DNA of 64,000 nucleotides, from the NCBI GenBank assembly GCA_037443205.1, contig JBBIOU010000010.1:11879-75878 (forward strand), in the 5' to 3' direction. Below, piece after piece: positions 1-64,000 of this stretch; within the stretch, counting starts at the first letter, position 1; every line of letters starts with the position of its first letter. The translations under genes and the position numbers were made by a program. Source of the stretch: Flavobacteriales bacterium. GTDB lineage: Bacteria; Bacteroidota; Bacteroidia; Flavobacteriales_D; UBA2798. The notes under the pieces are model-generated. The model was given only the letters and a program-made list of their open reading frames with translations, was not told where the DNA came from and did no database searches.

Positions 1-2
1 TT

Positions 3-128
3 GCCCCACCCGATACTTTTCTGAAATGGCTCAAAGAAAAAGGCAAACTGGGTGGACAAAATAAAGTTCCTCGTTTATCTAACAACCGAAAATATCTGGA
101 TGAATTATTACCATTATTAAAACCTTAA
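3..128 (+). CDS. 3' end of a gene starting upstream of the window (product not recognised)
   Basis: Frame is open from the window edge to TAA at 126-128 (..PPDTFLKWLKEKGKLGGQNKVPRLSNNRKYLDELLPLLKP*). Absent from the ORF track because there is no start in the window. Confidence 0.4.
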   Translation, partial: APPDTFLKWLKEKGKLGGQNKVPRLSNNRKYLDELLPLLKP

Positions 129-162
129 CATGAAATGGTTTAATATTTGATTTACTCTTGCT

Positions 163-966
163 ATGTTCAAAATTATTACTGCCTGCCTGTTTATAATTAC
201 CTGTTGTGCAAAATTAAATGCCGACAGCCTGAACATAATACACGAAAAAACAATTTTTAAAAAATTCGATAAATTTAGTATTGATAACCTCGGAAATATT
301 TATTTACTAAAAAAAGACGTATTGACTAAGTATTCACCCACGGGCGACTCGCTGTTCAGCCAAAGTTTTAAGTTGCAAGGTGCCGTAACCGATTTGGATG
401 CATGGCAGGCTTTGCGCATTATTTTGTTTTACCGCGAACAGGCACAATTGCTTATTTTAGATAACACTCTAAGTACACAAGCTGATGCAATTAAACTTGA
501 TAAACTGGGATTACCATTTATTACCCTGATGTGTCACTCGCTAAATAATAATAATTTATGGCTCTATAATACCGAAGAACAAAACCTGCTGAGAGTTGAC
601 AGAAACTTTAAAATTCAAATAAATACCGGCAGTATACCCATGCTTGTGGGTTATGGCATAAACCCTACACAAATTGTCGAAAATAACGATTTGCTATATC
701 TGAATAATCCGGCCACCGGAATATTGGTTTTCGATATCTTTGGCACCTATCTAAAAACCATTCCCCTAAAAAATGTCTTACATTTTCAACCCTTAGATAA
801 TGGCATACTCTATACCATTAACAACAAAATTCTATACTACGATTTTTTATCATTTCAGGAAATAACCGTAAAAACTACAGATTCGACCCCATTGTCTTTT
901 ATTGTATTACGCAATAAATTATACCTGCACACCTCCGAGGGGCTTGAAATATATCAGATAAATTAA
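163..966 (+). CDS. hypothetical exported protein
   Basis: 267-aa ORF with a hydrophobic N-terminal signal-like segment (MFKIITACLFIITCCAKLNA). No motif recognised. Confidence 0.55.
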   Translation: MFKIITACLFIITCCAKLNADSLNIIHEKTIFKKFDKFSIDNLGNIYLLKKDVLTKYSPTGDSLFSQSFKLQGAVTDLDAWQALRIILFYREQAQLLILDNTLSTQADAIKLDKLGLPFITLMCHSLNNNNLWLYNTEEQNLLRVDRNFKIQINTGSIPMLVGYGINPTQIVENNDLLYLNNPATGILVFDIFGTYLKTIPLKNVLHFQPLDNGILYTINNKILYYDFLSFQEITVKTTDSTPLSFIVLRNKLYLHTSEGLEIYQIN

Positions 967-1030
967 AAAAATAAATAACAAGCGTTTGTTTATGTAAAAG
1001 ATTTTATATTTTAGCAAAAAACTATGGATT

Positions 1031-1681
1031 ATGCACATAGCAATTGCAGGAAATATCGGATCGGGAAAAACCACCTTAACTACCTTACTTGCCAACCATT
1101 ATAAATGGGAGGCACACTACGAAAACGTTGAAATAAATCCATACATAAACGACTTTTACGAAGATATGCAACGCTGGTCGTTTAACTTACAGATATATTT
1201 TTTAAACATTCGTTTTACACAAATTCAGGAAATAAAATTAAAAAATAAAAACGTTATTCAGGATCGTACAATTTACGAAGACGCTTTTATTTTTGCCCCT
1301 AACCTACATTCTATGGGTTTAATGACAACTCGCGATTTTGAAAATTATTTTTCTTTGTTTACCTTGATGGAATCTTTTATTGCCCCTCCTGATTTATTGA
1401 TTTATCTGCGTTCCAGTGTGCCCACCTTAGTTAACCATATACAATCGCGCGGAAGAGAATACGAAGAAAGCATACGGCTGGATTATCTCAAAAGATTAAA
1501 TGAACGTTATGAAGCCTGGATTTCTACTTACGACCGCGGAAAACTATTGATTATTGACGTTGATAACAATAAATTTCACACCAATAAAGAAGATTTAGGG
1601 CAAATCATCCGGGCTATTGATGCCGAAATGCACGGCTTATTTAAACCCGAAAAAAGCGAAAAAAAAATAAAAATTAAATGA
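1031..1681 (+). CDS. deoxynucleoside kinase
   Basis: P-loop AGNIGSGKTT, a DRT(IYED) motif and an arginine-rich lid (SRGREYE). Length of 216 aa is typical of the dNK family. Confidence 0.85.
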   Translation: MHIAIAGNIGSGKTTLTTLLANHYKWEAHYENVEINPYINDFYEDMQRWSFNLQIYFLNIRFTQIQEIKLKNKNVIQDRTIYEDAFIFAPNLHSMGLMTTRDFENYFSLFTLMESFIAPPDLLIYLRSSVPTLVNHIQSRGREYEESIRLDYLKRLNERYEAWISTYDRGKLLIIDVDNNKFHTNKEDLGQIIRAIDAEMHGLFKPEKSEKKIKIK

Positions 1682-1875
1682 TGTTCGTCTTCATAATTAT
1701 TCAAAGAAAAATTCAGAGAGCATAACCTGTAAATATTAAGATTTTTTCTGACACATGTTTATTTTTAATAACTAAGATATCTGTATATCAAATATGCAGT
1801 TACGATTCTTCTGAGGCATATTATTAAATAAGTTTGGAAGTTATTTTATAATTTAGCAAATTATAATAACGAAAT

Positions 1876-4290
1876 ATGAAATCAATAATTTTATCCATTT
1901 TAATTATTCTAAATTCTGCATTAATACAAGCACAAAACTGGACAGGTGCAGTTAGCACAGATTGGAATAATCCTGCCAATTGGTCGTCAACACCTACCAA
2001 TAATACAGCCAAAGTGATTAACCCGGCTAATTACACCGGGGCTGCTCATCATCCTGTAATTTCAAGTAATTCTTCATTTACTCCCGGTACTGTTTCAATA
2101 TTAAATGGCGGACAACTTACCATAAATGCGAATTTATCTACTAACGGCAATGTTACCGTTAGTGATAACAATTCGCAACTTATAGTAAATGCAGGAGTAT
2201 TTGAAGTAGCTGTAAATAATAATGGCAGGTTAATAGTTGAATTAGGCGCTACCATGACAATAAACAATGGTACAATAAATGTTGGTCAACGTTTTATTAG
2301 CGGTGAATACAGTATTGTTACCATGTATAACGGAACAGTTACAACAGGTCAAAGATTATTAATGGATTTAGGAGGAATATTTAATTTTAACGGAGGCAAT
2401 ATTACAGTGGCGCAAACGATGGCGTTAGCTGATGGCAATGTTAATGGTTCTTGTCAGTTTAATATGAATGGCGGTAACCTTACAGTAAATGGCGAAATTG
2501 CTTTAGAAAATGAATTTGGTGTGTATGAGCCTACCGTAACTATTAATGGTGGTACGCTTACTCTAAATGGCGATTTGGTGTGGTTTGGAGAAACTCCGGG
2601 TGCAGGTACCCCAAAATTTATTATGAACGGGGGTACTGCTAACATTAGCGGATTAATTCAAAATATGCCGCTTAGTACGGTAAATATGTATTTAAAATTA
2701 CAAGGTAATGCACAACTTAATTATTCAGGAAATTTAATTGAATCTATCCATCCGCAGGATAGCATTATACAAATTCAAAACAGCCAATTATTTTTAAATA
2801 ATAATCATACTATTAATAATTCCGGTGTAATTTATGCACAAAATGTAAGCACCAACTTTAATACAAATTCAATACTGCAAGGCAATGGACACTATCAGTT
2901 TCATACAGTAGAATTATCTACTGCTAATACAATAAATCAGCAAACTGCTCATGTTTTTATTAGTGGTAACTTAAATGTAAATGGAAATTTCATAACTAAT
3001 AATAATACCGTTACTTTTAACGGAAGTGCAAATCAAACTATTAATGGTAACAATATAAATTTTTATAATTTAACTATAAATAATTCCTCAAGCAATGGAG
3101 TGAGTCTTAATACAACAGTAAATGTTACAGGTGCGCTACAGTTAAACAACGGAAAATTAAACACCTCCAATACGCATATAATAACTATCGAAGATAATGC
3201 CACAGCCACATCCGGAAATATTAATAGTTTTGTTAACGGACCAATAATTAAAAAAGGAGATGATGCATTTGTATTTCCGGTTGGTAAAAATATGCGTTGG
3301 AGAAGATTATCAATAAGTGCTCCTAATACTACTACCGCCTCTTTCAAAGCCGAATATTTTGATAATACCTATAGCCAAATAACACCGGTAAACTCACCAT
3401 TATCTGCCATAAGCAACATTGAACATTGGAATTTGGAAAGATTAAATTCCTCCTCAAACGTTGTAGTAAGCTTATACTGGGAAGATGCATCAGCAAGTGC
3501 AATAACCGATTGCAACGAACTTTCAATTGCACGATGGAATACCAATGCATGGGAAAATGTCCTCTCAACCGCCAATGGTATTTGCAACGGAAATGGCAAT
3601 GGATATATAACCTCCAACAATATTTTAAATGATTTTGGAACATTTACCTTTGGCTTTTATTCTAATGTTACAACGCAAAATATTGATTTGTGCATTGGCG
3701 ACAGTGTAATTGTAGGAAATAATACCTATTATACTTCAGGTACTTACATTAATATATTAACTGATATAAATAATAACGATAGCGTTGTAATTACCAATGT
3801 AAATGTAATTAGCCCGGATACATCAATTGTAATTATTGCAGATACACTGCATGCCGTAAACAGCAATGCAAGCTATCAGTGGGTTGATTGTTCAAATAAT
3901 TTTACCTTAATTCCGGGAGCAACTTCTCAAAATTTTAATCCGCTTATTAGTGGAAATTATGCTGTTATTATTAACCAAAATGGTTGTATAGATACATCGT
4001 CTTGTTATTTTATATCTTTAACATCAATATACCCGGATGAAAATAAAAATGAATTAAAACTTTTTCCAAATCCAATTAAACAAGCAGAAAAGCTTAACCT
4101 ATTAAACGCTGAAAAAATTCTTTGGATAGAAATTTATGATTTAACAGGTAAATTAATTAAAACTATAAATAATGCTCAACACAGTAACAGCATGCAAATA
4201 GATATTAATTTACCCTACAGCAATTTTTACATCATAAAAACTATTGATACCGAAGGATACAATAACCTATTTAAAATTATTATTTTATAG
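1876..4290 (+). CDS. secreted Asn-rich beta-helix-like protein with T9SS C-terminal sorting domain
   Basis: Signal peptide followed by the QNWTG..DWNNPANWS motif. Repeated NGG(T/N)(L/I)T(V/L)NG units. C-terminus LKLFPNPIKQ...IEIYDLTGKLIK... matches the type A T9SS CTD pattern. Confidence 0.85.
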   Translation: MKSIILSILIILNSALIQAQNWTGAVSTDWNNPANWSSTPTNNTAKVINPANYTGAAHHPVISSNSSFTPGTVSILNGGQLTINANLSTNGNVTVSDNNSQLIVNAGVFEVAVNNNGRLIVELGATMTINNGTINVGQRFISGEYSIVTMYNGTVTTGQRLLMDLGGIFNFNGGNITVAQTMALADGNVNGSCQFNMNGGNLTVNGEIALENEFGVYEPTVTINGGTLTLNGDLVWFGETPGAGTPKFIMNGGTANISGLIQNMPLSTVNMYLKLQGNAQLNYSGNLIESIHPQDSIIQIQNSQLFLNNNHTINNSGVIYAQNVSTNFNTNSILQGNGHYQFHTVELSTANTINQQTAHVFISGNLNVNGNFITNNNTVTFNGSANQTINGNNINFYNLTINNSSSNGVSLNTTVNVTGALQLNNGKLNTSNTHIITIEDNATATSGNINSFVNGPIIKKGDDAFVFPVGKNMRWRRLSISAPNTTTASFKAEYFDNTYSQITPVNSPLSAISNIEHWNLERLNSSSNVVVSLYWEDASASAITDCNELSIARWNTNAWENVLSTANGICNGNGNGYITSNNILNDFGTFTFGFYSNVTTQNIDLCIGDSVIVGNNTYYTSGTYINILTDINNNDSVVITNVNVISPDTSIVIIADTLHAVNSNASYQWVDCSNNFTLIPGATSQNFNPLISGNYAVIINQNGCIDTSSCYFISLTSIYPDENKNELKLFPNPIKQAEKLNLLNAEKILWIEIYDLTGKLIKTINNAQHSNSMQIDINLPYSNFYIIKTIDTEGYNNLFKIIIL

Positions 4291-4304
4291 ATAATATATC
4301 ACAA

Positions 4305-4323
4305 ATACGCATTAGTATGCATA
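4305..4323 (+). repeat. degenerate copy of the P1 hairpin module of the 147-nt element
   Basis: ATACGCAT-TAGT-ATGCATA resembles CATTACGCAT-TAGC-ATGCGTAATG of the repeat. It lies 15 nt after the stop codon at 4290. Confidence 0.3.
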
Positions 4324-4506
4324 AAGATCGTATAAATAATATGTGTAAACTCCCTATTTTTAGTAAATTACTAAATTATACATTTACATCAAATCAAAAT
4401 ACTTTCTTTTAATGTTCCTAGGTGTAATGGAGCGTAGCGGAATGCAACCCAAGAACAATGTTTTTTTCTCTATGCTTTACAGGACTGATACCCCGGTACT
4501 GTTCAT

Positions 4507-4653
4507 TTTATCCCGTATTACGTATTAGCATACGTAATGCTTGCCTGATGGCGGATAACCCAAACCCACCCCTTTGCCAAAGCACTCAGTCCGCCTCTGG
4601 CGGAAAATTTGGATTTAATCCAAATTTCTAATGCTTAATTTGGGTTAATTATA
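4507..4653 (+). repeat. 147-nt structured intergenic repeat, copy 1 (candidate ncRNA / 3'UTR element)
   Basis: Aligns end to end with 14653-14799 and the reverse complement of 29843-29989. Same hairpin set: P1 4516-4539, P2 4542-4553, P3 4556-4564/4639-4647, P4 TCCGCC-TCT-GGCGGA, P5 4605-4627. Confidence 0.85.
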
Positions 4654-4695
4654 GAATGATGATGCAGGACTAATAGTTACTCTGGTTATGTAAAG

Positions 4696-5037
4696 TTAAT
4701 TTCTATTAGCCGCATCCTGGTTATTTGTTGCTTGTTTTTTACGCAAGGCCTTTCGATTAATTCTAAATGCAAAAATCCACGCGATAATAAAAGGTATTAA
4801 AATAAAATATAGAGTTACATTGAGCCAACCCATCAACGTTAACGCACACGTGCCTTTTCTTACACATATTAAATTGCTGTATGTAAGTGTTTCTTTCACT
4901 TCTTCGGTAAACACATCGGTAGTGTTGGCTTGCACTTCGAAAGCTTCAAAAACCAATGTTTCGTTGGTAAAAATCAAATAAATTAAGCAAAAAAGTATAA
5001 TAAATATCAATATACCTGTTATCGTACCTCTTTTCAT
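4696..5037 (-). CDS. hypothetical membrane protein
   Basis: 113-aa ORF with two hydrophobic helices and a basic C-terminal tail. No motif recognised. Confidence 0.5.
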   Translation of the reverse strand: MKRGTITGILIFIILFCLIYLIFTNETLVFEAFEVQANTTDVFTEEVKETLTYSNLICVRKGTCALTLMGWLNVTLYFILIPFIIAWIFAFRINRKALRKKQATNNQDAANRN

Positions 5038-5092
5038 AATCTTTTTTTGGCTAATTTATAAATTAGTTTTCATATAAATTATCAGTTAACGC

Positions 5093-5100
5093 TATCTTTG
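5093..5100 (+). promoter_or_regulatory. Bacteroidota-type -7 promoter box (TAnnTTTG)
   Basis: TATCTTTG ends 4 nt before the hisA ATG at 5105. Confidence 0.3.
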
Positions 5101-5104
5101 TGTT

Positions 5105-5833
5105 ATGATAATTATTCCGGCCATAGATATTATCGAGGGAAAATGTGTAAGGCTTAGCCAAGGAGATTACCATAGCCAAAAAATTTATAACGAAAATCCC
5201 TTAGAGGTAGCCCAAATGTTTGAAGATATGGGTATTAAACATTTGCATTTGGTAGATTTAGATGGGGCTAAGGCTAATCATGTGGTAAACTGGAAAGTGT
5301 TGGAAAAAATTGCAACAATAACGAATTTGCAAATTGATTTTGGCGGTGGTATAAAATCAGAAAAAGATCTGCAAATTGTTTTTGATTGTGGCGCTCATCA
5401 GGCAACTGCAGGCAGTATTGCTATAAAAAATAGAGACGAAGTAATCCGTTGGTTAAAAAAATACGGCAAAGAAAAAATAATTATTGGAGCTGATGTGTAT
5501 GATAAAAAAATTGCCGTATCGGGCTGGCAGGAAATAACCGAAAAAGATATTTTTGAATTTTTAAACGACTATATGCAACAAGGCATGAAATATTGTATTT
5601 GTACCGATATCAGCAAAGACGGCATGTTGCAAGGCCCATCTACCGAACTGTACAAATCAATATTGACCGAAATAAACAATTTAAAATTAATAGCCAGCGG
5701 TGGTATTAGCAGTATCAACGATATATATGTATTAAAAGAAAACGGTTTATATGCAGCTATTATAGGCAAAGCCATATACGAACATAAAATTTCGCTTATT
5801 GATATTAAAAATTATCACTTACAATTAAATTAA
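5105..5833 (+). CDS. hisA: 1-(5-phosphoribosyl)-5-[(5-phosphoribosylamino)methylideneamino]imidazole-4-carboxamide isomerase
   Basis: [18 protein letters not shown]-terminus and (beta/alpha)8 HisA signature (GGGI, ASGGIS). Adjacent to hisF. Confidence 0.95.
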
Positions 5834-6588
5834 TGCTTACCAAAAGAATTATTCCCTGCCTGGATATACAAAACGGACGTACGGTAAAAGGCGTAAATTT
5901 TATTAACCTGCGCGATGCCGGAGATCCGGTAGAACTGGCAGTAAATTATTGCAAACAACTTGCTGACGAACTTGTGTTTTTAGACATTACGGCTACCAAC
6001 GAAAAAAGAAAAACACTGACATCTTTAGTAAAAAAAATAGCCGGCAACATAAATCTCCCATTTACGGTAGGTGGTGGTATAAGCAGTGTGCAAGATGTAT
6101 CTATGCTGCTTGACGCAGGTGCCGATAAAGTTTCGGTAAATTCGGCTGCAGTTAAAAACCCTTTATTAATCGAGCAATTAGCAAAAAATTTTGGCAGCCA
6201 ATGCATCGTATTGGCTATAGACGCAAAAAAAGAACAGAACGAGTGGTACGTATATCTTAACGGAGGATGCTTAAAAACTGATATAAAACTATACGAATGG
6301 GCCAAACAAGCACAAGAAAGAGGTGCGGGCGAAATATTATTTACTTCGATGGATCATGACGGCACAAAAAACGGTTTTGCGATTGAAGCCTTGCAAAAAT
6401 TAGCCTCGGAATTAAATATTCCTGTCATTGCCTCGGGCGGTGCCGGAAACATGGCTCATTTTAACGAAGTATTTAGCCGCGCTAATGTTGATGCTGCTTT
6501 GGCAGCGGGTGTTTTTCATTTCGGAGAAATTCTTATCCCGCAGCTAAAACAAGAACTCAAAAATAATGGTATTCCTGTCAGATTATAA
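5833..6588 (+). CDS. hisF: imidazole glycerol phosphate synthase cyclase subunit
   Basis: [19 protein letters not shown] and ASGGAG motifs. The start overlaps the hisA stop by 1 nt. Confidence 0.95.
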
Positions 6589-6732
6589 TCCGGGCATCAA
6601 GATACCTTAACAGATGGGGAGTATTAAATTAAATTAAATCCAAATTAACCAATAAAATATAGCTTACGCCCCGATAGAGTAATTGTTTTATTGCGTTTTA
6701 CCACACGTTGATTTATTAATGGTAATTTAGGT

Positions 6733-6740
6733 TAAATTTG
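6733..6740 (+). promoter_or_regulatory. Bacteroidota-type -7 promoter box (TAnnTTTG)
   Basis: TAAATTTG ends 7 nt before the tatC ATG at 6748. Confidence 0.3.
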
Positions 6741-6747
6741 CCAAATT

Positions 6748-7581
6748 ATGTACAGAAAAAACAAACCTGATACGATACAATCGGATAAAGAGATGTCTTT
6801 TATAGATCATTTAGATGAGTTGCGTTGGCGATTGGTAAAATCTGCTGCATGTATCATCGTATTGGCTGTTATTATGTTTATCTATACCGAAACCATTATA
6901 GAAAACATATATATAAACATGTCTGAAACCGATTTTATTACCTACCGTTATTTATGTACTGCGGGTAAATACCTTGGTATTGACGATATATTATGTGCTT
7001 CTAAAATAAACTTAGAATTACAAAGCATTAAAATGACCGGACAGTTTGGCACCAATATATATTTTGCCATTATAGCCGGTATAGTAATGTCTTTTCCGTT
7101 TATATTGTTTCAATTATGGTCGTTTGTAAAACCCGGATTAAAAGCCAATGAAATTCAAGCTACTAAAGGCATCGTATTTTATGCATCTGTATTATTTTTT
7201 ACCGGAATATTTTTTGGATATTTTCTCATCTCTCCGTTATGCGTACAGTTTTTTGGCAATTACACCATGTCTGATAAAATAAAAAACATATTTACTATAT
7301 CAGATTATATCAGCGTTATAACTACTACAACATTTTATACAGGTCTGTTATTTGAGCTGCCTGTTATAATTTATATACTTACCAAACTGGGTATTGTTGG
7401 CCCTGATTTTTTACGCAGGTACCGAAAACATGCCGTAGTGGTGGTATTAATTTTAGCCGCCATCATTACCCCACCCGACTTTTTCAGTCAGATATTGGTT
7501 GCCATCCCCATTTTATTGCTTTACGAAATAAGCATAATGGTTTCTTCACGTGCAGAAAAGAAACAACTTAAACCATCATAA
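6748..7581 (+). CDS. tatC: twin-arginine translocase subunit TatC
   Basis: MSFIDHLDELRWRL N-terminal motif, six predicted TM helices, typical length. Confidence 0.9.
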   Translation: MYRKNKPDTIQSDKEMSFIDHLDELRWRLVKSAACIIVLAVIMFIYTETIIENIYINMSETDFITYRYLCTAGKYLGIDDILCASKINLELQSIKMTGQFGTNIYFAIIAGIVMSFPFILFQLWSFVKPGLKANEIQATKGIVFYASVLFFTGIFFGYFLISPLCVQFFGNYTMSDKIKNIFTISDYISVITTTTFYTGLLFELPVIIYILTKLGIVGPDFLRRYRKHAVVVVLILAAIITPPDFFSQILVAIPILLLYEISIMVSSRAEKKQLKPS

Positions 7582-7584
7582 AAA

Positions 7585-7929
7585 ATGAGTAATCCGGTAA
7601 ACGAATTTAATACCTATCGTTCGATGATGAACGAAAAATTATTGGCTAACGACAACTTAGTTATCAAACGATTTTTTAATTTAGATACCCAAACATATGC
7701 AAACGGAGCTTTAGATACAAAAACAAAAGAAATGCTCGGACTGGTAGCTTCGATGGTATTGCGATGCGATGACTGTATCAAATACCATCTGGAAAAATGT
7801 CATCAGCAAAACATAAGCAAAGCTGAAGTTCTTGATATTTTTTCGGTTGCATTAATTGTGGGAGGCTCCATTACTATACCTCACATCAGAAGAGCTTATG
7901 AATATTGGGAAATTCTAGAAGCAGGTTAG
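7585..7929 (+). CDS. carboxymuconolactone decarboxylase (AhpD-like) family protein
   Basis: 114 aa with a CDDCIKYH (CxxC-x2-H) AhpD-core motif. Confidence 0.8.
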   Translation: MSNPVNEFNTYRSMMNEKLLANDNLVIKRFFNLDTQTYANGALDTKTKEMLGLVASMVLRCDDCIKYHLEKCHQQNISKAEVLDIFSVALIVGGSITIPHIRRAYEYWEILEAG

Positions 7930-7931
7930 TA

Positions 7932-8873
7932 TTATTTACAATATTGATTTTCTAATTGTACCGCTTTATCGCCATATTTTTTAGTATAATTTTTTTGCAA
8001 AGCTATCGTTAAATTATCGCAAGCTTTGCGGTAATCTTTTTGGGCTATATTTATTTCGGCAAACACTACATAGGCATAAGAATTTTCGGGATATATTCCA
8101 ATAGATTTTCTAATATCGGATAATGCTTCGTTAATTTTTCCCAATTGCAAATAACTATATGCCCGGTTGCAATATGGTATTCCCTGCTCCATATTTTTAG
8201 CTATTCCAATACATTTGGTAAAATAGGGTATTGATTCGATATATTTACCATCTTGTTGTAATTTAAATCCAATATTCGACAGAGCAAATTCGCTCAAAGA
8301 ATCAATTTCTATTATTCTGTATAAATACACCAGGGTTAAATCGCCTTTACCGACATGGTCGCAAACCAGAGCTAAATTATTTAATATTCCTAAATTATTA
8401 GAATCAAGTTCATAACCTTTTATCAAATCTTTATAGGCACTTTCAAAATTTCTAAGATTTATTTTAGCAGAAGCCCGGTTAATGTAGCAACTTAGCTTAA
8501 ACATCGTATCGTTAGAAAATTTTAATGCATACGAAAAATCCTGTATGGCATTTTGTTCTTTCTCGGCCGAGAGATAAAACAAACCTCTTAAATAATAAGC
8601 TCTTGAGGAGTCTTTTTTAAAAGCAATTGCATCACTGTAACTATCAAAAGCTAACTGATATTTTTTCAAATAATAGAAACAAATTCCTTTATCACATAAT
8701 AAACTATATTTATCTTCTTCAGTTTGCATAAGCTTATCAATTTTTTTAAGAGCCGCTTCGTATCTATTATTTTTCATGTCATCTTTATATGCGGATAATA
8801 ACTTTTCGGTTTTCGATTGCGAATAAGCAACTGCGCAAACCAGCAACATGATGTAAGTAGCAATTATTTTCAT
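7932..8873 (-). CDS. TPR repeat protein (exported)
   Basis: Repeated 34-aa A..Y...A TPR pattern. I prefer the internal start MKIIATYIMLLVCAVAYSQ (signal peptide) to the 8909 start given in the ORF track. Confidence 0.75.
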   Translation of the reverse strand: MKIIATYIMLLVCAVAYSQSKTEKLLSAYKDDMKNNRYEAALKKIDKLMQTEEDKYSLLCDKGICFYYLKKYQLAFDSYSDAIAFKKDSSRAYYLRGLFYLSAEKEQNAIQDFSYALKFSNDTMFKLSCYINRASAKINLRNFESAYKDLIKGYELDSNNLGILNNLALVCDHVGKGDLTLVYLYRIIEIDSLSEFALSNIGFKLQQDGKYIESIPYFTKCIGIAKNMEQGIPYCNRAYSYLQLGKINEALSDIRKSIGIYPENSYAYVVFAEINIAQKDYRKACDNLTIALQKNYTKKYGDKAVQLENQYCK

Positions 8874-9052
8874 ATATATTTTATGCAAAATTAAACTATA
8901 AAAATACACATTTATTTTTTCCGCGATAAGAGGTCGTTTAAGTTTTGTAATAATTTTTATAATCTTTTCTGTTTTTAAAATCGCTGGGCTTATACTTGCC
9001 TTTAATGATTAATATAGAATAAAATATTTAAAACAAATATGGCAGGAAATAT

Positions 9053-9060
9053 TAATTTTG
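9053..9060 (+). promoter_or_regulatory. Bacteroidota-type -7 promoter box (TAnnTTTG)
   Basis: TAATTTTG ends 4 nt before the ATG at 9065. Confidence 0.3.
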
Positions 9061-9064
9061 CCGT

Positions 9065-9805
9065 ATGTATAACAACAAAAAAATAGCAGTAGTATTACCG
9101 GCATATAATGCCGAAAAAACACTGGAAATAACCTACAACGAAATACCTTTTGATATTGTTGACGAGGTAATATTGGTTGACGACATGAGTAAAGACAACA
9201 CTTCGGAAGTAGCGAAAAAAATAGGTATTAAACATATTATCCGACATGAAAAAAACAAGGGTTATGGAGGCAATCAAAAAACCTGTTATGCCAAAGCCTT
9301 AGAATTAAATGCAGATGTGGTGGTAATGTTGCACCCAGATTATCAATATACCCCTAAACTCATTACTTCTATGGTTGCACTTATTGCAAACGGGGTATAT
9401 CCGGTAGTATTTGGTTCGCGTATCTTAGGTAAGGGAGCCCTGAAAGGCGGCATGCCCCTTTATAAATATATTGCCAACCGTTTTTTAACTTTATTCCAAA
9501 ATATATGGATGGGGCAAAAGCTGTCTGAATATCACACCGGTTATCGGGCTTTCAGCGCTGAAGTACTCAGAAAAATTGACTTTACGTATAATTCGGATGA
9601 TTTTATTTTTGACAACGAAATGATTGCACAGATTTTTTATAAAGGCTTTGAAATAGCCGAAATCACTTGTCCGACCAAATACTTTGATGAAGCCTCTTCT
9701 ATTAACTTTAAAAGAAGTACCATTTACGGACTCGGAGTGTTAAAAGTAAGTCTCTTATATCGTTTTACCAAATGGGGGCTTTATAACTGGAAATTGCTTA
9801 AATAA
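9065..9805 (+). CDS. glycosyltransferase family 2 protein
   Basis: IAVVLPAYNAE start, a DDMSKD (DxD-type) motif and a GT-A fold pattern. Confidence 0.85.
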   Translation: MYNNKKIAVVLPAYNAEKTLEITYNEIPFDIVDEVILVDDMSKDNTSEVAKKIGIKHIIRHEKNKGYGGNQKTCYAKALELNADVVVMLHPDYQYTPKLITSMVALIANGVYPVVFGSRILGKGALKGGMPLYKYIANRFLTLFQNIWMGQKLSEYHTGYRAFSAEVLRKIDFTYNSDDFIFDNEMIAQIFYKGFEIAEITCPTKYFDEASSINFKRSTIYGLGVLKVSLLYRFTKWGLYNWKLLK

Positions 9806-9891
9806 CTCACCAATGGGTGTGAATAATAAATGTTGTAGAGCAACACCCATACCTTATTAAAACTTAGTTTTACCCGTAGTTAATTTAGCAC

Positions 9892-11604
9892 ATGATTTTA
9901 AAAAAAATTATACTATTTATAGTATGTTTGCCTCTGATGGTAGCTTGGGCACAAGATTACCCAAAAGGATATTTTCGCTCGCCTTTAGATATACCGCTGT
10001 TATTGTCGGGAAGTTTTGGAGAGCTGCGCAGCAATCACTTTCATACCGGATTGGATATAAAAACAAACGGTGTAGAAGGATTAAAAATATACGCCTGTGC
10101 CGAAGGGGTATTGTCAAGAATAAAAATTTCTCATTGGGGATATGGCAAAGTATTATACATTAATCACCCCAACGGATATACTACGGTGTATGCACACCTC
10201 AGTAAATTCAACTCAAGATTGGAAAAATTCGTAAAAGAAAAGCAATATGAACTCGAAAGCGAAGAAATAGATATTACGTTGAGCGACTCAACATTTGTCT
10301 TCAGAAAAGGAGAAGTTATTGCGTACTCAGGTAACACAGGCAGTTCGGGCGGTCCGCATCTGCATTTTGAAATTCGCGAAACACAAAGCGAAAAAGCCTT
10401 AAACCCGCTTTTATTCGGTTTTAATATCTCTGATAACTTATCCCCCGATTTATATCATATCAAAATTTATCCCCTTAAAAACGGATGGGTTAATGCGCAA
10501 AAAAATCCGCTTGTGTATAAGTTAATCCGTGCTGAGGGTAAATACAACTTACAAAATAACACAAAAATTAAAGCATACGGCAATATTGGTTTAGCCATAC
10601 ACGGAAACGATTTATTTAATGCAACTCAAAATAAATGCGGTATATACAGCATCGAAATGTATGTTAACGACACTTTATATTATAAACAAGTAATGGACAA
10701 AATAGATTTTGCATACAATCGTTACATAAACAGCCACATGGATTATATTGAATTTAACGAAAATAAAAACAGTTATCACAAATCATTTATCGATGGAAAT
10801 AACCCCTTAGAAATTTATCCGGTAAAAAAAAATGCGGGCATCATTCATGTTAACGGAAATAAAAATTACAAAATTAAATACCTGGTGCGAGATGTGTATA
10901 ATAACCTCTCAAAATGCGAATTTGAAATTATACCTGAAGAAGTTACCCTAACCGAAAAAAATACTGATTGCGAAAATTATTTTGAATTTAATAAAGAAAA
11001 CCAATTTAAAACCGAATTGATTGAAGTAAATATTCCAATGTATGGAATCTATAACAACTACTGTTTTCAATACAAAAAAATTGCTCCGCAAGCCGGTATG
11101 TGTGCGGCTATTCATTACCTGCACAATTACAACACCCCTGTACAGGAATACTTTCAAATAAAAATAAAAATAGACTCTACCGTAAGCGAAAAACTTTACC
11201 CCCAAGTATGTGCAGTATATATCAATAAAAAAGGAAAAATAAATGCCGAAGGAGGTTACTGCGAAAACGGATATATAACATTCAAATCCCGTGCATGGGG
11301 AAAGTATAGTGCCATGATAGATACGGTAGCCCCGTTTATTACTCCGCTAAACATAAATGAAGGAAAAAACATGAAGCCTACGCCCAAAGCTGAGTTTAGC
11401 ATTGGCGATAATTTAAGCGGTATTAAATCATACAAAGCATATATAAACGGTAAATGGATTTTATCCCACTACAATGTAAAAAAAGGTAAACTAAGCATAA
11501 ATTTTATTGAAGAAAAAATTCCCGAAGGAAAACATCAGTTAGATATAATTCTTACTGATGAAAGAAATAACGTAACAAACTACAAAGTGAATTTTGAATT
11601 ATAA
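9892..11604 (+). CDS. M23 family metallopeptidase with long C-terminal extension
   Basis: Signal peptide. HTGLDI and GGPHLHFEI zinc-binding motifs of the M23/LytM family sit in the first ~170 aa. Confidence 0.85.
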   Translation: MILKKIILFIVCLPLMVAWAQDYPKGYFRSPLDIPLLLSGSFGELRSNHFHTGLDIKTNGVEGLKIYACAEGVLSRIKISHWGYGKVLYINHPNGYTTVYAHLSKFNSRLEKFVKEKQYELESEEIDITLSDSTFVFRKGEVIAYSGNTGSSGGPHLHFEIRETQSEKALNPLLFGFNISDNLSPDLYHIKIYPLKNGWVNAQKNPLVYKLIRAEGKYNLQNNTKIKAYGNIGLAIHGNDLFNATQNKCGIYSIEMYVNDTLYYKQVMDKIDFAYNRYINSHMDYIEFNENKNSYHKSFIDGNNPLEIYPVKKNAGIIHVNGNKNYKIKYLVRDVYNNLSKCEFEIIPEEVTLTEKNTDCENYFEFNKENQFKTELIEVNIPMYGIYNNYCFQYKKIAPQAGMCAAIHYLHNYNTPVQEYFQIKIKIDSTVSEKLYPQVCAVYINKKGKINAEGGYCENGYITFKSRAWGKYSAMIDTVAPFITPLNINEGKNMKPTPKAEFSIGDNLSGIKSYKAYINGKWILSHYNVKKGKLSINFIEEKIPEGKHQLDIILTDERNNVTNYKVNFEL

Positions 11605-11618
11605 AAAAAATTATCTAT

Positions 11619-12530
11619 TTGGATAAAAAAAATAACATACTGGCAGTGATATGCGGACCAACAGCAGTAGGTAAAACCAGGTTAGCCTTGCAACTTGCCC
11701 GATACTTCCATACCGAAATAATTTCGGCTGACTCCAGACAGTGCTATAAAGAAATGCACATAGGCACTGCAGCACCCGATAAAGAAGAATTACAGGATAT
11801 TCCTTATCATTTAACCGGACATGTTTCTATGCATCAGGAATACAATGCCGGGATGTTTGCAAAGGATGCACTTGCTCTTTGTGATAAAATTTTTCAAAAA
11901 AAAAACATTGCCCTGCTTGCCGGAGGAACCGGTTTATACATCAATGCCTTGTGTTTCGGGTTTGATAAGTTGCCACAAAAAGATGAACAAATAAGGTCTG
12001 AACTCGAACAAATCTATCGCAAAAATGGCATTGCCCCACTACAAGATAAAATTAAAGAATTAGATACAGAATATTATTTAAAAGGCGAAATACAAAACCC
12101 GCATCGCTTAATAAGAGCCATAGAAGTTTGCTTATTGAGCGGAGTACCATATTCCTCGCTAAAAAACAATAAAAAAGCCGTAAGAAATTTTACTCCATTG
12201 TTTATCGGGTTAACTCTTCCCCGCGAAGAATTATATAATAAAATAAATGCAAGAGTAGATGATATGATGCGTAAAGGTCTGTTGGAAGAAGCCCGCAGCC
12301 TGTATCCATATAAAAATTTAAAGGCTCTGCAAACCGTTGGCTATAAAGAGTTGTTTGACTATTTTGACGGAAAATTAAGCTATCCTGATGCCGTTAATAA
12401 AATTAAACAACATAGCCGCAATTATGCCAAACGACAACTAACCTGGTTTAAAAATAAATACAAGCATATAAAATGGTTTAAGCCCGAAGAAACAGATTTG
12501 ATAATTAAACATATACATACGTATCTTTGA
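11619..12530 (+). CDS. miaA: tRNA dimethylallyltransferase
   Basis: GPTAVGKT P-loop, SADSRQ.Y and GGTGLY motifs. TTG start. Confidence 0.92.
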   Translation: MDKKNNILAVICGPTAVGKTRLALQLARYFHTEIISADSRQCYKEMHIGTAAPDKEELQDIPYHLTGHVSMHQEYNAGMFAKDALALCDKIFQKKNIALLAGGTGLYINALCFGFDKLPQKDEQIRSELEQIYRKNGIAPLQDKIKELDTEYYLKGEIQNPHRLIRAIEVCLLSGVPYSSLKNNKKAVRNFTPLFIGLTLPREELYNKINARVDDMMRKGLLEEARSLYPYKNLKALQTVGYKELFDYFDGKLSYPDAVNKIKQHSRNYAKRQLTWFKNKYKHIKWFKPEETDLIIKHIHTYL

Positions 12531-12551
12531 AAAAAATAAAAATAAAAAACA

Positions 12552-13358
12552 ATGAAAGAGATAATAGAAAAAGCCTGGGAAAACAGAGAGTTATTAAACA
12601 ACACCGAAACAATACAAGCCATAGAACAGGTAATTGATGATTTAGATAAAGGCAAATTGCGTGTTGCACAACCGGGCGAATCGGGATGGCAGGTTAACGA
12701 ATGGGTTAAAAAGGCAGTTGTAATGTATTTTCCCATCCGGCAAATGGAAACCATAGAAGTGGGTATATTTGAATTTCACGATAAGATGAAACTCAAAAAA
12801 AATTATAAAGATTTAGGTGTTAGAGTTGTACCACACGCTGTAGCCCGCTATGGTGCATATTTGGCAAAGGGTGTAATTATGATGCCCAGCTATGTAAATA
12901 TTGGCGCTTACGTAGATAGCGGCACCATGGTTGATACCTGGGCAACGGTAGGTTCTTGCGCGCAAATAGGTAAAGATGTGCACTTAAGTGGCGGTGTGGG
13001 TATTGGCGGTGTATTAGAACCATTGCAGGCAGCTCCGGTGATTGTTGAAGACGGTTGTTTTATCGGTTCAAGATGTATTGTTGTAGAAGGAGTACATATA
13101 GAAAAAGAAGCCGTATTGGGAGCTAATGTTGTGCTTACCAAATCAACAAAAATTATTGATGTGAGTAATACAGAACCTATAGAATATAAAGGCTATGTAC
13201 CGGCACGTTCGGTAGTTATACCGGGCAGCTATACCAAAAAATTTCCTGCCGGAGAATACCAGGTTCCCTGTGCTTTGATAATTGGCAAGCGCAAAGAAAG
13301 TACCGATTTAAAAACTTCATTAAATGACGCCTTGAGAGAATATCATGTAGCCGTATAA
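12552..13358 (+). CDS. dapD: 2,3,4,5-tetrahydropyridine-2,6-dicarboxylate N-succinyltransferase
   Basis: DapD-type N-terminal helical domain followed by hexapeptide-repeat (LbH) segments, e.g. GVGIGGV, VEDGCFIGSRC. Confidence 0.9.
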   Translation: MKEIIEKAWENRELLNNTETIQAIEQVIDDLDKGKLRVAQPGESGWQVNEWVKKAVVMYFPIRQMETIEVGIFEFHDKMKLKKNYKDLGVRVVPHAVARYGAYLAKGVIMMPSYVNIGAYVDSGTMVDTWATVGSCAQIGKDVHLSGGVGIGGVLEPLQAAPVIVEDGCFIGSRCIVVEGVHIEKEAVLGANVVLTKSTKIIDVSNTEPIEYKGYVPARSVVIPGSYTKKFPAGEYQVPCALIIGKRKESTDLKTSLNDALREYHVAV

Positions 13359-13360
13359 AC

Positions 13361-14350
13361 ATGAGCAAGCCTCCCAAAAAAATATTAATCATACAAACAG
13401 CCTTCTTAGGTGATGTTATCCTGATTAGTTCGTTGGTAGAAAAATTAAAACACTATTATCCGCAAAGCGCTATACATTTATTAATCAGAAAAGGATTTGA
13501 AGAAGTTTATAAAAATCATCCTCTGGTAGAAAAAATCTGGTTAAGAGATAAAAAAAAACACAATGGCTGGGGAATATTATTATTAGGGTTAAGAATCAGA
13601 AAAGAGCAATTTGATATGGTTATCAATGTGCATCGTTTTGCTTCTTCAGGATTAATAACACTTTTATCCGGAGCTAATTTAAAAATCGGTTTTAACAAAA
13701 ACCCGTTTAGTTTTATATATACACATATAGTAAAACACAACATTCATAAAAATATTCACGAAACAGAACGCAACCATCAACTCATAGAATTATTTACTGA
13801 TAAACTGCCGGCTAAACCTAAATTGTATCCACAACCCAGCGATTATGCTAACATAAAAAAATATCAGAGCCAAAAATATTATTGCATAGCGCCTGCCAGT
13901 GTGTGGTTTACCAAACAATGGCCCAAACATAAATGGGCAGAGTTGATAAATACCTTGCCTACAGAGCATATCATATATTTACTTGGTTCAAACAACGACC
14001 GTAAATTATGCGATGAGATAATTCAAATTGCAACGCACACTAATATTATTAATTTGGCGGGTAAACTGAGTATTTTAGAATCTGCCGCCTTGATGCAATA
14101 TGCCTTAATGAATTTTGTAAACGATTCAGCTCCCTTGCATATAGCTTCGGCTATGAATGCACCCGTAAGAGCTATATTTTGCTCTACCGTAACTGATTTT
14201 GGTTTTGGTCCGTTAAGCAACAACTCAAAAGTTATAGAAATTCAAGAGCCTTTAAAATGCAGACCTTGTGGTTTACATGGGCACAGATCATGTCCTGAAA
14301 AACATTTTCACTGTGCCGAAAAAATTCAACCCAAACAATTTGAATTATAA
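13361..14350 (+). CDS. glycosyltransferase family 9 (heptosyltransferase-like)
   Basis: ILIIQTAFLGDVIL N-terminus and the NDSAPLHIASA motif typical of GT9. Confidence 0.85.
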   Translation: MSKPPKKILIIQTAFLGDVILISSLVEKLKHYYPQSAIHLLIRKGFEEVYKNHPLVEKIWLRDKKKHNGWGILLLGLRIRKEQFDMVINVHRFASSGLITLLSGANLKIGFNKNPFSFIYTHIVKHNIHKNIHETERNHQLIELFTDKLPAKPKLYPQPSDYANIKKYQSQKYYCIAPASVWFTKQWPKHKWAELINTLPTEHIIYLLGSNNDRKLCDEIIQIATHTNIINLAGKLSILESAALMQYALMNFVNDSAPLHIASAMNAPVRAIFCSTVTDFGFGPLSNNSKVIEIQEPLKCRPCGLHGHRSCPEKHFHCAEKIQPKQFEL

Positions 14351-14652
14351 TCACAAAATTGTCATTAGCTATACATGGCATAGGCGTGTGTACAATTTTT
14401 GGTGCCAGAGGTTAATTTTCTTTGTTACTTTCTTTTGTTTCCAGACAAAAAAAGTATGGTAAAATATACCTTAGCAGAAAACAGTAAATACAAATTACTT
14501 TTGTTTCTTGATCGCACATCCTCACTCCAAAATCATAACTATTACCCCCAGCACCTTTTACCTTATCATCTTTCTCTAACCCACTATGCCCATCCCTATA
14601 TCTCTCTCACGTAAAAATGCGGTTTTGTAGGAGTACTCCAAACGCTGAGTAA

Positions 14653-14799
14653 TTTATCACACATTACGCATTAGCATGCGTAATGCTCGCCTGATGGCGG
14701 ATAACCCAAATCCCACAAGACACTCAACACACTCAGTCCGCCTCTGGCGGAAAATTTGGATTTATTTCAAATTCCTAATGCTTAATTTGGGATTATAAT
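14653..14799 (+). repeat. 147-nt structured intergenic repeat, copy 2 (candidate ncRNA / 3'UTR element)
   Basis: P1 14662-14671/14676-14685, P2 14688-14691/14696-14699, P3 14705-14711/14785-14791, P4 14737-14742/14746-14751, P5 14753-14760/14766-14773. Near-identical to the reverse complement of 29843-29989. Confidence 0.85.
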
Positions 14800-14900
14800 T
14801 CTCTTCTGTTTACATACACACGTTGCATACATACGCAAGATTCAGAATGTTATTAAAAATTAGGGGATGATAAAGTAAACCGAAAATATGTTTAAATGAG

Positions 14901-14975
14901 TGGGAGCAACAGGATTCGAACCTGTGACCCCCTGCTTGTAAGGCAGGTGCTCTGAACCAGCTGAGCTATGCTCCC
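14901..14975 (-). tRNA. tRNA-Val (anticodon TAC)
   Basis: The reverse complement folds as a cloverleaf: acceptor GGGAGCA/TGCTCCC, D stem GCTC/GAGC, anticodon stem CCTGC/GCAGG with loop CTTACAA, T arm ACAGG-TTCGAAT-CCTGT. CCA is not encoded. Confidence 0.95.
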
Positions 14976-15016
14976 AAAAATCTTGCTAAAGAACATTAAG
15001 TAATAAATCGGGGGTG

Positions 15017-15047
15017 CAAATATAGAGCTAAATTATTTACCTGCAAA
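15017..15047 (-). promoter_or_regulatory. candidate Bacteroidota promoter (-33 TTTG / -7 TATATTTG) for tRNA-Val
   Basis: The minus strand reads TTTGCAGGTAAATAATTTAGCTCTATATTTG, with 19 nt between TTTG and TAnnTTTG. The -7 box ends about 42 nt upstream of the mature tRNA 5' end. Confidence 0.4.
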
Positions 15048-15059
15048 TTTTTTTTTATG

Positions 15060-16283
15060 CTACAATGCTTCAGCTACTATAAAAAAACTACCCCCTATAA
15101 AGATTAAATCTCCTTTATGGTAATTTCGTTTGGCAGCATTTACGGCTTTTTTTACGCTGCTATAACTATTGCCTGTTAATCCTGCACGATTAGCCGCTGA
15201 TTTAAGTTCATTTGCATTTAATGCGCGGGAAATTTGTGCCTGGGTAAAATAATACAGGGTATTTTTAGAAGGTAGTATTCTCAATATTTCAGTAATGTCT
15301 TTATCGTTTACCAAACCTAAAACAAAATGTAATTTTTTGTGTGGAGTTCTTTTTAATTGTTTAACAACATAAGAAATTCCTGCCGCATTATGAGCCACAT
15401 CGCATATCATATAGGGATTTTTACTGAGTATTTCCCATCTGCCTCTTAGTCCTGTATTGATAATTACATTCCGGATGCCTTTTTTTAACGATTGTTTATC
15501 AATTTTAAATCCTTGTTTTATAAGCGGTGGGATGGATGCTATTACCGTGGCTATGTTTTTTTGCTGGTACTGACCCAAAAGCGGAGAGGAATAGTGCCGG
15601 AATGTTTTTTGCGAGGCGATAATCAATTCAGCCTTGTTGGCTTTGGCCGATTTTTCGAACACTTTTCTTACCGATTTATCACTAATCTCTCCGATTACAA
15701 CAGGTACATCAGGTTTAATAATACCTGCTTTTTCGGATGCTATTTTTTCTAAAGTATTACCTAACAGATGAACATGGTCGTAACTGATGTTGGTGATAAT
15801 GCTTAACTCAGGCAAAATAATATTTGTAGAATCTAATCTTCCTCCCAAACCTGTTTCGATGATACCCACTTGTATTTTTTTATCTTTGAAATAACTAAAT
15901 GCCATAGCCACCGTCATTTCAAAAAAAGAGGGCTTAACCTCAAGGAATAGTTCTTTATGTTTTTGCACAAAGTTTACTACATAGTTTTTGCTTATTTTTT
16001 TACCATTAACTCTAATTCTTTCTCTGAAATCTTTAAGATGCGGAGAAGTATATAAACCCACTTTATAGCCGGCTTCCATGAATACCGAGGCAAGGAGATG
16101 CGAAACCGAACCTTTGCCGTTCGTACCGGCTATGTGAATAGATTTAAAGTCGGTTTGCGGGTTTTGTAGAGCCTCACAAAGTTTTATAATATTTCCCAAC
16201 CCGGGTTTAAGTGCAGGTTGCCCTACGCGGTGATATGCGGGAAGTTGCGAATACAGATACTGCAGCGTTTGGCTGTAGTTCAT
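15060..16283 (-). CDS. folC: bifunctional folylpolyglutamate synthase / dihydrofolate synthase
   Basis: Mur-ligase-family P-loop HIAGTNGKGS and the FolC-type N-terminus (LQYLYSQLP..). Confidence 0.9.
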   Translation of the reverse strand: MNYSQTLQYLYSQLPAYHRVGQPALKPGLGNIIKLCEALQNPQTDFKSIHIAGTNGKGSVSHLLASVFMEAGYKVGLYTSPHLKDFRERIRVNGKKISKNYVVNFVQKHKELFLEVKPSFFEMTVAMAFSYFKDKKIQVGIIETGLGGRLDSTNIILPELSIITNISYDHVHLLGNTLEKIASEKAGIIKPDVPVVIGEISDKSVRKVFEKSAKANKAELIIASQKTFRHYSSPLLGQYQQKNIATVIASIPPLIKQGFKIDKQSLKKGIRNVIINTGLRGRWEILSKNPYMICDVAHNAAGISYVVKQLKRTPHKKLHFVLGLVNDKDITEILRILPSKNTLYYFTQAQISRALNANELKSAANRAGLTGNSYSSVKKAVNAAKRNYHKGDLIFIGGSFFIVAEAL

Positions 16284-17062
16284 TAATTAAAATCAAAATT
16301 AAATGTGTAAGTGCCTTTCACTTCATCGCTAAAGCTTTCATCGGCATAACATAGTTGTTTTTTCTTGATTTCTTCTATACACAATGCTACCAGGGTAGGA
16401 TTGGTTGTAGTAGAAAGAGCCGTATTCACATTAGCGCGGGTAACCCAGCCATCGGGGTTTACCCAAATATTGAGCACTACTTTTCCGCGTTCGTTGGTTG
16501 GGTTATTGGGTATAGGCTTATTTAATAATTTCCGCCCTCTTAAATTCAGGCCGGTGCCGGAATTTCCTGCTCCGTTATTACCGTTTCCGGGTTTATTGCC
16601 TAAACCGGTGCCACTTTTATCTCCATCTCCGTCACCTTCTCCGTTTCCGTTACCATTGCCTGTCATACCTCCAAATAGCGCGTTGGTATTGGGTTTAGGC
16701 TCTGTATTAACCGGATTAGTTGTATTTGTAGTATTGGGTTTATTAGTAGATACAGGTTTTGTTTGATTGTTGTTTGGGGTAAAAACAGGTGATTCGTTTT
16801 GTGTATTTACTTTTTCGGATGGCGTAAGGGGTGTTTCCTCCTGAGGCCGGGCGGCCGACTGCGAAGAACTGCCTCCGCTGCTGCCTGTAGTGCCTTCGTC
16901 AAATTCTATTTCAATTACTTTTTCAATAGGCAAAGGGTCGGGTTCTGTCCAACTCACCAAAAAAAACAACAAGAGCAAGAGTGCATGAAATATTCCGGCA
17001 AAAATCCACGCACCTGTCTTACGTCTTTTTTCATTTTGATGTTCTTTGATATTTTTTTTCAT
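16283..17062 (-). CDS. tonB: TonB-like energy transducer
   Basis: N-terminal anchor helix, a low-complexity N/G/P/T-rich linker, and a TonB C-terminal domain (GKVVLNIWVNPDGWV...). Sits downstream of exbB-exbD. Confidence 0.8.
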   Translation of the reverse strand: MKKNIKEHQNEKRRKTGAWIFAGIFHALLLLLFFLVSWTEPDPLPIEKVIEIEFDEGTTGSSGGSSSQSAARPQEETPLTPSEKVNTQNESPVFTPNNNQTKPVSTNKPNTTNTTNPVNTEPKPNTNALFGGMTGNGNGNGEGDGDGDKSGTGLGNKPGNGNNGAGNSGTGLNLRGRKLLNKPIPNNPTNERGKVVLNIWVNPDGWVTRANVNTALSTTTNPTLVALCIEEIKKKQLCYADESFSDEVKGTYTFNFDFN

Positions 17063-17112
17063 AATTATATCATCTTAACCAAAACTACATACGGTAAATT
17101 AAAATTTTTGTT

Positions 17113-17517
17113 TTATTCAGTTTTTGTAGCTATGGCTGCGCTCCAATCGTTACGCTTACAAATGTCTAATAAATTAACCGTTACACCCGTAGGCACCGAT
17201 TTATCTATTCTTAAAATTACCGATGGTTTTTTATCACCATAATTGCCTTTGGCAATAAATTCCTGTAGTTTTTGTTCAACATTTTCTACCGGTGTGGGTT
17301 GGTCGTTTACGTAGTGGCTGCCATCTGCCTTTACTCCAACAGAAACCTGCATAGGACTGGGCGATCCGGCATTTTTGGCAGAGGGTAAATCTACCTGAAT
17401 ACCGGGACTAACCAAGGTAGATAAAATAACGAAAAATATGAGCAGTAAAAAAACAAGGTCGGTCATAGATGCCATCCCCGATTCTGCTTTGATAGTATTT
17501 TTTGAACGTATATCCAT
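17113..17517 (-). CDS. exbD: biopolymer transporter ExbD/TolR
   Basis: The MTDLVFLLLIFF TM segment and 134-aa size are typical of ExbD. Confidence 0.88.
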   Translation of the reverse strand: MDIRSKNTIKAESGMASMTDLVFLLLIFFVILSTLVSPGIQVDLPSAKNAGSPSPMQVSVGVKADGSHYVNDQPTPVENVEQKLQEFIAKGNYGDKKPSVILRIDKSVPTGVTVNLLDICKRNDWSAAIATKTE

Positions 17518-17546
17518 AGTAACAAAGTGTTATTAATTACACCCGA

Positions 17547-18278
17547 TTATTTTCCCGGTTCATCCAAGAGGTCTAAAAATTCTATAGATGTACTTTCCAT
17601 TTTGGCTATCACTTTTTGTATTTTACCAACCAGCCAGTTATACATAATGTAGGATATAACTCCCAGAATTAAACCCGCAACCGTAGTAACCATAGCCATC
17701 ATTATACCTCCCGAGAGTTGTTCTATAGCCACTCCGCTGGTGCGCATTTCCTGAAATACGAATATCATACCTATTACTGTTCCTAAAAAACCAATCATAG
17801 GAGCAGCGCCTGCAATGGTAGCCAGCACACTTACCCCTTTTTCAAGTTTGTAAATTTCAATTTTACCAATGTTTTCGATAGATGCTTCAATATCTTTTAA
17901 TGGTTTACCAATTTTAGATATACCTTTTTCGAGCATACGCGCTATGGGCGTGTCAGTTGAAGCACATAGCGTACGCGCACTGTCTAATTTACCTTCTATA
18001 ATATAGGAGCGTATTTGCATAAGAAATCCTTGTTCGCCTTTCCCGGCACGCTGTATGGCCAGTAATCGCTCGATGGAAATATAAACCATTATAACCGACA
18101 TGATACCCATAGGAACCATGATATACCAACCTCCCGAAGCAATCATGTCCCATAAGGTAACTTCTTTCAGTGTATTTATTGCTGCTTCGGTATTACCTGA
18201 TGAAGCATTTATTGTCTGGCCTGACTCTTCTGTAATTTGGCTCAACAAAGGAATTTTGAAAAAATTAATAACACTCAT
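17547..18278 (-). CDS. exbB: MotA/TolQ/ExbB proton channel protein
   Basis: Conserved GAAPMIGFLGTVIGMI motif. The start is placed at MSVINFF (18278) because the longer ORF to 18440 would overlap the upstream antiporter gene. Confidence 0.88.
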   Translation of the reverse strand: MSVINFFKIPLLSQITEESGQTINASSGNTEAAINTLKEVTLWDMIASGGWYIMVPMGIMSVIMVYISIERLLAIQRAGKGEQGFLMQIRSYIIEGKLDSARTLCASTDTPIARMLEKGISKIGKPLKDIEASIENIGKIEIYKLEKGVSVLATIAGAAPMIGFLGTVIGMIFVFQEMRTSGVAIEQLSGGIMMAMVTTVAGLILGVISYIMYNWLVGKIQKVIAKMESTSIEFLDLLDEPGK

Positions 18279-18295
18279 AGTACATTTATTTTTTT

Positions 18296-19660
18296 TTATG
18301 AAAACATTAAAATAAACACTGCGGCACCTGCTAAATAACCTAATAAAGATAATAAGGACATTTTTTTCAGATACCAGATAAAATCTATTTTCTCTAATCC
18401 CATTACGGCTACTCCTGCTGCAGAACCAATAATTAAACAACTACCTCCTGTTCCGGCACAATACGCAAGAAACTCCCAAAATGTTCCGTCTTGTACAAAA
18501 TAAGCATCCCAGCCTGTTGCCCCGGCCGGTGCTAATTCATACATACCTTGTGCTGCAGCTACTAAGGGCACATTATCTACAATGGCTGATAACAAGCCTA
18601 TGATTATATTGATTCCAAGAATTTGAGCCAATTCATTACCTGCCATAACTGAGGATGCTCCGTTTCTTAGGGCATTGGCTAAATTTTCTAAGATATGTGC
18701 TTCTTTTAATGACGAAATAGCTAATAATATTCCCAAGAAAAATAATACGCTGGGAGTATCTATTTTACGTAAGACACTTACAACCGAAAGTTGATTTTTT
18801 TCTTCTTTGTTTTTAGCCTTGTGCATAATTTCGGTTACTACCCATAGTATTCCTAATCCTAACAACATTCCCATAAAGGGTGGTAAATGTGTGATTGTTT
18901 TAAAAACAGGCACAAACAACAACATTAATATTCCTAAAAAGAATATGATGTTTCTTTCTGCATCCGTAGTTGGATTTTTATAGTGCTCCAGCCCCTCTTG
19001 CCTAAGTGGTCTTTGAATTTTTCCTTTCATGGTAAAAGAAAGTAATAATAAAGGGGCAAATAAGCACACCAGGCTGGGGATAATTAATTTTATAACTATT
19101 CCCTGAGCGGTAATTTGTTTATCTATCCATAGCATGGTGGTAGTTACATCGCCAATAGGCGACCATGCGCCACCGGCATTAGCGGCAATAACAATCATTC
19201 CACCAAAAAACCATCGGTCTTTCTGATCGGCAATAAGCTTACGTATCAATGATACCATAACAATAGAGGTAGTAAGATTATCTAATGCTGCCGACATAAA
19301 AAATGTAATGATACAGATAACCCATAATAGTTTAACTTTATTGGTAGTTTTAATTTTATCGGTAATAACTGCAAATCCTTCATGAGCATCAATTAATTCT
19401 ACAATAGTCATGGCACCTAACAGGAAAAATAAAATCTGACCTATCTCGGCAACTGTCATTTCCATTCCGTGTTCAATGTGGTGTTGGGCTGCCTCTGCAT
19501 CAACCCCCAGGATAGCCTGCGCACCAAAAACCAAAATTGTCCATGTTAATACACCTATCAATAAAGCTGATGCTGCTTTGTCAATTTTTATGGGGTGTTC
19601 TAAGGCTATACAAGCATACCCTACAACAAAAATTATTATCATCAATAAAGTAGCGTCCAT
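18296..19660 (-). CDS. nhaD: NhaD-type Na+/H+ antiporter (ArsB/NhaD permease superfamily)
   Basis: 454-aa polytopic membrane protein with an AGGAWSPIGDVTTTMLW motif that I associate with NhaD. Confidence 0.75.
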   Translation of the reverse strand: MDATLLMIIIFVVGYACIALEHPIKIDKAASALLIGVLTWTILVFGAQAILGVDAEAAQHHIEHGMEMTVAEIGQILFFLLGAMTIVELIDAHEGFAVITDKIKTTNKVKLLWVICIITFFMSAALDNLTTSIVMVSLIRKLIADQKDRWFFGGMIVIAANAGGAWSPIGDVTTTMLWIDKQITAQGIVIKLIIPSLVCLFAPLLLLSFTMKGKIQRPLRQEGLEHYKNPTTDAERNIIFFLGILMLLFVPVFKTITHLPPFMGMLLGLGILWVVTEIMHKAKNKEEKNQLSVVSVLRKIDTPSVLFFLGILLAISSLKEAHILENLANALRNGASSVMAGNELAQILGINIIIGLLSAIVDNVPLVAAAQGMYELAPAGATGWDAYFVQDGTFWEFLAYCAGTGGSCLIIGSAAGVAVMGLEKIDFIWYLKKMSLLSLLGYLAGAAVFILMFS

Positions 19661-19662
19661 AA

Positions 19663-20904
19663 TTAACTGTTTTTGTTTGTTATTTTTTGTAAAGAAATTT
19701 CAAATGCCGTTTTTGCAATGTTTTTATTTGTATTGTTATTACGTAGTATTTGCTGTAGCGCTTCTTTGATGGTGTTTGTAACATCATTAAATATATGTTT
19801 ATCGGTAAGTTGTTGTTCGGTTTTAGACATCAGATAGGCAAAAACTCTTGCCATACCGCAGTTAGCTATAAAATCAGGAATTAATGCAATGTGTTCATCC
19901 ACATATTTTGCTATCGGACCAAAAAATATTTCTTTATCGGCAAAGGGAACATTGGCACCGCAAGATACTACTTGCAATCCATTGCTTATTAACTGCTGCA
20001 TTTGCTGCATTGTTAATATTCGCGAAGCGGCACAAGGTAAAAAAACATCGGCATTAAGACTCCATATTTTTTTATTTACTTCTTCAAAGGGCAACATGGC
20101 GCTATGATTTAATGCGTTGCCATTTTTAGAAATAAATAGTTCGCGTATTTCTTCAAAGGTAAAACCATTTTCATTAATTAATCCGCCTGCTCTGTCTATG
20201 ATACCAACTATACCGGCTCCGCATTGGGCAGCGTAATATGCAGCAGCAGAAGCTACGTTACCCCAGCCCTGTACAATAACACGCTTATTTTTGAAGGAAT
20301 GGTTTTGTAATTCGTAAAACAAACGTACCGACTCAGAAACGCCAAAACCTGTAATCATATCTGCTACCAAATATTTATTACTGATATCCGGACTGTAGTA
20401 CGTGTCGCTGATTACTTTACTTACTCCTTTTCTAAGATTATCAATACGCAACTGTTTAGTTTCATCGTTTCCGAAATGTCCGCAAACAACTCCTTCCTGA
20501 GGATGCAGTAACCCTAATTTGGCTGTGATGGGTATAACCTCATGCACTTCGTCAACATTTAAATCTCCTCCTGTACCATAATAGTGCTTTAACAGAGGCA
20601 ATACAGCCTGATACCATCTTGTAAGCACGTCTTTTTTGCGGGGATCGGCAGGATCGAAATTTATACCTGATTTTGCACCACCTATTGCAGGTCCGGCAAT
20701 ACTGAATTTTATTTCCATGGTTTTTGCCAGAGCAATCACTTCATTTTTATCCAAACCTTTGCGCATACGAGTACCTCCTCCGGCTGCTCCTCCTTTTAAA
20801 GAATTAATTACTACCCAACCTTCGGCATCTGTTTCACTATCCTTCCACTCAAAAACTATTTCCGGGCGCTTTTCTTCAAATTTTTTTAGTTGTTCTAGCA
20901 TCAA
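19663..20904 (-). CDS. Glu/Leu/Phe/Val dehydrogenase family protein
   Basis: GGGTRM substrate-domain motif, IGGAKSGI catalytic-lysine region and GWGNVA Rossmann motif. Confidence 0.85.
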   Translation of the reverse strand: MMLEQLKKFEEKRPEIVFEWKDSETDAEGWVVINSLKGGAAGGGTRMRKGLDKNEVIALAKTMEIKFSIAGPAIGGAKSGINFDPADPRKKDVLTRWYQAVLPLLKHYYGTGGDLNVDEVHEVIPITAKLGLLHPQEGVVCGHFGNDETKQLRIDNLRKGVSKVISDTYYSPDISNKYLVADMITGFGVSESVRLFYELQNHSFKNKRVIVQGWGNVASAAAYYAAQCGAGIVGIIDRAGGLINENGFTFEEIRELFISKNGNALNHSAMLPFEEVNKKIWSLNADVFLPCAASRILTMQQMQQLISNGLQVVSCGANVPFADKEIFFGPIAKYVDEHIALIPDFIANCGMARVFAYLMSKTEQQLTDKHIFNDVTNTIKEALQQILRNNNTNKNIAKTAFEISLQKITNKNS

Positions 20905-21005
20905 TGTATTTTATCATCAAAACCCGACAAAGGTATTAAAAGCCCTTATTGCTGTTTAAATTTCTATACAAAAAGTTTTAATGCCTACAATGTTAATTAT
21001 TAAAA

Positions 21006-21013
21006 TACTTTTG
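21006..21013 (+). promoter_or_regulatory. Bacteroidota-type -7 promoter box (TAnnTTTG)
   Basis: TACTTTTG lies 48 nt upstream of the ATG at 21062, in a divergent intergenic region. Confidence 0.25.
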
Positions 21014-21061
21014 TTTTTCTTAACGTATTCATTATGATTAATTTGCATTATATTTAATCCG

Positions 21062-21637
21062 ATGAATTATTTAATTGTAAACTGCGGCAGTAAAAAAACT
21101 CCTGAAATAGCTAAAAAAGTCAACATGCTGGGTGCGCATACAGATATTATTAATTTACATGAAACCATACCACTTAATTTTAACACATATACAGGAATAA
21201 TAATGAGCGGTGCTCCCATTTTATTAACTGAAACTCACCCTGATAACTTAATAAATCAAATAAAGCCATTGATATTTTCCAAAATACCCCTGCTGGGAAT
21301 ATGTTTTGGTCATCAACTGCTGGGTTTAGCATATGGCGCACAAATTAAGCGATGCAGTGAAGATAGAAGCGAACAAGAAATAGAGATATTTAATCATCAG
21401 GATTTATTCAGCGGATTTAATCAAACCGCCCTCTTTAACGAAGACCATTGCGAATGTATCAGCCTACCGAAAGAATTTATCTTGCTTGCTTCTTCAAAAA
21501 TATGCCGAAACGAAGCCATGAAACATGCATATTTACCATTTTTCGGGGTGCAATTCCATCCCGAAACATCAGGAGAGAATGGCACTGCATTATTTAAAAA
21601 TTTTATGAATATTTGTGAGCGTCAATACATGCAATAG
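21062..21637 (+). CDS. class I glutamine amidotransferase (GuaA-N-like)
   Basis: GICFGHQLL nucleophile elbow and the FGVQFHPE His/Glu motif. Confidence 0.8.
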   Translation: MNYLIVNCGSKKTPEIAKKVNMLGAHTDIINLHETIPLNFNTYTGIIMSGAPILLTETHPDNLINQIKPLIFSKIPLLGICFGHQLLGLAYGAQIKRCSEDRSEQEIEIFNHQDLFSGFNQTALFNEDHCECISLPKEFILLASSKICRNEAMKHAYLPFFGVQFHPETSGENGTALFKNFMNICERQYMQ

Positions 21638-21640
21638 CAC

Positions 21641-22927
21641 ATGATTTTAAATTACGTTTGGATTGCTTTTATTCTCATAGCTTTTATAGTAGCTTTATTT
21701 AAACTATTATTCGAAAATGATTTGGCTGTGTTTGGAACCATGTTTGCCGAAGCGCTTAGCATGGCAAAATTTTCGGTGATGGACATTGCTTTGCCTTTAT
21801 CGGGAGTAATGATATTTTGGATGGGGATGATGAAAATAGCAGAAAATTCGGGACTGGTTAATGTATTTTCAAGCTGGTTATGGCCTTTTTTTAAGTACCT
21901 GTTTCCGGAAGTACCTAAGGGGCATCCGGCAGCAGGGGCTATGGCCATGAATTTATCAGCTAATGTGTTAGGACTTGATAACGCAGCAACCCCACTGGGA
22001 ATTAATGCCATGAAAGAATTGCAATCATTAAACCCCGAAAAAGACAAAGCCAGTAATGCGCAAATCATGTTTCTGGTATTAAACACCTCCGGTCTTACAG
22101 TAATACCCAGCAGCATTATTGCTCTAAGGGCTGCCAGCAATTCGCAATCTCCTACCGATATATTCATTCCCATTTTAATCGCCACTGCTGTTTCAACCAT
22201 AGCGGGTATTGCTACAACATCCGTATATCAAAAAATCAATTTATTTAAATCCGGTTTTTTAATACCCTTATTTGTTGTTATTTCTCTACTTAGTTTATTG
22301 GTTGGCAGTATAGTTTATTTTTCTTATTGCGACAGTACATCATTGGCAACAGAAATTACAGATGCTTCTCAGTGTTTTTCAAAAAGGCTGGGTATAATTT
22401 CCGGGTTTGCCGGTTCATTTATCATTCTGCTCATATTATTCACCTTTATTGCTTACGCTTTGCATAAGCGCAACAATGCTTATGAAAGTTTTATAGAAGG
22501 AGCGCGCGAAGGATTTAATACTGCTGTCAGCATTATTCCTTATTTAATTGCTATGCTGGTTGCCATTGCCCTGTTTAGAAGTTCGGGAGCCATGAATTAT
22601 ATAATTGAGGGATTAAGAGGTGTGTTTGCATTATTCACTTCGAAAACAGAATTTGCCGATGCTTTGCCTACTGCACTTATGCGGCCGTTAAGTGGCAGCG
22701 GTTCCAGAGCCATGATGATAGAATGTTGGAAAACCTTTCACGTAGATAGTTTGCAAGGGCGTATGGCCTCAGTAATACAAGGCAGCACCGAAACAACTTT
22801 TTATACCATTGCTGTATATTTTGGCTCGGTAGGCATAAAAAAAGTAAGACATACCATAGCCTGCGGATTAGCTGCTGATATAGCCGGAATTATTGCAGCT
22901 ATTTGGATAAGTTATATTTTTTTTTAA
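21641..22927 (+). CDS. nucleoside-recognition-domain membrane protein (fused SpmA/SpmB-like)
   Basis: 428-aa polytopic protein. The N-terminus MILNYVWIAFILIAF and overall layout resemble fused spore-maturation A/B homologues. Confidence 0.7.
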   Translation: MILNYVWIAFILIAFIVALFKLLFENDLAVFGTMFAEALSMAKFSVMDIALPLSGVMIFWMGMMKIAENSGLVNVFSSWLWPFFKYLFPEVPKGHPAAGAMAMNLSANVLGLDNAATPLGINAMKELQSLNPEKDKASNAQIMFLVLNTSGLTVIPSSIIALRAASNSQSPTDIFIPILIATAVSTIAGIATTSVYQKINLFKSGFLIPLFVVISLLSLLVGSIVYFSYCDSTSLATEITDASQCFSKRLGIISGFAGSFIILLILFTFIAYALHKRNNAYESFIEGAREGFNTAVSIIPYLIAMLVAIALFRSSGAMNYIIEGLRGVFALFTSKTEFADALPTALMRPLSGSGSRAMMIECWKTFHVDSLQGRMASVIQGSTETTFYTIAVYFGSVGIKKVRHTIACGLAADIAGIIAAIWISYIFF

Positions 22928-22962
22928 TTAATATTATATCTAATTTTACTTAAAATATCGTT

Positions 22963-24615
22963 ATGAAATTTTTTTTGCCTACATTTTGTTGTATTTATTG
23001 CCTTGCCCAAGGGCAGTATAAAGAGATTGAAGTAAACTCAACAGTTACCGAAGTAATTGTTTATTTACAGGGTGCACAAGAAACACGCATGGCAAAAGTA
23101 ACTATACCCGAAGGAAACAGTACCCTGCTATTTAAAGGTTTACCCTCTCATGTAAACCCTGCCTCCATTCAATTAACGGGCGTAAATCAGTTTACCATAC
23201 TCTCTGCCAATTTCAGGCAAAACTTTTTAGCTGAAGATAAAAACAGCAAACGCATACAAATATTAACCGACAGTTTAAACATACTTCAAAGAAAACAACG
23301 CGAAATTGAAACAGAAAAAAATATATTAAACGAAGAAAAAAGTATGCTTCAGAGCAATCATAAACTAAGCGCAGATGATAATCTGGACATCGAAAACCTG
23401 ATAGAAATTGGTGATATTTACAGGGAGCGTATGCTTAAAATAGAAATGAAACTTATTGAACTCAATAAAAAAAACGAACAATTGCAGAAAGAAATTAATT
23501 TACATAAAAAAACTTTAAGTTTATTAAACCCTGAACAAAATACTGCAAACGGAGAAGCCCTGATAAGCGTTAATTCGAAGAGCAACATTCATACAACTGT
23601 ATATCTAACCTATGTTACAAATCTGGCCTCGTGGATGCCTTTTTACGACATTAGAAGTTCAGAAGCTGAAGGTCCTATAAGCATTACATACAAAGCCCGC
23701 GTAAAGCAATTTACCGGCACCGACTGGAAAAATGTTAAAATAACTCTTTCTACAGCAAATCCCGATTTATTAAACAATATACCCGATGTGCCGGTTTGGT
23801 ATGTTGATTACTATTATGGAAACAATCAAGCCAAATACGAACAACAAAAATCTATGTACCAACAATATGCCCCGGCCAAACAAAGTAACAAACCAATTGA
23901 TGAAGAAAATAATGCTGCTGAGACAAAAGCCATCAGTAATATTTCGGGCGTAACTATGAGTTCGGGTAGTTTAATTACTAATCTAAACACAACCAATTTA
24001 AACAATACCATTACTATTGAATACGAAATTAAAAATCCATATTCTATACCGGCTGACGCTATGGATTATGTAGTAGAAATAGGCAAATACGATTTTCCGG
24101 CCAGCTATAAATACATTGCCATACCTAAACTAAACGAAGAGGCTTATTTAATTGCCCGCATTACCGGATGGTTTGAATACAACTTATTACCGGCCGAAAG
24201 CAATATTTATTTTAAAGGAACTTATGTAGGCAAAGCTTTTTTAGATACCGAAACCACCAGCGACACCCTGGAGGTATCTATGGGAATTGATGAATCGGTT
24301 GTTGTAAAACGTAAACAAACCAACATACTTAGCAGCCGCAGCGTGATTGGTAATACACGCAAAAAAAATGACGAGTTTGAAATAAATATCCGTAATAACA
24401 AACGAACTAATATCAGCATAGAAATTGAAGATCAAATACCCATCAGTAAACAAAAAGAAATTGTGGTTGAAACGGGCGAATTATCAAAAGCAGAATACAA
24501 CAAAGAAACCGGAAAACTAAAATGGAAAATTGATTTGGCTCCTTCCTCAAATTACCTCATAAAATTTGGATATACCGTAAAATATCCTAAAAGCTATTAC
24601 ATTACCAATCTATAA
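22963..24615 (+). CDS. DUF4139/MuiA-family protein, paralog 1
   Basis: Signal peptide, N-terminal beta domain, central coiled coil (KQREIETEKNILNEE..), C-terminal domain ending ..LKWKIDLAPSS..KFGYTVKYPK. The family name is from memory. Confidence 0.7.
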   Translation: MKFFLPTFCCIYCLAQGQYKEIEVNSTVTEVIVYLQGAQETRMAKVTIPEGNSTLLFKGLPSHVNPASIQLTGVNQFTILSANFRQNFLAEDKNSKRIQILTDSLNILQRKQREIETEKNILNEEKSMLQSNHKLSADDNLDIENLIEIGDIYRERMLKIEMKLIELNKKNEQLQKEINLHKKTLSLLNPEQNTANGEALISVNSKSNIHTTVYLTYVTNLASWMPFYDIRSSEAEGPISITYKARVKQFTGTDWKNVKITLSTANPDLLNNIPDVPVWYVDYYYGNNQAKYEQQKSMYQQYAPAKQSNKPIDEENNAAETKAISNISGVTMSSGSLITNLNTTNLNNTITIEYEIKNPYSIPADAMDYVVEIGKYDFPASYKYIAIPKLNEEAYLIARITGWFEYNLLPAESNIYFKGTYVGKAFLDTETTSDTLEVSMGIDESVVVKRKQTNILSSRSVIGNTRKKNDEFEINIRNNKRTNISIEIEDQIPISKQKEIVVETGELSKAEYNKETGKLKWKIDLAPSSNYLIKFGYTVKYPKSYYITNL

Positions 24616-24620
24616 TTTTT

Positions 24621-26282
24621 ATGAAACAAACTTTAAATATACTTGCTATTGCGATGATAAAAATATTTTCCGTTTTAAACAGCAATGCGCAAGTTAATGA
24701 AATAAGCACCGAGTCGAGTATTCAGGAGGTAACGGTTTTTTTAGAAAACGCACAAATAACGCGCAAAGCTAAATTAAACCTGCAGGCAGGCTCAAATATC
24801 ATTAAACTTGTAAAACTATCACCCTACATCATCCCGTCAAGCATTCAGGTAGCCGGTAATAACTCGTTTACTATTTCATCCGTAAACCATCGTAACAACT
24901 ATTTTACCTCAACCGAAGATAATCCCGAGATAAAAAAATTAACTCAAAAACTCGAACATATCGAAAATGAAATATTAACGAATCAAGCTATGATAAATAC
25001 CTACATGGAAGAAAAAAATCTATATAACGATAACAAAGTATTCTTAGGCAAAAAAAACGCGCCTACCGGTGATAATTACTTAGATATGATTGAATTTTAT
25101 GCAAACCGTTACACGGAGGTAAATAAAAAAATATTAGATTTAACCCTAAAACAAGAAGATTTAATTCTGCAAAAAAATAATCTTAAAAATCAATTAAACT
25201 CACTCAAAAATTCATATAACATTAACCAGGGAGAAATAATATTAAACGTAAATGCAAATACTAAAACTCAGACAGAAATCATCTTTAGTTATGTGGTTAC
25301 TCATGCGCACTGGCGTGCAGCATACGATATTAAAGCTACGGATATTAAATCGCCTATAGAGCTAACCTATAAAGCCAAAGTAACTCAATCGTGCGGAGAA
25401 GATTGGAACCAGGTAAAATTAATCCTCTCTACCGGAAATCCTGCTAAAAACAACAATAAACCTGTTTTAGGAATTTGGGCGCTTAGCGGCTACTCATCCT
25501 CAGGATATGATAAAAAACGTAAAACAGGAAGATACTCGGATAAGGCCTATAGCCAGGCAGATGATTTATATAATGTTAAAAATGAACTTAGTGAAGTTGT
25601 AATAGAAACTAAAAAAATGAAGAATAAAGCCGATAAAACCATAAGCAGCGCAGAATTTACAACCGAAAATCAAACCACCGTAAGTACCGAATTTAGTATT
25701 ACCATCCCCTACTCCATCAAATCAGACGGAAAAGAATATACCGTTGAAATACAAAAAAACCAACTACAAAGCGATTATAGTTATTATGCTGCTCCCAAAT
25801 ATGACAAGAATGCCTATTTAATTGCCGGCATAATAAACTGGGAACAATATAATTTAATTAGTGGATGGGCAAACACCTATTTTACCGATTCATATATAGG
25901 GCGTTCGTATATTGATCCTAAACAAACAGAAGATACTTTGAGCATATCCTTAGGCAGAGATAAATCTGTTTTTATAGAACGAAAAAAAATAAAGGATTAC
26001 ACCCAACGTGCAGGTGGGTCAAGCAAAAAAATAACCATTGGTATAGAAATTAATATCCGAAACACCAAATCAACGCCTGTAAATCTTGAACTGGAAGATC
26101 AAATTCCCGTAAGCAAACAAAAAGACATTGAAGTTGAGCTACTGGAAAAAAATGATGCCAAATACAAGAAAGAAGACGGCTCATTAATATGGAATATTTC
26201 TCTTGCTCCCGGTGAAGGTAAAAAAATTAAATTTGTTTATTCTATAAAATATCCTAAAGACAAAGAATTAAGTAATTTTTAA
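24621..26282 (+). CDS. DUF4139/MuiA-family protein, paralog 2
   Basis: Collinear with the upstream gene over its full length (e.g. LELEDQIPVSKQKDIEV vs IEIEDQIPISKQKEIVV). Confidence 0.7.
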   Translation: MKQTLNILAIAMIKIFSVLNSNAQVNEISTESSIQEVTVFLENAQITRKAKLNLQAGSNIIKLVKLSPYIIPSSIQVAGNNSFTISSVNHRNNYFTSTEDNPEIKKLTQKLEHIENEILTNQAMINTYMEEKNLYNDNKVFLGKKNAPTGDNYLDMIEFYANRYTEVNKKILDLTLKQEDLILQKNNLKNQLNSLKNSYNINQGEIILNVNANTKTQTEIIFSYVVTHAHWRAAYDIKATDIKSPIELTYKAKVTQSCGEDWNQVKLILSTGNPAKNNNKPVLGIWALSGYSSSGYDKKRKTGRYSDKAYSQADDLYNVKNELSEVVIETKKMKNKADKTISSAEFTTENQTTVSTEFSITIPYSIKSDGKEYTVEIQKNQLQSDYSYYAAPKYDKNAYLIAGIINWEQYNLISGWANTYFTDSYIGRSYIDPKQTEDTLSISLGRDKSVFIERKKIKDYTQRAGGSSKKITIGIEINIRNTKSTPVNLELEDQIPVSKQKDIEVELLEKNDAKYKKEDGSLIWNISLAPGEGKKIKFVYSIKYPKDKELSNF

Positions 26283-26372
26283 AACCCTGCTATTTCTTCA
26301 TATAAAAAGACAAGCTGTCAGTATTACAGCCAGGGGCATACGCTTTGATAGATTACGTGAAAAAATACAATT

Positions 26373-28229
26373 ATGCAAACCGGAAAAATAAATGTTCAAA
26401 CCGAGAATATCTTTCCTATCATCAAAAAGTTTTTATATTCCGATCATGAAATATTTTTACGCGAGTTGGTGGCCAATGCCGTAGATGCCACACAAAAACT
26501 TAAAACCTTAGCCGCCATAGGCGAATTTAAAGGGGAAACGGGCTTAATGCAGGTACGTATATCGCTCAATAAAGAAAACAAAACTATCACCATAAGCGAT
26601 AATGGTATAGGCATGACCGAAAACGAAGTTGAAAAATACATCAATCAGGTTGCTTTTTCGGGTGCTAAAGAATTTATGGAAACTTATAAAGATAAAGCCC
26701 AAGGCATTATAGGTCATTTTGGATTAGGATTTTATTCATCCTTCATGGTATCAAAAAAAGTAGAAATTATTACCAAATCCTATAAAGATGAACCTGCCGT
26801 AAAATGGGAATGTAACGGAACACCTGAATATACTATTACTCAACACGATAAAAACACCCGGGGTACAGATGTAATCTTGCATATTGCAGAAGATTCGGAA
26901 GAGTTTTTGGATGAAAACAGACTGAACAATATTTTGAAAAAATATTGCCGGTTTTTACCGGTAGAAATAGTATTTGGCACCCACAAAGAAAAAATTAAAG
27001 ATGAGAACGGTAAAGAAATTGAAAAAGAAGTTGACACGGTTATAAATATTACACAACCGGCATGGGTAAAAGCCCCGGCTACATTAACAGAAGAAGATTA
27101 CAAAAACTTTTACCGCGAGTTATATCCGTTTGCCGAAGAACCTTTGTTTCATATCCACCTCAATGTAGATTATCCGTTTAATCTTACCGGTATATTGTAT
27201 TTTCCGAAGATAAAAAACAACTTTGAAATTCAGAAAAACAAAATTCAATTATATTGTAATCAGGTATATGTAACCGATCAGGTAGAAGGTGTAGTACCTG
27301 AATTTATGATGCTTTTACAAGGTGTTATTGACTCGCCCGACATCCCTCTGAATGTATCACGTTCGTATTTGCAAAGCGACAGCAATGTAAAAAAAATAGC
27401 TGCCTACATCAGTAAAAAAGTAGCCGAAAAGCTGGATGAAATGTATAAAAATAATCGCGATGATTTTGAAAAAAAATGGGATGATATAAAACTCTTTATT
27501 GAATACGGTATGCTAACCGATGATAAATTTTATGAGCGTGCCGTAAAATTTGCTTTACTTAAAAATACTGACGATAAATATTTTACCATTGATGAATACA
27601 CCGACAAAATAAAACCCATACAAACCGATAAAAATAAGCGACTGGTATTTTTATATGCTTCGGATGTAAAACAACAAGACCAGTTTATTGATACTGCCAA
27701 AGAAAGAGGATATGACGTATTGTTATTTAACACTCCTTTATCCCCGCATTTAATTTCAAAATTAGAGCAAAAAATAACCGATAGCTCTTTTGTAAGGGTT
27801 GATGCTGATACAATAGATAAATTAATACAAAAAGATGAAAAATTACCTTCTAAATTAAACGAAAGCGAACAGCAAACTCTAAAAAAATTTTTCGAAACCC
27901 ATGTTGATAAAGAAAAGTATAGTATTCAGTTTGAGAGCATGAGCGAAAACGAAATGCCGGTTATCATTACTCAAACCGAATTTATGCGCAGAATGAAAGA
28001 ACAGGAAGCCATCGGAGGGAGTGGTTTTTATGGCGTATTGCCTGAAATGTACAATTTGGTAATAAACAGCAATCACAAACTGGTAGTTGATTTACTAAAA
28101 GAAACAAGTGATGAAGTAAAAAACAATAAAGCCAAACAACTTATTGATTTAGCCCTGCTCGCTAAAGGATTACTGCAAGGAAAAGAACTTACCGGATTTA
28201 TTAAACGCTCGGTAGAAATGATAAAATAA
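26373..28229 (+). CDS. htpG: molecular chaperone HtpG (Hsp90)
   Basis: Hsp90 N-terminal signature LYSDHEIFLRELVANAVDA and GHFGLGFYS. 618 aa. Confidence 0.95.
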   Translation: MQTGKINVQTENIFPIIKKFLYSDHEIFLRELVANAVDATQKLKTLAAIGEFKGETGLMQVRISLNKENKTITISDNGIGMTENEVEKYINQVAFSGAKEFMETYKDKAQGIIGHFGLGFYSSFMVSKKVEIITKSYKDEPAVKWECNGTPEYTITQHDKNTRGTDVILHIAEDSEEFLDENRLNNILKKYCRFLPVEIVFGTHKEKIKDENGKEIEKEVDTVINITQPAWVKAPATLTEEDYKNFYRELYPFAEEPLFHIHLNVDYPFNLTGILYFPKIKNNFEIQKNKIQLYCNQVYVTDQVEGVVPEFMMLLQGVIDSPDIPLNVSRSYLQSDSNVKKIAAYISKKVAEKLDEMYKNNRDDFEKKWDDIKLFIEYGMLTDDKFYERAVKFALLKNTDDKYFTIDEYTDKIKPIQTDKNKRLVFLYASDVKQQDQFIDTAKERGYDVLLFNTPLSPHLISKLEQKITDSSFVRVDADTIDKLIQKDEKLPSKLNESEQQTLKKFFETHVDKEKYSIQFESMSENEMPVIITQTEFMRRMKEQEAIGGSGFYGVLPEMYNLVINSNHKLVVDLLKETSDEVKNNKAKQLIDLALLAKGLLQGKELTGFIKRSVEMIK

Positions 28230-28243
28230 CTTACGCTGAGGTG

Positions 28244-29404
28244 TTATTTTTTTACTTTTTTGCTCCCCTCATACATATCAAAACAGGCATATATGCAGGC
28301 TAATTGCCCGTTGATGAGTTGAATTTTTTTATTGGCTTTTAAACCGATATGTTTTACTGCCTCTATGTTTGATGACAATATCCATGCGCTATTGTTTTTA
28401 TAAAAATGTTTAAGTGTTGAGCCTATACGTTTATAAAAAGTTATCAGGTCATCTTCGCTCAGGCGCTCACCATAAGGCGGGTTAAAAATAATTATGCCGG
28501 GTAACGAGAACTTACTTTTGCCGCTAAAAAAATCATGCCTGTAAAAATTTACCCGAATATATCTCTTTAATGCCAATGCATTTGCTTTACAAATACCTAC
28601 ATTGCGTTCCAGAATATCGCTACCGTATATATCAACAGCGGTATGTTTCATATTATCTACAGCTTGCGTGTAAATATTTTGCCATAACTCTTTATCAAAA
28701 TCGGCATGATACATAAAACCATAGTCTTTACGACATATACCTGCAGGAATATTAGCTGCTATTAATGCAGCTTCTAATGCCAAAGTACCGCTGCCGCACA
28801 TGGGGTCGTAAAAGGGCGTACTTTTATCCCAATTACTCAACAGTATCATTCCTGCTGCCAGAACTTCACTCAGGGGTGCCTGTCCGTTGATTTTTTTATA
28901 TCCTCTGCGATAAAGCGAATCGCCCGAAGTGTCAATTGATAAATTTACTTTATTGTGGCTGATGTGTAAATTTATTTTAATGTCAGGATTCGCTTTATGT
29001 ACGCTGGGTCGGGTATTGAATTTTTTCTTAAAGCGGTCAACAATAGCATCTTTTAGTTTTAACGCAGCATATTGCGAATGTTTAAAATAAGGCGAGTTAA
29101 CAGTATATGTAATAGAAAATGTTTTTTGGTCGTTAAAATATTTTTCCCACTCTACCTGCATACAATGATGGTATAATTCATTTTCGTTAACTGCATTAAA
29201 GGAAGATATATGTTTCATCACGTTTAAAGCCGTACGCAAACATAAATTGCTTTTATAAATCAATGCCTTATCACCTGTAAACGAAACAGCCCGTTTTTGT
29301 ATATCAATCGCTGAAGCTCCCAATGCACTTAATTCGTCTGCTAAAACCTCTTCCAGACCATGCAATGTTTTGGCTACCAAAAAAAATGTATCTTTATCGC
29401 TCAC
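28244..29404 (-). CDS. THUMP-domain class I SAM-dependent RNA methyltransferase (RlmL-N-like)
   Basis: N-terminal THUMP-like region, DPMCGSGT SAM motif and NPPYGERL catalytic motif. Confidence 0.85.
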   Translation of the reverse strand: MSDKDTFFLVAKTLHGLEEVLADELSALGASAIDIQKRAVSFTGDKALIYKSNLCLRTALNVMKHISSFNAVNENELYHHCMQVEWEKYFNDQKTFSITYTVNSPYFKHSQYAALKLKDAIVDRFKKKFNTRPSVHKANPDIKINLHISHNKVNLSIDTSGDSLYRRGYKKINGQAPLSEVLAAGMILLSNWDKSTPFYDPMCGSGTLALEAALIAANIPAGICRKDYGFMYHADFDKELWQNIYTQAVDNMKHTAVDIYGSDILERNVGICKANALALKRYIRVNFYRHDFFSGKSKFSLPGIIIFNPPYGERLSEDDLITFYKRIGSTLKHFYKNNSAWILSSNIEAVKHIGLKANKKIQLINGQLACIYACFDMYEGSKKVKK

Positions 29405-29438
29405 AACTAAAATTTATTACTTATTTACAATAATTATT

Positions 29439-29780
29439 ATGGGTAATAACAAAAAAAACAGGGTAAATATAGTTTATTCCACCAATCCCGATTTTAAATA
29501 TAGTTATTATGAGGCTCAAGAACCCGAAACACTGGCGCCACAGCAACAAAATTTAAAAATATGGCTAGAACGCAAAGGCGGGGGAAAACTGCTTACTATT
29601 ATAAAAGGTTTTGTAGGTAAAAATGATGATATAGAAAGTTTAGCCAAGGAACTGAAAAAAAAATGCGGTGTGGGCGGTGCCGTTAAAGACGGAGAAATTC
29701 TTATACAGGGCGATGCAAGAGATAAGGTATTAAATATTCTTAGCTCGCTGGGATATCAGGCTAAAAAAGCGGGGGGTTAA
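29439..29780 (+). CDS. SUI1/YciH-family translation initiation factor
   Basis: GKLLTIIKG...LKKKCGVGGAVKDGEILIQGD signature. The start is placed at MGNNKK (29439), because the 29370 start would overlap the divergent gene. Confidence 0.85.
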   Translation: MGNNKKNRVNIVYSTNPDFKYSYYEAQEPETLAPQQQNLKIWLERKGGGKLLTIIKGFVGKNDDIESLAKELKKKCGVGGAVKDGEILIQGDARDKVLNILSSLGYQAKKAGG

Positions 29781-29795
29781 ACTCAATTAACCCCC
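29763..29795 (-). terminator. intrinsic terminator for the minus-strand transcript, embedded in the 3' end of the convergent SUI1 gene
   Basis: Minus strand reads GGGGGTTAA-TTGAGT-TTAACCCCC (9-bp GC-rich stem), then CGC, then TTTTTT. Confidence 0.6.
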
Positions 29796-29842
29796 AAAAG
29801 TATCTTGCATTAAATACCCCACGAGGCTAGTATCAATTTGCG

Positions 29843-29989
29843 ATTATAAACCCCAATTCAGCATTAGAAATTTGAAATAAATCCAAATTTTCCGCCAGAG
29901 GCGGACTGAGTGTGTTGAGTGTTGTGTGGGATTGGGGTTATCCGCCATCAGGCGAGCATTACGCATGCTAATGCGTAATGTGGGATAAA
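29843..29989 (-). repeat. 147-nt structured intergenic repeat, copy 3 (candidate ncRNA / 3'UTR element)
   Basis: The reverse complement aligns over its full length with 14653-14799. It starts 16 nt after the stop of the minus-strand gene ending at 30006. Confidence 0.85.
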
Positions 29990-30005
29990 TATATTGAAAC
30001 TTAAC

Positions 30006-30716
30006 TTATTTTCTTTCTCCGAATAAACGAAGCAGGGTTAAAAACAGATTGATAAATAATATATACATCTGCAAACCGAAGATAAGTGCAAGCTTAGATG
30101 TTGATTCTCCCTGGTATTCGGCCATCTGGCTCCAGTTTTTAATTTCCTGCATTTTATAAGCTGTTAATCCGGTAAATACAAACACGCCTATGATTGATAT
30201 TATCCAGTCGAGTTTTTCGCTTTGCATAAAAATATTTACTATAGAGGCAATGAATATACCAATAAACACCATATACAATATACTTCCCAGTTTAGTTAAA
30301 TCTGTTTTAGTAAAATAACCCAACAAAGCCATAGCACCATAAGTACCTGCGGTGATGGCAAATACAGAAGCTATTGAACCCAATTCATAAACCAAAAAGA
30401 TAAACCCTAATGAAGCACCTATTAGTACGCTATATAAAATATATAGTGCCAACAATACAACAATTGACAATCTGTTGTATGCCATCTGCATAAGCAGTGC
30501 TAAACCTACCGGGGCAAAAAGTACGATATATCCCAGTGGCGTGAATCCTGTTTCACTGATAAGTAATAAAACAAGATTTAAGTTATGACCGAACAACCAT
30601 GCTACCACACCGGAAATAGCCAGCGCAGCAAACATATAAGAAAAAACATTGGCAATTAGTGCACGCGATTTAGCAACAATTTCGCCTTGCATAGAATCTA
30701 AAGTATTGTAACTCAT
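30006..30716 (-). CDS. Bax inhibitor-1/YccA family membrane protein
   Basis: 236 aa, seven hydrophobic helices, BI-1-type C-terminus (..LFINLFLTLLRLFG). Confidence 0.85.
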   Translation of the reverse strand: MSYNTLDSMQGEIVAKSRALIANVFSYMFAALAISGVVAWLFGHNLNLVLLLISETGFTPLGYIVLFAPVGLALLMQMAYNRLSIVVLLALYILYSVLIGASLGFIFLVYELGSIASVFAITAGTYGAMALLGYFTKTDLTKLGSILYMVFIGIFIASIVNIFMQSEKLDWIISIIGVFVFTGLTAYKMQEIKNWSQMAEYQGESTSKLALIFGLQMYILFINLFLTLLRLFGERK

Positions 30717-30754
30717 AATTATATTTTTTTTGGTTATTAATGTTTCAAAGATAA

Positions 30755-31480
30755 TTAATCTCTTCGATTATTTAAAAGAGAAATATAATATAATAATGTA
30801 GCCAAAGAACCTACGGCTGCAACCACATAAGTAAGTGCGGCCCAGGTTAATGCATCTTTGGCATTGGCGTGTTCGCTTTTTGTAACTATACCGCGATTAG
30901 TCATCCAGGCCAATGCCCTGCGACTGGCATCAAATTCTACCGGCAGGGTAACAAAACTAAAGAGTGTAAATACACCATAACATCCAATAAAAAGGTAAAT
31001 AATTGTATCTATCGGAATAGTTTTGTATAAAGCGTATCCGCCAAAAATACTTAACAGCAAAATAAAGTTCAGAATTTTACCGCTTACTGCTTGTATGGGC
31101 ACCAAAGCCGAACGCATTTCGAGCATACTGTATTTTTCGGCATGTTGTATGGCATGACCACACTCGTGAGCGGCCACGGCAGCAGCAGCAGCGTTGCGCC
31201 CATGATACACATCGTAGCTTAAATTAACGGTTCTGTTTTGAGGGTTATAATGGTCGGTAAGTTCTCCCTCTACACAAATAACATTAACCCCATAAACACC
31301 ATTATCAGCCAGCATTTTTTCGGCAATTTCTTTACCACTCATTCCATTACTGATGGGTGTTTGCGAATAGCGCTGAAATTTACTTTTTAATGTAAAACTC
31401 ACCACCATTCCAATAAGCATAAATACAATACCAATTAAAAATGCACCGTTTTGCATTAATCCATTCATCTCTGAGTACAT
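30755..31480 (-). CDS. membrane zinc metallopeptidase (neutral zinc metallopeptidase family)
   Basis: HECGHAIQH (HExxH) motif between TM segments. 241 aa. Confidence 0.8.
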   Translation of the reverse strand: MYSEMNGLMQNGAFLIGIVFMLIGMVVSFTLKSKFQRYSQTPISNGMSGKEIAEKMLADNGVYGVNVICVEGELTDHYNPQNRTVNLSYDVYHGRNAAAAAVAAHECGHAIQHAEKYSMLEMRSALVPIQAVSGKILNFILLLSIFGGYALYKTIPIDTIIYLFIGCYGVFTLFSFVTLPVEFDASRRALAWMTNRGIVTKSEHANAKDALTWAALTYVVAAVGSLATLLYYISLLNNRRD

Positions 31481-31499
31481 AAGGTTTTGATTTTTAAGT

Positions 31500-32135
31500 T
31501 TAACTTAGTTTAGCGCTGATAAGCGAAATAAACTCTTTGCGGGTAGGTTCTTTTAAAAACTCACCGGTAAATGCCGAAGTGGTAGTTACCGAATTTTGTT
31601 TTTGAACTCCGCGCATTTGCATACACATATGCTGAGCTTCTATAACTACAGCCACCCCCAAGGGGTTTAATGTTTGTTGAATGCAATCGCGTATTTCGTT
31701 TGTCAGCCTTTCTTGTACCTGCAATCTGCGTGCAAAAGCATCAACTACGCGTGGAATTTTACTTAAACCGACAATATGTCCGTTGGGGATATAGGCTATA
31801 TGTGCTTTACCAAAAAAGGGCAAGAGGTGGTGTTCACACAAAGAATATACTTCAATGTCTTTAACAATAACCATCTGACTGTAATCTTCGGCAAACATTG
31901 CCGATTGCATAATTTCTACCGGATTAATATCGTAACCGTGTGTAAGAAACTGTATGGCCTTGGCAAAACGTTCGGGTGTTTTTTTTAATCCTTCGCGTTG
32001 TGCATCTTCTCCGATTTGATAAATGATATTGCGTGTAGCGTTGGCTATTTGGCTTATCTTTTCAGGATTGTATTGTTCCAGGCGTTCGTATCCGTCTAAG
32101 TTATTATCTGAAATTATGTCAGTTTTTTTTGTCAT
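31500..32135 (-). CDS. folE: GTP cyclohydrolase I
   Basis: [10 protein letters not shown] and HMCMQMRGV signature motifs. Confidence 0.93.
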
Positions 32136-32554
32136 TATTCACCAAGGTATTCTGCGTAATTATTTTCAGTTTCCCATAGTTTAACAGCATAGAGTTTACA
32201 ATGGTCGTTATTTATAAGCGGCTGTAAAATATCCCAAATTACTATGCAAAGATTTTCGGTACTGGGTTTAATATTTTTTAAAAAAGGGATGTCTAAATTC
32301 AGGTTTTTATGGTCAAATACATCAGTAACATTTTCTTTTATAAGCTTACTGAGTTTTTTTAAATCAATGCAAAAACCGGTAACGGGGTCGGGAACACCTT
32401 TTACAGTTACATAAAGTGTATAGTTATGTCCGTGCCAGTTGGGATTGGCGCATTTACCAAAAACTTCAAAATTTTTTTCTTCGCTCCATGCTTCATGCCA
32501 CAATTTATGGGCGGCATTAAAACTTTCTTTTCGGGTAATATAAACTGTTCTCAT
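32135..32554 (-). CDS. queD: 6-carboxytetrahydropterin synthase / 6-pyruvoyl-tetrahydropterin synthase family
   Basis: FNAAHKL and HGHNY motifs. The start is placed at MRTVYITRK (32554). The stop overlaps the folE start by 1 nt. Confidence 0.85.
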
Positions 32555-32623
32555 TAGGGCACAAAGATAGGCAAAAAGCAACTGGCATAAAATGATATTG
32601 ATGCGAAAGAGTTATTGTTATTT

Positions 32624-33976
32624 TTATTCTTTGAGCCATTCGGCCTCAGTTTGGCTAAAATCTATTTCGTAAATATCAAATTCTCCTTTACCATCTTCGC
32701 GTATTGAAGAAAGATACCCTTTTTTACCATCGGCCGAAAGTCGAAAATAAATATCGTGGTTCACGCTGTTTACCGGGTAACCTAAATTTTTGGGTGCGGT
32801 CCAAACTCCGCCTTCAAATTTAGAGTAATAAATATCATATCCTCCCATGCTGCCATGTCCTTCCGAACTAAAAAAAAGATACTTGTCTTTATAAATAAAA
32901 GGGGTTGTTTCTTGCATGGGGGTATTTAATTCGGTTACCGGCATCGGCTCGCTCCATTTATTACTTCCCAGCTTATTACTTTTATAAATATCGGCTCCGT
33001 TTTTTTCTCCTCCTCTTTCGCTAACGAAATAAATTGTTTTTTCATCGCTGGTAAGTGTCGGGCAACCATCAAAAAAACTTGTGTTAATAGCTTTTTTACC
33101 CTTGGGTAACAATTTTGCCATACCCCATTTATCGGTAGATTTGCTTAATTTGGCAACTGCTATATCTGAACTTTTGGTGTATCTGGATATGTTTTGTGTG
33201 ATGTATATGGTAGAGCCGTCAGCCGTAACGTGGCTAACCAAATCATGTTCATCGGTATTCAATTTACCTTCCACCTGTCTGGGTTCGCTCCAAGTTCCAT
33301 CTTCGTTGCGTGTACAATAGTATATATCTTCAAAATATTTGCTGTCGGCAGTAGAAACTATCCCTCCGGTGCTTTGTGGCCTGCGCGAACCAAAATAAAG
33401 TATTTTGCCATCCGCAGTTTCAAATGCTGCATAGTCATAATTTCGGGAGTTTATGAGGGCAATGTTGGTAATATTGGCCTTTACCGGATTAGCTACCATT
33501 TCTTTGGCGCGTTTGCATTGGGCAATATATTCATCCACCATATAATCCTTTAGTTTTACGGGGTTAGAAGCATTGGCAGCTTTAAACTTTTCAAATGCAG
33601 CAATGGCTTCGTCTAACTTAAGCAGGCGGTGATTAACCTTGCCTATTAAATAATCACTCTCGCTGTTTACTTTGGGGTCGAGTTCCAGCGATTTGTTTAG
33701 ATATTCCAGGCAGGCATTGTAATTGAGTAATTCGTAATAGCACTCTGCTGCTCTGTAATATGCTGCCGCATTATTTTTATCTTGCACTATTACTTCGCGG
33801 TATGCCGATAGCGCTCCCTTGTAATCACCCGCATACTGAAGGTTTTTGGCATCTGTCATTTTTTTCAGTATCAGGGTTTTTTCAATAATATTTTTACTGG
33901 AATCAGGAAAAAAAATACCTGCCAACGACAAGTTGCAACAACTTATTATGCTTAATAGTAGTATGTTTTTTTTCAT
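32624..33976 (-). CDS. exported TPR + PD40 (TolB-like beta-propeller repeat) protein
   Basis: Signal peptide, N-terminal TPRs, then repeated PD40-like units (YFGSRR, IYFVSERGG..GADIY, GSMGGYDIYY). Confidence 0.75.
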   Translation of the reverse strand: MKKNILLLSIISCCNLSLAGIFFPDSSKNIIEKTLILKKMTDAKNLQYAGDYKGALSAYREVIVQDKNNAAAYYRAAECYYELLNYNACLEYLNKSLELDPKVNSESDYLIGKVNHRLLKLDEAIAAFEKFKAANASNPVKLKDYMVDEYIAQCKRAKEMVANPVKANITNIALINSRNYDYAAFETADGKILYFGSRRPQSTGGIVSTADSKYFEDIYYCTRNEDGTWSEPRQVEGKLNTDEHDLVSHVTADGSTIYITQNISRYTKSSDIAVAKLSKSTDKWGMAKLLPKGKKAINTSFFDGCPTLTSDEKTIYFVSERGGEKNGADIYKSNKLGSNKWSEPMPVTELNTPMQETTPFIYKDKYLFFSSEGHGSMGGYDIYYSKFEGGVWTAPKNLGYPVNSVNHDIYFRLSADGKKGYLSSIREDGKGEFDIYEIDFSQTEAEWLKE

Positions 33977-34024
33977 AAATTATTGTGTATGGTTTTATTC
34001 TTGCAAAACAAATATAATAAATCT

Positions 34025-34798
34025 TTAATTTGTCTGTGTATTTTTTTCATTTGCGGGTGAATTAAGGTTCTTGTCTAAGTAATAATGCATACCTATACCA
34101 CAGGCTACTATGGCCAAAATAGGGGCAAATAAAATACCAACATGGTAGGGCAGATAAAACAATGCCGTAAAAATAAACCCGTTGCCAAAGGCAAAACCGG
34201 CATTTTTACGCACATATACAACACTTTGACTGATGGTCATTTTTCTACGTTCGTTGATATAATCAATCATAGAAAATCCGTAAAAATAACAACCTACCAA
34301 AAACATGAAAACAGGTGTGGCTAAACTCATTCCGGGTATAAATAATGCCAAAATAATCCAGGCAGATATAAGTAAATATTCTAACAAAAAATTTCCTATG
34401 GCTATCCTTATGCCTCTGCGTATGTCTTTTATGAGCTGCGAGAATGAAGTTGTATAATTATTCCCTGTAATTTTTTTTTCAACCACATAGCTCAAATGAG
34501 CAAGCAAAGGCGAGAGTAGCACAAACACAATGTATTTACGCATTTTAAAGGCCATAAGTGTTAATATATACATGCCCAACATCTTAAAAATCTCAAACAT
34601 CAATTCATTAAAACTTTCTACCTGTTCAATATCATATTGGTGTAAAATATCTTCGATGGCTGTGCCCGCATAGTAGATTAATCCCGATAGAATAGCTGGT
34701 GGTATAAAGTATAGCCATATTTTGTGTTTAGCAATAAAAATAATTGCTTTAAAGTAACCGGATAGTGCCCAAAAGAATTGTTTAAGGTGGATATTCAA
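34025..34798 (-). CDS. polytopic membrane protein (EI24/CysZ-like, tentative)
   Basis: 257 aa with about 6 TM helices. The N-terminal layout resembles the CysZ/EI24 family. Weak call. Confidence 0.5.
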   Translation of the reverse strand: MNIHLKQFFWALSGYFKAIIFIAKHKIWLYFIPPAILSGLIYYAGTAIEDILHQYDIEQVESFNELMFEIFKMLGMYILTLMAFKMRKYIVFVLLSPLLAHLSYVVEKKITGNNYTTSFSQLIKDIRRGIRIAIGNFLLEYLLISAWIILALFIPGMSLATPVFMFLVGCYFYGFSMIDYINERRKMTISQSVVYVRKNAGFAFGNGFIFTALFYLPYHVGILFAPILAIVACGIGMHYYLDKNLNSPANEKNTQTN

Positions 34799-34834
34799 AC
34801 AATAAATTTTGGTAAAAATAACACAGAAATTTAA

Positions 34835-35761
34835 TTACTCATTTAAATATTTTTGTTCAAAACTATTCATCACAGATTTTGTTTCGATATATAATTGCTC
34901 TTTTAGGATTTTAAGTACATCTTTTGAATAAGCATGTTGTTTTATGGCGAGTGCTTGTTCTAAAAATTCGATGGCGGTAAAATAATTACCCTTACCTGCA
35001 TAGTAAACCGCAAGGTTATGAAAGGCATATCTGCGTATTCGCTTATTGGGATGATAAATTAAATCTAACCAGATATCGGCTGCTTTTATCCATGTGTCAT
35101 CGTATGTATATCTTGCAGCCATTCTAATCATTTTATTGCCACCCACGTAATAACTTTGGGAAATATTTAACCAAAAATCACTTATCCGGTATGCTAAATC
35201 AAATGCCGCAAATTGATATGAATCAAATATTTTATTGTCTCTGATTAAGTATTTTAATATTTCCGAACTATCTTTTAAATAATTTTCTCTTTTATAAATT
35301 TTAAAATATTCATAAACTATATCTTTTTTTTGTGTTGAATATATTTTCCACCCGATACTGAATAGCTCATTTTTTTGCTTTTTAGGAAACGTAAAAAAAG
35401 GTTGTTTAACATTCTTAAAATATTCGAGTGAAATAATATGTTGTGCATTTAAGGCATGGCAAATGCTGTCTATTTGATGATGTGTAAAGGTAGTTTGCAG
35501 GCTATCGGAAAGATTGTTGTTGGATAGGGGTTTATTAATGATATTAATTGTTTTATAATAATTAAAAAGGGTAAGATACTCTTTTAAAAAATTACATATA
35601 TTGTATGTGTGTTTTGCCGGAAAGCGATTAAGAATAATAATCGCATCCGCATGTTTAAGCTGTTTAATTTCTATGGGTTTGTGAACATTAAATTCGGTAT
35701 AAATACTGCAGGCTGAAATATTTATACAAAGTAAACAGGTTATATACAGCTTAGCAGACAA
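34835..35761 (-). CDS. uncharacterised lipoprotein, paralog B
   Basis: Lipobox-like INISAC. Collinear similarity to 35766..36803 (ILNR, LEYF/LEFF, GW(K/R)IY, RIS..W, HNLAV(Y/H)YA). Confidence 0.6.
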   Translation of the reverse strand: MSAKLYITCLLCINISACSIYTEFNVHKPIEIKQLKHADAIIILNRFPAKHTYNICNFLKEYLTLFNYYKTINIINKPLSNNNLSDSLQTTFTHHQIDSICHALNAQHIISLEYFKNVKQPFFTFPKKQKNELFSIGWKIYSTQKKDIVYEYFKIYKRENYLKDSSEILKYLIRDNKIFDSYQFAAFDLAYRISDFWLNISQSYYVGGNKMIRMAARYTYDDTWIKAADIWLDLIYHPNKRIRRYAFHNLAVYYAGKGNYFTAIEFLEQALAIKQHAYSKDVLKILKEQLYIETKSVMNSFEQKYLNE

Positions 35762-35765
35762 AAAA

Positions 35766-36803
35766 TTAATCAGTAAAATAATCGTTGTTAGATTGTTTAT
35801 TATGTCTTTTTATCAATCTTCGTTCCTCATCGGCTCTAATATTCAGGTAATTTATCAATGCCATGGTATTACCATAACGTCTTAGCTCCATAGATTGCCG
35901 GGCAAAGTTCATGGCATTATCATTATCTCCGATACGGGCATAATGCACGGCCAGATTATGCAATGCACGCGATTTTATTTTTCTTTTACCGGCATTGTTG
36001 GCTTCTGCCTGCCAGATTTCGGTTGCACTTTGCCAATTACCGGCACGTGCATAACGCGATGCTTGCTTCATAGAAGGGGTACCTCCTTTAAAATAACTGT
36101 GAGCAACATTAACCCATTGTTCTGAAATGCGAAAACCATATTCTACACCTGCCCGCGCACCGGTACCTTTTATCACGCGGTTTTTTCTGATATAATTATC
36201 TACCGCAGCTCCATAGTTAGGATTTTTGGCATAAGTTGTCCAGGTTTCCAGGTGATGCTCATCAATTATTTTTTTTGATGCGGGAACATAAATACGCCAA
36301 CCGGTTTTTACCAAGGTGTTATTGGCATTTCCTGTCCCGGCTGAAGAAGGTGGGATTGGACCACCATTAGCAACTGTAGAAATACCCGAGTTGGAATCAA
36401 AAAATTCTAAAACAATCAAAGCCTGAGCATTATTTATGCTACATAAGCTATCTACAGTGCTCCAGCTTAAGGGATTGGCCATGTAGCTTCTGCCCGAACC
36501 TTTCATTACTCCGTTTATTAAGTTTACATGTTTATAATTTTCGGAATGAGATAGACACTCCCTGAGTGTAATAACACAATTTTCTGCACCTCGCTTATCT
36601 GCTCCTATGGTTTCGCCTGTTAAAACTCCTTCTGCTATGTTTATTCCCCTGCCTTTATCAGACAAGGTGCGATTGAGTATAGCCACTCGCTCTATGTTAT
36701 CTATATTATTAATATTAGCCGGACGCAGAACTTGCCAGGTAGTTGAAGCGGTACACGAAACCAAAGCAGCCGCCATTAAAAAATAATGAAAGTATCTTAT
36801 CAT
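35766..36803 (-). CDS. uncharacterised lipoprotein, paralog A
   Basis: Lipobox ALVSC. TPR-like C-terminus (ALHNLAVHYARIGDNDNAMNFARQS). Paralog of the downstream gene. Confidence 0.6.
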   Translation of the reverse strand: MIRYFHYFLMAAALVSCTASTTWQVLRPANINNIDNIERVAILNRTLSDKGRGINIAEGVLTGETIGADKRGAENCVITLRECLSHSENYKHVNLINGVMKGSGRSYMANPLSWSTVDSLCSINNAQALIVLEFFDSNSGISTVANGGPIPPSSAGTGNANNTLVKTGWRIYVPASKKIIDEHHLETWTTYAKNPNYGAAVDNYIRKNRVIKGTGARAGVEYGFRISEQWVNVAHSYFKGGTPSMKQASRYARAGNWQSATEIWQAEANNAGKRKIKSRALHNLAVHYARIGDNDNAMNFARQSMELRRYGNTMALINYLNIRADEERRLIKRHNKQSNNDYFTD

Positions 36804-36897
36804 GCTGTATGGGGGTATTTAAATTGTTATTTTTTTGTTAAAAACAAATTATGTGCCAACTGTAAATTATTACGATAAATTATCCGGTTGTAACTTA

Positions 36898-37491
36898 TTA
36901 TTTTCTAAAAAAAATTTTTTTTATTGTTAACACTATAATTTTTATATCGGTAAGTAAATTATGATTTTGAATATACCTCAAATTGAGTTTAAGTTTAGCC
37001 GGCATAATTTGCTCAATGTATGTTTTTTCGGGATTGGATGACTTACCCAAAATTTCATTTTCATTGGCATACTCAATAGAAGCATAATCAGTAATACCGG
37101 GTTTTACATCAAGCACGCGTTTTTGCTCAGCATTATACAAGTCAACATATTTCCTCACTTCGGGGCGGGGTCCTACCAAACTCATATTTCCTATCAGCAC
37201 ATTAAACAATTGGGGTAATTCATCCAGTTTATATTTTCTTAAATAATATCCTACCGGGGTAATTCTTGCATCGCGCATACCTACGGTTAATTGTCCTTTT
37301 TTTTCTGAATCACGGTACATGGTTCTAAACTTATATAATTTAAAATCGCGGTTGTTTTTACCTACCCTGGATTGCAAAAAAAATATCGGGCCTTTATCGG
37401 TAAATAATATGAGCAGCGATATAATTATAAATACCGGCAATAATATGGTAATAGCTACAAGCGAAAAAGTTATATCAAAAACACGTTTCAA
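36898..37491 (-). CDS. small monotopic phosphoglycosyl (sugar) transferase, PglC/WbaP-C-like
   Basis: DELPQLFNVL..MSLVGPRPE signature of bacterial sugar transferases. 197 aa. Confidence 0.88.
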   Translation of the reverse strand: MKRVFDITFSLVAITILLPVFIIISLLILFTDKGPIFFLQSRVGKNNRDFKLYKFRTMYRDSEKKGQLTVGMRDARITPVGYYLRKYKLDELPQLFNVLIGNMSLVGPRPEVRKYVDLYNAEQKRVLDVKPGITDYASIEYANENEILGKSSNPEKTYIEQIMPAKLKLNLRYIQNHNLLTDIKIIVLTIKKIFFRK

Positions 37492-38702
37492 AGTATAATT
37501 TTTTCTACTGCATGTATAACGGCATCAATTACTGTATTAGCCTGTTCGGGCGTAAGGTTGTAATATACAGGCAAGGTAATTTCACGGGCATAATTATCAT
37601 AGGTTACAGGATAATGATTGATGTCGTAGCCTTGTTTTTTGTATGCGCTGAGCATAGCCAAGGGTATAAAGTGAACATTAACCGATACATCCTGACCAAA
37701 AATAAGTTGTATTATTTCGTCTCTTTGTTTTTCGTTTATTCCGAAAATTCTAAGTGGGTATAAATGGAACGAACTTGTTTTGTGATGGGTTTGATACACC
37801 GGTAATTGAGCCCATTTTTTAGTTTTTAAACGATGGGTATAGATATCAAATATTTCTTTTCGTTTAATCAGAGTATCATCATCGTATCTTTCAATTTCAA
37901 CCAACCCCATAGCTGCCTGTATATCGGTCATATTGCATTTATAGCCCGGTTCTAGTATATCGTAGCGCCAGTTACCTTTTTGTGTTTTGGCCAGTGCATC
38001 TTTGTTTTGCCCATGCAGTGTTTTAATACATAAATACTTATAAATATCTTCATTGTTGAAGGGTTCGGGCAAGTTGAGTGCTACCGCACCTCCTTCGGCA
38101 GTGCTTAAATTTTTAACCGCATGAAACGAAAATACCGACACATCGGTTAGCGAGCCGGTTTTCTTTCCTTTATAAACAGCTCCAAACGAGTGTGCAGAAT
38201 CACTTAAAATTAAAATACGACCTAATTTTTTTTGTTCTTCCGTATGGGGCGAAAACAAACTGATGATATTTGGTTCGTTGACCAGTTTATTTATTTCGTC
38301 ATAATCGCATGGTAAACCGGCAAAATCAACCGGCATAATTACTTTGGTTTTGTTGTTAATGGCAGCGCGTATTTGTTGTACAGATATATTAAAATCCTCC
38401 GCATTGGTATCAACAAATACAGGCTTAGCCCCCACATGCATACATACATTTGCTGTAGCAGAATAGGTATATGCAGGAACAATTACTTCATCGCCAGGCC
38501 CCACACCAAACCAGCGCAACATAATCTCAAGACCGGCCGTAGCAGAGTTTAAACAAATGGTAGCTTTATTACCGCAATAATTCGTAATTTTTTTTTCAAA
38601 TTCTTTGGTTCTAGGGCCGGTAGTAATCCAACCTGATAATAAAGCTTCTTTCACGGCTTCAATAATTTTGTCATCAACTCGCGGGGGTGAAAAAGGAATC
38701 AT
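37488..38702 (-). CDS. DegT/DnrJ/EryC1/StrS family sugar aminotransferase
   Basis: PLP-lysine region FSFHAVKNL and the typical N-terminus (IPFSPP...). The stop overlaps the downstream start by 4 nt. Confidence 0.88.
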   Translation of the reverse strand: MIPFSPPRVDDKIIEAVKEALLSGWITTGPRTKEFEKKITNYCGNKATICLNSATAGLEIMLRWFGVGPGDEVIVPAYTYSATANVCMHVGAKPVFVDTNAEDFNISVQQIRAAINNKTKVIMPVDFAGLPCDYDEINKLVNEPNIISLFSPHTEEQKKLGRILILSDSAHSFGAVYKGKKTGSLTDVSVFSFHAVKNLSTAEGGAVALNLPEPFNNEDIYKYLCIKTLHGQNKDALAKTQKGNWRYDILEPGYKCNMTDIQAAMGLVEIERYDDDTLIKRKEIFDIYTHRLKTKKWAQLPVYQTHHKTSSFHLYPLRIFGINEKQRDEIIQLIFGQDVSVNVHFIPLAMLSAYKKQGYDINHYPVTYDNYAREITLPVYYNLTPEQANTVIDAVIHAVEKIIL

Positions 38703-38734
38703 ATAATTATTTTTAACTAAGGCAAAGGTATAGA

Positions 38735-40093
38735 TTATTTGATTTTTTTAGCCGTATGGTCACCGTTTTGATGCAGAATAAGCCCGCTTACTTTACCTTT
38801 TTTATTTTTGGTAAATGTTATGCTAATGGGATATCCGGGAAGAAAAAAATCCGTTTCTGATTCTGCCTGTAACTCAAATTGTGGTTGACCGGTTGCTTGT
38901 ATAAATAATTTGTTACCCATATTGCTTACATATATTATAAAGTTTTTTTGCAAATGATATTCTCCTGCATATTGTTTGATTATATTTTCATCGAGGTTGA
39001 TTGATTTTTTGATACGTGGTATATCATAAGGTTGATTAAACATAATAGCCGAAATAGCTTGATTTATTTCAAAAGCCATGCAATAATCGGTATTACCAAG
39101 TGTAATGATGCAAATATCATCATCTGTAAATCGCATTATTTGTGTAGAATATCCAAATATGCCCCCGGTATGATGTATCAGTTTTTTATTCCACATATTG
39201 GTAACTACCCAACCATAACCAAAATTTTGGCTGTAATTATAAAACATGGTATCTATCCATTTTTTAGGAATAATTTTCTCAGTATATAGTATTTGATGCC
39301 ACTTATACATATCTTCAACGGTAGCATATAATGCACCGGCAGCAAAGGCAATGCTTCCGTGTAATTTTTTGGCTTCTTTGATTACTTGTAATTCTTTGGT
39401 ATATCCCTTGGCTGCGGGCATCGTTGCGGTATTAATATCAAAGCCGCTGTTGCTCATACCGGCCTTATCAAAAATAATTTCTTTCATGAATTCTGCATAA
39501 GTTTTACCGGTCTGATGTTCAATAATTGCTCCTAAAATATAATAAGCTGAATTATTATATTTATTTTTTGTTCCGGGAATAAATTCCAAATCGTTTGAAC
39601 AAAATATTTCTATAAATTCTTTGGTTTCAAATTGATTATCGGTTTGTGTCAACATAAAACCTTCTGATTCAGTATAACCGGGTATGCCGGATGTATGCGT
39701 TAACAACTGGTGTACGGTAACTTTATCGCCTATATCTTTTCTGTACCAGGGTAAACAATCGGATAGTTTACTATGCAGGTGTATTTTGCCTGTATAACAT
39801 AAATACATAATGGCAGTTGCCGTAAATTGTTTAGTAACTGATGCCAGACAAAACTTTGTTGTAGTGGTATTGGGTATTTTTTTTTCGTAATCAGCAAAAC
39901 CAAAACCCTGGTTAAGCAATACAGAATCTTTTTCTGATACCAATACTGAACCGGAAAAATCCCTTACTTCAACCCATGCATTAAGTAGTTCAAGAATTTT
40001 TTGTTTTTTATCATTTTGAGCAAAAGAAAAAAAACCGGTAAGAACAAACTGCCATAAGCAGATATATTTAATTATTTTAGTTACAGTCAACAT
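38735..40093 (-). CDS. serine hydrolase (beta-lactamase class C / PBP family)
   Basis: Signal peptide, SVTKQ (SxxK) active-site motif, YNNSAY (YxN-like) motif. Confidence 0.85.
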   Translation of the reverse strand: MLTVTKIIKYICLWQFVLTGFFSFAQNDKKQKILELLNAWVEVRDFSGSVLVSEKDSVLLNQGFGFADYEKKIPNTTTTKFCLASVTKQFTATAIMYLCYTGKIHLHSKLSDCLPWYRKDIGDKVTVHQLLTHTSGIPGYTESEGFMLTQTDNQFETKEFIEIFCSNDLEFIPGTKNKYNNSAYYILGAIIEHQTGKTYAEFMKEIIFDKAGMSNSGFDINTATMPAAKGYTKELQVIKEAKKLHGSIAFAAGALYATVEDMYKWHQILYTEKIIPKKWIDTMFYNYSQNFGYGWVVTNMWNKKLIHHTGGIFGYSTQIMRFTDDDICIITLGNTDYCMAFEINQAISAIMFNQPYDIPRIKKSINLDENIIKQYAGEYHLQKNFIIYVSNMGNKLFIQATGQPQFELQAESETDFFLPGYPISITFTKNKKGKVSGLILHQNGDHTAKKIK

Positions 40094-42539
40094 CTATTAT
40101 AAATCTTAATTGTTTTAAATCTTTTATTTGCTGCAATTTATGTAATTCATTAACAACTTCTTGTTTAATTAGTTTATAATTTGAATTTTTTTCGGATTTA
40201 ATTAAAAAGGAGCGTAAATATTCGTTTCTTATTTTTTCGATTACCGGTTTTTCGGGCCCTAATATACGTTTACCTATTTTAGACTTTAAATTATTATATA
40301 GTATTGTTGCCGCTTCAGCTACTTTATTTCTTTCTTTATGTTTAAGTGTAACTTGTATTAATTTGCTGAAAGGCGGATAATTAAAGTTTTTTCTTTCTAA
40401 AATTTCTGCTTCGTACATGCCTATATAATCATTTGCAATAACTTTTTGCAAAACCCAATGTTTTGGGTTTCGGGTTTGTACAATCACTTTCCCTTGTTTA
40501 TCTTTTCTTCCTGCGCGGCCTGCTACCTGAGCACACAACTGAAATGCCCGTTCGTAAGAACGAAAATCGGGGTATGACAATAAACTATCAGCATTTAATA
40601 TAGCCACCAACGATACATTGCTAAAATCAAGTCCTTTAGTAACCATTTGTGTACCTACTAAAATATCTATTTCTTGATTTTCAAAATCATTTAATATGTT
40701 GTAGTAAGCATGTTTATTACGTGTAGAGTCTAAATCCAATCGCGAACATTTTGCTTCGGGAATCAGTATAGCTAATTCTTCTTCAATTTTTTCTGTACCA
40801 AAGCCAATCATTTTTACATGATGACTACCGCATGCTTTGCATTTATTTAACGGCTTATAAGTTGAGCCGCAGTAATGACAATGCAACTGTCCGGTATTTT
40901 TATGATAAGTTAAACTAACATCACATTGCGTACATTTATAAATCCATCCGCAAGTTTCGCACATCCATAAAGGGGTATAACCTCTCCGATTTTGAAACAA
41001 TATAATTTGCTCCTTTTTTTGCAAAGCTGTATTTATTTCGCTCAGTAATTCATCAGAAAATATACGTTCACCGGGTTTAATTTTACTTATATCAACGCAT
41101 GATATTTGAGGCATCAATGTACCTAAATATCTGTTTTTAATTTCGGCTAACTGATATTTGCCATTTAGGGCATTATAGTAACTTTCGTAAGAGGGAGTTG
41201 CACTACCCAACAACACATTGGCCTTATAAATAGAAGCTAATACCAACGCACAATCCCGGGCATGATAACGCGGGGCAGGATCTTGTTGCTTATAAGTTGT
41301 TTCGTGTTCTTCATCAATTATTATTAATCCCAGATTTTGAAAGGGTAAAAAAATGGCTGAGCGTGCCCCTAAAATAATTTTATAAGAATTTTCGGTGCGC
41401 AGGGTTTTTACCCATATTTCAGCGCGCTCTTGTTCATTAAATCGCGAATGATACACCCCCACATCATTGCCAAAATGTTTTTGTAATCGGCCTATAATTT
41501 GCGAGGTTAAAGCTATTTCGGGCAACAAATAAAGAACTTGTTTATTTTGTTTAAGGGTGTGCTCAATAAGCTGTATATACACCTCTGTTTTTCCGCTACC
41601 GGTAACACCATGCAATAGACAGGGTTTTTGATTACTAAATGATTGTAAAATTTTTTCGCAGGCCAATTTTTGTTCTGTATTTAATTCTACCGGTGGAATA
41701 ATTTCTTTGTCATAATTATGCAAGCGATCAACCCGTTTATGCATCAAATAGACAATGGATTTTTTCTCCAACGACTTTAATATACTATCTACATTTTTTA
41801 TATGTTTTGATAAATCTTTTTTTCTTACTTCCTGTTGATCATTCATTTTTATTTGTTGCCAAAGCACCATCAGTAAATCAACCTGTGCCGGGGCTTTTTT
41901 TTCGAGCGCATTGAGCATTGCAGCAAACATATCCTCATCTAAAAATTTATTATCAAGCCCGATATAAATTTCTGTTTTAGGTTTATACTTAAACTGCAAT
42001 TCTTCTTTAACAGTAATAATTTTTTTTTCGATCAATGATTTGATGTATGGCTGTACATTTATTATTGCTAATATTTCGGAACACTCTTTAAGGCTTAATT
42101 CATGACTCGATTCCAATGCATCTATTAAAATATTTTCCTTATCACTCAATTCGACTGATATTTCGCGATAGTTTTCGGTAAGCATTATTTTTGTTTCGCT
42201 GGCTAATTTCAACGCAGAAGGCAGTGCGGCATTCATTACATCGCCCGGTGTACAACAGTAATAATCTGCCATCCAATCCCATAACTTAAATTGATATTCA
42301 TTTACAATGGGCCGGGTATCTAATATCCCTTCAATATATTTAGCCTCATAATCAAGCGGAACGCGAGTGTGTATATTTTTTATAAGTGCCGTGTAAAGTT
42401 TATTTTTACCAAATTGAACAACTACGCGCTGCCCGGGGCTTATCACTTCGTTTAACTCGTAAGGTACCCGGTATGTAAAGAGGTTAGGTACTGCCAGGGG
42501 TAATATAACATCTATAAAAAGTGTAATGCGTTCGCTCAT
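40077..42539 (-). CDS. priA: primosomal replication protein N' (PriA helicase)
   Basis: Walker A GVTGSGKT, DEEH box, and Cys-rich zinc insertion (CETCGW..CTQC...CHYCG...CKACG). The start is placed at MSERITLF (42539). Confidence 0.93.
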   Translation of the reverse strand: MSERITLFIDVILPLAVPNLFTYRVPYELNEVISPGQRVVVQFGKNKLYTALIKNIHTRVPLDYEAKYIEGILDTRPIVNEYQFKLWDWMADYYCCTPGDVMNAALPSALKLASETKIMLTENYREISVELSDKENILIDALESSHELSLKECSEILAIINVQPYIKSLIEKKIITVKEELQFKYKPKTEIYIGLDNKFLDEDMFAAMLNALEKKAPAQVDLLMVLWQQIKMNDQQEVRKKDLSKHIKNVDSILKSLEKKSIVYLMHKRVDRLHNYDKEIIPPVELNTEQKLACEKILQSFSNQKPCLLHGVTGSGKTEVYIQLIEHTLKQNKQVLYLLPEIALTSQIIGRLQKHFGNDVGVYHSRFNEQERAEIWVKTLRTENSYKIILGARSAIFLPFQNLGLIIIDEEHETTYKQQDPAPRYHARDCALVLASIYKANVLLGSATPSYESYYNALNGKYQLAEIKNRYLGTLMPQISCVDISKIKPGERIFSDELLSEINTALQKKEQIILFQNRRGYTPLWMCETCGWIYKCTQCDVSLTYHKNTGQLHCHYCGSTYKPLNKCKACGSHHVKMIGFGTEKIEEELAILIPEAKCSRLDLDSTRNKHAYYNILNDFENQEIDILVGTQMVTKGLDFSNVSLVAILNADSLLSYPDFRSYERAFQLCAQVAGRAGRKDKQGKVIVQTRNPKHWVLQKVIANDYIGMYEAEILERKNFNYPPFSKLIQVTLKHKERNKVAEAATILYNNLKSKIGKRILGPEKPVIEKIRNEYLRSFLIKSEKNSNYKLIKQEVVNELHKLQQIKDLKQLRFIIDVDCN

Positions 42540-42584
42540 ATTTTGGGGCAAAATAATAAAAATGTTTGATTGACTATAAAGCAT

Positions 42585-42592
42585 TACATTTG
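42585..42592 (+). promoter_or_regulatory. Bacteroidota-type -7 promoter box (TAnnTTTG)
   Basis: TACATTTG lies 18 nt upstream of the purB ATG at 42611. Confidence 0.3.
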
Positions 42593-42610
42593 TATTTTGA
42601 AATATAAACC

Positions 42611-43966
42611 ATGGAACTAAACACTCTATCAGCCATTTCTCCGGTAGACGGACGTTACCGTAAACAAACGGAAAATTTATCTTTATTTTTTTCGGAAGCT
42701 GCCTTAATGAAATACAGAGTGCTGGTTGAAATAGAATACTTTATTGCCTTGTGCGAACTACCCTTGCCCGAGTTAAAAAATTTTAATCCGGCTCATTTTA
42801 ATACGCTAAGAGCGATTTACCAAAACTTTAATAACAAGGACGTAATACGTATTAAAGAAATTGAAAATATTACCAATCATGATGTTAAAGCCGTTGAATA
42901 TTTTTTAAAAGAAAACCTCGCAGCAATGGGTATAATCAACGAAGCTGAATTTATACATTTCGGGTTAACTTCGCAGGATATAAACAATACGGCTATTCCT
43001 CTTTCTCTCAAAGAAGCCGTAAATGATGTATATATACCCTTGTTAGAAGAGATTATCAGTAAGATAACCGTACTTGCCCGGGAATGGAAAGACGTTTCGA
43101 TGCTGGCATTTACACACGGGCAGCCCGCCTCGCCTACCCGCCTGGGAAAAGAAATGTATGTGTTTGCCGAGCGATTAAGCATACAAAAACATCATCTGCT
43201 TCAAATACCCTTTTCGGCAAAATTTGGCGGGGCTACCGGTAACTTTAATGCACACCATGTTGCATATTCCAAGATAGACTGGATAAATTTTGCCAATAAA
43301 TTTGTAAACCAAACCCTTGGATTAAGTCGTTCGCAAACTACCACACAAATAGAACACTACGACAATCTGGCGGCACTCTTTGATGCCTGTAAACGCATTA
43401 ATACCATCTTGCTGGATTTTGCCAGAGATATTTGGACGTATATTTCGATGAACTATTTTAAACAAAAAATTAAACCGGGCGAAGTAGGCTCTTCTGCCAT
43501 GCCCCATAAAGTAAACCCGATAGATTTTGAAAATGCAGAAGGTAATCTGGGCATTGCCAACGCATTGTTTGAACACCTTGCAGCAAAATTACCCGTATCA
43601 AGATTGCAAAGAGATTTAACCGATTCAACCGTATTGCGCAATATAGGTGTACCTTATGCGCACAGCCTCATCAGCATGAAAGCTATCTTAAAAGGTTTAG
43701 ATAAACTTTTACTCAATGAAACTGCCATTAAAAATGACCTGGAAGAAAATTGGGCTGTAGTAGCGGAAGCAATACAAACTATTTTGCGTAGAGAAAATTT
43801 TCCTAAACCTTACGAAGCACTCAAAGAATTAACCCGTACCCATGCCCAAATCAATCAAAAAAACATTCATCAGTTTATTGATAATTTAAATATAAGCGAT
43901 GATTTAAAAAAAGAATTAAAACAAATTACACCTTTTAACTACACGGGCATAAATATTGTAAAATAA
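42611..43966 (+). CDS. purB: adenylosuccinate lyase
   Basis: SPVDGRY N-terminus and the fumarate-lyase signature GSSAMPHKVNP. Confidence 0.95.
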   Translation: MELNTLSAISPVDGRYRKQTENLSLFFSEAALMKYRVLVEIEYFIALCELPLPELKNFNPAHFNTLRAIYQNFNNKDVIRIKEIENITNHDVKAVEYFLKENLAAMGIINEAEFIHFGLTSQDINNTAIPLSLKEAVNDVYIPLLEEIISKITVLAREWKDVSMLAFTHGQPASPTRLGKEMYVFAERLSIQKHHLLQIPFSAKFGGATGNFNAHHVAYSKIDWINFANKFVNQTLGLSRSQTTTQIEHYDNLAALFDACKRINTILLDFARDIWTYISMNYFKQKIKPGEVGSSAMPHKVNPIDFENAEGNLGIANALFEHLAAKLPVSRLQRDLTDSTVLRNIGVPYAHSLISMKAILKGLDKLLLNETAIKNDLEENWAVVAEAIQTILRRENFPKPYEALKELTRTHAQINQKNIHQFIDNLNISDDLKKELKQITPFNYTGINIVK

Positions 43967-43988
43967 ATATTCTATACATTATTCTTTT

Positions 43989-45158
43989 ATGCGTAAAATA
44001 CTTATATTATGCCTGATAATGAATGTAAGTGTATCTGCACAAATAAGTTTTTTTGAAGGAAATTGGTCGGATGCACTGTTACTTGCCGAAAAAGAAAACA
44101 AAAAAATATTTGTATATTTTTATGCTGTATGGTGTGCCCCCTGCAAATCAATGAGTCAAAACACTTTTACAGATAAATCGGCAGCAGATTACTACAACAA
44201 CCATTTTATAAATATTAAGATTGATGCCGAACATGAGCAATCTGAAGCGCTTAAAAAAGTAAATATTCAAGCCTATCCTACCTTAGCATATTTTAATACT
44301 GATGGCACACTGTTTTATCTAACTATGGGTGCATACACCCCGCAGAATTTTATACAAATAGGTAAAAATGTTATAGATTACAAAAAAAACATGGAAATAT
44401 GCAACAATGAAAACAATAACCCGGTAGCTCTTTACAATTACCTGCAAATACTTTACTTTAGCGATACTGCACAAGCAATTAACCGTGCCGAAAAATATTT
44501 ATACTCACTCAAAAATCAAGAATACATCCTATCCGAAAACTGGGCTGTGATATACTCCTTTGGAAGAAATCCGTACAGCCCCTGGTTTAATTACATAATA
44601 AATGATATCACACAGTTTTTAAATGAATACCGAGAAGCATTTTATGATTATTTTACACAAACCAGCGGACTCATTTTAAAAAAAGCCATTTATGAAAAAA
44701 ATTATCAATTAACCGAAACGTACAAACAAATTGCGCGTAAGGCAAACAAGCAACTAACCGGTATCGAATACCCGGGAATGGACGATGAAGTTGATATGCA
44801 CTATTTTTTTGAAACGGGCGACCTACCTAATTACCTGAAAACTACCGACAGATGGTTAAACACCTACCATTCGGAAAATATACAAACTCTTACAGAACGC
44901 TCAATAGAAATAGCCGAAAAATATCCTGATAACACCTTGGTGATGGAATATGCCCTGAAATGGAGTATGAAAGCGCTGGCGCTGGAAAATTCTTTCTACA
45001 CGAATTTAATTTTATCACACATCTATAGATACAACCGGCAATACAACCAGGCTTTAAATTATGCTGATGTAGCTATATCCAAAGCAGGAGCGCTTGATGA
45101 TGTAGAATATGCCAAAACATACCGGCAGGAAATTATAGCCATCATAGACAAAAAATAA
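43989..45158 (+). CDS. exported thioredoxin-fold protein with helical C-terminal domain
   Basis: Signal peptide. WCAPCK (CxxC) thioredoxin motif in the first ~120 aa. The remaining ~270 aa are not recognised. Confidence 0.7.
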   Translation: MRKILILCLIMNVSVSAQISFFEGNWSDALLLAEKENKKIFVYFYAVWCAPCKSMSQNTFTDKSAADYYNNHFINIKIDAEHEQSEALKKVNIQAYPTLAYFNTDGTLFYLTMGAYTPQNFIQIGKNVIDYKKNMEICNNENNNPVALYNYLQILYFSDTAQAINRAEKYLYSLKNQEYILSENWAVIYSFGRNPYSPWFNYIINDITQFLNEYREAFYDYFTQTSGLILKKAIYEKNYQLTETYKQIARKANKQLTGIEYPGMDDEVDMHYFFETGDLPNYLKTTDRWLNTYHSENIQTLTERSIEIAEKYPDNTLVMEYALKWSMKALALENSFYTNLILSHIYRYNRQYNQALNYADVAISKAGALDDVEYAKTYRQEIIAIIDKK

Positions 45159-45251
45159 ACCCAAATACAGCATTATATTAGCAATGTCAAATACAAATTT
45201 GAATTTAGAAAAAATGATTATATTTAAGGTCTGAAAAAAAATGAAATACTT

Positions 45252-46304
45252 ATGAAAAAAATACTTCTAATAATTTCAGTCATTTCTTTAAATTTACATG
45301 CACTTGCACAAGAAGAAATTAACCCTGATGCCCAAACAAAATACAATGAAGGCATTACTGCATTTGAGGCAAAAAATTTTAGTGAAGCCATAGAAAAATT
45401 TACCGAAGCCATCAATCTGGAACCTAAATACGGCAAAGCCTATTTTAATCGCGGTTCTGTATATCTGCAACAACAAAAATACGATAACGCCATACATGAT
45501 TTTGATAAAGCTGCGCAATTTCTGGATTCCTCACAAACAGCCTATTTTATGAAAGGCACAGCCTGTTTAGACAAAGGAGATTACCCTGCTGCCGAAGAAG
45601 CATTTACAAAAGCCATCGAAAAGAAAAACGATGAGGCAAAATATTTTTATAACAGAGGCGTAGCACTATTTCAACAAGAAAAATACAAAGAAGCCGTAAA
45701 CGATTATAACAATGCGATAGACTTAAAACCCAATTACTCGTATGCCTATAATGATCGTGCCAGCGCCAAGAAAAAGCTGGGCGACATAGATGGTGCCATC
45801 AAAGACTACGAAGCAGCAGTCAAAGCCAATCCCAAACTAACTTTTGCACACAACAACCTGGGCTCAGCCAAAAAAGCCAAAGGCGATTACGAAGGAGCAA
45901 TTCAGTCGTACACCGAAGCCATAAAATTAAAGCGCGATTACTACATTGCCTTTAACAACAGGGGCAGCGCAAAATTTGATGCCGGTCGCTATGAAGATGC
46001 AATTAAAGATTTTACCGAAGCCATTAATCTGAAAAACGATTATGCCTTTGCCTACAACAACAGAGCTGCTGTATATATTAAACTGCAGAAATGGAAAGAA
46101 GCCATTGCAGATGCCAATAAAGCCATTCAAATAGATCCAAACTATGGAGCAGCCTACCTGAACAGAGCTATCGCATACGAAATGCTCAGAGAAATCGGAA
46201 ATTCCTGTGCCGACTTTTTAAAAGCTGCCGAGTTAGGTATAGAAAGCGCTGATACCTACTACAACTATGGTTTTTGTTCTGACTACGAGAAATATAAAAA
46301 ATAA
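45252..46304 (+). CDS. exported TPR repeat protein
   Basis: Signal peptide followed by about 9 consecutive canonical TPRs (..A..F..AI.L.P.Y..AY.NRG..). Confidence 0.8.
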   Translation: MKKILLIISVISLNLHALAQEEINPDAQTKYNEGITAFEAKNFSEAIEKFTEAINLEPKYGKAYFNRGSVYLQQQKYDNAIHDFDKAAQFLDSSQTAYFMKGTACLDKGDYPAAEEAFTKAIEKKNDEAKYFYNRGVALFQQEKYKEAVNDYNNAIDLKPNYSYAYNDRASAKKKLGDIDGAIKDYEAAVKANPKLTFAHNNLGSAKKAKGDYEGAIQSYTEAIKLKRDYYIAFNNRGSAKFDAGRYEDAIKDFTEAINLKNDYAFAYNNRAAVYIKLQKWKEAIADANKAIQIDPNYGAAYLNRAIAYEMLREIGNSCADFLKAAELGIESADTYYNYGFCSDYEKYKK

Positions 46305-46320
46305 CAAAGGGAAATTAGCT

Positions 46321-48432
46321 ATGAAAAGAATAACTACAACACTCATTGTCAACTTTCTGTTTTTAGTCCTATCTGCTCAAAAGAAAGATACTCCCTTCGA
46401 AAAAGAATTTTTTAAAGACCAAAAAAATGAATTTAAAGAAGCCAGGAAAAATTTTGAGGAAGGAAAAAAGTTATACGACAAAGGACAAGCCCGCTATGAA
46501 ATGGCCATACCTTTTCTTGAAAAAGCCTACGACTTTAACCCTAATTACTCATTGCTGAATTATATGTTGGGCAGATGCTATATGGCAACTTTATACAAAT
46601 TTAAATCACTCGATAAATTTTTGGCCGCCTACGAACTGAATAATGCCGTAGCTAAAGACATTCATTTGATGATTGGCCATGCTTATCATTTAAAATACAA
46701 TTGGGATAAAGCTGTATATCACTACGAATTATACAGAAAAACTCTCAATCAAAAAAATGATGTACAAGAAATAGAACTTGTAAATAAAAAAATTGGCGAA
46801 TGTGCTACCGGTAAAAAACTTCAGGCTAAACCCGAGCGTGTGTGGGTAGATAATTTAGGGAAAAACATTAATACCGAATATCCGGAATACAGTCCCTTTA
46901 TCTCGGCTGATGAATCAGTAATAATATTTACCGCCCGTAGACCCGACACGCAAGGCGGCAAAAAAGATGAAGACCCCGAAATGGGTGACTTTAAATACTT
47001 TGAAGACATCTACATCTCATACCGTGATGAAAACGGAAACTGGACTAAAGCCCAAAACATGGGTAGTAAATTAAATACTGACAACTACGATGCCACTGCC
47101 GGCCTATCGCCAGATGGAAAACAAATTTTTGTTTATTATGGATGGAAAGGACGCGGAGACATATACTCTTCTAAACTGGTAAATAACGAATGGACTAAAC
47201 CCGAAAAACTGGATAAAGTAATAAACGGAGAGGCTACCTGGGAAACCTCTGCAACCATATCGTGGGACGGTAAAGAATTATTTTTTGTATCAGACAGACC
47301 GGGCGGTTACGGGGGGTGCGATATATGGGTATGCACCTGGGATGAGAAAAAGAAAAAATGGAGCGAACCTAAAAACCTGGGACCAACTATTAATACTAAA
47401 TACGAAGAACGAGGCGTATTTTTTCACCCCGATGGTGAAACCATGTATTTTGCATCAAACGGGCAAGAAACCATGGGAGGATTAGATATTTTTTACACCA
47501 AACGAGACGAACAAGGAAACTGGAGCAAGCCCGTAAATATGGGTTATCCCATAAACTCTCCTGATGATGATGTATTTTTTGTGGTTTCCGGTAACGGCCG
47601 ATACGGATATTACGCCTCTTTTAAAGAAGAAGGAATGGGCGAAAAAGACCTTTACAGAATAACCTTTTTAGGACCAGAAAAGCCACCTATGCTAAACACT
47701 GAAGATAACCTTATAGCAAGTTTGGCAAACCCTGTTCGCGAAGTAGTTATAGAACCCAAAGTTGAAGTAAAATCAAGCAACCTGGCTATATTAAAAGGTC
47801 TGGTTAGAAACTTAAAAACACTACAACCCCTCGAAGCAAACATCGAGTTAATAGACAACGACAAAAATGAATTGGTAGCCTCCTTTACTTCCGATGCAAA
47901 AACCGGACAATATATGGTATCAATCCCTTCAGGAAAAAACTACGGTATCTTTGTTAAGAAAGACGGCTTTTTATCACACTCAGAAAATATTGATCTTCCT
48001 AAATCTTCCGGTTATAAAGAATATGAAAAAAATATTGATTTAAAACCTATTGAAGTAGGCTCATCAATTGTACTCAGGAACATCTTCTTTGATTTAGATA
48101 AAGCTACACTCAGACCGGCATCTACGGCTGAATTAGAAAGACTCTTAAAATTACTTAACGAAAATCCTACCCTTAGAATTGAAATATCAGGCCACACCGA
48201 TTCGCAGGGAGATAATGCTTACAACCAGAAATTATCCGAAGCTCGTGCCAAAGCCGTGGTAGATTATCTTATCAGCAACAATATTAAACCCGGCCGATTA
48301 GAATACAAAGGTTACGGAGAAGAAAAACCTATTATACCCGAATCGGAAATTATGAAAATGAAAACTAAAACTGAACGCGAAGAAGCCCATCAACAAAACA
48401 GAAGAACTGAATTTAAAATATTAAGCAAATAA
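46321..48432 (+). CDS. OmpA-family protein with TPR, PD40 beta-propeller repeats and carboxypeptidase-regulatory-like domain
   Basis: PD40 units (FVSDRPGGYGGCDIWV, FASNGQETMGGLDIFY). C-terminal OmpA domain (NIFFD.DKA.L..., GHTDS.G...YN..LS..RA..V..YL, NRRTEFKI). The start is placed at MKRITTTL (46321). Confidence 0.85.
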   Translation: MKRITTTLIVNFLFLVLSAQKKDTPFEKEFFKDQKNEFKEARKNFEEGKKLYDKGQARYEMAIPFLEKAYDFNPNYSLLNYMLGRCYMATLYKFKSLDKFLAAYELNNAVAKDIHLMIGHAYHLKYNWDKAVYHYELYRKTLNQKNDVQEIELVNKKIGECATGKKLQAKPERVWVDNLGKNINTEYPEYSPFISADESVIIFTARRPDTQGGKKDEDPEMGDFKYFEDIYISYRDENGNWTKAQNMGSKLNTDNYDATAGLSPDGKQIFVYYGWKGRGDIYSSKLVNNEWTKPEKLDKVINGEATWETSATISWDGKELFFVSDRPGGYGGCDIWVCTWDEKKKKWSEPKNLGPTINTKYEERGVFFHPDGETMYFASNGQETMGGLDIFYTKRDEQGNWSKPVNMGYPINSPDDDVFFVVSGNGRYGYYASFKEEGMGEKDLYRITFLGPEKPPMLNTEDNLIASLANPVREVVIEPKVEVKSSNLAILKGLVRNLKTLQPLEANIELIDNDKNELVASFTSDAKTGQYMVSIPSGKNYGIFVKKDGFLSHSENIDLPKSSGYKEYEKNIDLKPIEVGSSIVLRNIFFDLDKATLRPASTAELERLLKLLNENPTLRIEISGHTDSQGDNAYNQKLSEARAKAVVDYLISNNIKPGRLEYKGYGEEKPIIPESEIMKMKTKTEREEAHQQNRRTEFKILSK

Positions 48433-48436
48433 AAAT

Positions 48437-48970
48437 ATGAGCGAAGTTAATTTCAGATTGGATGAAAAATTTTTTGAAGCAGATCAATTAATCAAAGAAA
48501 ACAGAATTGCTGATGCCGCTATTTTGTTAAATGAAATTATTACCGAGATGCCCGAATATGGAAGAGCCCATAACCATTTGGGATGGATATACGAAACAAA
48601 ATTTACTGATTACAACCGGGCCGAAAAACACTACAAGGCAGCTTTACAATTTACTCCCGAATATCCGGCCGTTTATTACAACTACTCCATACTACTTTCA
48701 ACCTTAGGCCGTTATGATGAACTTGTAACACTTCTGGAAAAAGCCATGTTAGTTCCGGGCATCAACAAAGCAACCATCAGCAATGAATACGCCATAATGT
48801 TTGAGGCACAAGGTAAATATGAACAGGCCATAGAATATTATAAACAATACATTCGCTACTTATTTGATAATAAACTGATAGAAAATGCGCAAGCATCCAT
48901 ACAACGATGCATCACAAAAAAAAGTATCATTTCGGCTGATATAAACACTGCTCCCGGTAATACTCTTTAA
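48437..48970 (+). CDS. TPR-like cytoplasmic protein
   Basis: 177 aa with no signal peptide and TPR-type repeats (AE.HYKAALQFTPEYPAVYYNYS). Confidence 0.6.
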   Translation: MSEVNFRLDEKFFEADQLIKENRIADAAILLNEIITEMPEYGRAHNHLGWIYETKFTDYNRAEKHYKAALQFTPEYPAVYYNYSILLSTLGRYDELVTLLEKAMLVPGINKATISNEYAIMFEAQGKYEQAIEYYKQYIRYLFDNKLIENAQASIQRCITKKSIISADINTAPGNTL

Positions 48971-49605
48971 TGAACAAAAAAGAAAAAGCAGCATTTGTAC
49001 TGCAAAAACTCAACGAGTTATTTCCCGATCCGGCAGTACCTTTAAATCATAAAGATGCTTATACATTATTGATTGCGGTGTTACTGTCAGCACAATGCAC
49101 CGATGAAAGAGTAAACAAAATCACTCCGCAACTTTTTAAAAAAGCCGATACTCCTCAAAAAATGGTTAAATTAAGTATTGAAGAAATCCGCGAAATAATA
49201 AAACCCTGCGGGCTGTCTCCCGCAAAATCTAAAGCTATATATACTCTTTCAAAAATACTGCTCGAAAAACACAAAGGCACGGTTCCCTCTTCGTTCGAAG
49301 AGCTTGAACAATTGCCCGGAGTAGGACATAAAACAGCATCAGTAGTTATGTGCCAGGCATTTAATATACCTGCTTTTCCGGTTGATACACACATACACCG
49401 TTTGGCATGGAGGTGGACGTTATCGAACGGTAAAAGCGTAGAAAAAACTGAAAATGATTTAAAAAAATTATTTGATAAATCGCATTGGAATAAACTACAC
49501 CTGCAAATTATTTACTTTGGCCGAAAATATTGCCCGGCCAGGGCCCACGTAGCCCAAGAATGCCCGATATGCAGCAAAATTGGCCGAAAAGAATTGTTTA
49601 AATAA
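48970..49605 (+). CDS. nth: endonuclease III
   Basis: HhH-GPD motif LPGVGHKTASVV (catalytic Lys) and VDTHIHR (catalytic Asp). C-terminal Cys cluster is CX9CX2C only. Confidence 0.88.
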   Translation: MNKKEKAAFVLQKLNELFPDPAVPLNHKDAYTLLIAVLLSAQCTDERVNKITPQLFKKADTPQKMVKLSIEEIREIIKPCGLSPAKSKAIYTLSKILLEKHKGTVPSSFEELEQLPGVGHKTASVVMCQAFNIPAFPVDTHIHRLAWRWTLSNGKSVEKTENDLKKLFDKSHWNKLHLQIIYFGRKYCPARAHVAQECPICSKIGRKELFK

Positions 49606-49674
49606 TATAAAAAAAGCTTTTGCATTATATTGTAAAATTACCTACATTTAGCAACGTAATATAAAAATTGCGCT

Positions 49675-50052
49675 ATGCCCGAAAAAATGAAATTTGAAAT
49701 GGAGTTTATGCTCCGTTCTTCCAATAAAATACTTTTTAATTCGTTGAGCACGGCAGACGGTTTAGCCGAATGGTTTGCCGATGAAGTATCAGCAAAAGAT
49801 GATATATTCATCTTTAGATGGGATGGAAACGAACAAAGAGCCAAGGTTATCAGCAAAAAAAATAACGAGCATATAAAATTTCAATGGGAAGACGAAGAAA
49901 ATACATTCTTTGAATTTTTAATTAAAACCGACCCTCTTACCCAGGAAGTAGCCCTGCTGATTACAGACTTTGCCGATGAAGACGAAGTAGAAGAATCAAA
50001 ATTTTTATGGAATAATCAGGTAAACACACTAAAACAAAGATTAGGCGCATAA
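49675..50052 (+). CDS. START-like (SRPBCC/AHSA1-like) small protein, tentative
   Basis: 125-aa acidic protein. The pattern L..S...L.EWFAD resembles START-like domain proteins. Weak call. Confidence 0.45.
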   Translation: MPEKMKFEMEFMLRSSNKILFNSLSTADGLAEWFADEVSAKDDIFIFRWDGNEQRAKVISKKNNEHIKFQWEDEENTFFEFLIKTDPLTQEVALLITDFADEDEVEESKFLWNNQVNTLKQRLGA

Positions 50053-50059
50053 TTTTTTT

Positions 50060-50067
50060 TAGCTTTG
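50060..50067 (+). promoter_or_regulatory. Bacteroidota-type -7 promoter box (TAnnTTTG)
   Basis: TAGCTTTG lies 18 nt upstream of the GTG start at 50086. Confidence 0.3.
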
Positions 50068-50085
50068 TATGTTATTCATACATAA

Positions 50086-51495
50086 GTGAAAAAACTCCAT
50101 AAACTCATTATCCAATCCTACATAGGGCCATTTGTGCTCACCTTTGCCATTGCCATGGTATTTTTGATTTTGCAGTTCTTGTGGAAATACGTTGATGATT
50201 TAATGGGTAAAGGATTAAGCATTTCAATAATTGCAGAATTGCTGCTGTATGCCTCTGCCAACTTAGTGCCTATGGCACTTCCGCTGGCTATATTACTCTC
50301 TTCAATTATGACTTTTGGAAATCTGGGAGAAAGCAGTGAACTAACAGCCATGAAATCTGCCGGACTCTCCTTATTAAAAATAATGCGTCCGCTAATCATA
50401 TTTACATTTTTATTAAGCATAGCAGCATTTTTATTTGCCAATTATACCTGGCCGGTAGCTAATTTAAAATTCAAATCATTATTGTTTGATATTCAAGAAA
50501 AAAAACCAACCCTGAGTTTAAAAGAAAAAATGTTTTATACCGATATACCCGGATATAGTATAAGAGTTGGCAAAAAATATCCCAACGGTACTGACTTTGA
50601 CAATTTACTTATTTATGATAACAGCGCACAAAATTATTTTTACAAAAGAGACATTGTGGCCGAAAAAGGAAGTATGAAAAACAACGAAGAAGAATCCTAT
50701 ATGCAACTACACCTATACAACGGAAAAATATACCAGGAGTTAGATCCCGGAATAGCCAAAAGCACCAATCAACCCTTTCAAAGAATATATTTTAAAGAAG
50801 GTATCTTAACTTTTGATTTGAGTTCGTTACGCCTGCAAAGAACCAGCGCAGAATTATATCAAGGACACTACGAAATGCTTAATATGCAACAACTAGCAAA
50901 AATATCCGACTCGCTTAAATACGCAGCTGCTGAAAGATTAAAAGAAAACTCTCAGGAAATAAAAAACAGGTTTTTGGTATTCAGATATAAAGATACCGCA
51001 GTAATAAACCAAACAAAGGATGTTTTAAGGTATAGAGAATTAGACAGCATAAAACAAAAATATGCTTTAAACGAAGCTCTCAATCAGGCAAGCAGTATAC
51101 TGCAAACAGTTAATTGGCATCGCGAAGAATATGAAGCCAGAATACAAAATATAGCCAGACATGATATTGAATGGCACAGAAAAATTACAATCCCCTTTGC
51201 CTGCTTTGTTTTGTTTTTTGTGGGGGCCCCTTTAGGAGCAATCATCCGCAAAGGAGGAATGGGCGCACCTATTGTGGTTTCAACAGTTTTATTTATCTTT
51301 TATTACATCTTATCCATTTCCGGAGAAAAAATGGCTAAAAGCTATGTATTATCACCCTTTACAGGCATGTGGCTTAGTGCAATAATACTGGTTCCTGTTG
51401 CTGCGTGGCTAACATACAGCTCAAACAACGACTCAAAACTTTTTGATAATGATTTTTATATTAATTTGTTTAGAAAAATTAAACTAAAAAAATAA
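50086..51495 (+). CDS. LptF/LptG family LPS export permease
   Basis: YjgP/YjgQ layout: three N-terminal TM helices, a large periplasmic insert and three C-terminal TM helices. Starts IIQSYIGPFVLTF. GTG start. Confidence 0.85.
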   Translation: MKKLHKLIIQSYIGPFVLTFAIAMVFLILQFLWKYVDDLMGKGLSISIIAELLLYASANLVPMALPLAILLSSIMTFGNLGESSELTAMKSAGLSLLKIMRPLIIFTFLLSIAAFLFANYTWPVANLKFKSLLFDIQEKKPTLSLKEKMFYTDIPGYSIRVGKKYPNGTDFDNLLIYDNSAQNYFYKRDIVAEKGSMKNNEEESYMQLHLYNGKIYQELDPGIAKSTNQPFQRIYFKEGILTFDLSSLRLQRTSAELYQGHYEMLNMQQLAKISDSLKYAAAERLKENSQEIKNRFLVFRYKDTAVINQTKDVLRYRELDSIKQKYALNEALNQASSILQTVNWHREEYEARIQNIARHDIEWHRKITIPFACFVLFFVGAPLGAIIRKGGMGAPIVVSTVLFIFYYILSISGEKMAKSYVLSPFTGMWLSAIILVPVAAWLTYSSNNDSKLFDNDFYINLFRKIKLKK

Positions 51496-51496
51496 C

Positions 51497-52429
51497 ATGA
51501 TATATTTTATAAAACTGTTAAGGCCATTAAACCTGCTGATAATTGCAGCAGTAATGTATGCCATGCGTTATGTATTTTACAACTTTAATCAGGATTTATT
51601 TTTTAAATTGAACGGGACAATAAACGAAATAGATTTTTTTCTTTTGGTTATATCTACCTTAATTATTGCTGCAGCAGGTAATATTATTAACGATTACTTT
51701 GATATGCGCATAGACCGTATTAACAAACCCGAAAAAGTAATCGTTGGCAAGCATATTAAAAAACGTGTGGCTATGCTGGCACATGTTATTATGAACATCA
51801 TTGCCGTATTAACCGGTATATATCTATCTTATAAATACAATACCTTTTTGCCGGTATCCATCCATCTATTAACTACTACACTTTTATGGTTGTATTCGGT
51901 AAGTTTAAAGCGACAATTTCTTACAGGCAATTTAAGTATTGCGTTTTTATCAGCACTGGTTCCTTACCTTTCGGGTATGATACATTTATATGTATTAAAA
52001 GAACAAAATATGCAATATTTTACCGAACTAAATTTGTATCTCTATAAACTGATAATATATACATATATGGTATTTGCCTTTTTAACTACACTGATAAGAG
52101 AAATTCAAAAGGATATGGCTGATATGAAAGGCGATGCTGTCATTGGCTGTAAAACTGTTCCCTTGGTGTGGGGAGTTGAAAAAACCAAAAAAATATCTAT
52201 TTACTTAATACTCCTTGCGTTTTTTGCAGTATTAACTTTGTTGTTACTAAAATCTTTTAAACTTAAAACTATTGTATTTGCAAGCCTTAGCATTTTATTG
52301 CCCTTTATTTACAGCGCTATACTTACCCATAAAGCAAAACAACGAAAAGATTTTTTGCTGGCCTCAACGCTTATTAAAATAAGTATGGTCGGGGGTATAT
52401 TATTTATTATAATAAGCTATGCTGCATAA
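51497..52429 (+). CDS. UbiA-family prenyltransferase
   Basis: NDYFDMRIDRINKPEK (NDxxDxxxD) motif and a second Asp-rich region (IQKDMADMKGD). Polytopic. Confidence 0.85.
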   Translation: MIYFIKLLRPLNLLIIAAVMYAMRYVFYNFNQDLFFKLNGTINEIDFFLLVISTLIIAAAGNIINDYFDMRIDRINKPEKVIVGKHIKKRVAMLAHVIMNIIAVLTGIYLSYKYNTFLPVSIHLLTTTLLWLYSVSLKRQFLTGNLSIAFLSALVPYLSGMIHLYVLKEQNMQYFTELNLYLYKLIIYTYMVFAFLTTLIREIQKDMADMKGDAVIGCKTVPLVWGVEKTKKISIYLILLAFFAVLTLLLLKSFKLKTIVFASLSILLPFIYSAILTHKAKQRKDFLLASTLIKISMVGGILFIIISYAA

Positions 52430-52994
52430 TTTAAATAATTATCATATCATTTTAGGCTCTGCATCACCGCGCAGAAAACAACTATTAGAAGGACTGGGAA
52501 TAAAATTTAAGGTGCTGAAAAAAGATACTGACGAAAGTTTTCCGCCTATGGAACATGCTGATGTAGCCATGTATTTGGCTAACAAGAAAAACGAAGCGTT
52601 TAAAGATGAACTAAACGATCACACCTTAATTATTACTGCCGACACCATTGTTAGTATAAACGGAAAAATACTAAACAAACCGGCCGATAATAACGAAGCA
52701 CTGAATATGCTTACCGAATTAGCAGGGAATAAACACACGGTTTATACCGGAGTATGTATTCAAACAAAGTTTAAAAAAACTTTATTTTATTCAGCCACCG
52801 ATGTATATTTTAACTCATTAAGCCGAGCCGAATTAGTTTATTACATTGATACATGCAAACCTTTTGATAAAGCCGGGGCATACGGTGTACAGGAATGGAT
52901 GGGTTATGCAGGCATCGAAAAAATTGAAGGTTGTTTTTTTAATGTAATGGGATTACCCTTAAGCAAAGTTTATAATGAACTAAAGAAATTTTAA
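52419..52994 (+). CDS. maf: Maf-like nucleoside triphosphate pyrophosphatase
   Basis: ILGSASPRR.QLL, ADT.V and KAGAYG.Q motifs. Confidence 0.9.
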   Translation: MLHNLNNYHIILGSASPRRKQLLEGLGIKFKVLKKDTDESFPPMEHADVAMYLANKKNEAFKDELNDHTLIITADTIVSINGKILNKPADNNEALNMLTELAGNKHTVYTGVCIQTKFKKTLFYSATDVYFNSLSRAELVYYIDTCKPFDKAGAYGVQEWMGYAGIEKIEGCFFNVMGLPLSKVYNELKKF

Positions 52995-52995
52995 T

Positions 52996-53610
52996 ATGTT
53001 TTTTTGTAAGTGCCATATAATAATTCTGCTGCTGTATATGCTTCATGCAAATATATATAGTCAGCAAAATTATACCGAACAAATATTACAAATGCGCAAG
53101 GAAAAAGATTTATTTTTTTCCGATTCGGTTAAATCACCGTTGAAGCCAAATGAACGGAAAGAATTTACCGGTCTTAAATATTTTGCTGTAGATAGCAACT
53201 ACAGAGTTACAGCCACATTAATTGCTTACAAAAAGAAAAAAAATAAAAAATTCAATACCAGTTCGGGCAATGTTCGAGAATATAGCATTTATGGCGAAAT
53301 AGTTTTTACCTTGTTTGATAAAAAAATCAGTTTACAGGTTTACCAAACCTTAAATCCGGGCAAATCTAATAATAATCTGATTCATTTATTTTTGCCCTTT
53401 ACCGATAATACAAGCGGGGAAGAAAGTTATGGCGGGGGCAGATATATCGATTGTGAAATAAACAACCCAAAATATGTAGTAATAGATTTTAATTTAGCCT
53501 ACAACCCCTATTGTGCATATACCAACGGCTATTCCTGTCCGATACCACCAAAAGAAAATCATATTCCCATTGAGATAAGAGCAGGCGAAAAAAAATATAA
53601 AGACCATTAA
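52996..53610 (+). CDS. DUF1684-family protein
   Basis: C-terminal pattern NLAYNPYCAY...CPIPPKEN.IP..I.AGEK, which I associate with DUF1684 (from memory). Confidence 0.65.
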   Translation: MFFCKCHIIILLLYMLHANIYSQQNYTEQILQMRKEKDLFFSDSVKSPLKPNERKEFTGLKYFAVDSNYRVTATLIAYKKKKNKKFNTSSGNVREYSIYGEIVFTLFDKKISLQVYQTLNPGKSNNNLIHLFLPFTDNTSGEESYGGGRYIDCEINNPKYVVIDFNLAYNPYCAYTNGYSCPIPPKENHIPIEIRAGEKKYKDH

Positions 53611-53611
53611 C

Positions 53612-55594
53612 ATGAAAAAAATTCAGCTAACACTGATATACACCCTAAGCATATTTTTAATTTATGCAAATGATGTAAAGATTACTTTGCCTTATGTTGC
53701 GGAAAAGGCAGATATTGAAAAACCGGGGCTATGGATACAAAATGAATGGCAAAAAATTAAAATTAAACTCACCGGCAATTACTCGGTATTTGATGCTGAA
53801 AGTATATATGATGAGGGCAAAATAAAAATTTTATTAAATGATGAACCTTATATAACTGAATTAAAAGAAAATTATATTGTACTTGATTTTAATTTAGAAA
53901 ATAAAGCAAATTTTATTATTGAGGATGGTACAGGTCGTGTAATTGGTAATACAACCGTAAATCCTTTACCACTGTGGATGTCAATATTTCCACCACTGTT
54001 GGCCATAGTATTTGCCTTGCTATTTAAAGAAGTATTAACTGCGCTGTTTTTAGGAATCTTTAGCGGAGCTGCTATCATGGGCGTATATGCAAATGGGTGG
54101 ACAGGAATATTTACCGGATTATTGGATGTAGTACAAATATATATTGTGGATGCACTAAATAACAAAGATCATATTTCAGTAATAGTATTTTCAATGCTTA
54201 TTGGTGGTGTTGTAGCTATTATTTCTAAAAACGGAGGTATGCAGGGAGTTGTAAATAAAATTACCCGTTGGGCAAACAATGCACGTAACGGGCAATTGGT
54301 TACTTATATTTTAGGTATCGCCATTTTTTTTGATGATTACGCCAATACCTTAGTTGTAGGCAATACTATGCGTCCAATTACCGACAGATTAAAAATATCG
54401 AGAGAGAAATTGGCTTATATTGTTGATTCTACCGCAGCACCAGTTGCTGCAATAGCATTTGTTACAACCTGGATAGGCGCAGAATTAGGATATATACAAT
54501 CAGGAATAAACGATATTACGGCACAAAGCGGAGTAGAAAACATGAGCGCATACGGAGTATTTTTAAACTCGCTGGCATATTCTTTTTATCCTATACTTAC
54601 TTTGATTTTTATGTTTTTTATTATTTGGCAAAGCAAAGATTTCGGACCGATGTATAAAGCCGAATATCATGCCAGAAACAGTGGCATAGTTGCTGCACAA
54701 CAAATTGCACATGATGATAACAACAATCAAGTAACTGATGAATTGGAAGAACTTAATCCCATCAAAAACATAAAACACAAAGCCTATAATGCTGTTATTC
54801 CTATACTCACCATTATTTCAATAACTTTAATCGGCTTATATATTACCGGAAAAAATAATACAAATGATTTATTATTAGCAGATAAAAATTTTTTTCAAAA
54901 ACTTTCAGTAATTATAGGTAATGCCGATTCATACAAATCGCTGTTATGGGCCAGCCTAAGCGGCATTATGATTGCCATTATACTTACTCTTGGGCAACGT
55001 ATAATGACCCTACAGCAAACGATGGAAACTGCCGTAAAAGGTTTTAAAACCATGCTCAATGCCATATTAATTTTGATTCTTGCATGGTCGCTGGCACAGA
55101 TAACTGAAAATATGCACACTGCCGATTTTATAACACAAAGCCTGAATAACAATTTGCCTCCCTGGCTTATTCCGGCATTTACATTTATTATCGCTGCCAT
55201 CGTAGCATTTTCTACAGGCACATCCTGGGGCACAATGGCCATTTTATATCCGTTGATGTTGCCTGCTTCGTGGAGTATATGCACCGCTGCCGGATATAAC
55301 ATAGCCGATACACAAATGATTTTTTACAACACTGTATCCTGCGTGTTATCAGGTGCGGTATTAGGCGATCATTGCTCTCCTATTTCCGACACTACTATTT
55401 TAAGTTCATTGGCAAGTTCATGTAATCATATAAATCATGTTAAAACACAAATGCCTTATTCGCTTGCCGTGGGAGCTGTAAGCATATTTGCCGGAACGAT
55501 ACCTGCTGCCATGGGTGTTAACTCTTTGATTATATTTCCGGTTTGCGTGTTAATTTTATTTTTAATTGTAAAATATGCCGGTAAGAAAATTTAA
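53612..55594 (+). CDS. nhaC: NhaC-family Na+/H+ antiporter with extra N-terminal domain
   Basis: The polytopic core starts at about residue 120 (SIFPPLLAIVFALLF). The first ~115 aa are a signal/anchor plus a soluble beta-rich segment. Confidence 0.8.
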   Translation: MKKIQLTLIYTLSIFLIYANDVKITLPYVAEKADIEKPGLWIQNEWQKIKIKLTGNYSVFDAESIYDEGKIKILLNDEPYITELKENYIVLDFNLENKANFIIEDGTGRVIGNTTVNPLPLWMSIFPPLLAIVFALLFKEVLTALFLGIFSGAAIMGVYANGWTGIFTGLLDVVQIYIVDALNNKDHISVIVFSMLIGGVVAIISKNGGMQGVVNKITRWANNARNGQLVTYILGIAIFFDDYANTLVVGNTMRPITDRLKISREKLAYIVDSTAAPVAAIAFVTTWIGAELGYIQSGINDITAQSGVENMSAYGVFLNSLAYSFYPILTLIFMFFIIWQSKDFGPMYKAEYHARNSGIVAAQQIAHDDNNNQVTDELEELNPIKNIKHKAYNAVIPILTIISITLIGLYITGKNNTNDLLLADKNFFQKLSVIIGNADSYKSLLWASLSGIMIAIILTLGQRIMTLQQTMETAVKGFKTMLNAILILILAWSLAQITENMHTADFITQSLNNNLPPWLIPAFTFIIAAIVAFSTGTSWGTMAILYPLMLPASWSICTAAGYNIADTQMIFYNTVSCVLSGAVLGDHCSPISDTTILSSLASSCNHINHVKTQMPYSLAVGAVSIFAGTIPAAMGVNSLIIFPVCVLILFLIVKYAGKKI

Positions 55595-55631
55595 TGGGTA
55601 TAAATTCATGCAATAATTCAATTTTTGTTAC

Positions 55632-57197
55632 TTATTTTATAAGCAAATCTTGTTTGTTTTTTGGCCTTTTATCTTTATGCCATTTAAAATCTTTTAATAA
55701 TTTGTCCTTTGGATTAATATCTTTTAAAGGGTAAAATACCGATTCGGGATGATTGATAAAAATAACGTCTTTCAACTCATCTTTATCAAAAACAACTCTG
55801 ATATCGCTACATTCGGTTTTATTCATCCCGATATAATTTTTAATTTCATTTTTTTCATCGTAAACAAAGTATATTGTTTGCCCGTTGCCTTTAATAAATA
55901 CTGAATTTATTTTATCATCCATAAAATTTACTTTCATATTTTTTCCTTTCACCTGATTATAACCAACACTATCTGCTTCAGAAATAATAAAGGAGTTATT
56001 TATAAAATCAATACTTTTAATTTTACCATCAAACGTATGCGCTTGGATATATTCTGCCGTTAATTGGTGTACATCGCTCCACAGTACCGGTAAACCAAAC
56101 ATTTTTAACAAGCTGTCCGCCTCGCAATAAGTTAAAGAATCGCAAATGCCCTGTAAATCATTTTTAAATAATTTTACCTGATGCCATGCATAAACATTAT
56201 TTTTATTAGGTACAGTATCTAAAATTGCTTTAAGCGTATCGGCACTGATGTATAAAGAATCTTTTTCAAGTATTTTTGTAAACATTGCCTGACGGGTAAT
56301 CCAAAATAAGTTACTTGTTTCATTATAATACCCTCTTTGTCCGTTTAATATAATTTTATTAATAGTATCTGTAAAAAAAATATTTCCGTATGCATCACCA
56401 ACGCCCTGCTTTCTGTTATATAATATTGTGTCGGCTTTAAGTGTAATTTCCTGTTTATTGATATAGGTGTTTTTATTAAAACTCGAAACGTCTGACTTTG
56501 TATCGTACCATCCGTCTTCGCAATAAATAACCGTATTATCAGTAGTTCTTATTAACGTAGGTCCGATAAACACGGCCATTTCGTTAGTAATTCCGTAAAT
56601 CAAGGTATCACTGGTCATTTCATATTCGGGGTGCTTAAGCAATACCTTATCTTTAAATTGTATGTGTTTTGATGAAGAATAGTATTTGCCTTGAATACTG
56701 GTGAGGGTATTTTTATTTTTCAGCGAATAAATTTTAGCTCCATTGGTATAATAAGCTATATTTTGGTGTTTATCAAAATCAATTGAATCTGTTTCAAGTT
56801 TTAAGTCATTTTCGATTAAACGTATTTTTCCTCTTAGTTTAGCTATTTGTGTGTTTCCGTTATAAAATGCCGAATCGGCATATATATTCAGGGTATCACC
56901 TTGTTTAATGTGCAATTTACCATAAGCATATAATTTGTTTTCGACCGAAAAGTATAATGCGCTGTCGCAAAAAATATACATATCTTCGTGCTTTACACGT
57001 ACATTACCAATTAAGCGCTGAGCATCTTTTATTTTTTTGTCAAAGCTCAACTTATCGGCATTTAAAATTTCTATATATTGCGTGGGTTTAGAGACAGTAT
57101 TTTTTTGTGCATATATACTTTGCTGTAGGTAAAAAAACAGAAAAAAAAATATAAAAAATATTGATTTATGCATAGATAAATAAATATTACAACGCAT
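55632..57197 (-). CDS. OstA-like (LptA/LptD N-terminal beta-jellyroll) repeat protein
   Basis: Signal peptide followed by repeated OstA-like segments (L.GNV.V......I.CDSA.Y). An alternative start is MHKSIFF at 57173. Confidence 0.7.
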   Translation of the reverse strand: MRCNIYLSMHKSIFFIFFFLFFYLQQSIYAQKNTVSKPTQYIEILNADKLSFDKKIKDAQRLIGNVRVKHEDMYIFCDSALYFSVENKLYAYGKLHIKQGDTLNIYADSAFYNGNTQIAKLRGKIRLIENDLKLETDSIDFDKHQNIAYYTNGAKIYSLKNKNTLTSIQGKYYSSSKHIQFKDKVLLKHPEYEMTSDTLIYGITNEMAVFIGPTLIRTTDNTVIYCEDGWYDTKSDVSSFNKNTYINKQEITLKADTILYNRKQGVGDAYGNIFFTDTINKIILNGQRGYYNETSNLFWITRQAMFTKILEKDSLYISADTLKAILDTVPNKNNVYAWHQVKLFKNDLQGICDSLTYCEADSLLKMFGLPVLWSDVHQLTAEYIQAHTFDGKIKSIDFINNSFIISEADSVGYNQVKGKNMKVNFMDDKINSVFIKGNGQTIYFVYDEKNEIKNYIGMNKTECSDIRVVFDKDELKDVIFINHPESVFYPLKDINPKDKLLKDFKWHKDKRPKNKQDLLIK

Positions 57198-57219
57198 AAA
57201 TGCTTATTTCATTTTACTA

Positions 57220-58503
57220 TTAAGAATATATTTCTGATTTTCGGAGGATGGTTTGGTTACGGTCGGGACCCAAAGAGATAATGGTAACCGGAACTGACAG
57301 TTCTTGTTCTAAGTAAGATATATAATTGTTTAGCTCAGCCGGTATTTTATCTTCGGTATTTACTTGCTCCAGGGAACGGTTCCAGCCTTTCATTTCTCTG
57401 TAAACCGGTATTACTTGTTCCATACATAAATCGTAAGGCATGTTGGCTGTAATGTGTCCGTTAATATTGTAATGGGTGCATATTTTTATAGTTTCGAATG
57501 TATTAAGTACATCGGCTTTCATCATCACTAAAGAAGTAACTCCGTTAATCATAATTGCATATCGCAAAGCGGGCAGGTCAATCCAGCCGCATCTGCGGGC
57601 ACGCCCGGTAGTAGAACCATATTCGTTGCCTTGTTTGCGTAATATTTCTCCTGTTTCATCGTTTAATTCGGTAGGAAACGGACCACTACCTACACGTGTA
57701 CAGTATGCTTTAAAAATGCCAATTACCTCGCCAATTTTATTGGGAGCAATACCCAAACCGGTACATGCACCGGCTGTAGTTGTATTAGATGAAGTAACAA
57801 AGGGGTAAGAACCAAAATCTATATCGAGCAATGTGCCCTGAGCTCCTTCGGCAAGTACTTTTTTCCCTTCTTTGAGCGCTTGGTTAATATACAATTCGCT
57901 GTCTATTACACTGAGTGTTTTTAGCAATTCTATACCTTCAAAAAAATCAGGTTCGTATTGCGACAAGTCGTAATCGTAGTTATAAAATTCAAGGAGTTTT
58001 TTGTGTTTATCAACCAGCGAGGCATATTTATTTTTAAAATCCTGTAAAAATATATCGCCCACTCTAATACCGTTTCTGCCGGTTTTATCCATATAGGTAG
58101 GACCTATTCCTTTTAATGTAGAGCCAATTTTTTGTTTGCCTTTAGCCGCTTCAGATGCAGCGTCTATCAAACGATGTGTAGGGAGTATGAGGTGTGCTTT
58201 GCGTGAAATAAGAAGTTTTTTCTTTACATCAACTCCCAATTTTACCAGTGCATCAATTTCTTTTTTCAATATTACCGGATCAATTACTACTCCATTGCCA
58301 ACAATATTAACAACTGCTTCTCTGAAGATACCCGAAGGAATGGTATGCAGCACATGTTTAATGCCGTTAAATTCTAAGGTATGACCTGCATTGGGTCCTC
58401 CCTGAAAACGACCGATGATGTCGTAATGCGGGGTAATAACATCAACAATTTTACCTTTGCCTTCATCACCCCATTGAAGGCCTAATAATACGTCTGCTTT
58501 CAT
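57220..58503 (-). CDS. purA: adenylosuccinate synthase
   Basis: QWGDEGKGK P-loop, GPNAGHT, and GIGPTY / GTTGRGIG-type motifs. 427 aa. Confidence 0.96.
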   Translation of the reverse strand: MKADVLLGLQWGDEGKGKIVDVITPHYDIIGRFQGGPNAGHTLEFNGIKHVLHTIPSGIFREAVVNIVGNGVVIDPVILKKEIDALVKLGVDVKKKLLISRKAHLILPTHRLIDAASEAAKGKQKIGSTLKGIGPTYMDKTGRNGIRVGDIFLQDFKNKYASLVDKHKKLLEFYNYDYDLSQYEPDFFEGIELLKTLSVIDSELYINQALKEGKKVLAEGAQGTLLDIDFGSYPFVTSSNTTTAGACTGLGIAPNKIGEVIGIFKAYCTRVGSGPFPTELNDETGEILRKQGNEYGSTTGRARRCGWIDLPALRYAIMINGVTSLVMMKADVLNTFETIKICTHYNINGHITANMPYDLCMEQVIPVYREMKGWNRSLEQVNTEDKIPAELNNYISYLEQELSVPVTIISLGPDRNQTILRKSEIYS

Positions 58504-58512
58504 AAATATAGG

Positions 58513-58860
58513 CTATTTATTTAAGTATTTTTCTGCTTCTTCTATTGTATCGCAAATGGTAAAAAGCGTGTTAAGTTTTGTAATTATAAAAAGCTCCTGA
58601 ATTTTTTTTGAAACATTTGATACAACTACTTCGCCACCGGCATTTCGGGCTTTCGTAAGTATATTAACCGTTACATTTAGTCCGCTACTGTTCATATATT
58701 CTATGTTGCCCAAGTGTATTATAAATTTGTTCATGTTATTTTTAATGTATGTATCTACTTCGTTCAGTAAATCGGTAGCCTGGCTTTTTTCCATTAACCT
58801 GCCGGAAAGCATCAGTTTTACGATACCGTTTACGTTCTCTGATTTATAACTGAAACTCAT
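58513..58860 (-). CDS. STAS-domain protein (anti-sigma-factor antagonist family)
   Basis: 115 aa. The YMNSSGLNV segment corresponds to the SpoIIAA/RsbV phospho-serine loop. The ATG overlaps the upstream Fur-family stop (ATGA). Confidence 0.85.
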
Positions 58861-59324
58861 GATTCTTGTTTTTGGGATTTAGTTTTATTTCTGCGTGCAT
58901 AAAAATAAAGTGAATGATGCATTACTTCTACCCCAAATACCTCTTCAATGGTAGATTTAATATGCTGTATTCGGGGATCGCAAAATTCAATTACTTCGCC
59001 AGTGTCTGTACAAATAACGTGATCGTGTTGTTTTTGAGAATATGATTTTTCAAAAAATGCCTGTTGTTGACGACCAAATTGATGTTTGCGTACCAAATCA
59101 CATGCAAGTAAGAGTTCGATGGTATTATATAAAGTGGCACGGCTCACTCTGTATTTTTTATTTTTCATTTTTATATAAAGTGATTCTATATCAAAATGCC
59201 CCGGATAATCATAAATTTCACTTAATATGGTAAATCGTTCGGGGGTTTTTCGATGGCCGTGTTTTTCCAGATAACTTAAAAAAATCTGTTTTACGGTTTC
59301 TTGTATTTCTTCTTTGCTATGCAT
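58857..59324 (-). CDS. Fur-family transcriptional repressor
   Basis: Winged-helix region (R.T..R..IL), the [10 protein letters not shown] recognition helix, and an HDH..C....G......C metal-site region. Confidence 0.85.
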
Positions 59325-59532
59325 AAATTAACAAGCTGCTAAATTAGAAAAAATGCATTAGATAGTAAAAAATACATTATAAACATACTGTGTATAAGTA
59401 ATTGTATTTCAAAAAGAATATAATATACTAAATTAAACTTACTCATATCTCATTCTTGCCATATAGCCATAAGCTAAATAACAAACACCGAAAAACCGAC
59501 TCAGTTTGCTCCTTACAAAAGTTATAAAGATC

Positions 59533-59556
59533 TCCAAATTTCTACTGAATTTGGGA
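59533..59556 (+). repeat. orphan fragment of the 3' end of the 147-nt element
   Basis: TCCAAATTTCTACTGAATTTGGGA compared with TCCAAATTTCTAATGCTTAATTTGGGT of copy 1. Forms a 7-bp hairpin CCAAATT/AATTTGG. Confidence 0.4.
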
Positions 59557-60543
59557 CTATAGATTATTTAGGGTTGATTTGGCTATTTCAAATTCTGCTA
59601 TCATGCGTTTAATAATGTCGGAACAAGGCAAAACTTCATGAATAAGTTCAACGCTTTGACCGGCACACCATAAAGTTTGATAATTTCCGGGTTTAACGGA
59701 TTTCTCCAGCCTTTTCATGCCTCTAAGCTGAACCAGCATTTTAAAATATTTTTTAGTTTTTGGGTTGGAGGAAAGCAGTTTTTCGAACCAATTTTGCTTG
59801 TACCCTATTTTTTTTGCATAAGGAGTATTAATGATAGTGCAAGGTGTACCGGAAATTTTTTCTGATAATACTATATCGTCTGTTCCTGCAGCTACTATAG
59901 CATTTTTATAATCGTTACTCACTGTAGCTTCAGTGCTGGCTATAAAGCGTGTACCTACTGATACTCCTGCCGCACCTAAAACCAGCATTGACAATATACC
60001 GCTTCCGGTAGCGATGCCGCCTGCTGCAATTACCGGCATATTTTCAAACCTTGCTTTTAATGCCGGTATCAATACCTGTAATGCGTTTTTGCCGGCATGC
60101 CCGCCTGCACCCTGCCCAACTGCAATAAATCCATCGCAACCTAACTCATAACATTTATGTGCATGTTCTATGGTAGTAACATCACAAAATACTTTTGCCC
60201 CATAGCTGTGTGCCTGCCTTATTACCTCAGCAGGGTTTCCTAATGAAGTAATATAAAATGGCACTCGCTTATCAACACAAATTTCTAAATGTTTTTTAAA
60301 ATAAACATTGGTTTTCTGAACAATGATATTCACACCGTATGTACCCTTGTTTATTTGGTTTTTACAAGCATTCAGTTCGTCCAGTATGTTTGACAAATCT
60401 TTTGTATCGCGGTAATTCAGGCTGGGAAAGGCCGCTGCAATACCACTTTGCATACCGGCCATTATCATGGCTTTATTGCTAACCAAAAACATTGGTGCCA
60501 TTATTAGCGGGAAATCAATATTTAATATTTCTTTTAAATTCAA
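59557..60543 (-). CDS. nitronate monooxygenase / FabK-like NAD(P)H-dependent flavin oxidoreductase
   Basis: TIM-barrel NMO pattern: FPLIMAPM, GFIAVGQGAGGH, AAGGIATG. Confidence 0.85.
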   Translation of the reverse strand: MNLKEILNIDFPLIMAPMFLVSNKAMIMAGMQSGIAAAFPSLNYRDTKDLSNILDELNACKNQINKGTYGVNIIVQKTNVYFKKHLEICVDKRVPFYITSLGNPAEVIRQAHSYGAKVFCDVTTIEHAHKCYELGCDGFIAVGQGAGGHAGKNALQVLIPALKARFENMPVIAAGGIATGSGILSMLVLGAAGVSVGTRFIASTEATVSNDYKNAIVAAGTDDIVLSEKISGTPCTIINTPYAKKIGYKQNWFEKLLSSNPKTKKYFKMLVQLRGMKRLEKSVKPGNYQTLWCAGQSVELIHEVLPCSDIIKRMIAEFEIAKSTLNNL

Positions 60544-60618
60544 TTTACGTCCAATAAAACTTCAAATGTAGTTTATTAATTGATATTGTCAGGAAATAAT
60601 GCGTAACTAAATTTTATG

Positions 60619-60626
60619 TACGTTTG
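60619..60626 (+). promoter_or_regulatory. Bacteroidota-type -7 promoter box (TAnnTTTG)
   Basis: TACGTTTG ends 7 nt before the ATG at 60634. Confidence 0.3.
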
Positions 60627-60633
60627 TTATTAG

Positions 60634-61794
60634 ATGAATAAATTGACCCATATTTTATTTTTACCTGCATGGTATCCGCATAAGGAAGACAATATGTATG
60701 GTTTATTTACAAAAAAACATGCCGATGTTTTAAGTAAACAATTTAAGATTAGTGTACTGTATTTTGCTCCGGCACAAAAAAATAATTTTAGCGGGATGCA
60801 AATAATGCGTTCGGGCAATTTGTTTGAATATATCTATTACCCTAAGCATAAAGGAACAAATGTATTTTCAAAACTTTTACGATTCCTGGAGTTTATCAGG
60901 GTAATGCAACATAATTATAAACTCATACAAGATGAAAACGGTAAGCCTGATTTAGCACATGTACATGTACTAACACGCATGGGGTTGATAGCCTATCTGC
61001 TGAAAAAAAAACATGGACTAAACTTTGTAATTACTGAACATTGGTCAAGATATTTGAATTATCCGGGTACCTACAAAGGTTTATTAAGAAAAATTATTAC
61101 AAAGATGGTAGCTTCTCATGCACTCGAAATTACAACAGTTACAAAAAATCTGGCTGATGCCATGCAAAATCATGGCTTAAAAAACAGGTACAGTATTGTA
61201 AACAATGTGGTTGATACGGATTTGTTTCGTATAGCAAATGTTAACAATAAAAAAACAAAAAAAACATTTGTTCATGTTTCTTGTTTTGAAGATAAATCTA
61301 AAAATATTAGCGGGTTGCTGGATGCCATACATATATTAAATCAACAACGAAATGACTTTGAATGTATTTTAATTGGCAGTGGAACAGATTTTAACCAAAT
61401 GATTAAAAAAGCACAAGAATTGTCACTCAATAATGTAGTATTTACCGGATTACTTGAAGGAAAAAAATTATCCGAAACAATTGCATCAGCAAATTTTTTA
61501 GTAGTTAGCAGCCGATATGAAAATTTTCCGGTGGTAATACCCGAAGCATTTGCATGCGGATTACCGGTTGTTGCAACCAATGTAGGCGGAATTGCTGAAT
61601 GGGTAAACAATAGCAATGGTTTATTGGTTGAACCGGATAAAACAGATAAACTGGCAGAAGCCATTCATTATATGTTAGATAATTACGAAAATTTCAACCC
61701 TGAAGAAATACGGAAAATAGCCTTAAACAACTTTTCTACGGAGGCTGTTTTGAAACAATTTATTGAATTATATAAGCGTTATGGGATCGGATAA
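60634..61794 (+). CDS. glycosyltransferase family 4 protein
   Basis: GT-B/GT4 C-terminal signature SRYENFPVVIPEAFACGLPVVATNVGG..E. Confidence 0.85.
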   Translation: MNKLTHILFLPAWYPHKEDNMYGLFTKKHADVLSKQFKISVLYFAPAQKNNFSGMQIMRSGNLFEYIYYPKHKGTNVFSKLLRFLEFIRVMQHNYKLIQDENGKPDLAHVHVLTRMGLIAYLLKKKHGLNFVITEHWSRYLNYPGTYKGLLRKIITKMVASHALEITTVTKNLADAMQNHGLKNRYSIVNNVVDTDLFRIANVNNKKTKKTFVHVSCFEDKSKNISGLLDAIHILNQQRNDFECILIGSGTDFNQMIKKAQELSLNNVVFTGLLEGKKLSETIASANFLVVSSRYENFPVVIPEAFACGLPVVATNVGGIAEWVNNSNGLLVEPDKTDKLAEAIHYMLDNYENFNPEEIRKIALNNFSTEAVLKQFIELYKRYGIG

Positions 61795-63400
61795 ACTGAA
61801 GTATGGCATCATGTGCAACAACAACCATATTGCCCGATGGCAATTAGAAGTTGTTAAAAAACTTCAGCAATCGGGTTTATGCGAATGTATATTGATAATT
61901 AACAATCCCTCTAAAAACATAAAAAAACAAAATTTATTACATAAAATATTTTCAAAAAATTTACTGTATAATTATCTAATCAATCGCTTATTTGCTGTTG
62001 AGGCAGAAAAAAAAACATCTATAACAGGCTTGGCTGATATTCTGACAGTAAATATTATTAAAAAAGGAAAATATACAGAATATTTTAGAGATGAAGATAT
62101 AACCAAAATAAAGTCATATCAATTAGATTTTATTTTGCGTTTTGGTTTCGGTATTATTCGCGGAAATATATTACAAGTTGCTAAATGGGGCATTTGGTCG
62201 TATCACCACGGAGATGAACAAAGATACAGAGGCGGTCCTTTCGGTTTTTGGGAAATTTTCAATCATGAAAAAACCACATCGGTAGTACTTCAAAAACTAA
62301 CCGAAAAATTAGACGCGGGCTATATCCTTTTAAAACGGGAATATAAAACCATATTTCATTCCTGGAAAGAGAGCCGGCAAAAGTTATTAATGTGCAACAT
62401 TGATATGCCTTTGCAACTTATAAATATAATACAGCATAATCCGGATTATTTGTCAGATGTAAAAACATCGCCTGCTGATTCAAAAATATATCGCTTTCCT
62501 ACTAATTATATAATGCTATTATTTCTTTTTAAAATTTTTTTAAATCGTATAAGATTATATTTCAACAACTATTGCCTGACAGAAAAATGGCAGCTTATTT
62601 TGTTGGATAAAAAAGATGATATTACTGATGCCGTTAATAATTATTCTGCAAATAAAAAAATATTAAAAAGTAATAAAAAGAGTGGTTTTTATGCCGATGG
62701 TTTTTTAATAGATGATGAGAACTATGTGTTTGAAAATTATTCATATAAAAATGCCAAAGGATATATTTCGATAATAAATAAACATGGCCAAATTCATAAA
62801 CTTATCGAGAAAGATTATCACCTTGCATATCCTTATGTTTTTAAGTACACGGGTAAAACTTATATATTACCCGAGCAAAGCCATTCGGGTAAATTAGAAT
62901 TGTTTGAATATATAAAAGAAACCCATCAAGTTGCCCCGGTATGCATATTACTTGATTTACCTGCTGTTGATGCGAGTTTATATTATGACGGTAAATTATT
63001 TTGGATATTTTGTGGCATTAAAAACGATTGTCCCAACGAGAAGTTGTTTTTATTTTATTCAAACTCATTAACCGGTACTTATCAAGCACACGCAGCAAAC
63101 CCAGTAAAGGTAAGCCCCGTGGGAGCCCGATGTGCAGGCAATCTATACAATTATCAACAAAAATTAATTCGGCCGGCACAAAGCTGCATTCCACAATATG
63201 GAAGTTACATACTTTTAAACGAAATTACCACTCTTGATACGCATCAATATAAAGAACAAACCATTCAGATAATTAAACCGGAGAGTTTAAATAAAAGATA
63301 TAAAGGCATACACACAATCAGTTTATCTGATAATAAATTGCTGGTAGATGTCAAAAAAAATATTTTCAATCCACTCAGCATATTAAATAAAAAAGTATAG
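61763..63400 (+). CDS. two-domain protein: N-terminal formyltransferase-like domain + C-terminal uncharacterised beta-rich domain
   Basis: The N-terminal half carries SYHHGDEQRYRGGPFGFWEI, resembling the Fmt/PurN HxSLLPxxRG region. The C-terminal half (HLAYPYVF..GKTYILPE..) is not confidently recognised. An alternative start at 61781 would reduce the overlap with the upstream gene. Confidence 0.6.
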   Translation: MNYISVMGSDKLKYGIMCNNNHIARWQLEVVKKLQQSGLCECILIINNPSKNIKKQNLLHKIFSKNLLYNYLINRLFAVEAEKKTSITGLADILTVNIIKKGKYTEYFRDEDITKIKSYQLDFILRFGFGIIRGNILQVAKWGIWSYHHGDEQRYRGGPFGFWEIFNHEKTTSVVLQKLTEKLDAGYILLKREYKTIFHSWKESRQKLLMCNIDMPLQLINIIQHNPDYLSDVKTSPADSKIYRFPTNYIMLLFLFKIFLNRIRLYFNNYCLTEKWQLILLDKKDDITDAVNNYSANKKILKSNKKSGFYADGFLIDDENYVFENYSYKNAKGYISIINKHGQIHKLIEKDYHLAYPYVFKYTGKTYILPEQSHSGKLELFEYIKETHQVAPVCILLDLPAVDASLYYDGKLFWIFCGIKNDCPNEKLFLFYSNSLTGTYQAHAANPVKVSPVGARCAGNLYNYQQKLIRPAQSCIPQYGSYILLNEITTLDTHQYKEQTIQIIKPESLNKRYKGIHTISLSDNKLLVDVKKNIFNPLSILNKKV

Positions 63401-63428
63401 CATTTACATAAATTCATAAAAAAACAAG

Positions 63429-64000
63429 ATGCTAAAAATTGCCTGGAGAAAAGAATATCATTTACCATTACCTGAAGGACATCGTTTTCCGATGGAGAAA
63501 TACACACTACTACCACAACAACTGCTGTATGAAGGAACGATTAACAACAACAACTTATTTGAACCGCAAATAATCACTGAAGAAATAGTTTTATATACAC
63601 ATTGTGCCGATTATTTGAATAAACTCAAAAATTTAACTCTTACCAAACAGGAAGAAAGAAAAATAGGATTTCCGCTTAGTACCGATTTAGTAACCAGAGA
63701 ACTATACATAATGAACGGCACCTTGCAATGTGCCCTGTATGCTTTAAAATACGGAATTTCCATGAATATTGCCGGTGGTACACATCATGCCTTTACCAAT
63801 TGCGGAGAAGGATTTTGTTTGCTTAATGATAATGCAATTGCCGCAAATTATTTATTAAAAAATAATTTAGCATATAGAATACTCATCGTAGATTTGGATG
63901 TACATCAAGGAAATGGTACCGCTGAAATTTTTCAAAACAACAATAAGGTTTTTACCTTTAGTATGCATGGAGAAAAAAACTATCCCCTACACAAAGAAAA
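63429..64000 (+). CDS. histone deacetylase / acetoin-utilisation (HDAC) family deacetylase, 5' part (runs off the window)
   Basis: My own translation from ATG 63429: ..NIAGGTHHAF..GFCLLND..IVDLDVHQGNGT.. (zinc and catalytic motifs of the HDAC family). Not in the ORF track because there is no stop in the window. Confidence 0.85.
   Translation, partial: MLKIAWRKEYHLPLPEGHRFPMEKYTLLPQQLLYEGTINNNNLFEPQIITEEIVLYTHCADYLNKLKNLTLTKQEERKIGFPLSTDLVTRELYIMNGTLQCALYALKYGISMNIAGGTHHAFTNCGEGFCLLNDNAIAANYLLKNNLAYRILIVDLDVHQGNGTAEIFQNNNKVFTFSMHGEKNYPLHKE

Follow-up and report, generated by a model that had tools for sequence, protein, structure and literature searches.

A 147-nt unit that recurs between convergent genes in the window (the whole 64,000-nt stretch of DNA analysed here) is on balance best explained as one of a small family of intergenic repeats in Bacteroidota DNA that are non-coding and rich in hairpins, MITE- or REP-like and of the Correia, ERIC, BOX or BIME kind. 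This explanation draws on terminal inverted repeats, a decayed copy, a palindrome loop that is flipped in one relative (L090) and a replaceable middle; it draws as well on the absence of coding capacity, the "safe" convergent intergenic sites and a mini-element nested within the unit. Such a family would be a Bacteroidota addition to the hairpin-rich intergenic repeats, which are still poorly explained. It also provides a rare snapshot of repeat evolution, in which a compensatory pair is caught while still mismatched and strains that are ~99% identical differ in having or lacking an internal module.

Copies, ends and gene context of the repeat

An earlier note on this DNA had claimed three copies of the unit, at 4507-4653 (+), 14653-14799 (+) and 29843-29989 (-), and these coordinates are correct. 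They are listed here with a relic, a possible fragment and one nearby terminator.

4507..4653, plus strand: copy 1 of the repeat, the P4-bearing allele; covariance model score 168.4 bits
14653..14799, plus strand: copy 2 of the repeat, the copy on which the finding was made; covariance model score 178 bits; identical in strain L099
29843..29989, minus strand: copy 3 of the repeat; covariance model score 181.5 bits
59422..59564, plus strand: decayed full-length copy 4, with broken stems, antisense between two minus-strand genes
4296..4330, plus strand: possible P1-region fragment of the 5' module, located 200 nt upstream of copy 1; ~29/35 nt match by eye
29764..29795, minus strand: intrinsic terminator (9-bp stem and T-run), on the same strand as copy 3 and downstream of it, outside the repeat

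The intact copies are 85%, 86% and 95% identical in pairwise comparison and score 168-181 bits with the covariance model; the 45-nt core that spans helices P1 and P2 (see below) occurs three times in the window at up to 3 mismatches, against 0 occurrences in 100 shuffles. The decayed copy aligns over its full length at 60% identity and is recognised both by the covariance model (20.9 bits, E 0.015) and by nhmmer (E 0.003). It differs by 27 GC-to-AT as against 13 AT-to-GC changes, has a GC content of 30% compared with 41-43% in the intact copies, and is the only copy that lies antisense to local transcription. The stretch at 4296-4330 reaches only E 3.5 in nhmmer and may tentatively be regarded as a fragment of the P1 region. 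The coexistence in 64 kb of intact copies, one relic and one possible fragment shows that copies arise and decay. Three intact copies is the count within ~82 kb of genome read: no further copy was found in the ~18 kb added beyond the window ends, nor did covariance model R1 find a new intact member in 223 kb. The host genome, from Bacteroidota and of ~35% GC (33-38%), is known only from metagenomes.

Every copy is in intergenic DNA, the three intact ones where two genes converge; the CDS stops given earlier (4290, 14350 and 30006) and the converging neighbours described with them were checked and are right. The neighbouring genes are functionally unrelated from copy to copy: a gene for a T9SS-tailed protein and a 113-aa ORF at copy 1, a family-9 glycosyltransferase gene (+) and a tRNA gene at 14901-14975 (-) at copy 2, and the genes for a Bax1-I protein and a SUI1 protein at copy 3. 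The further claim that the copies sit "in sense orientation downstream of a CDS" proves uninformative, since an element flanked by convergent genes is in sense to one or the other whichever way it points, and such placement is automatic. Copies 1 and 2 lie 217 and 303 nt, respectively, from the "upstream" CDS and 43 and 102 nt from the gene on the opposite strand.

A clear transcriptional context exists for copy 3 only. It starts 17 nt past the stop codon of the Bax1-I gene, and because the terminator at 29795-29764 follows the stop at 30006, copy 3 is inside the 3' UTR of that gene. No promoter-like or terminator-like signals bound copies 1 and 2. Inside the copies, no terminator-like site (a GC-rich hairpin and then a T-run) is present, P4 being followed by A's, and the proposal that the element is itself an intrinsic terminator was rejected because no hairpin within it is followed by a T-run. 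No ORF is conserved among the copies, and a small protein gene was likewise rejected: a 40-aa ORF is present in copies 2 and 3, but a frameshift breaks it in copy 1 and it is cut short in the P4-less members; no homologue of it was found, and it shares words with no protein among 5.8 billion.

At its extremities the unit carries imperfect terminal inverted repeats of ~24 nt, TTTATCCCACATTACGCATTAG ... CTAATGCTGAATTGGGGTTTATAAT, with a core match of 13/17. When the first 25 nt are aligned to the last 25 nt in reverse complement, local scores of 10-13 are obtained, which no more than 3/1000 shuffles reach in five of the seven family sequences. The ends are fuzzy and AT-rich; no direct repeat suggestive of target-site duplication stands at any consistent boundary of copies 1-3 or of the relatives L090 and L092, and no conserved tetra- or pentanucleotide was seen in the 5' flanks of copies 1-3. 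Contigs of other assemblies (L086, L095) break at or just before copies. As read from the sequence, the unit appears to be built of the terminal inverted repeats, conserved modules on its 5' side (P1, P2 and the P3 5' arm) and its 3' side, and, between these, a variable linker rich in C and A followed by a central hairpin that can be replaced.

Folding, relatives and strain variants

The five helices P1-P5 proposed earlier, together with all base changes cited for them, were reproduced column by column on the alignment. In copy 2, and for P4 in all three copies, the elements are as follows.

14662..14685, plus strand: P1, a perfect 10-bp palindrome, CATTACGCAT-TAGC-ATGCGTAATG (24 nt); its 5' arm is also in the left terminal inverted repeat
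14688..14699, plus strand: P2, CGCC-TGAT-GGCG; similar to P4 when its flanks (TCGCC..GGCGGA) are included
14705..14711, plus strand: P3 5' arm, CCCAAAT; compensatory change in copy 3
14712..14736, plus strand: unpaired linker, C/A-rich and G-poor, the most variable part
14737..14751, plus strand: P4 in copy 2, TCCGCC-TCT-GGCGGA, 80% GC
4590..4604, plus strand: P4 in copy 1; absent at the orthologous allele of strains L101 and L102
29891..29905, minus strand: P4 in copy 3
14753..14773, plus strand: P5, an AT-rich hairpin, AAATTTGGA-TTTAT-TTCAAATT, with one G·T pair
14775..14782, plus strand: CTAATGCT, orphan 3' arm of the ancestral central hairpin, also in the right terminal inverted repeat
14785..14791, plus strand: P3 3' arm, ATTTGGG, partner of 14705..14711

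The changes that bear most directly on pairing are all confirmed: the C:G pair of P1 is T:A in copy 1, the A:T pair of P3 is C:G in copy 3, copy 2 has the A/A mismatch, and positions 4516/4539, 4542/4553 and 14759/14767 form G·T. A single coordinate needs correction, the P3 partner of plus-strand G29934 in copy 3 being C29854 and not C29954. The contention that differences between copies preserve pairing is borne out across the family. Over 7 distinct sequences, 95% of cells are paired (29-46% when the partners are slid), and P1 is paired in 100% of cells, with one compensatory pair and one wobble. There are two true compensatory pairs, and the covariation score, for which formal statistics are weak with 7 distinct sequences and 2 pairs to rest on, was reached by 1/500 shuffles.

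The earlier note also argued that its G·T pairs favour RNA over a DNA cruciform. The one-sided stem changes are T4516 (C in L101), T4542, the P5 G·T in copies 2 and 3, and a T·G in the central hairpin of L101; in 4/4 the result on the named strand is G·T, and A·C never arises (p = 0.06), a pattern which suggests that one strand folds on its own. Single-stranded DNA hairpins are as compatible with G·T pairs as RNA is, however, and the opposite strand folds about equally well: z against shuffles is -3.0 to -5.2 on that strand and -5.0 to -5.9 on the named one.

A metagenome scan with the family-specific P2 19-mer returned two true relatives only, L090 and L092, on unrelated contigs (L107 is the locus of L092 from a different sample). 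P1, P2 and the arms of P3 are retained in these two, as is the 3' block TTCAAAT(T/A)TCTAATG(C/A)TGAATTTGGG. P4 is absent from both and is replaced by CAGCATTAAT in L092 or CATCATTAGA in L090, which pair with a downstream CTAATGCTG or CTAATGATG to make a long central hairpin; the CTAATGCT arm pairs in the P4-less relatives with AGCATTAG-like sequence at the position of P4. Between L092 and L090 the central hairpin exhibits a G:C to T:A compensation. From this comparison it follows that the end modules are conserved and the middle is replaceable, and ~50 nt of the 5' module are identical between organisms in different contexts. The P1 loop of L090 is reversed, GCTA for TAGC, as the flipping of a DNA palindrome would be expected to leave it.

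Searches elsewhere were less productive. Loci around homologues of the L092 methyltransferase held no further copies, and the two closest relatives, in which the neighbouring Bax1-I protein is 66-70% identical, have no copy in 31 kb. The 3' module can be aligned with an Omnitrophota repeat (TTCAAATTTCTAATGCTGAATTG vs TTCAAATTTTCCAATGCTCAAATG) at a score reached by 0/2000 shuffles; homology between the two was rejected, this being one family among ~50 tested and the resemblance not being seen in other lineages.

Assemblies of the same species made from further samples match the window at 99-100% identity. Every strain retrieved, in what is a small sampling, has all three copies, and no empty site was found in close strains; whole copies are thus not polymorphic among the strains retrieved, and only the P4 module is. 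The statement that all copies fold the same way holds for the three in the window but not beyond them, given that other strains have a copy 1 allele without P4 and that both outside relatives lack it. This allele, found in L101 and L102 (two samples), is 137 nt long, lies within a 3.7-kb region of ~99% identity to the window, and reads CACTCAG-TATTAGAAGTTTAACGAAGTTC-AAATTTCTAATGCT where the window reads CACTCAG-TCCGCCTCTGGCGGAAAATTTGGATTTAATCC-AAATTTCTAATGCT. The P4-less allele of L101 folds into a 17-bp central hairpin, as in L092, and copy 2 on the same L101 contig has its P4. The comparison at copy 1 establishes P4 as a module present or absent at an orthologous site. Copy 1 of the window has P5 variants of its own, TTTAA and TCC, and these rule out both an assembly chimera and a simple conversion from copies 2 or 3 as the source of its P4. 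The middle module has been exchanged between alleles; a foreign 15-nt GC hairpin, P4, would have taken the place of the central hairpin's 5' arm in this species.

A second polymorphism concerns the P3 pair of copy 3, which is C·T in L084, L085 and L087, C:G in the window and A:T in every other copy. The C·T state is the mismatch intermediate of the compensatory change, with A to C in the 5' arm coming first. L084 and the window are 99.93% identical, and 2 of their 13 SNPs in 20.7 kb fall within the 147 nt of copy 3. By a rough estimate, the probability that one of 13 mutations would by chance fall on precisely the partner position and bring in precisely the right base is ~2 in 10,000, which implies that P3 pairing was restored by selection or by quasi-palindrome template switching. 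Compensatory changes in quasi-palindromes can come from template switching without selection.

Stems that are maintained and repaired show that single-strand folding matters, and the hairpins would be kept for that reason. The fold may act as DNA in mobilisation or recombination, or as RNA when the unit is co-transcribed at gene ends, and these roles need not exclude each other, for which Correia, ERIC and REP elements are examples. In copy 3, the structure would most plausibly be a generic 3'-end element, protecting or pausing, like those of REP/BIME and Correia.

The same evidence invites a different reading, namely that the copies form a dedicated family of structured RNA, transcribed from the named strand and acting in cis within 3' UTRs or as a small RNA encoded in several copies, in which the P1-P5 fold is itself functional. 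We regard this as rather unlikely. The maintained hairpins, the two compensatory pairs and the 4/4 one-sided changes to G·U on one strand argue for it, as do a second, compensating P3 mutation within 0.07% divergence, a 5' module that is nearly invariant across organisms, the position of copy 3 within a 3' UTR, and the fact that the decayed copy is the only one antisense to local transcription. Yet the copies come without an associated promoter or terminator and beside unrelated genes, and the fold is inconstant, since some alleles and the relatives lack P4 and have a rebuilt central hairpin. The reversed P1 loop of L090, the equally good folding of the opposite strand, and the absence of the family from the nearest relatives sampled also weigh against an RNA family; template switching could yield the compensation without selection, and terminal inverted repeats with a relic are typical of DNA repeats.

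Known RNA families offer no match. The earlier note could place the element in none, and Rfam scans of the window and of copy 2 agree, leaving it unclassified: the whole window at gathering score gave tRNA only, and copy 2 with its flanks at E up to 10 gave noise matches on the other strand only. A hammerhead-like CUGAUG in the P2 loop was dismissed, the motif being wrongly placed and Rfam silent.

The P4 hairpin within and beyond the repeat

Within the repeat, P4 appears to be a foreign module, a copy of a mini-element found in many phyla. It is called foreign because its 15 nt (TCCGCC-TCT-GGCGGA) are 80% GC in a genome of 33-38% GC, and because a 20-mer containing it recurs across phyla with unrelated flanks. 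In a species-representative genome collection of 596 Gb, this 20-mer, GTCCGCCTCTGGCGGAAAAT, is present in more than 83 stretches among the matches listed, where chance would give ~1 (a rough estimate). The listed matches come from metagenome-assembled or single-cell genomes only and, by record titles, from at least 8 phyla: CPR/Patescibacteria, Omnitrophota, Elusimicrobiota, Planctomycetota, Verrucomicrobiota (including Kiritimatiellia and Lentisphaeria), Dehalococcoidia (Chloroflexota), Bacteroidota, "Gammaproteobacteria" and Bdellovibrionales. Flanks of the P4 sites are unrelated beyond ~16 nt upstream.

The 85 sites taken from the matches listed divide into 44 head-to-head twins and 41 solo hairpins (the latter often after CCTG), and the same loci hold 16 more copies of a 13-nt core with other flanks. 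The left hairpin of a twin is CCAGCC-NRA-GGCTGG (16 sites) or CCCGCC-NRA-GGCGGG (10 sites), with a covarying A:T or C:G. The twin unit is 30 nt and the solo unit 18 nt, both lengths being multiples of three, and hand translation of the consensus indicates that all six frames of the 30-nt twin are open. Both forms lie in frame within conserved enzymes, and P4 is found as an in-frame palindromic mini-insertion in PGK of L014 (a 10-aa insert relative to 1vpe) and in SHMT of L016 (a 6-aa insert relative to 2dkj); by inspection, similar in-frame P4 units occur in MiaA, a release factor, RecR, aspartate carbamoyltransferase and PheT. The hairpin also stands at the T-loop position of tRNA-Met-like 3' halves beside real tRNA-Met genes, forms the core of longer genome-specific repeats and, in variants with other loops, lies ~130 nt from the P4-less element of L092.

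Scans of 2.9 million viral contigs for P1, P2, P4, the 3' module and the twin hairpin gave zero matches, and a collection of 72,556 plasmids gave none for the element or the twin hairpin. Rfam found tRNAs only on 19 loci carrying the P4 20-mer, and a weak test with approximate queries found no Y1 transposase encoded near the hairpin. Searchable literature on the sequence, on CPR in-frame palindromes, on bacterial double-hairpin elements, on Bacteroidetes MITEs and on CPR RAYT/REPIN yielded no description of it.

It is tempting to see in P4 a copy of an undescribed mini-element, common to bacterial phyla and still moving in this population. We hold this only tentatively, because such an element may already be described and because its mobility is deduced from its distribution and one polymorphic site. 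With similar reserve, we can envision that the mini-element has made its way into intergenic DNA and housekeeping genes as well as into tRNA-like sequences and other repeats. A further possibility, no stronger than these, is that it is a bacterial counterpart of the mitochondrial double-hairpin elements, with a mover that is probably host-encoded and with the 147-nt repeat as one carrier. What makes P4 unexpected is that REP-like hairpins are thought to be lineage-specific, yet here one hairpin of 15-20 nt is found in many phyla and inside essential genes. The polymorphic population gives a concrete place in which to look for the mechanism that moves the mini-hairpin.

Mobilisation and likeness to known systems

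Several observations sit uneasily with a mobile repeat. Sharp ends or target-site duplication, a linked transposase and an empty site were not found in the loci and strains examined; the two closest relatives have no copy in the 31 kb noted above; and the ~50-nt identical 5' module, the one-strand G·T bias and the compensatory change within the population also fit a functional RNA.

If the unit is mobile, one candidate route is that of a non-autonomous HUH (IS200/IS605-type) derivative, a "PATE", or else an orphan guide-RNA scaffold, with P1 and the central hairpin serving as left- and right-end hairpins that are read on one DNA strand. We think this improbable. Related hairpin feet, CATTA..TAATGC, do occur in P1 and in the central hairpin, near both ends, and lack of a recognisable target-site duplication, strand-specific G·T pairs compatible with single-stranded DNA recognition, and a multi-hairpin element of ~140 nt are all in its favour. 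However, no TnpA or RAYT-like ORF was detected in the window or loci, a weak test in that the phmmer queries for Y1 transposases (IS608 TnpA, IS200 TnpA and E. coli RayT) were approximate; none was found in 3267 ORFs of the window and ~700 kb of loci. Copies occur in both orientations while the sign of GC skew is constant across the window, which argues against a strict replication-strand bias (n = 3), P4-bearing copies lack the 5' arm of the putative right-end hairpin and are present all the same, and no conserved flanking tetra- or pentanucleotide was seen.

A recombination or attachment site (integron attC-like or another recombinase target) or a bidirectional terminator, suggested by an imperfect palindrome of attC-like size between convergent genes, is largely refuted and very improbable, since there are no R'/R'' cores at the ends (GTTRRRY is absent and RYYYAAC only internal), no cassette array, no integrase in the annotated neighbourhoods, and no hairpin followed by a T-run within the element.

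The preferred reading, a family of intergenic DNA repeats, finds its closest parallels among the Correia (Neisseria), ERIC/IRU (enterobacterial) and RUP (pneumococcal) MITEs. These too are 100-160 nt long, non-coding, intergenic and multicopy, with terminal inverted repeats, copies in decay, long and short variants set apart by an internal segment, and a fold that forms when they are transcribed at gene ends. The present repeat differs in having no recognisable TA or other target-site duplication, imperfect inverted repeats (13/17 in the core), a lower copy density (3 intact in the ~82 kb read) and a nested foreign hairpin. We know of no mobilising enzyme or cognate transposase for either the repeat or P4, and the annotated neighbourhoods of the copies contain no transposase.

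Pneumococcal BOX elements (boxA-boxB-boxC) are modular, intergenic and stably structured, with conserved ends and an exchangeable middle. The repeat shares this modular plan, but there is no sequence similarity, and BOX has no nested pan-phylum hairpin.

REP-type features are equally apparent: P1 is a perfect palindrome of 24 nt, P2 and P4 are GC hairpins, and the unit is intergenic at convergent gene ends. The REP/BIME/REPIN elements of Enterobacteria and Pseudomonas similarly set short perfect palindromes (here P1 and P4) in mosaics of 100-300 nt, prefer convergent gene ends and have been proposed to form 3'-end RNA structures. They are mobilised by RAYT transposases. REP palindromes have a conserved GTAG or CGTC tag at one end, and REPs and REP dimers are also found inside genes (PMC3733652). 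The repeat departs from this pattern in that GTAG, CTAC, CGTC and GACG are in 0/7 family sequences and no RAYT was detected with approximate queries in the window and loci. REP and REPIN families are reported to be lineage-specific and vertically inherited (10.1101/2024.10.14.618302). P4 stands apart, its hairpin being identical across phyla.

For P4 itself, the nearest likenesses are the double-hairpin elements of Allomyces mitochondria, the GC clusters of yeast mitochondria and the Rickettsia palindromic elements (RPE), all of them small GC-rich hairpins that encode no enzyme. These are inserted in intergenic DNA, in RNA-gene-like sequence and in frame in protein genes. The yeast clusters are reported to be a mobile family (PMC4478555), and RPE occur within genes (PMC3733652). 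P4 is much shorter than RPE, at 15 nt (18 nt as a solo unit and 30 nt as a twin) against 100-150 nt. Moreover, the mitochondrial and Rickettsia elements are each confined to one organelle or genus, whereas P4 is identical in at least 8 bacterial phyla among the matches listed.

Hairpin insertions in tRNA-like sequences

The P4 hairpin of the window repeat (TCCGCC-TCT-GGCGGA), which recurs solo or as a twin in many phyla, lies within tRNA-like sequence at the following loci from other genomes.

Hairpins in tRNA-like sequences
L043:6898-6917, minus strand: hairpin in a tRNA-Met-like 3' half
L079:7176-7195, minus strand: hairpin in a tRNA-Met-like 3' half
L040:722-741, minus strand: hairpin in a tRNA-Met-like 3' half
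L068:1499-1518, plus strand: hairpin in a tRNA 5'-half duplicate
L071:4642-4661, minus strand: hairpin in a tRNA 5'-half duplicate

In the three tRNA-Met-like halves, the twin or solo hairpin splits the T-loop precisely, between TTC and AAAT (GGTTC-insert-AAATCC). An intact tRNA-Met gene stands ~50 nt upstream of the hairpin-bearing half at L043 and L079, and that half is a duplicate of the gene's 3' end. At L068 and L071, truncated 5'-half duplicates adjoin intact tRNA genes, with the hairpin in place of the D-loop; the L071 fragment also carries a second, different twin hairpin (CCCCGACGTGAAGTCGGGG...) as an insert.

Longer repeats that carry the hairpin

Elsewhere the hairpin is embedded in longer repeats. 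The unit of a Verrucomicrobiota MAG is 89 nt long including the hairpin, occurs as at least three tandem repeats and also contains T-arm-like sequence (GGGGTTC...AAATCCCACC).

Hairpin-bearing tandem repeats, Verrucomicrobiota MAG
L039:4392-4589, minus strand
L083:~1371

In the Saccharibacteria MAG CAYYEK01 (L054:3780-4352 and other contigs), intergenic DNA consists of short word-like repeats (CACGAATA.., TACTACTATTACTAC.., TTAATTGTCAAATG..), and a 109-nt tandem unit has an embedded twin hairpin. Two Dehalococcoidia chromosomes (L015, L027, L041, L049, L053, L070) share a longer conserved repeat, GAGTACACGAAAAAGTAGGG...GCTGACAACGAAGTGCTG..., which ends in one or two hairpin copies; the widespread CTCATCCTGAGCCTGTCGAAGGA-type repeat follows it.

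The Omnitrophota MAG JAZDEE01 (L001, L035, L038, L044, L057, L059, L060, L072) has a genome-specific repeat of ~130 nt that carries a central twin hairpin and is similar in its 3' flank (TTCAAATTTTCCAATGCTCAAATG) to the 3' module of the window repeat (TTCAAATTTCTAATGCTGAATTG). The score of this similarity was reached by 0/2000 shuffles, and cmsearch gave ~20 bits; as this repeat is one family among ~50, homology is not established.

The window repeat among strains and relatives

Two independent Logan assemblies break at, or just ahead of, a copy of the window repeat, as would be expected if the genome holds more copies than are seen in the window.

Assembly breaks
L086, contig end 10756: 29 nt into copy 3
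L095, contig end 12888: ~57 nt short of copy 1

Six of the 13 SNPs separating the window from the near-identical strain L084 fall in a 115-nt stretch of the Zn-peptidase gene (31031-31145), a cluster that looks like a short inter-strain recombination tract. At 29771-29795, the terminator hairpin of the minus-strand Bax1-I gene overlaps the final codons and stop codon of the convergent plus-strand SUI1 gene; one strain SNP, at 29777, lies inside the hairpin.

At L107 (the same locus as L092), two hairpins at ~760-830 combine the P4 stem with other loops, TCCGCC-TTA-GGCGGA and TCCGCC-TA-GGCGGA. They lie ~130 nt 3' of a P4-less member of the window family, with a methyltransferase/HNH pair downstream of them.
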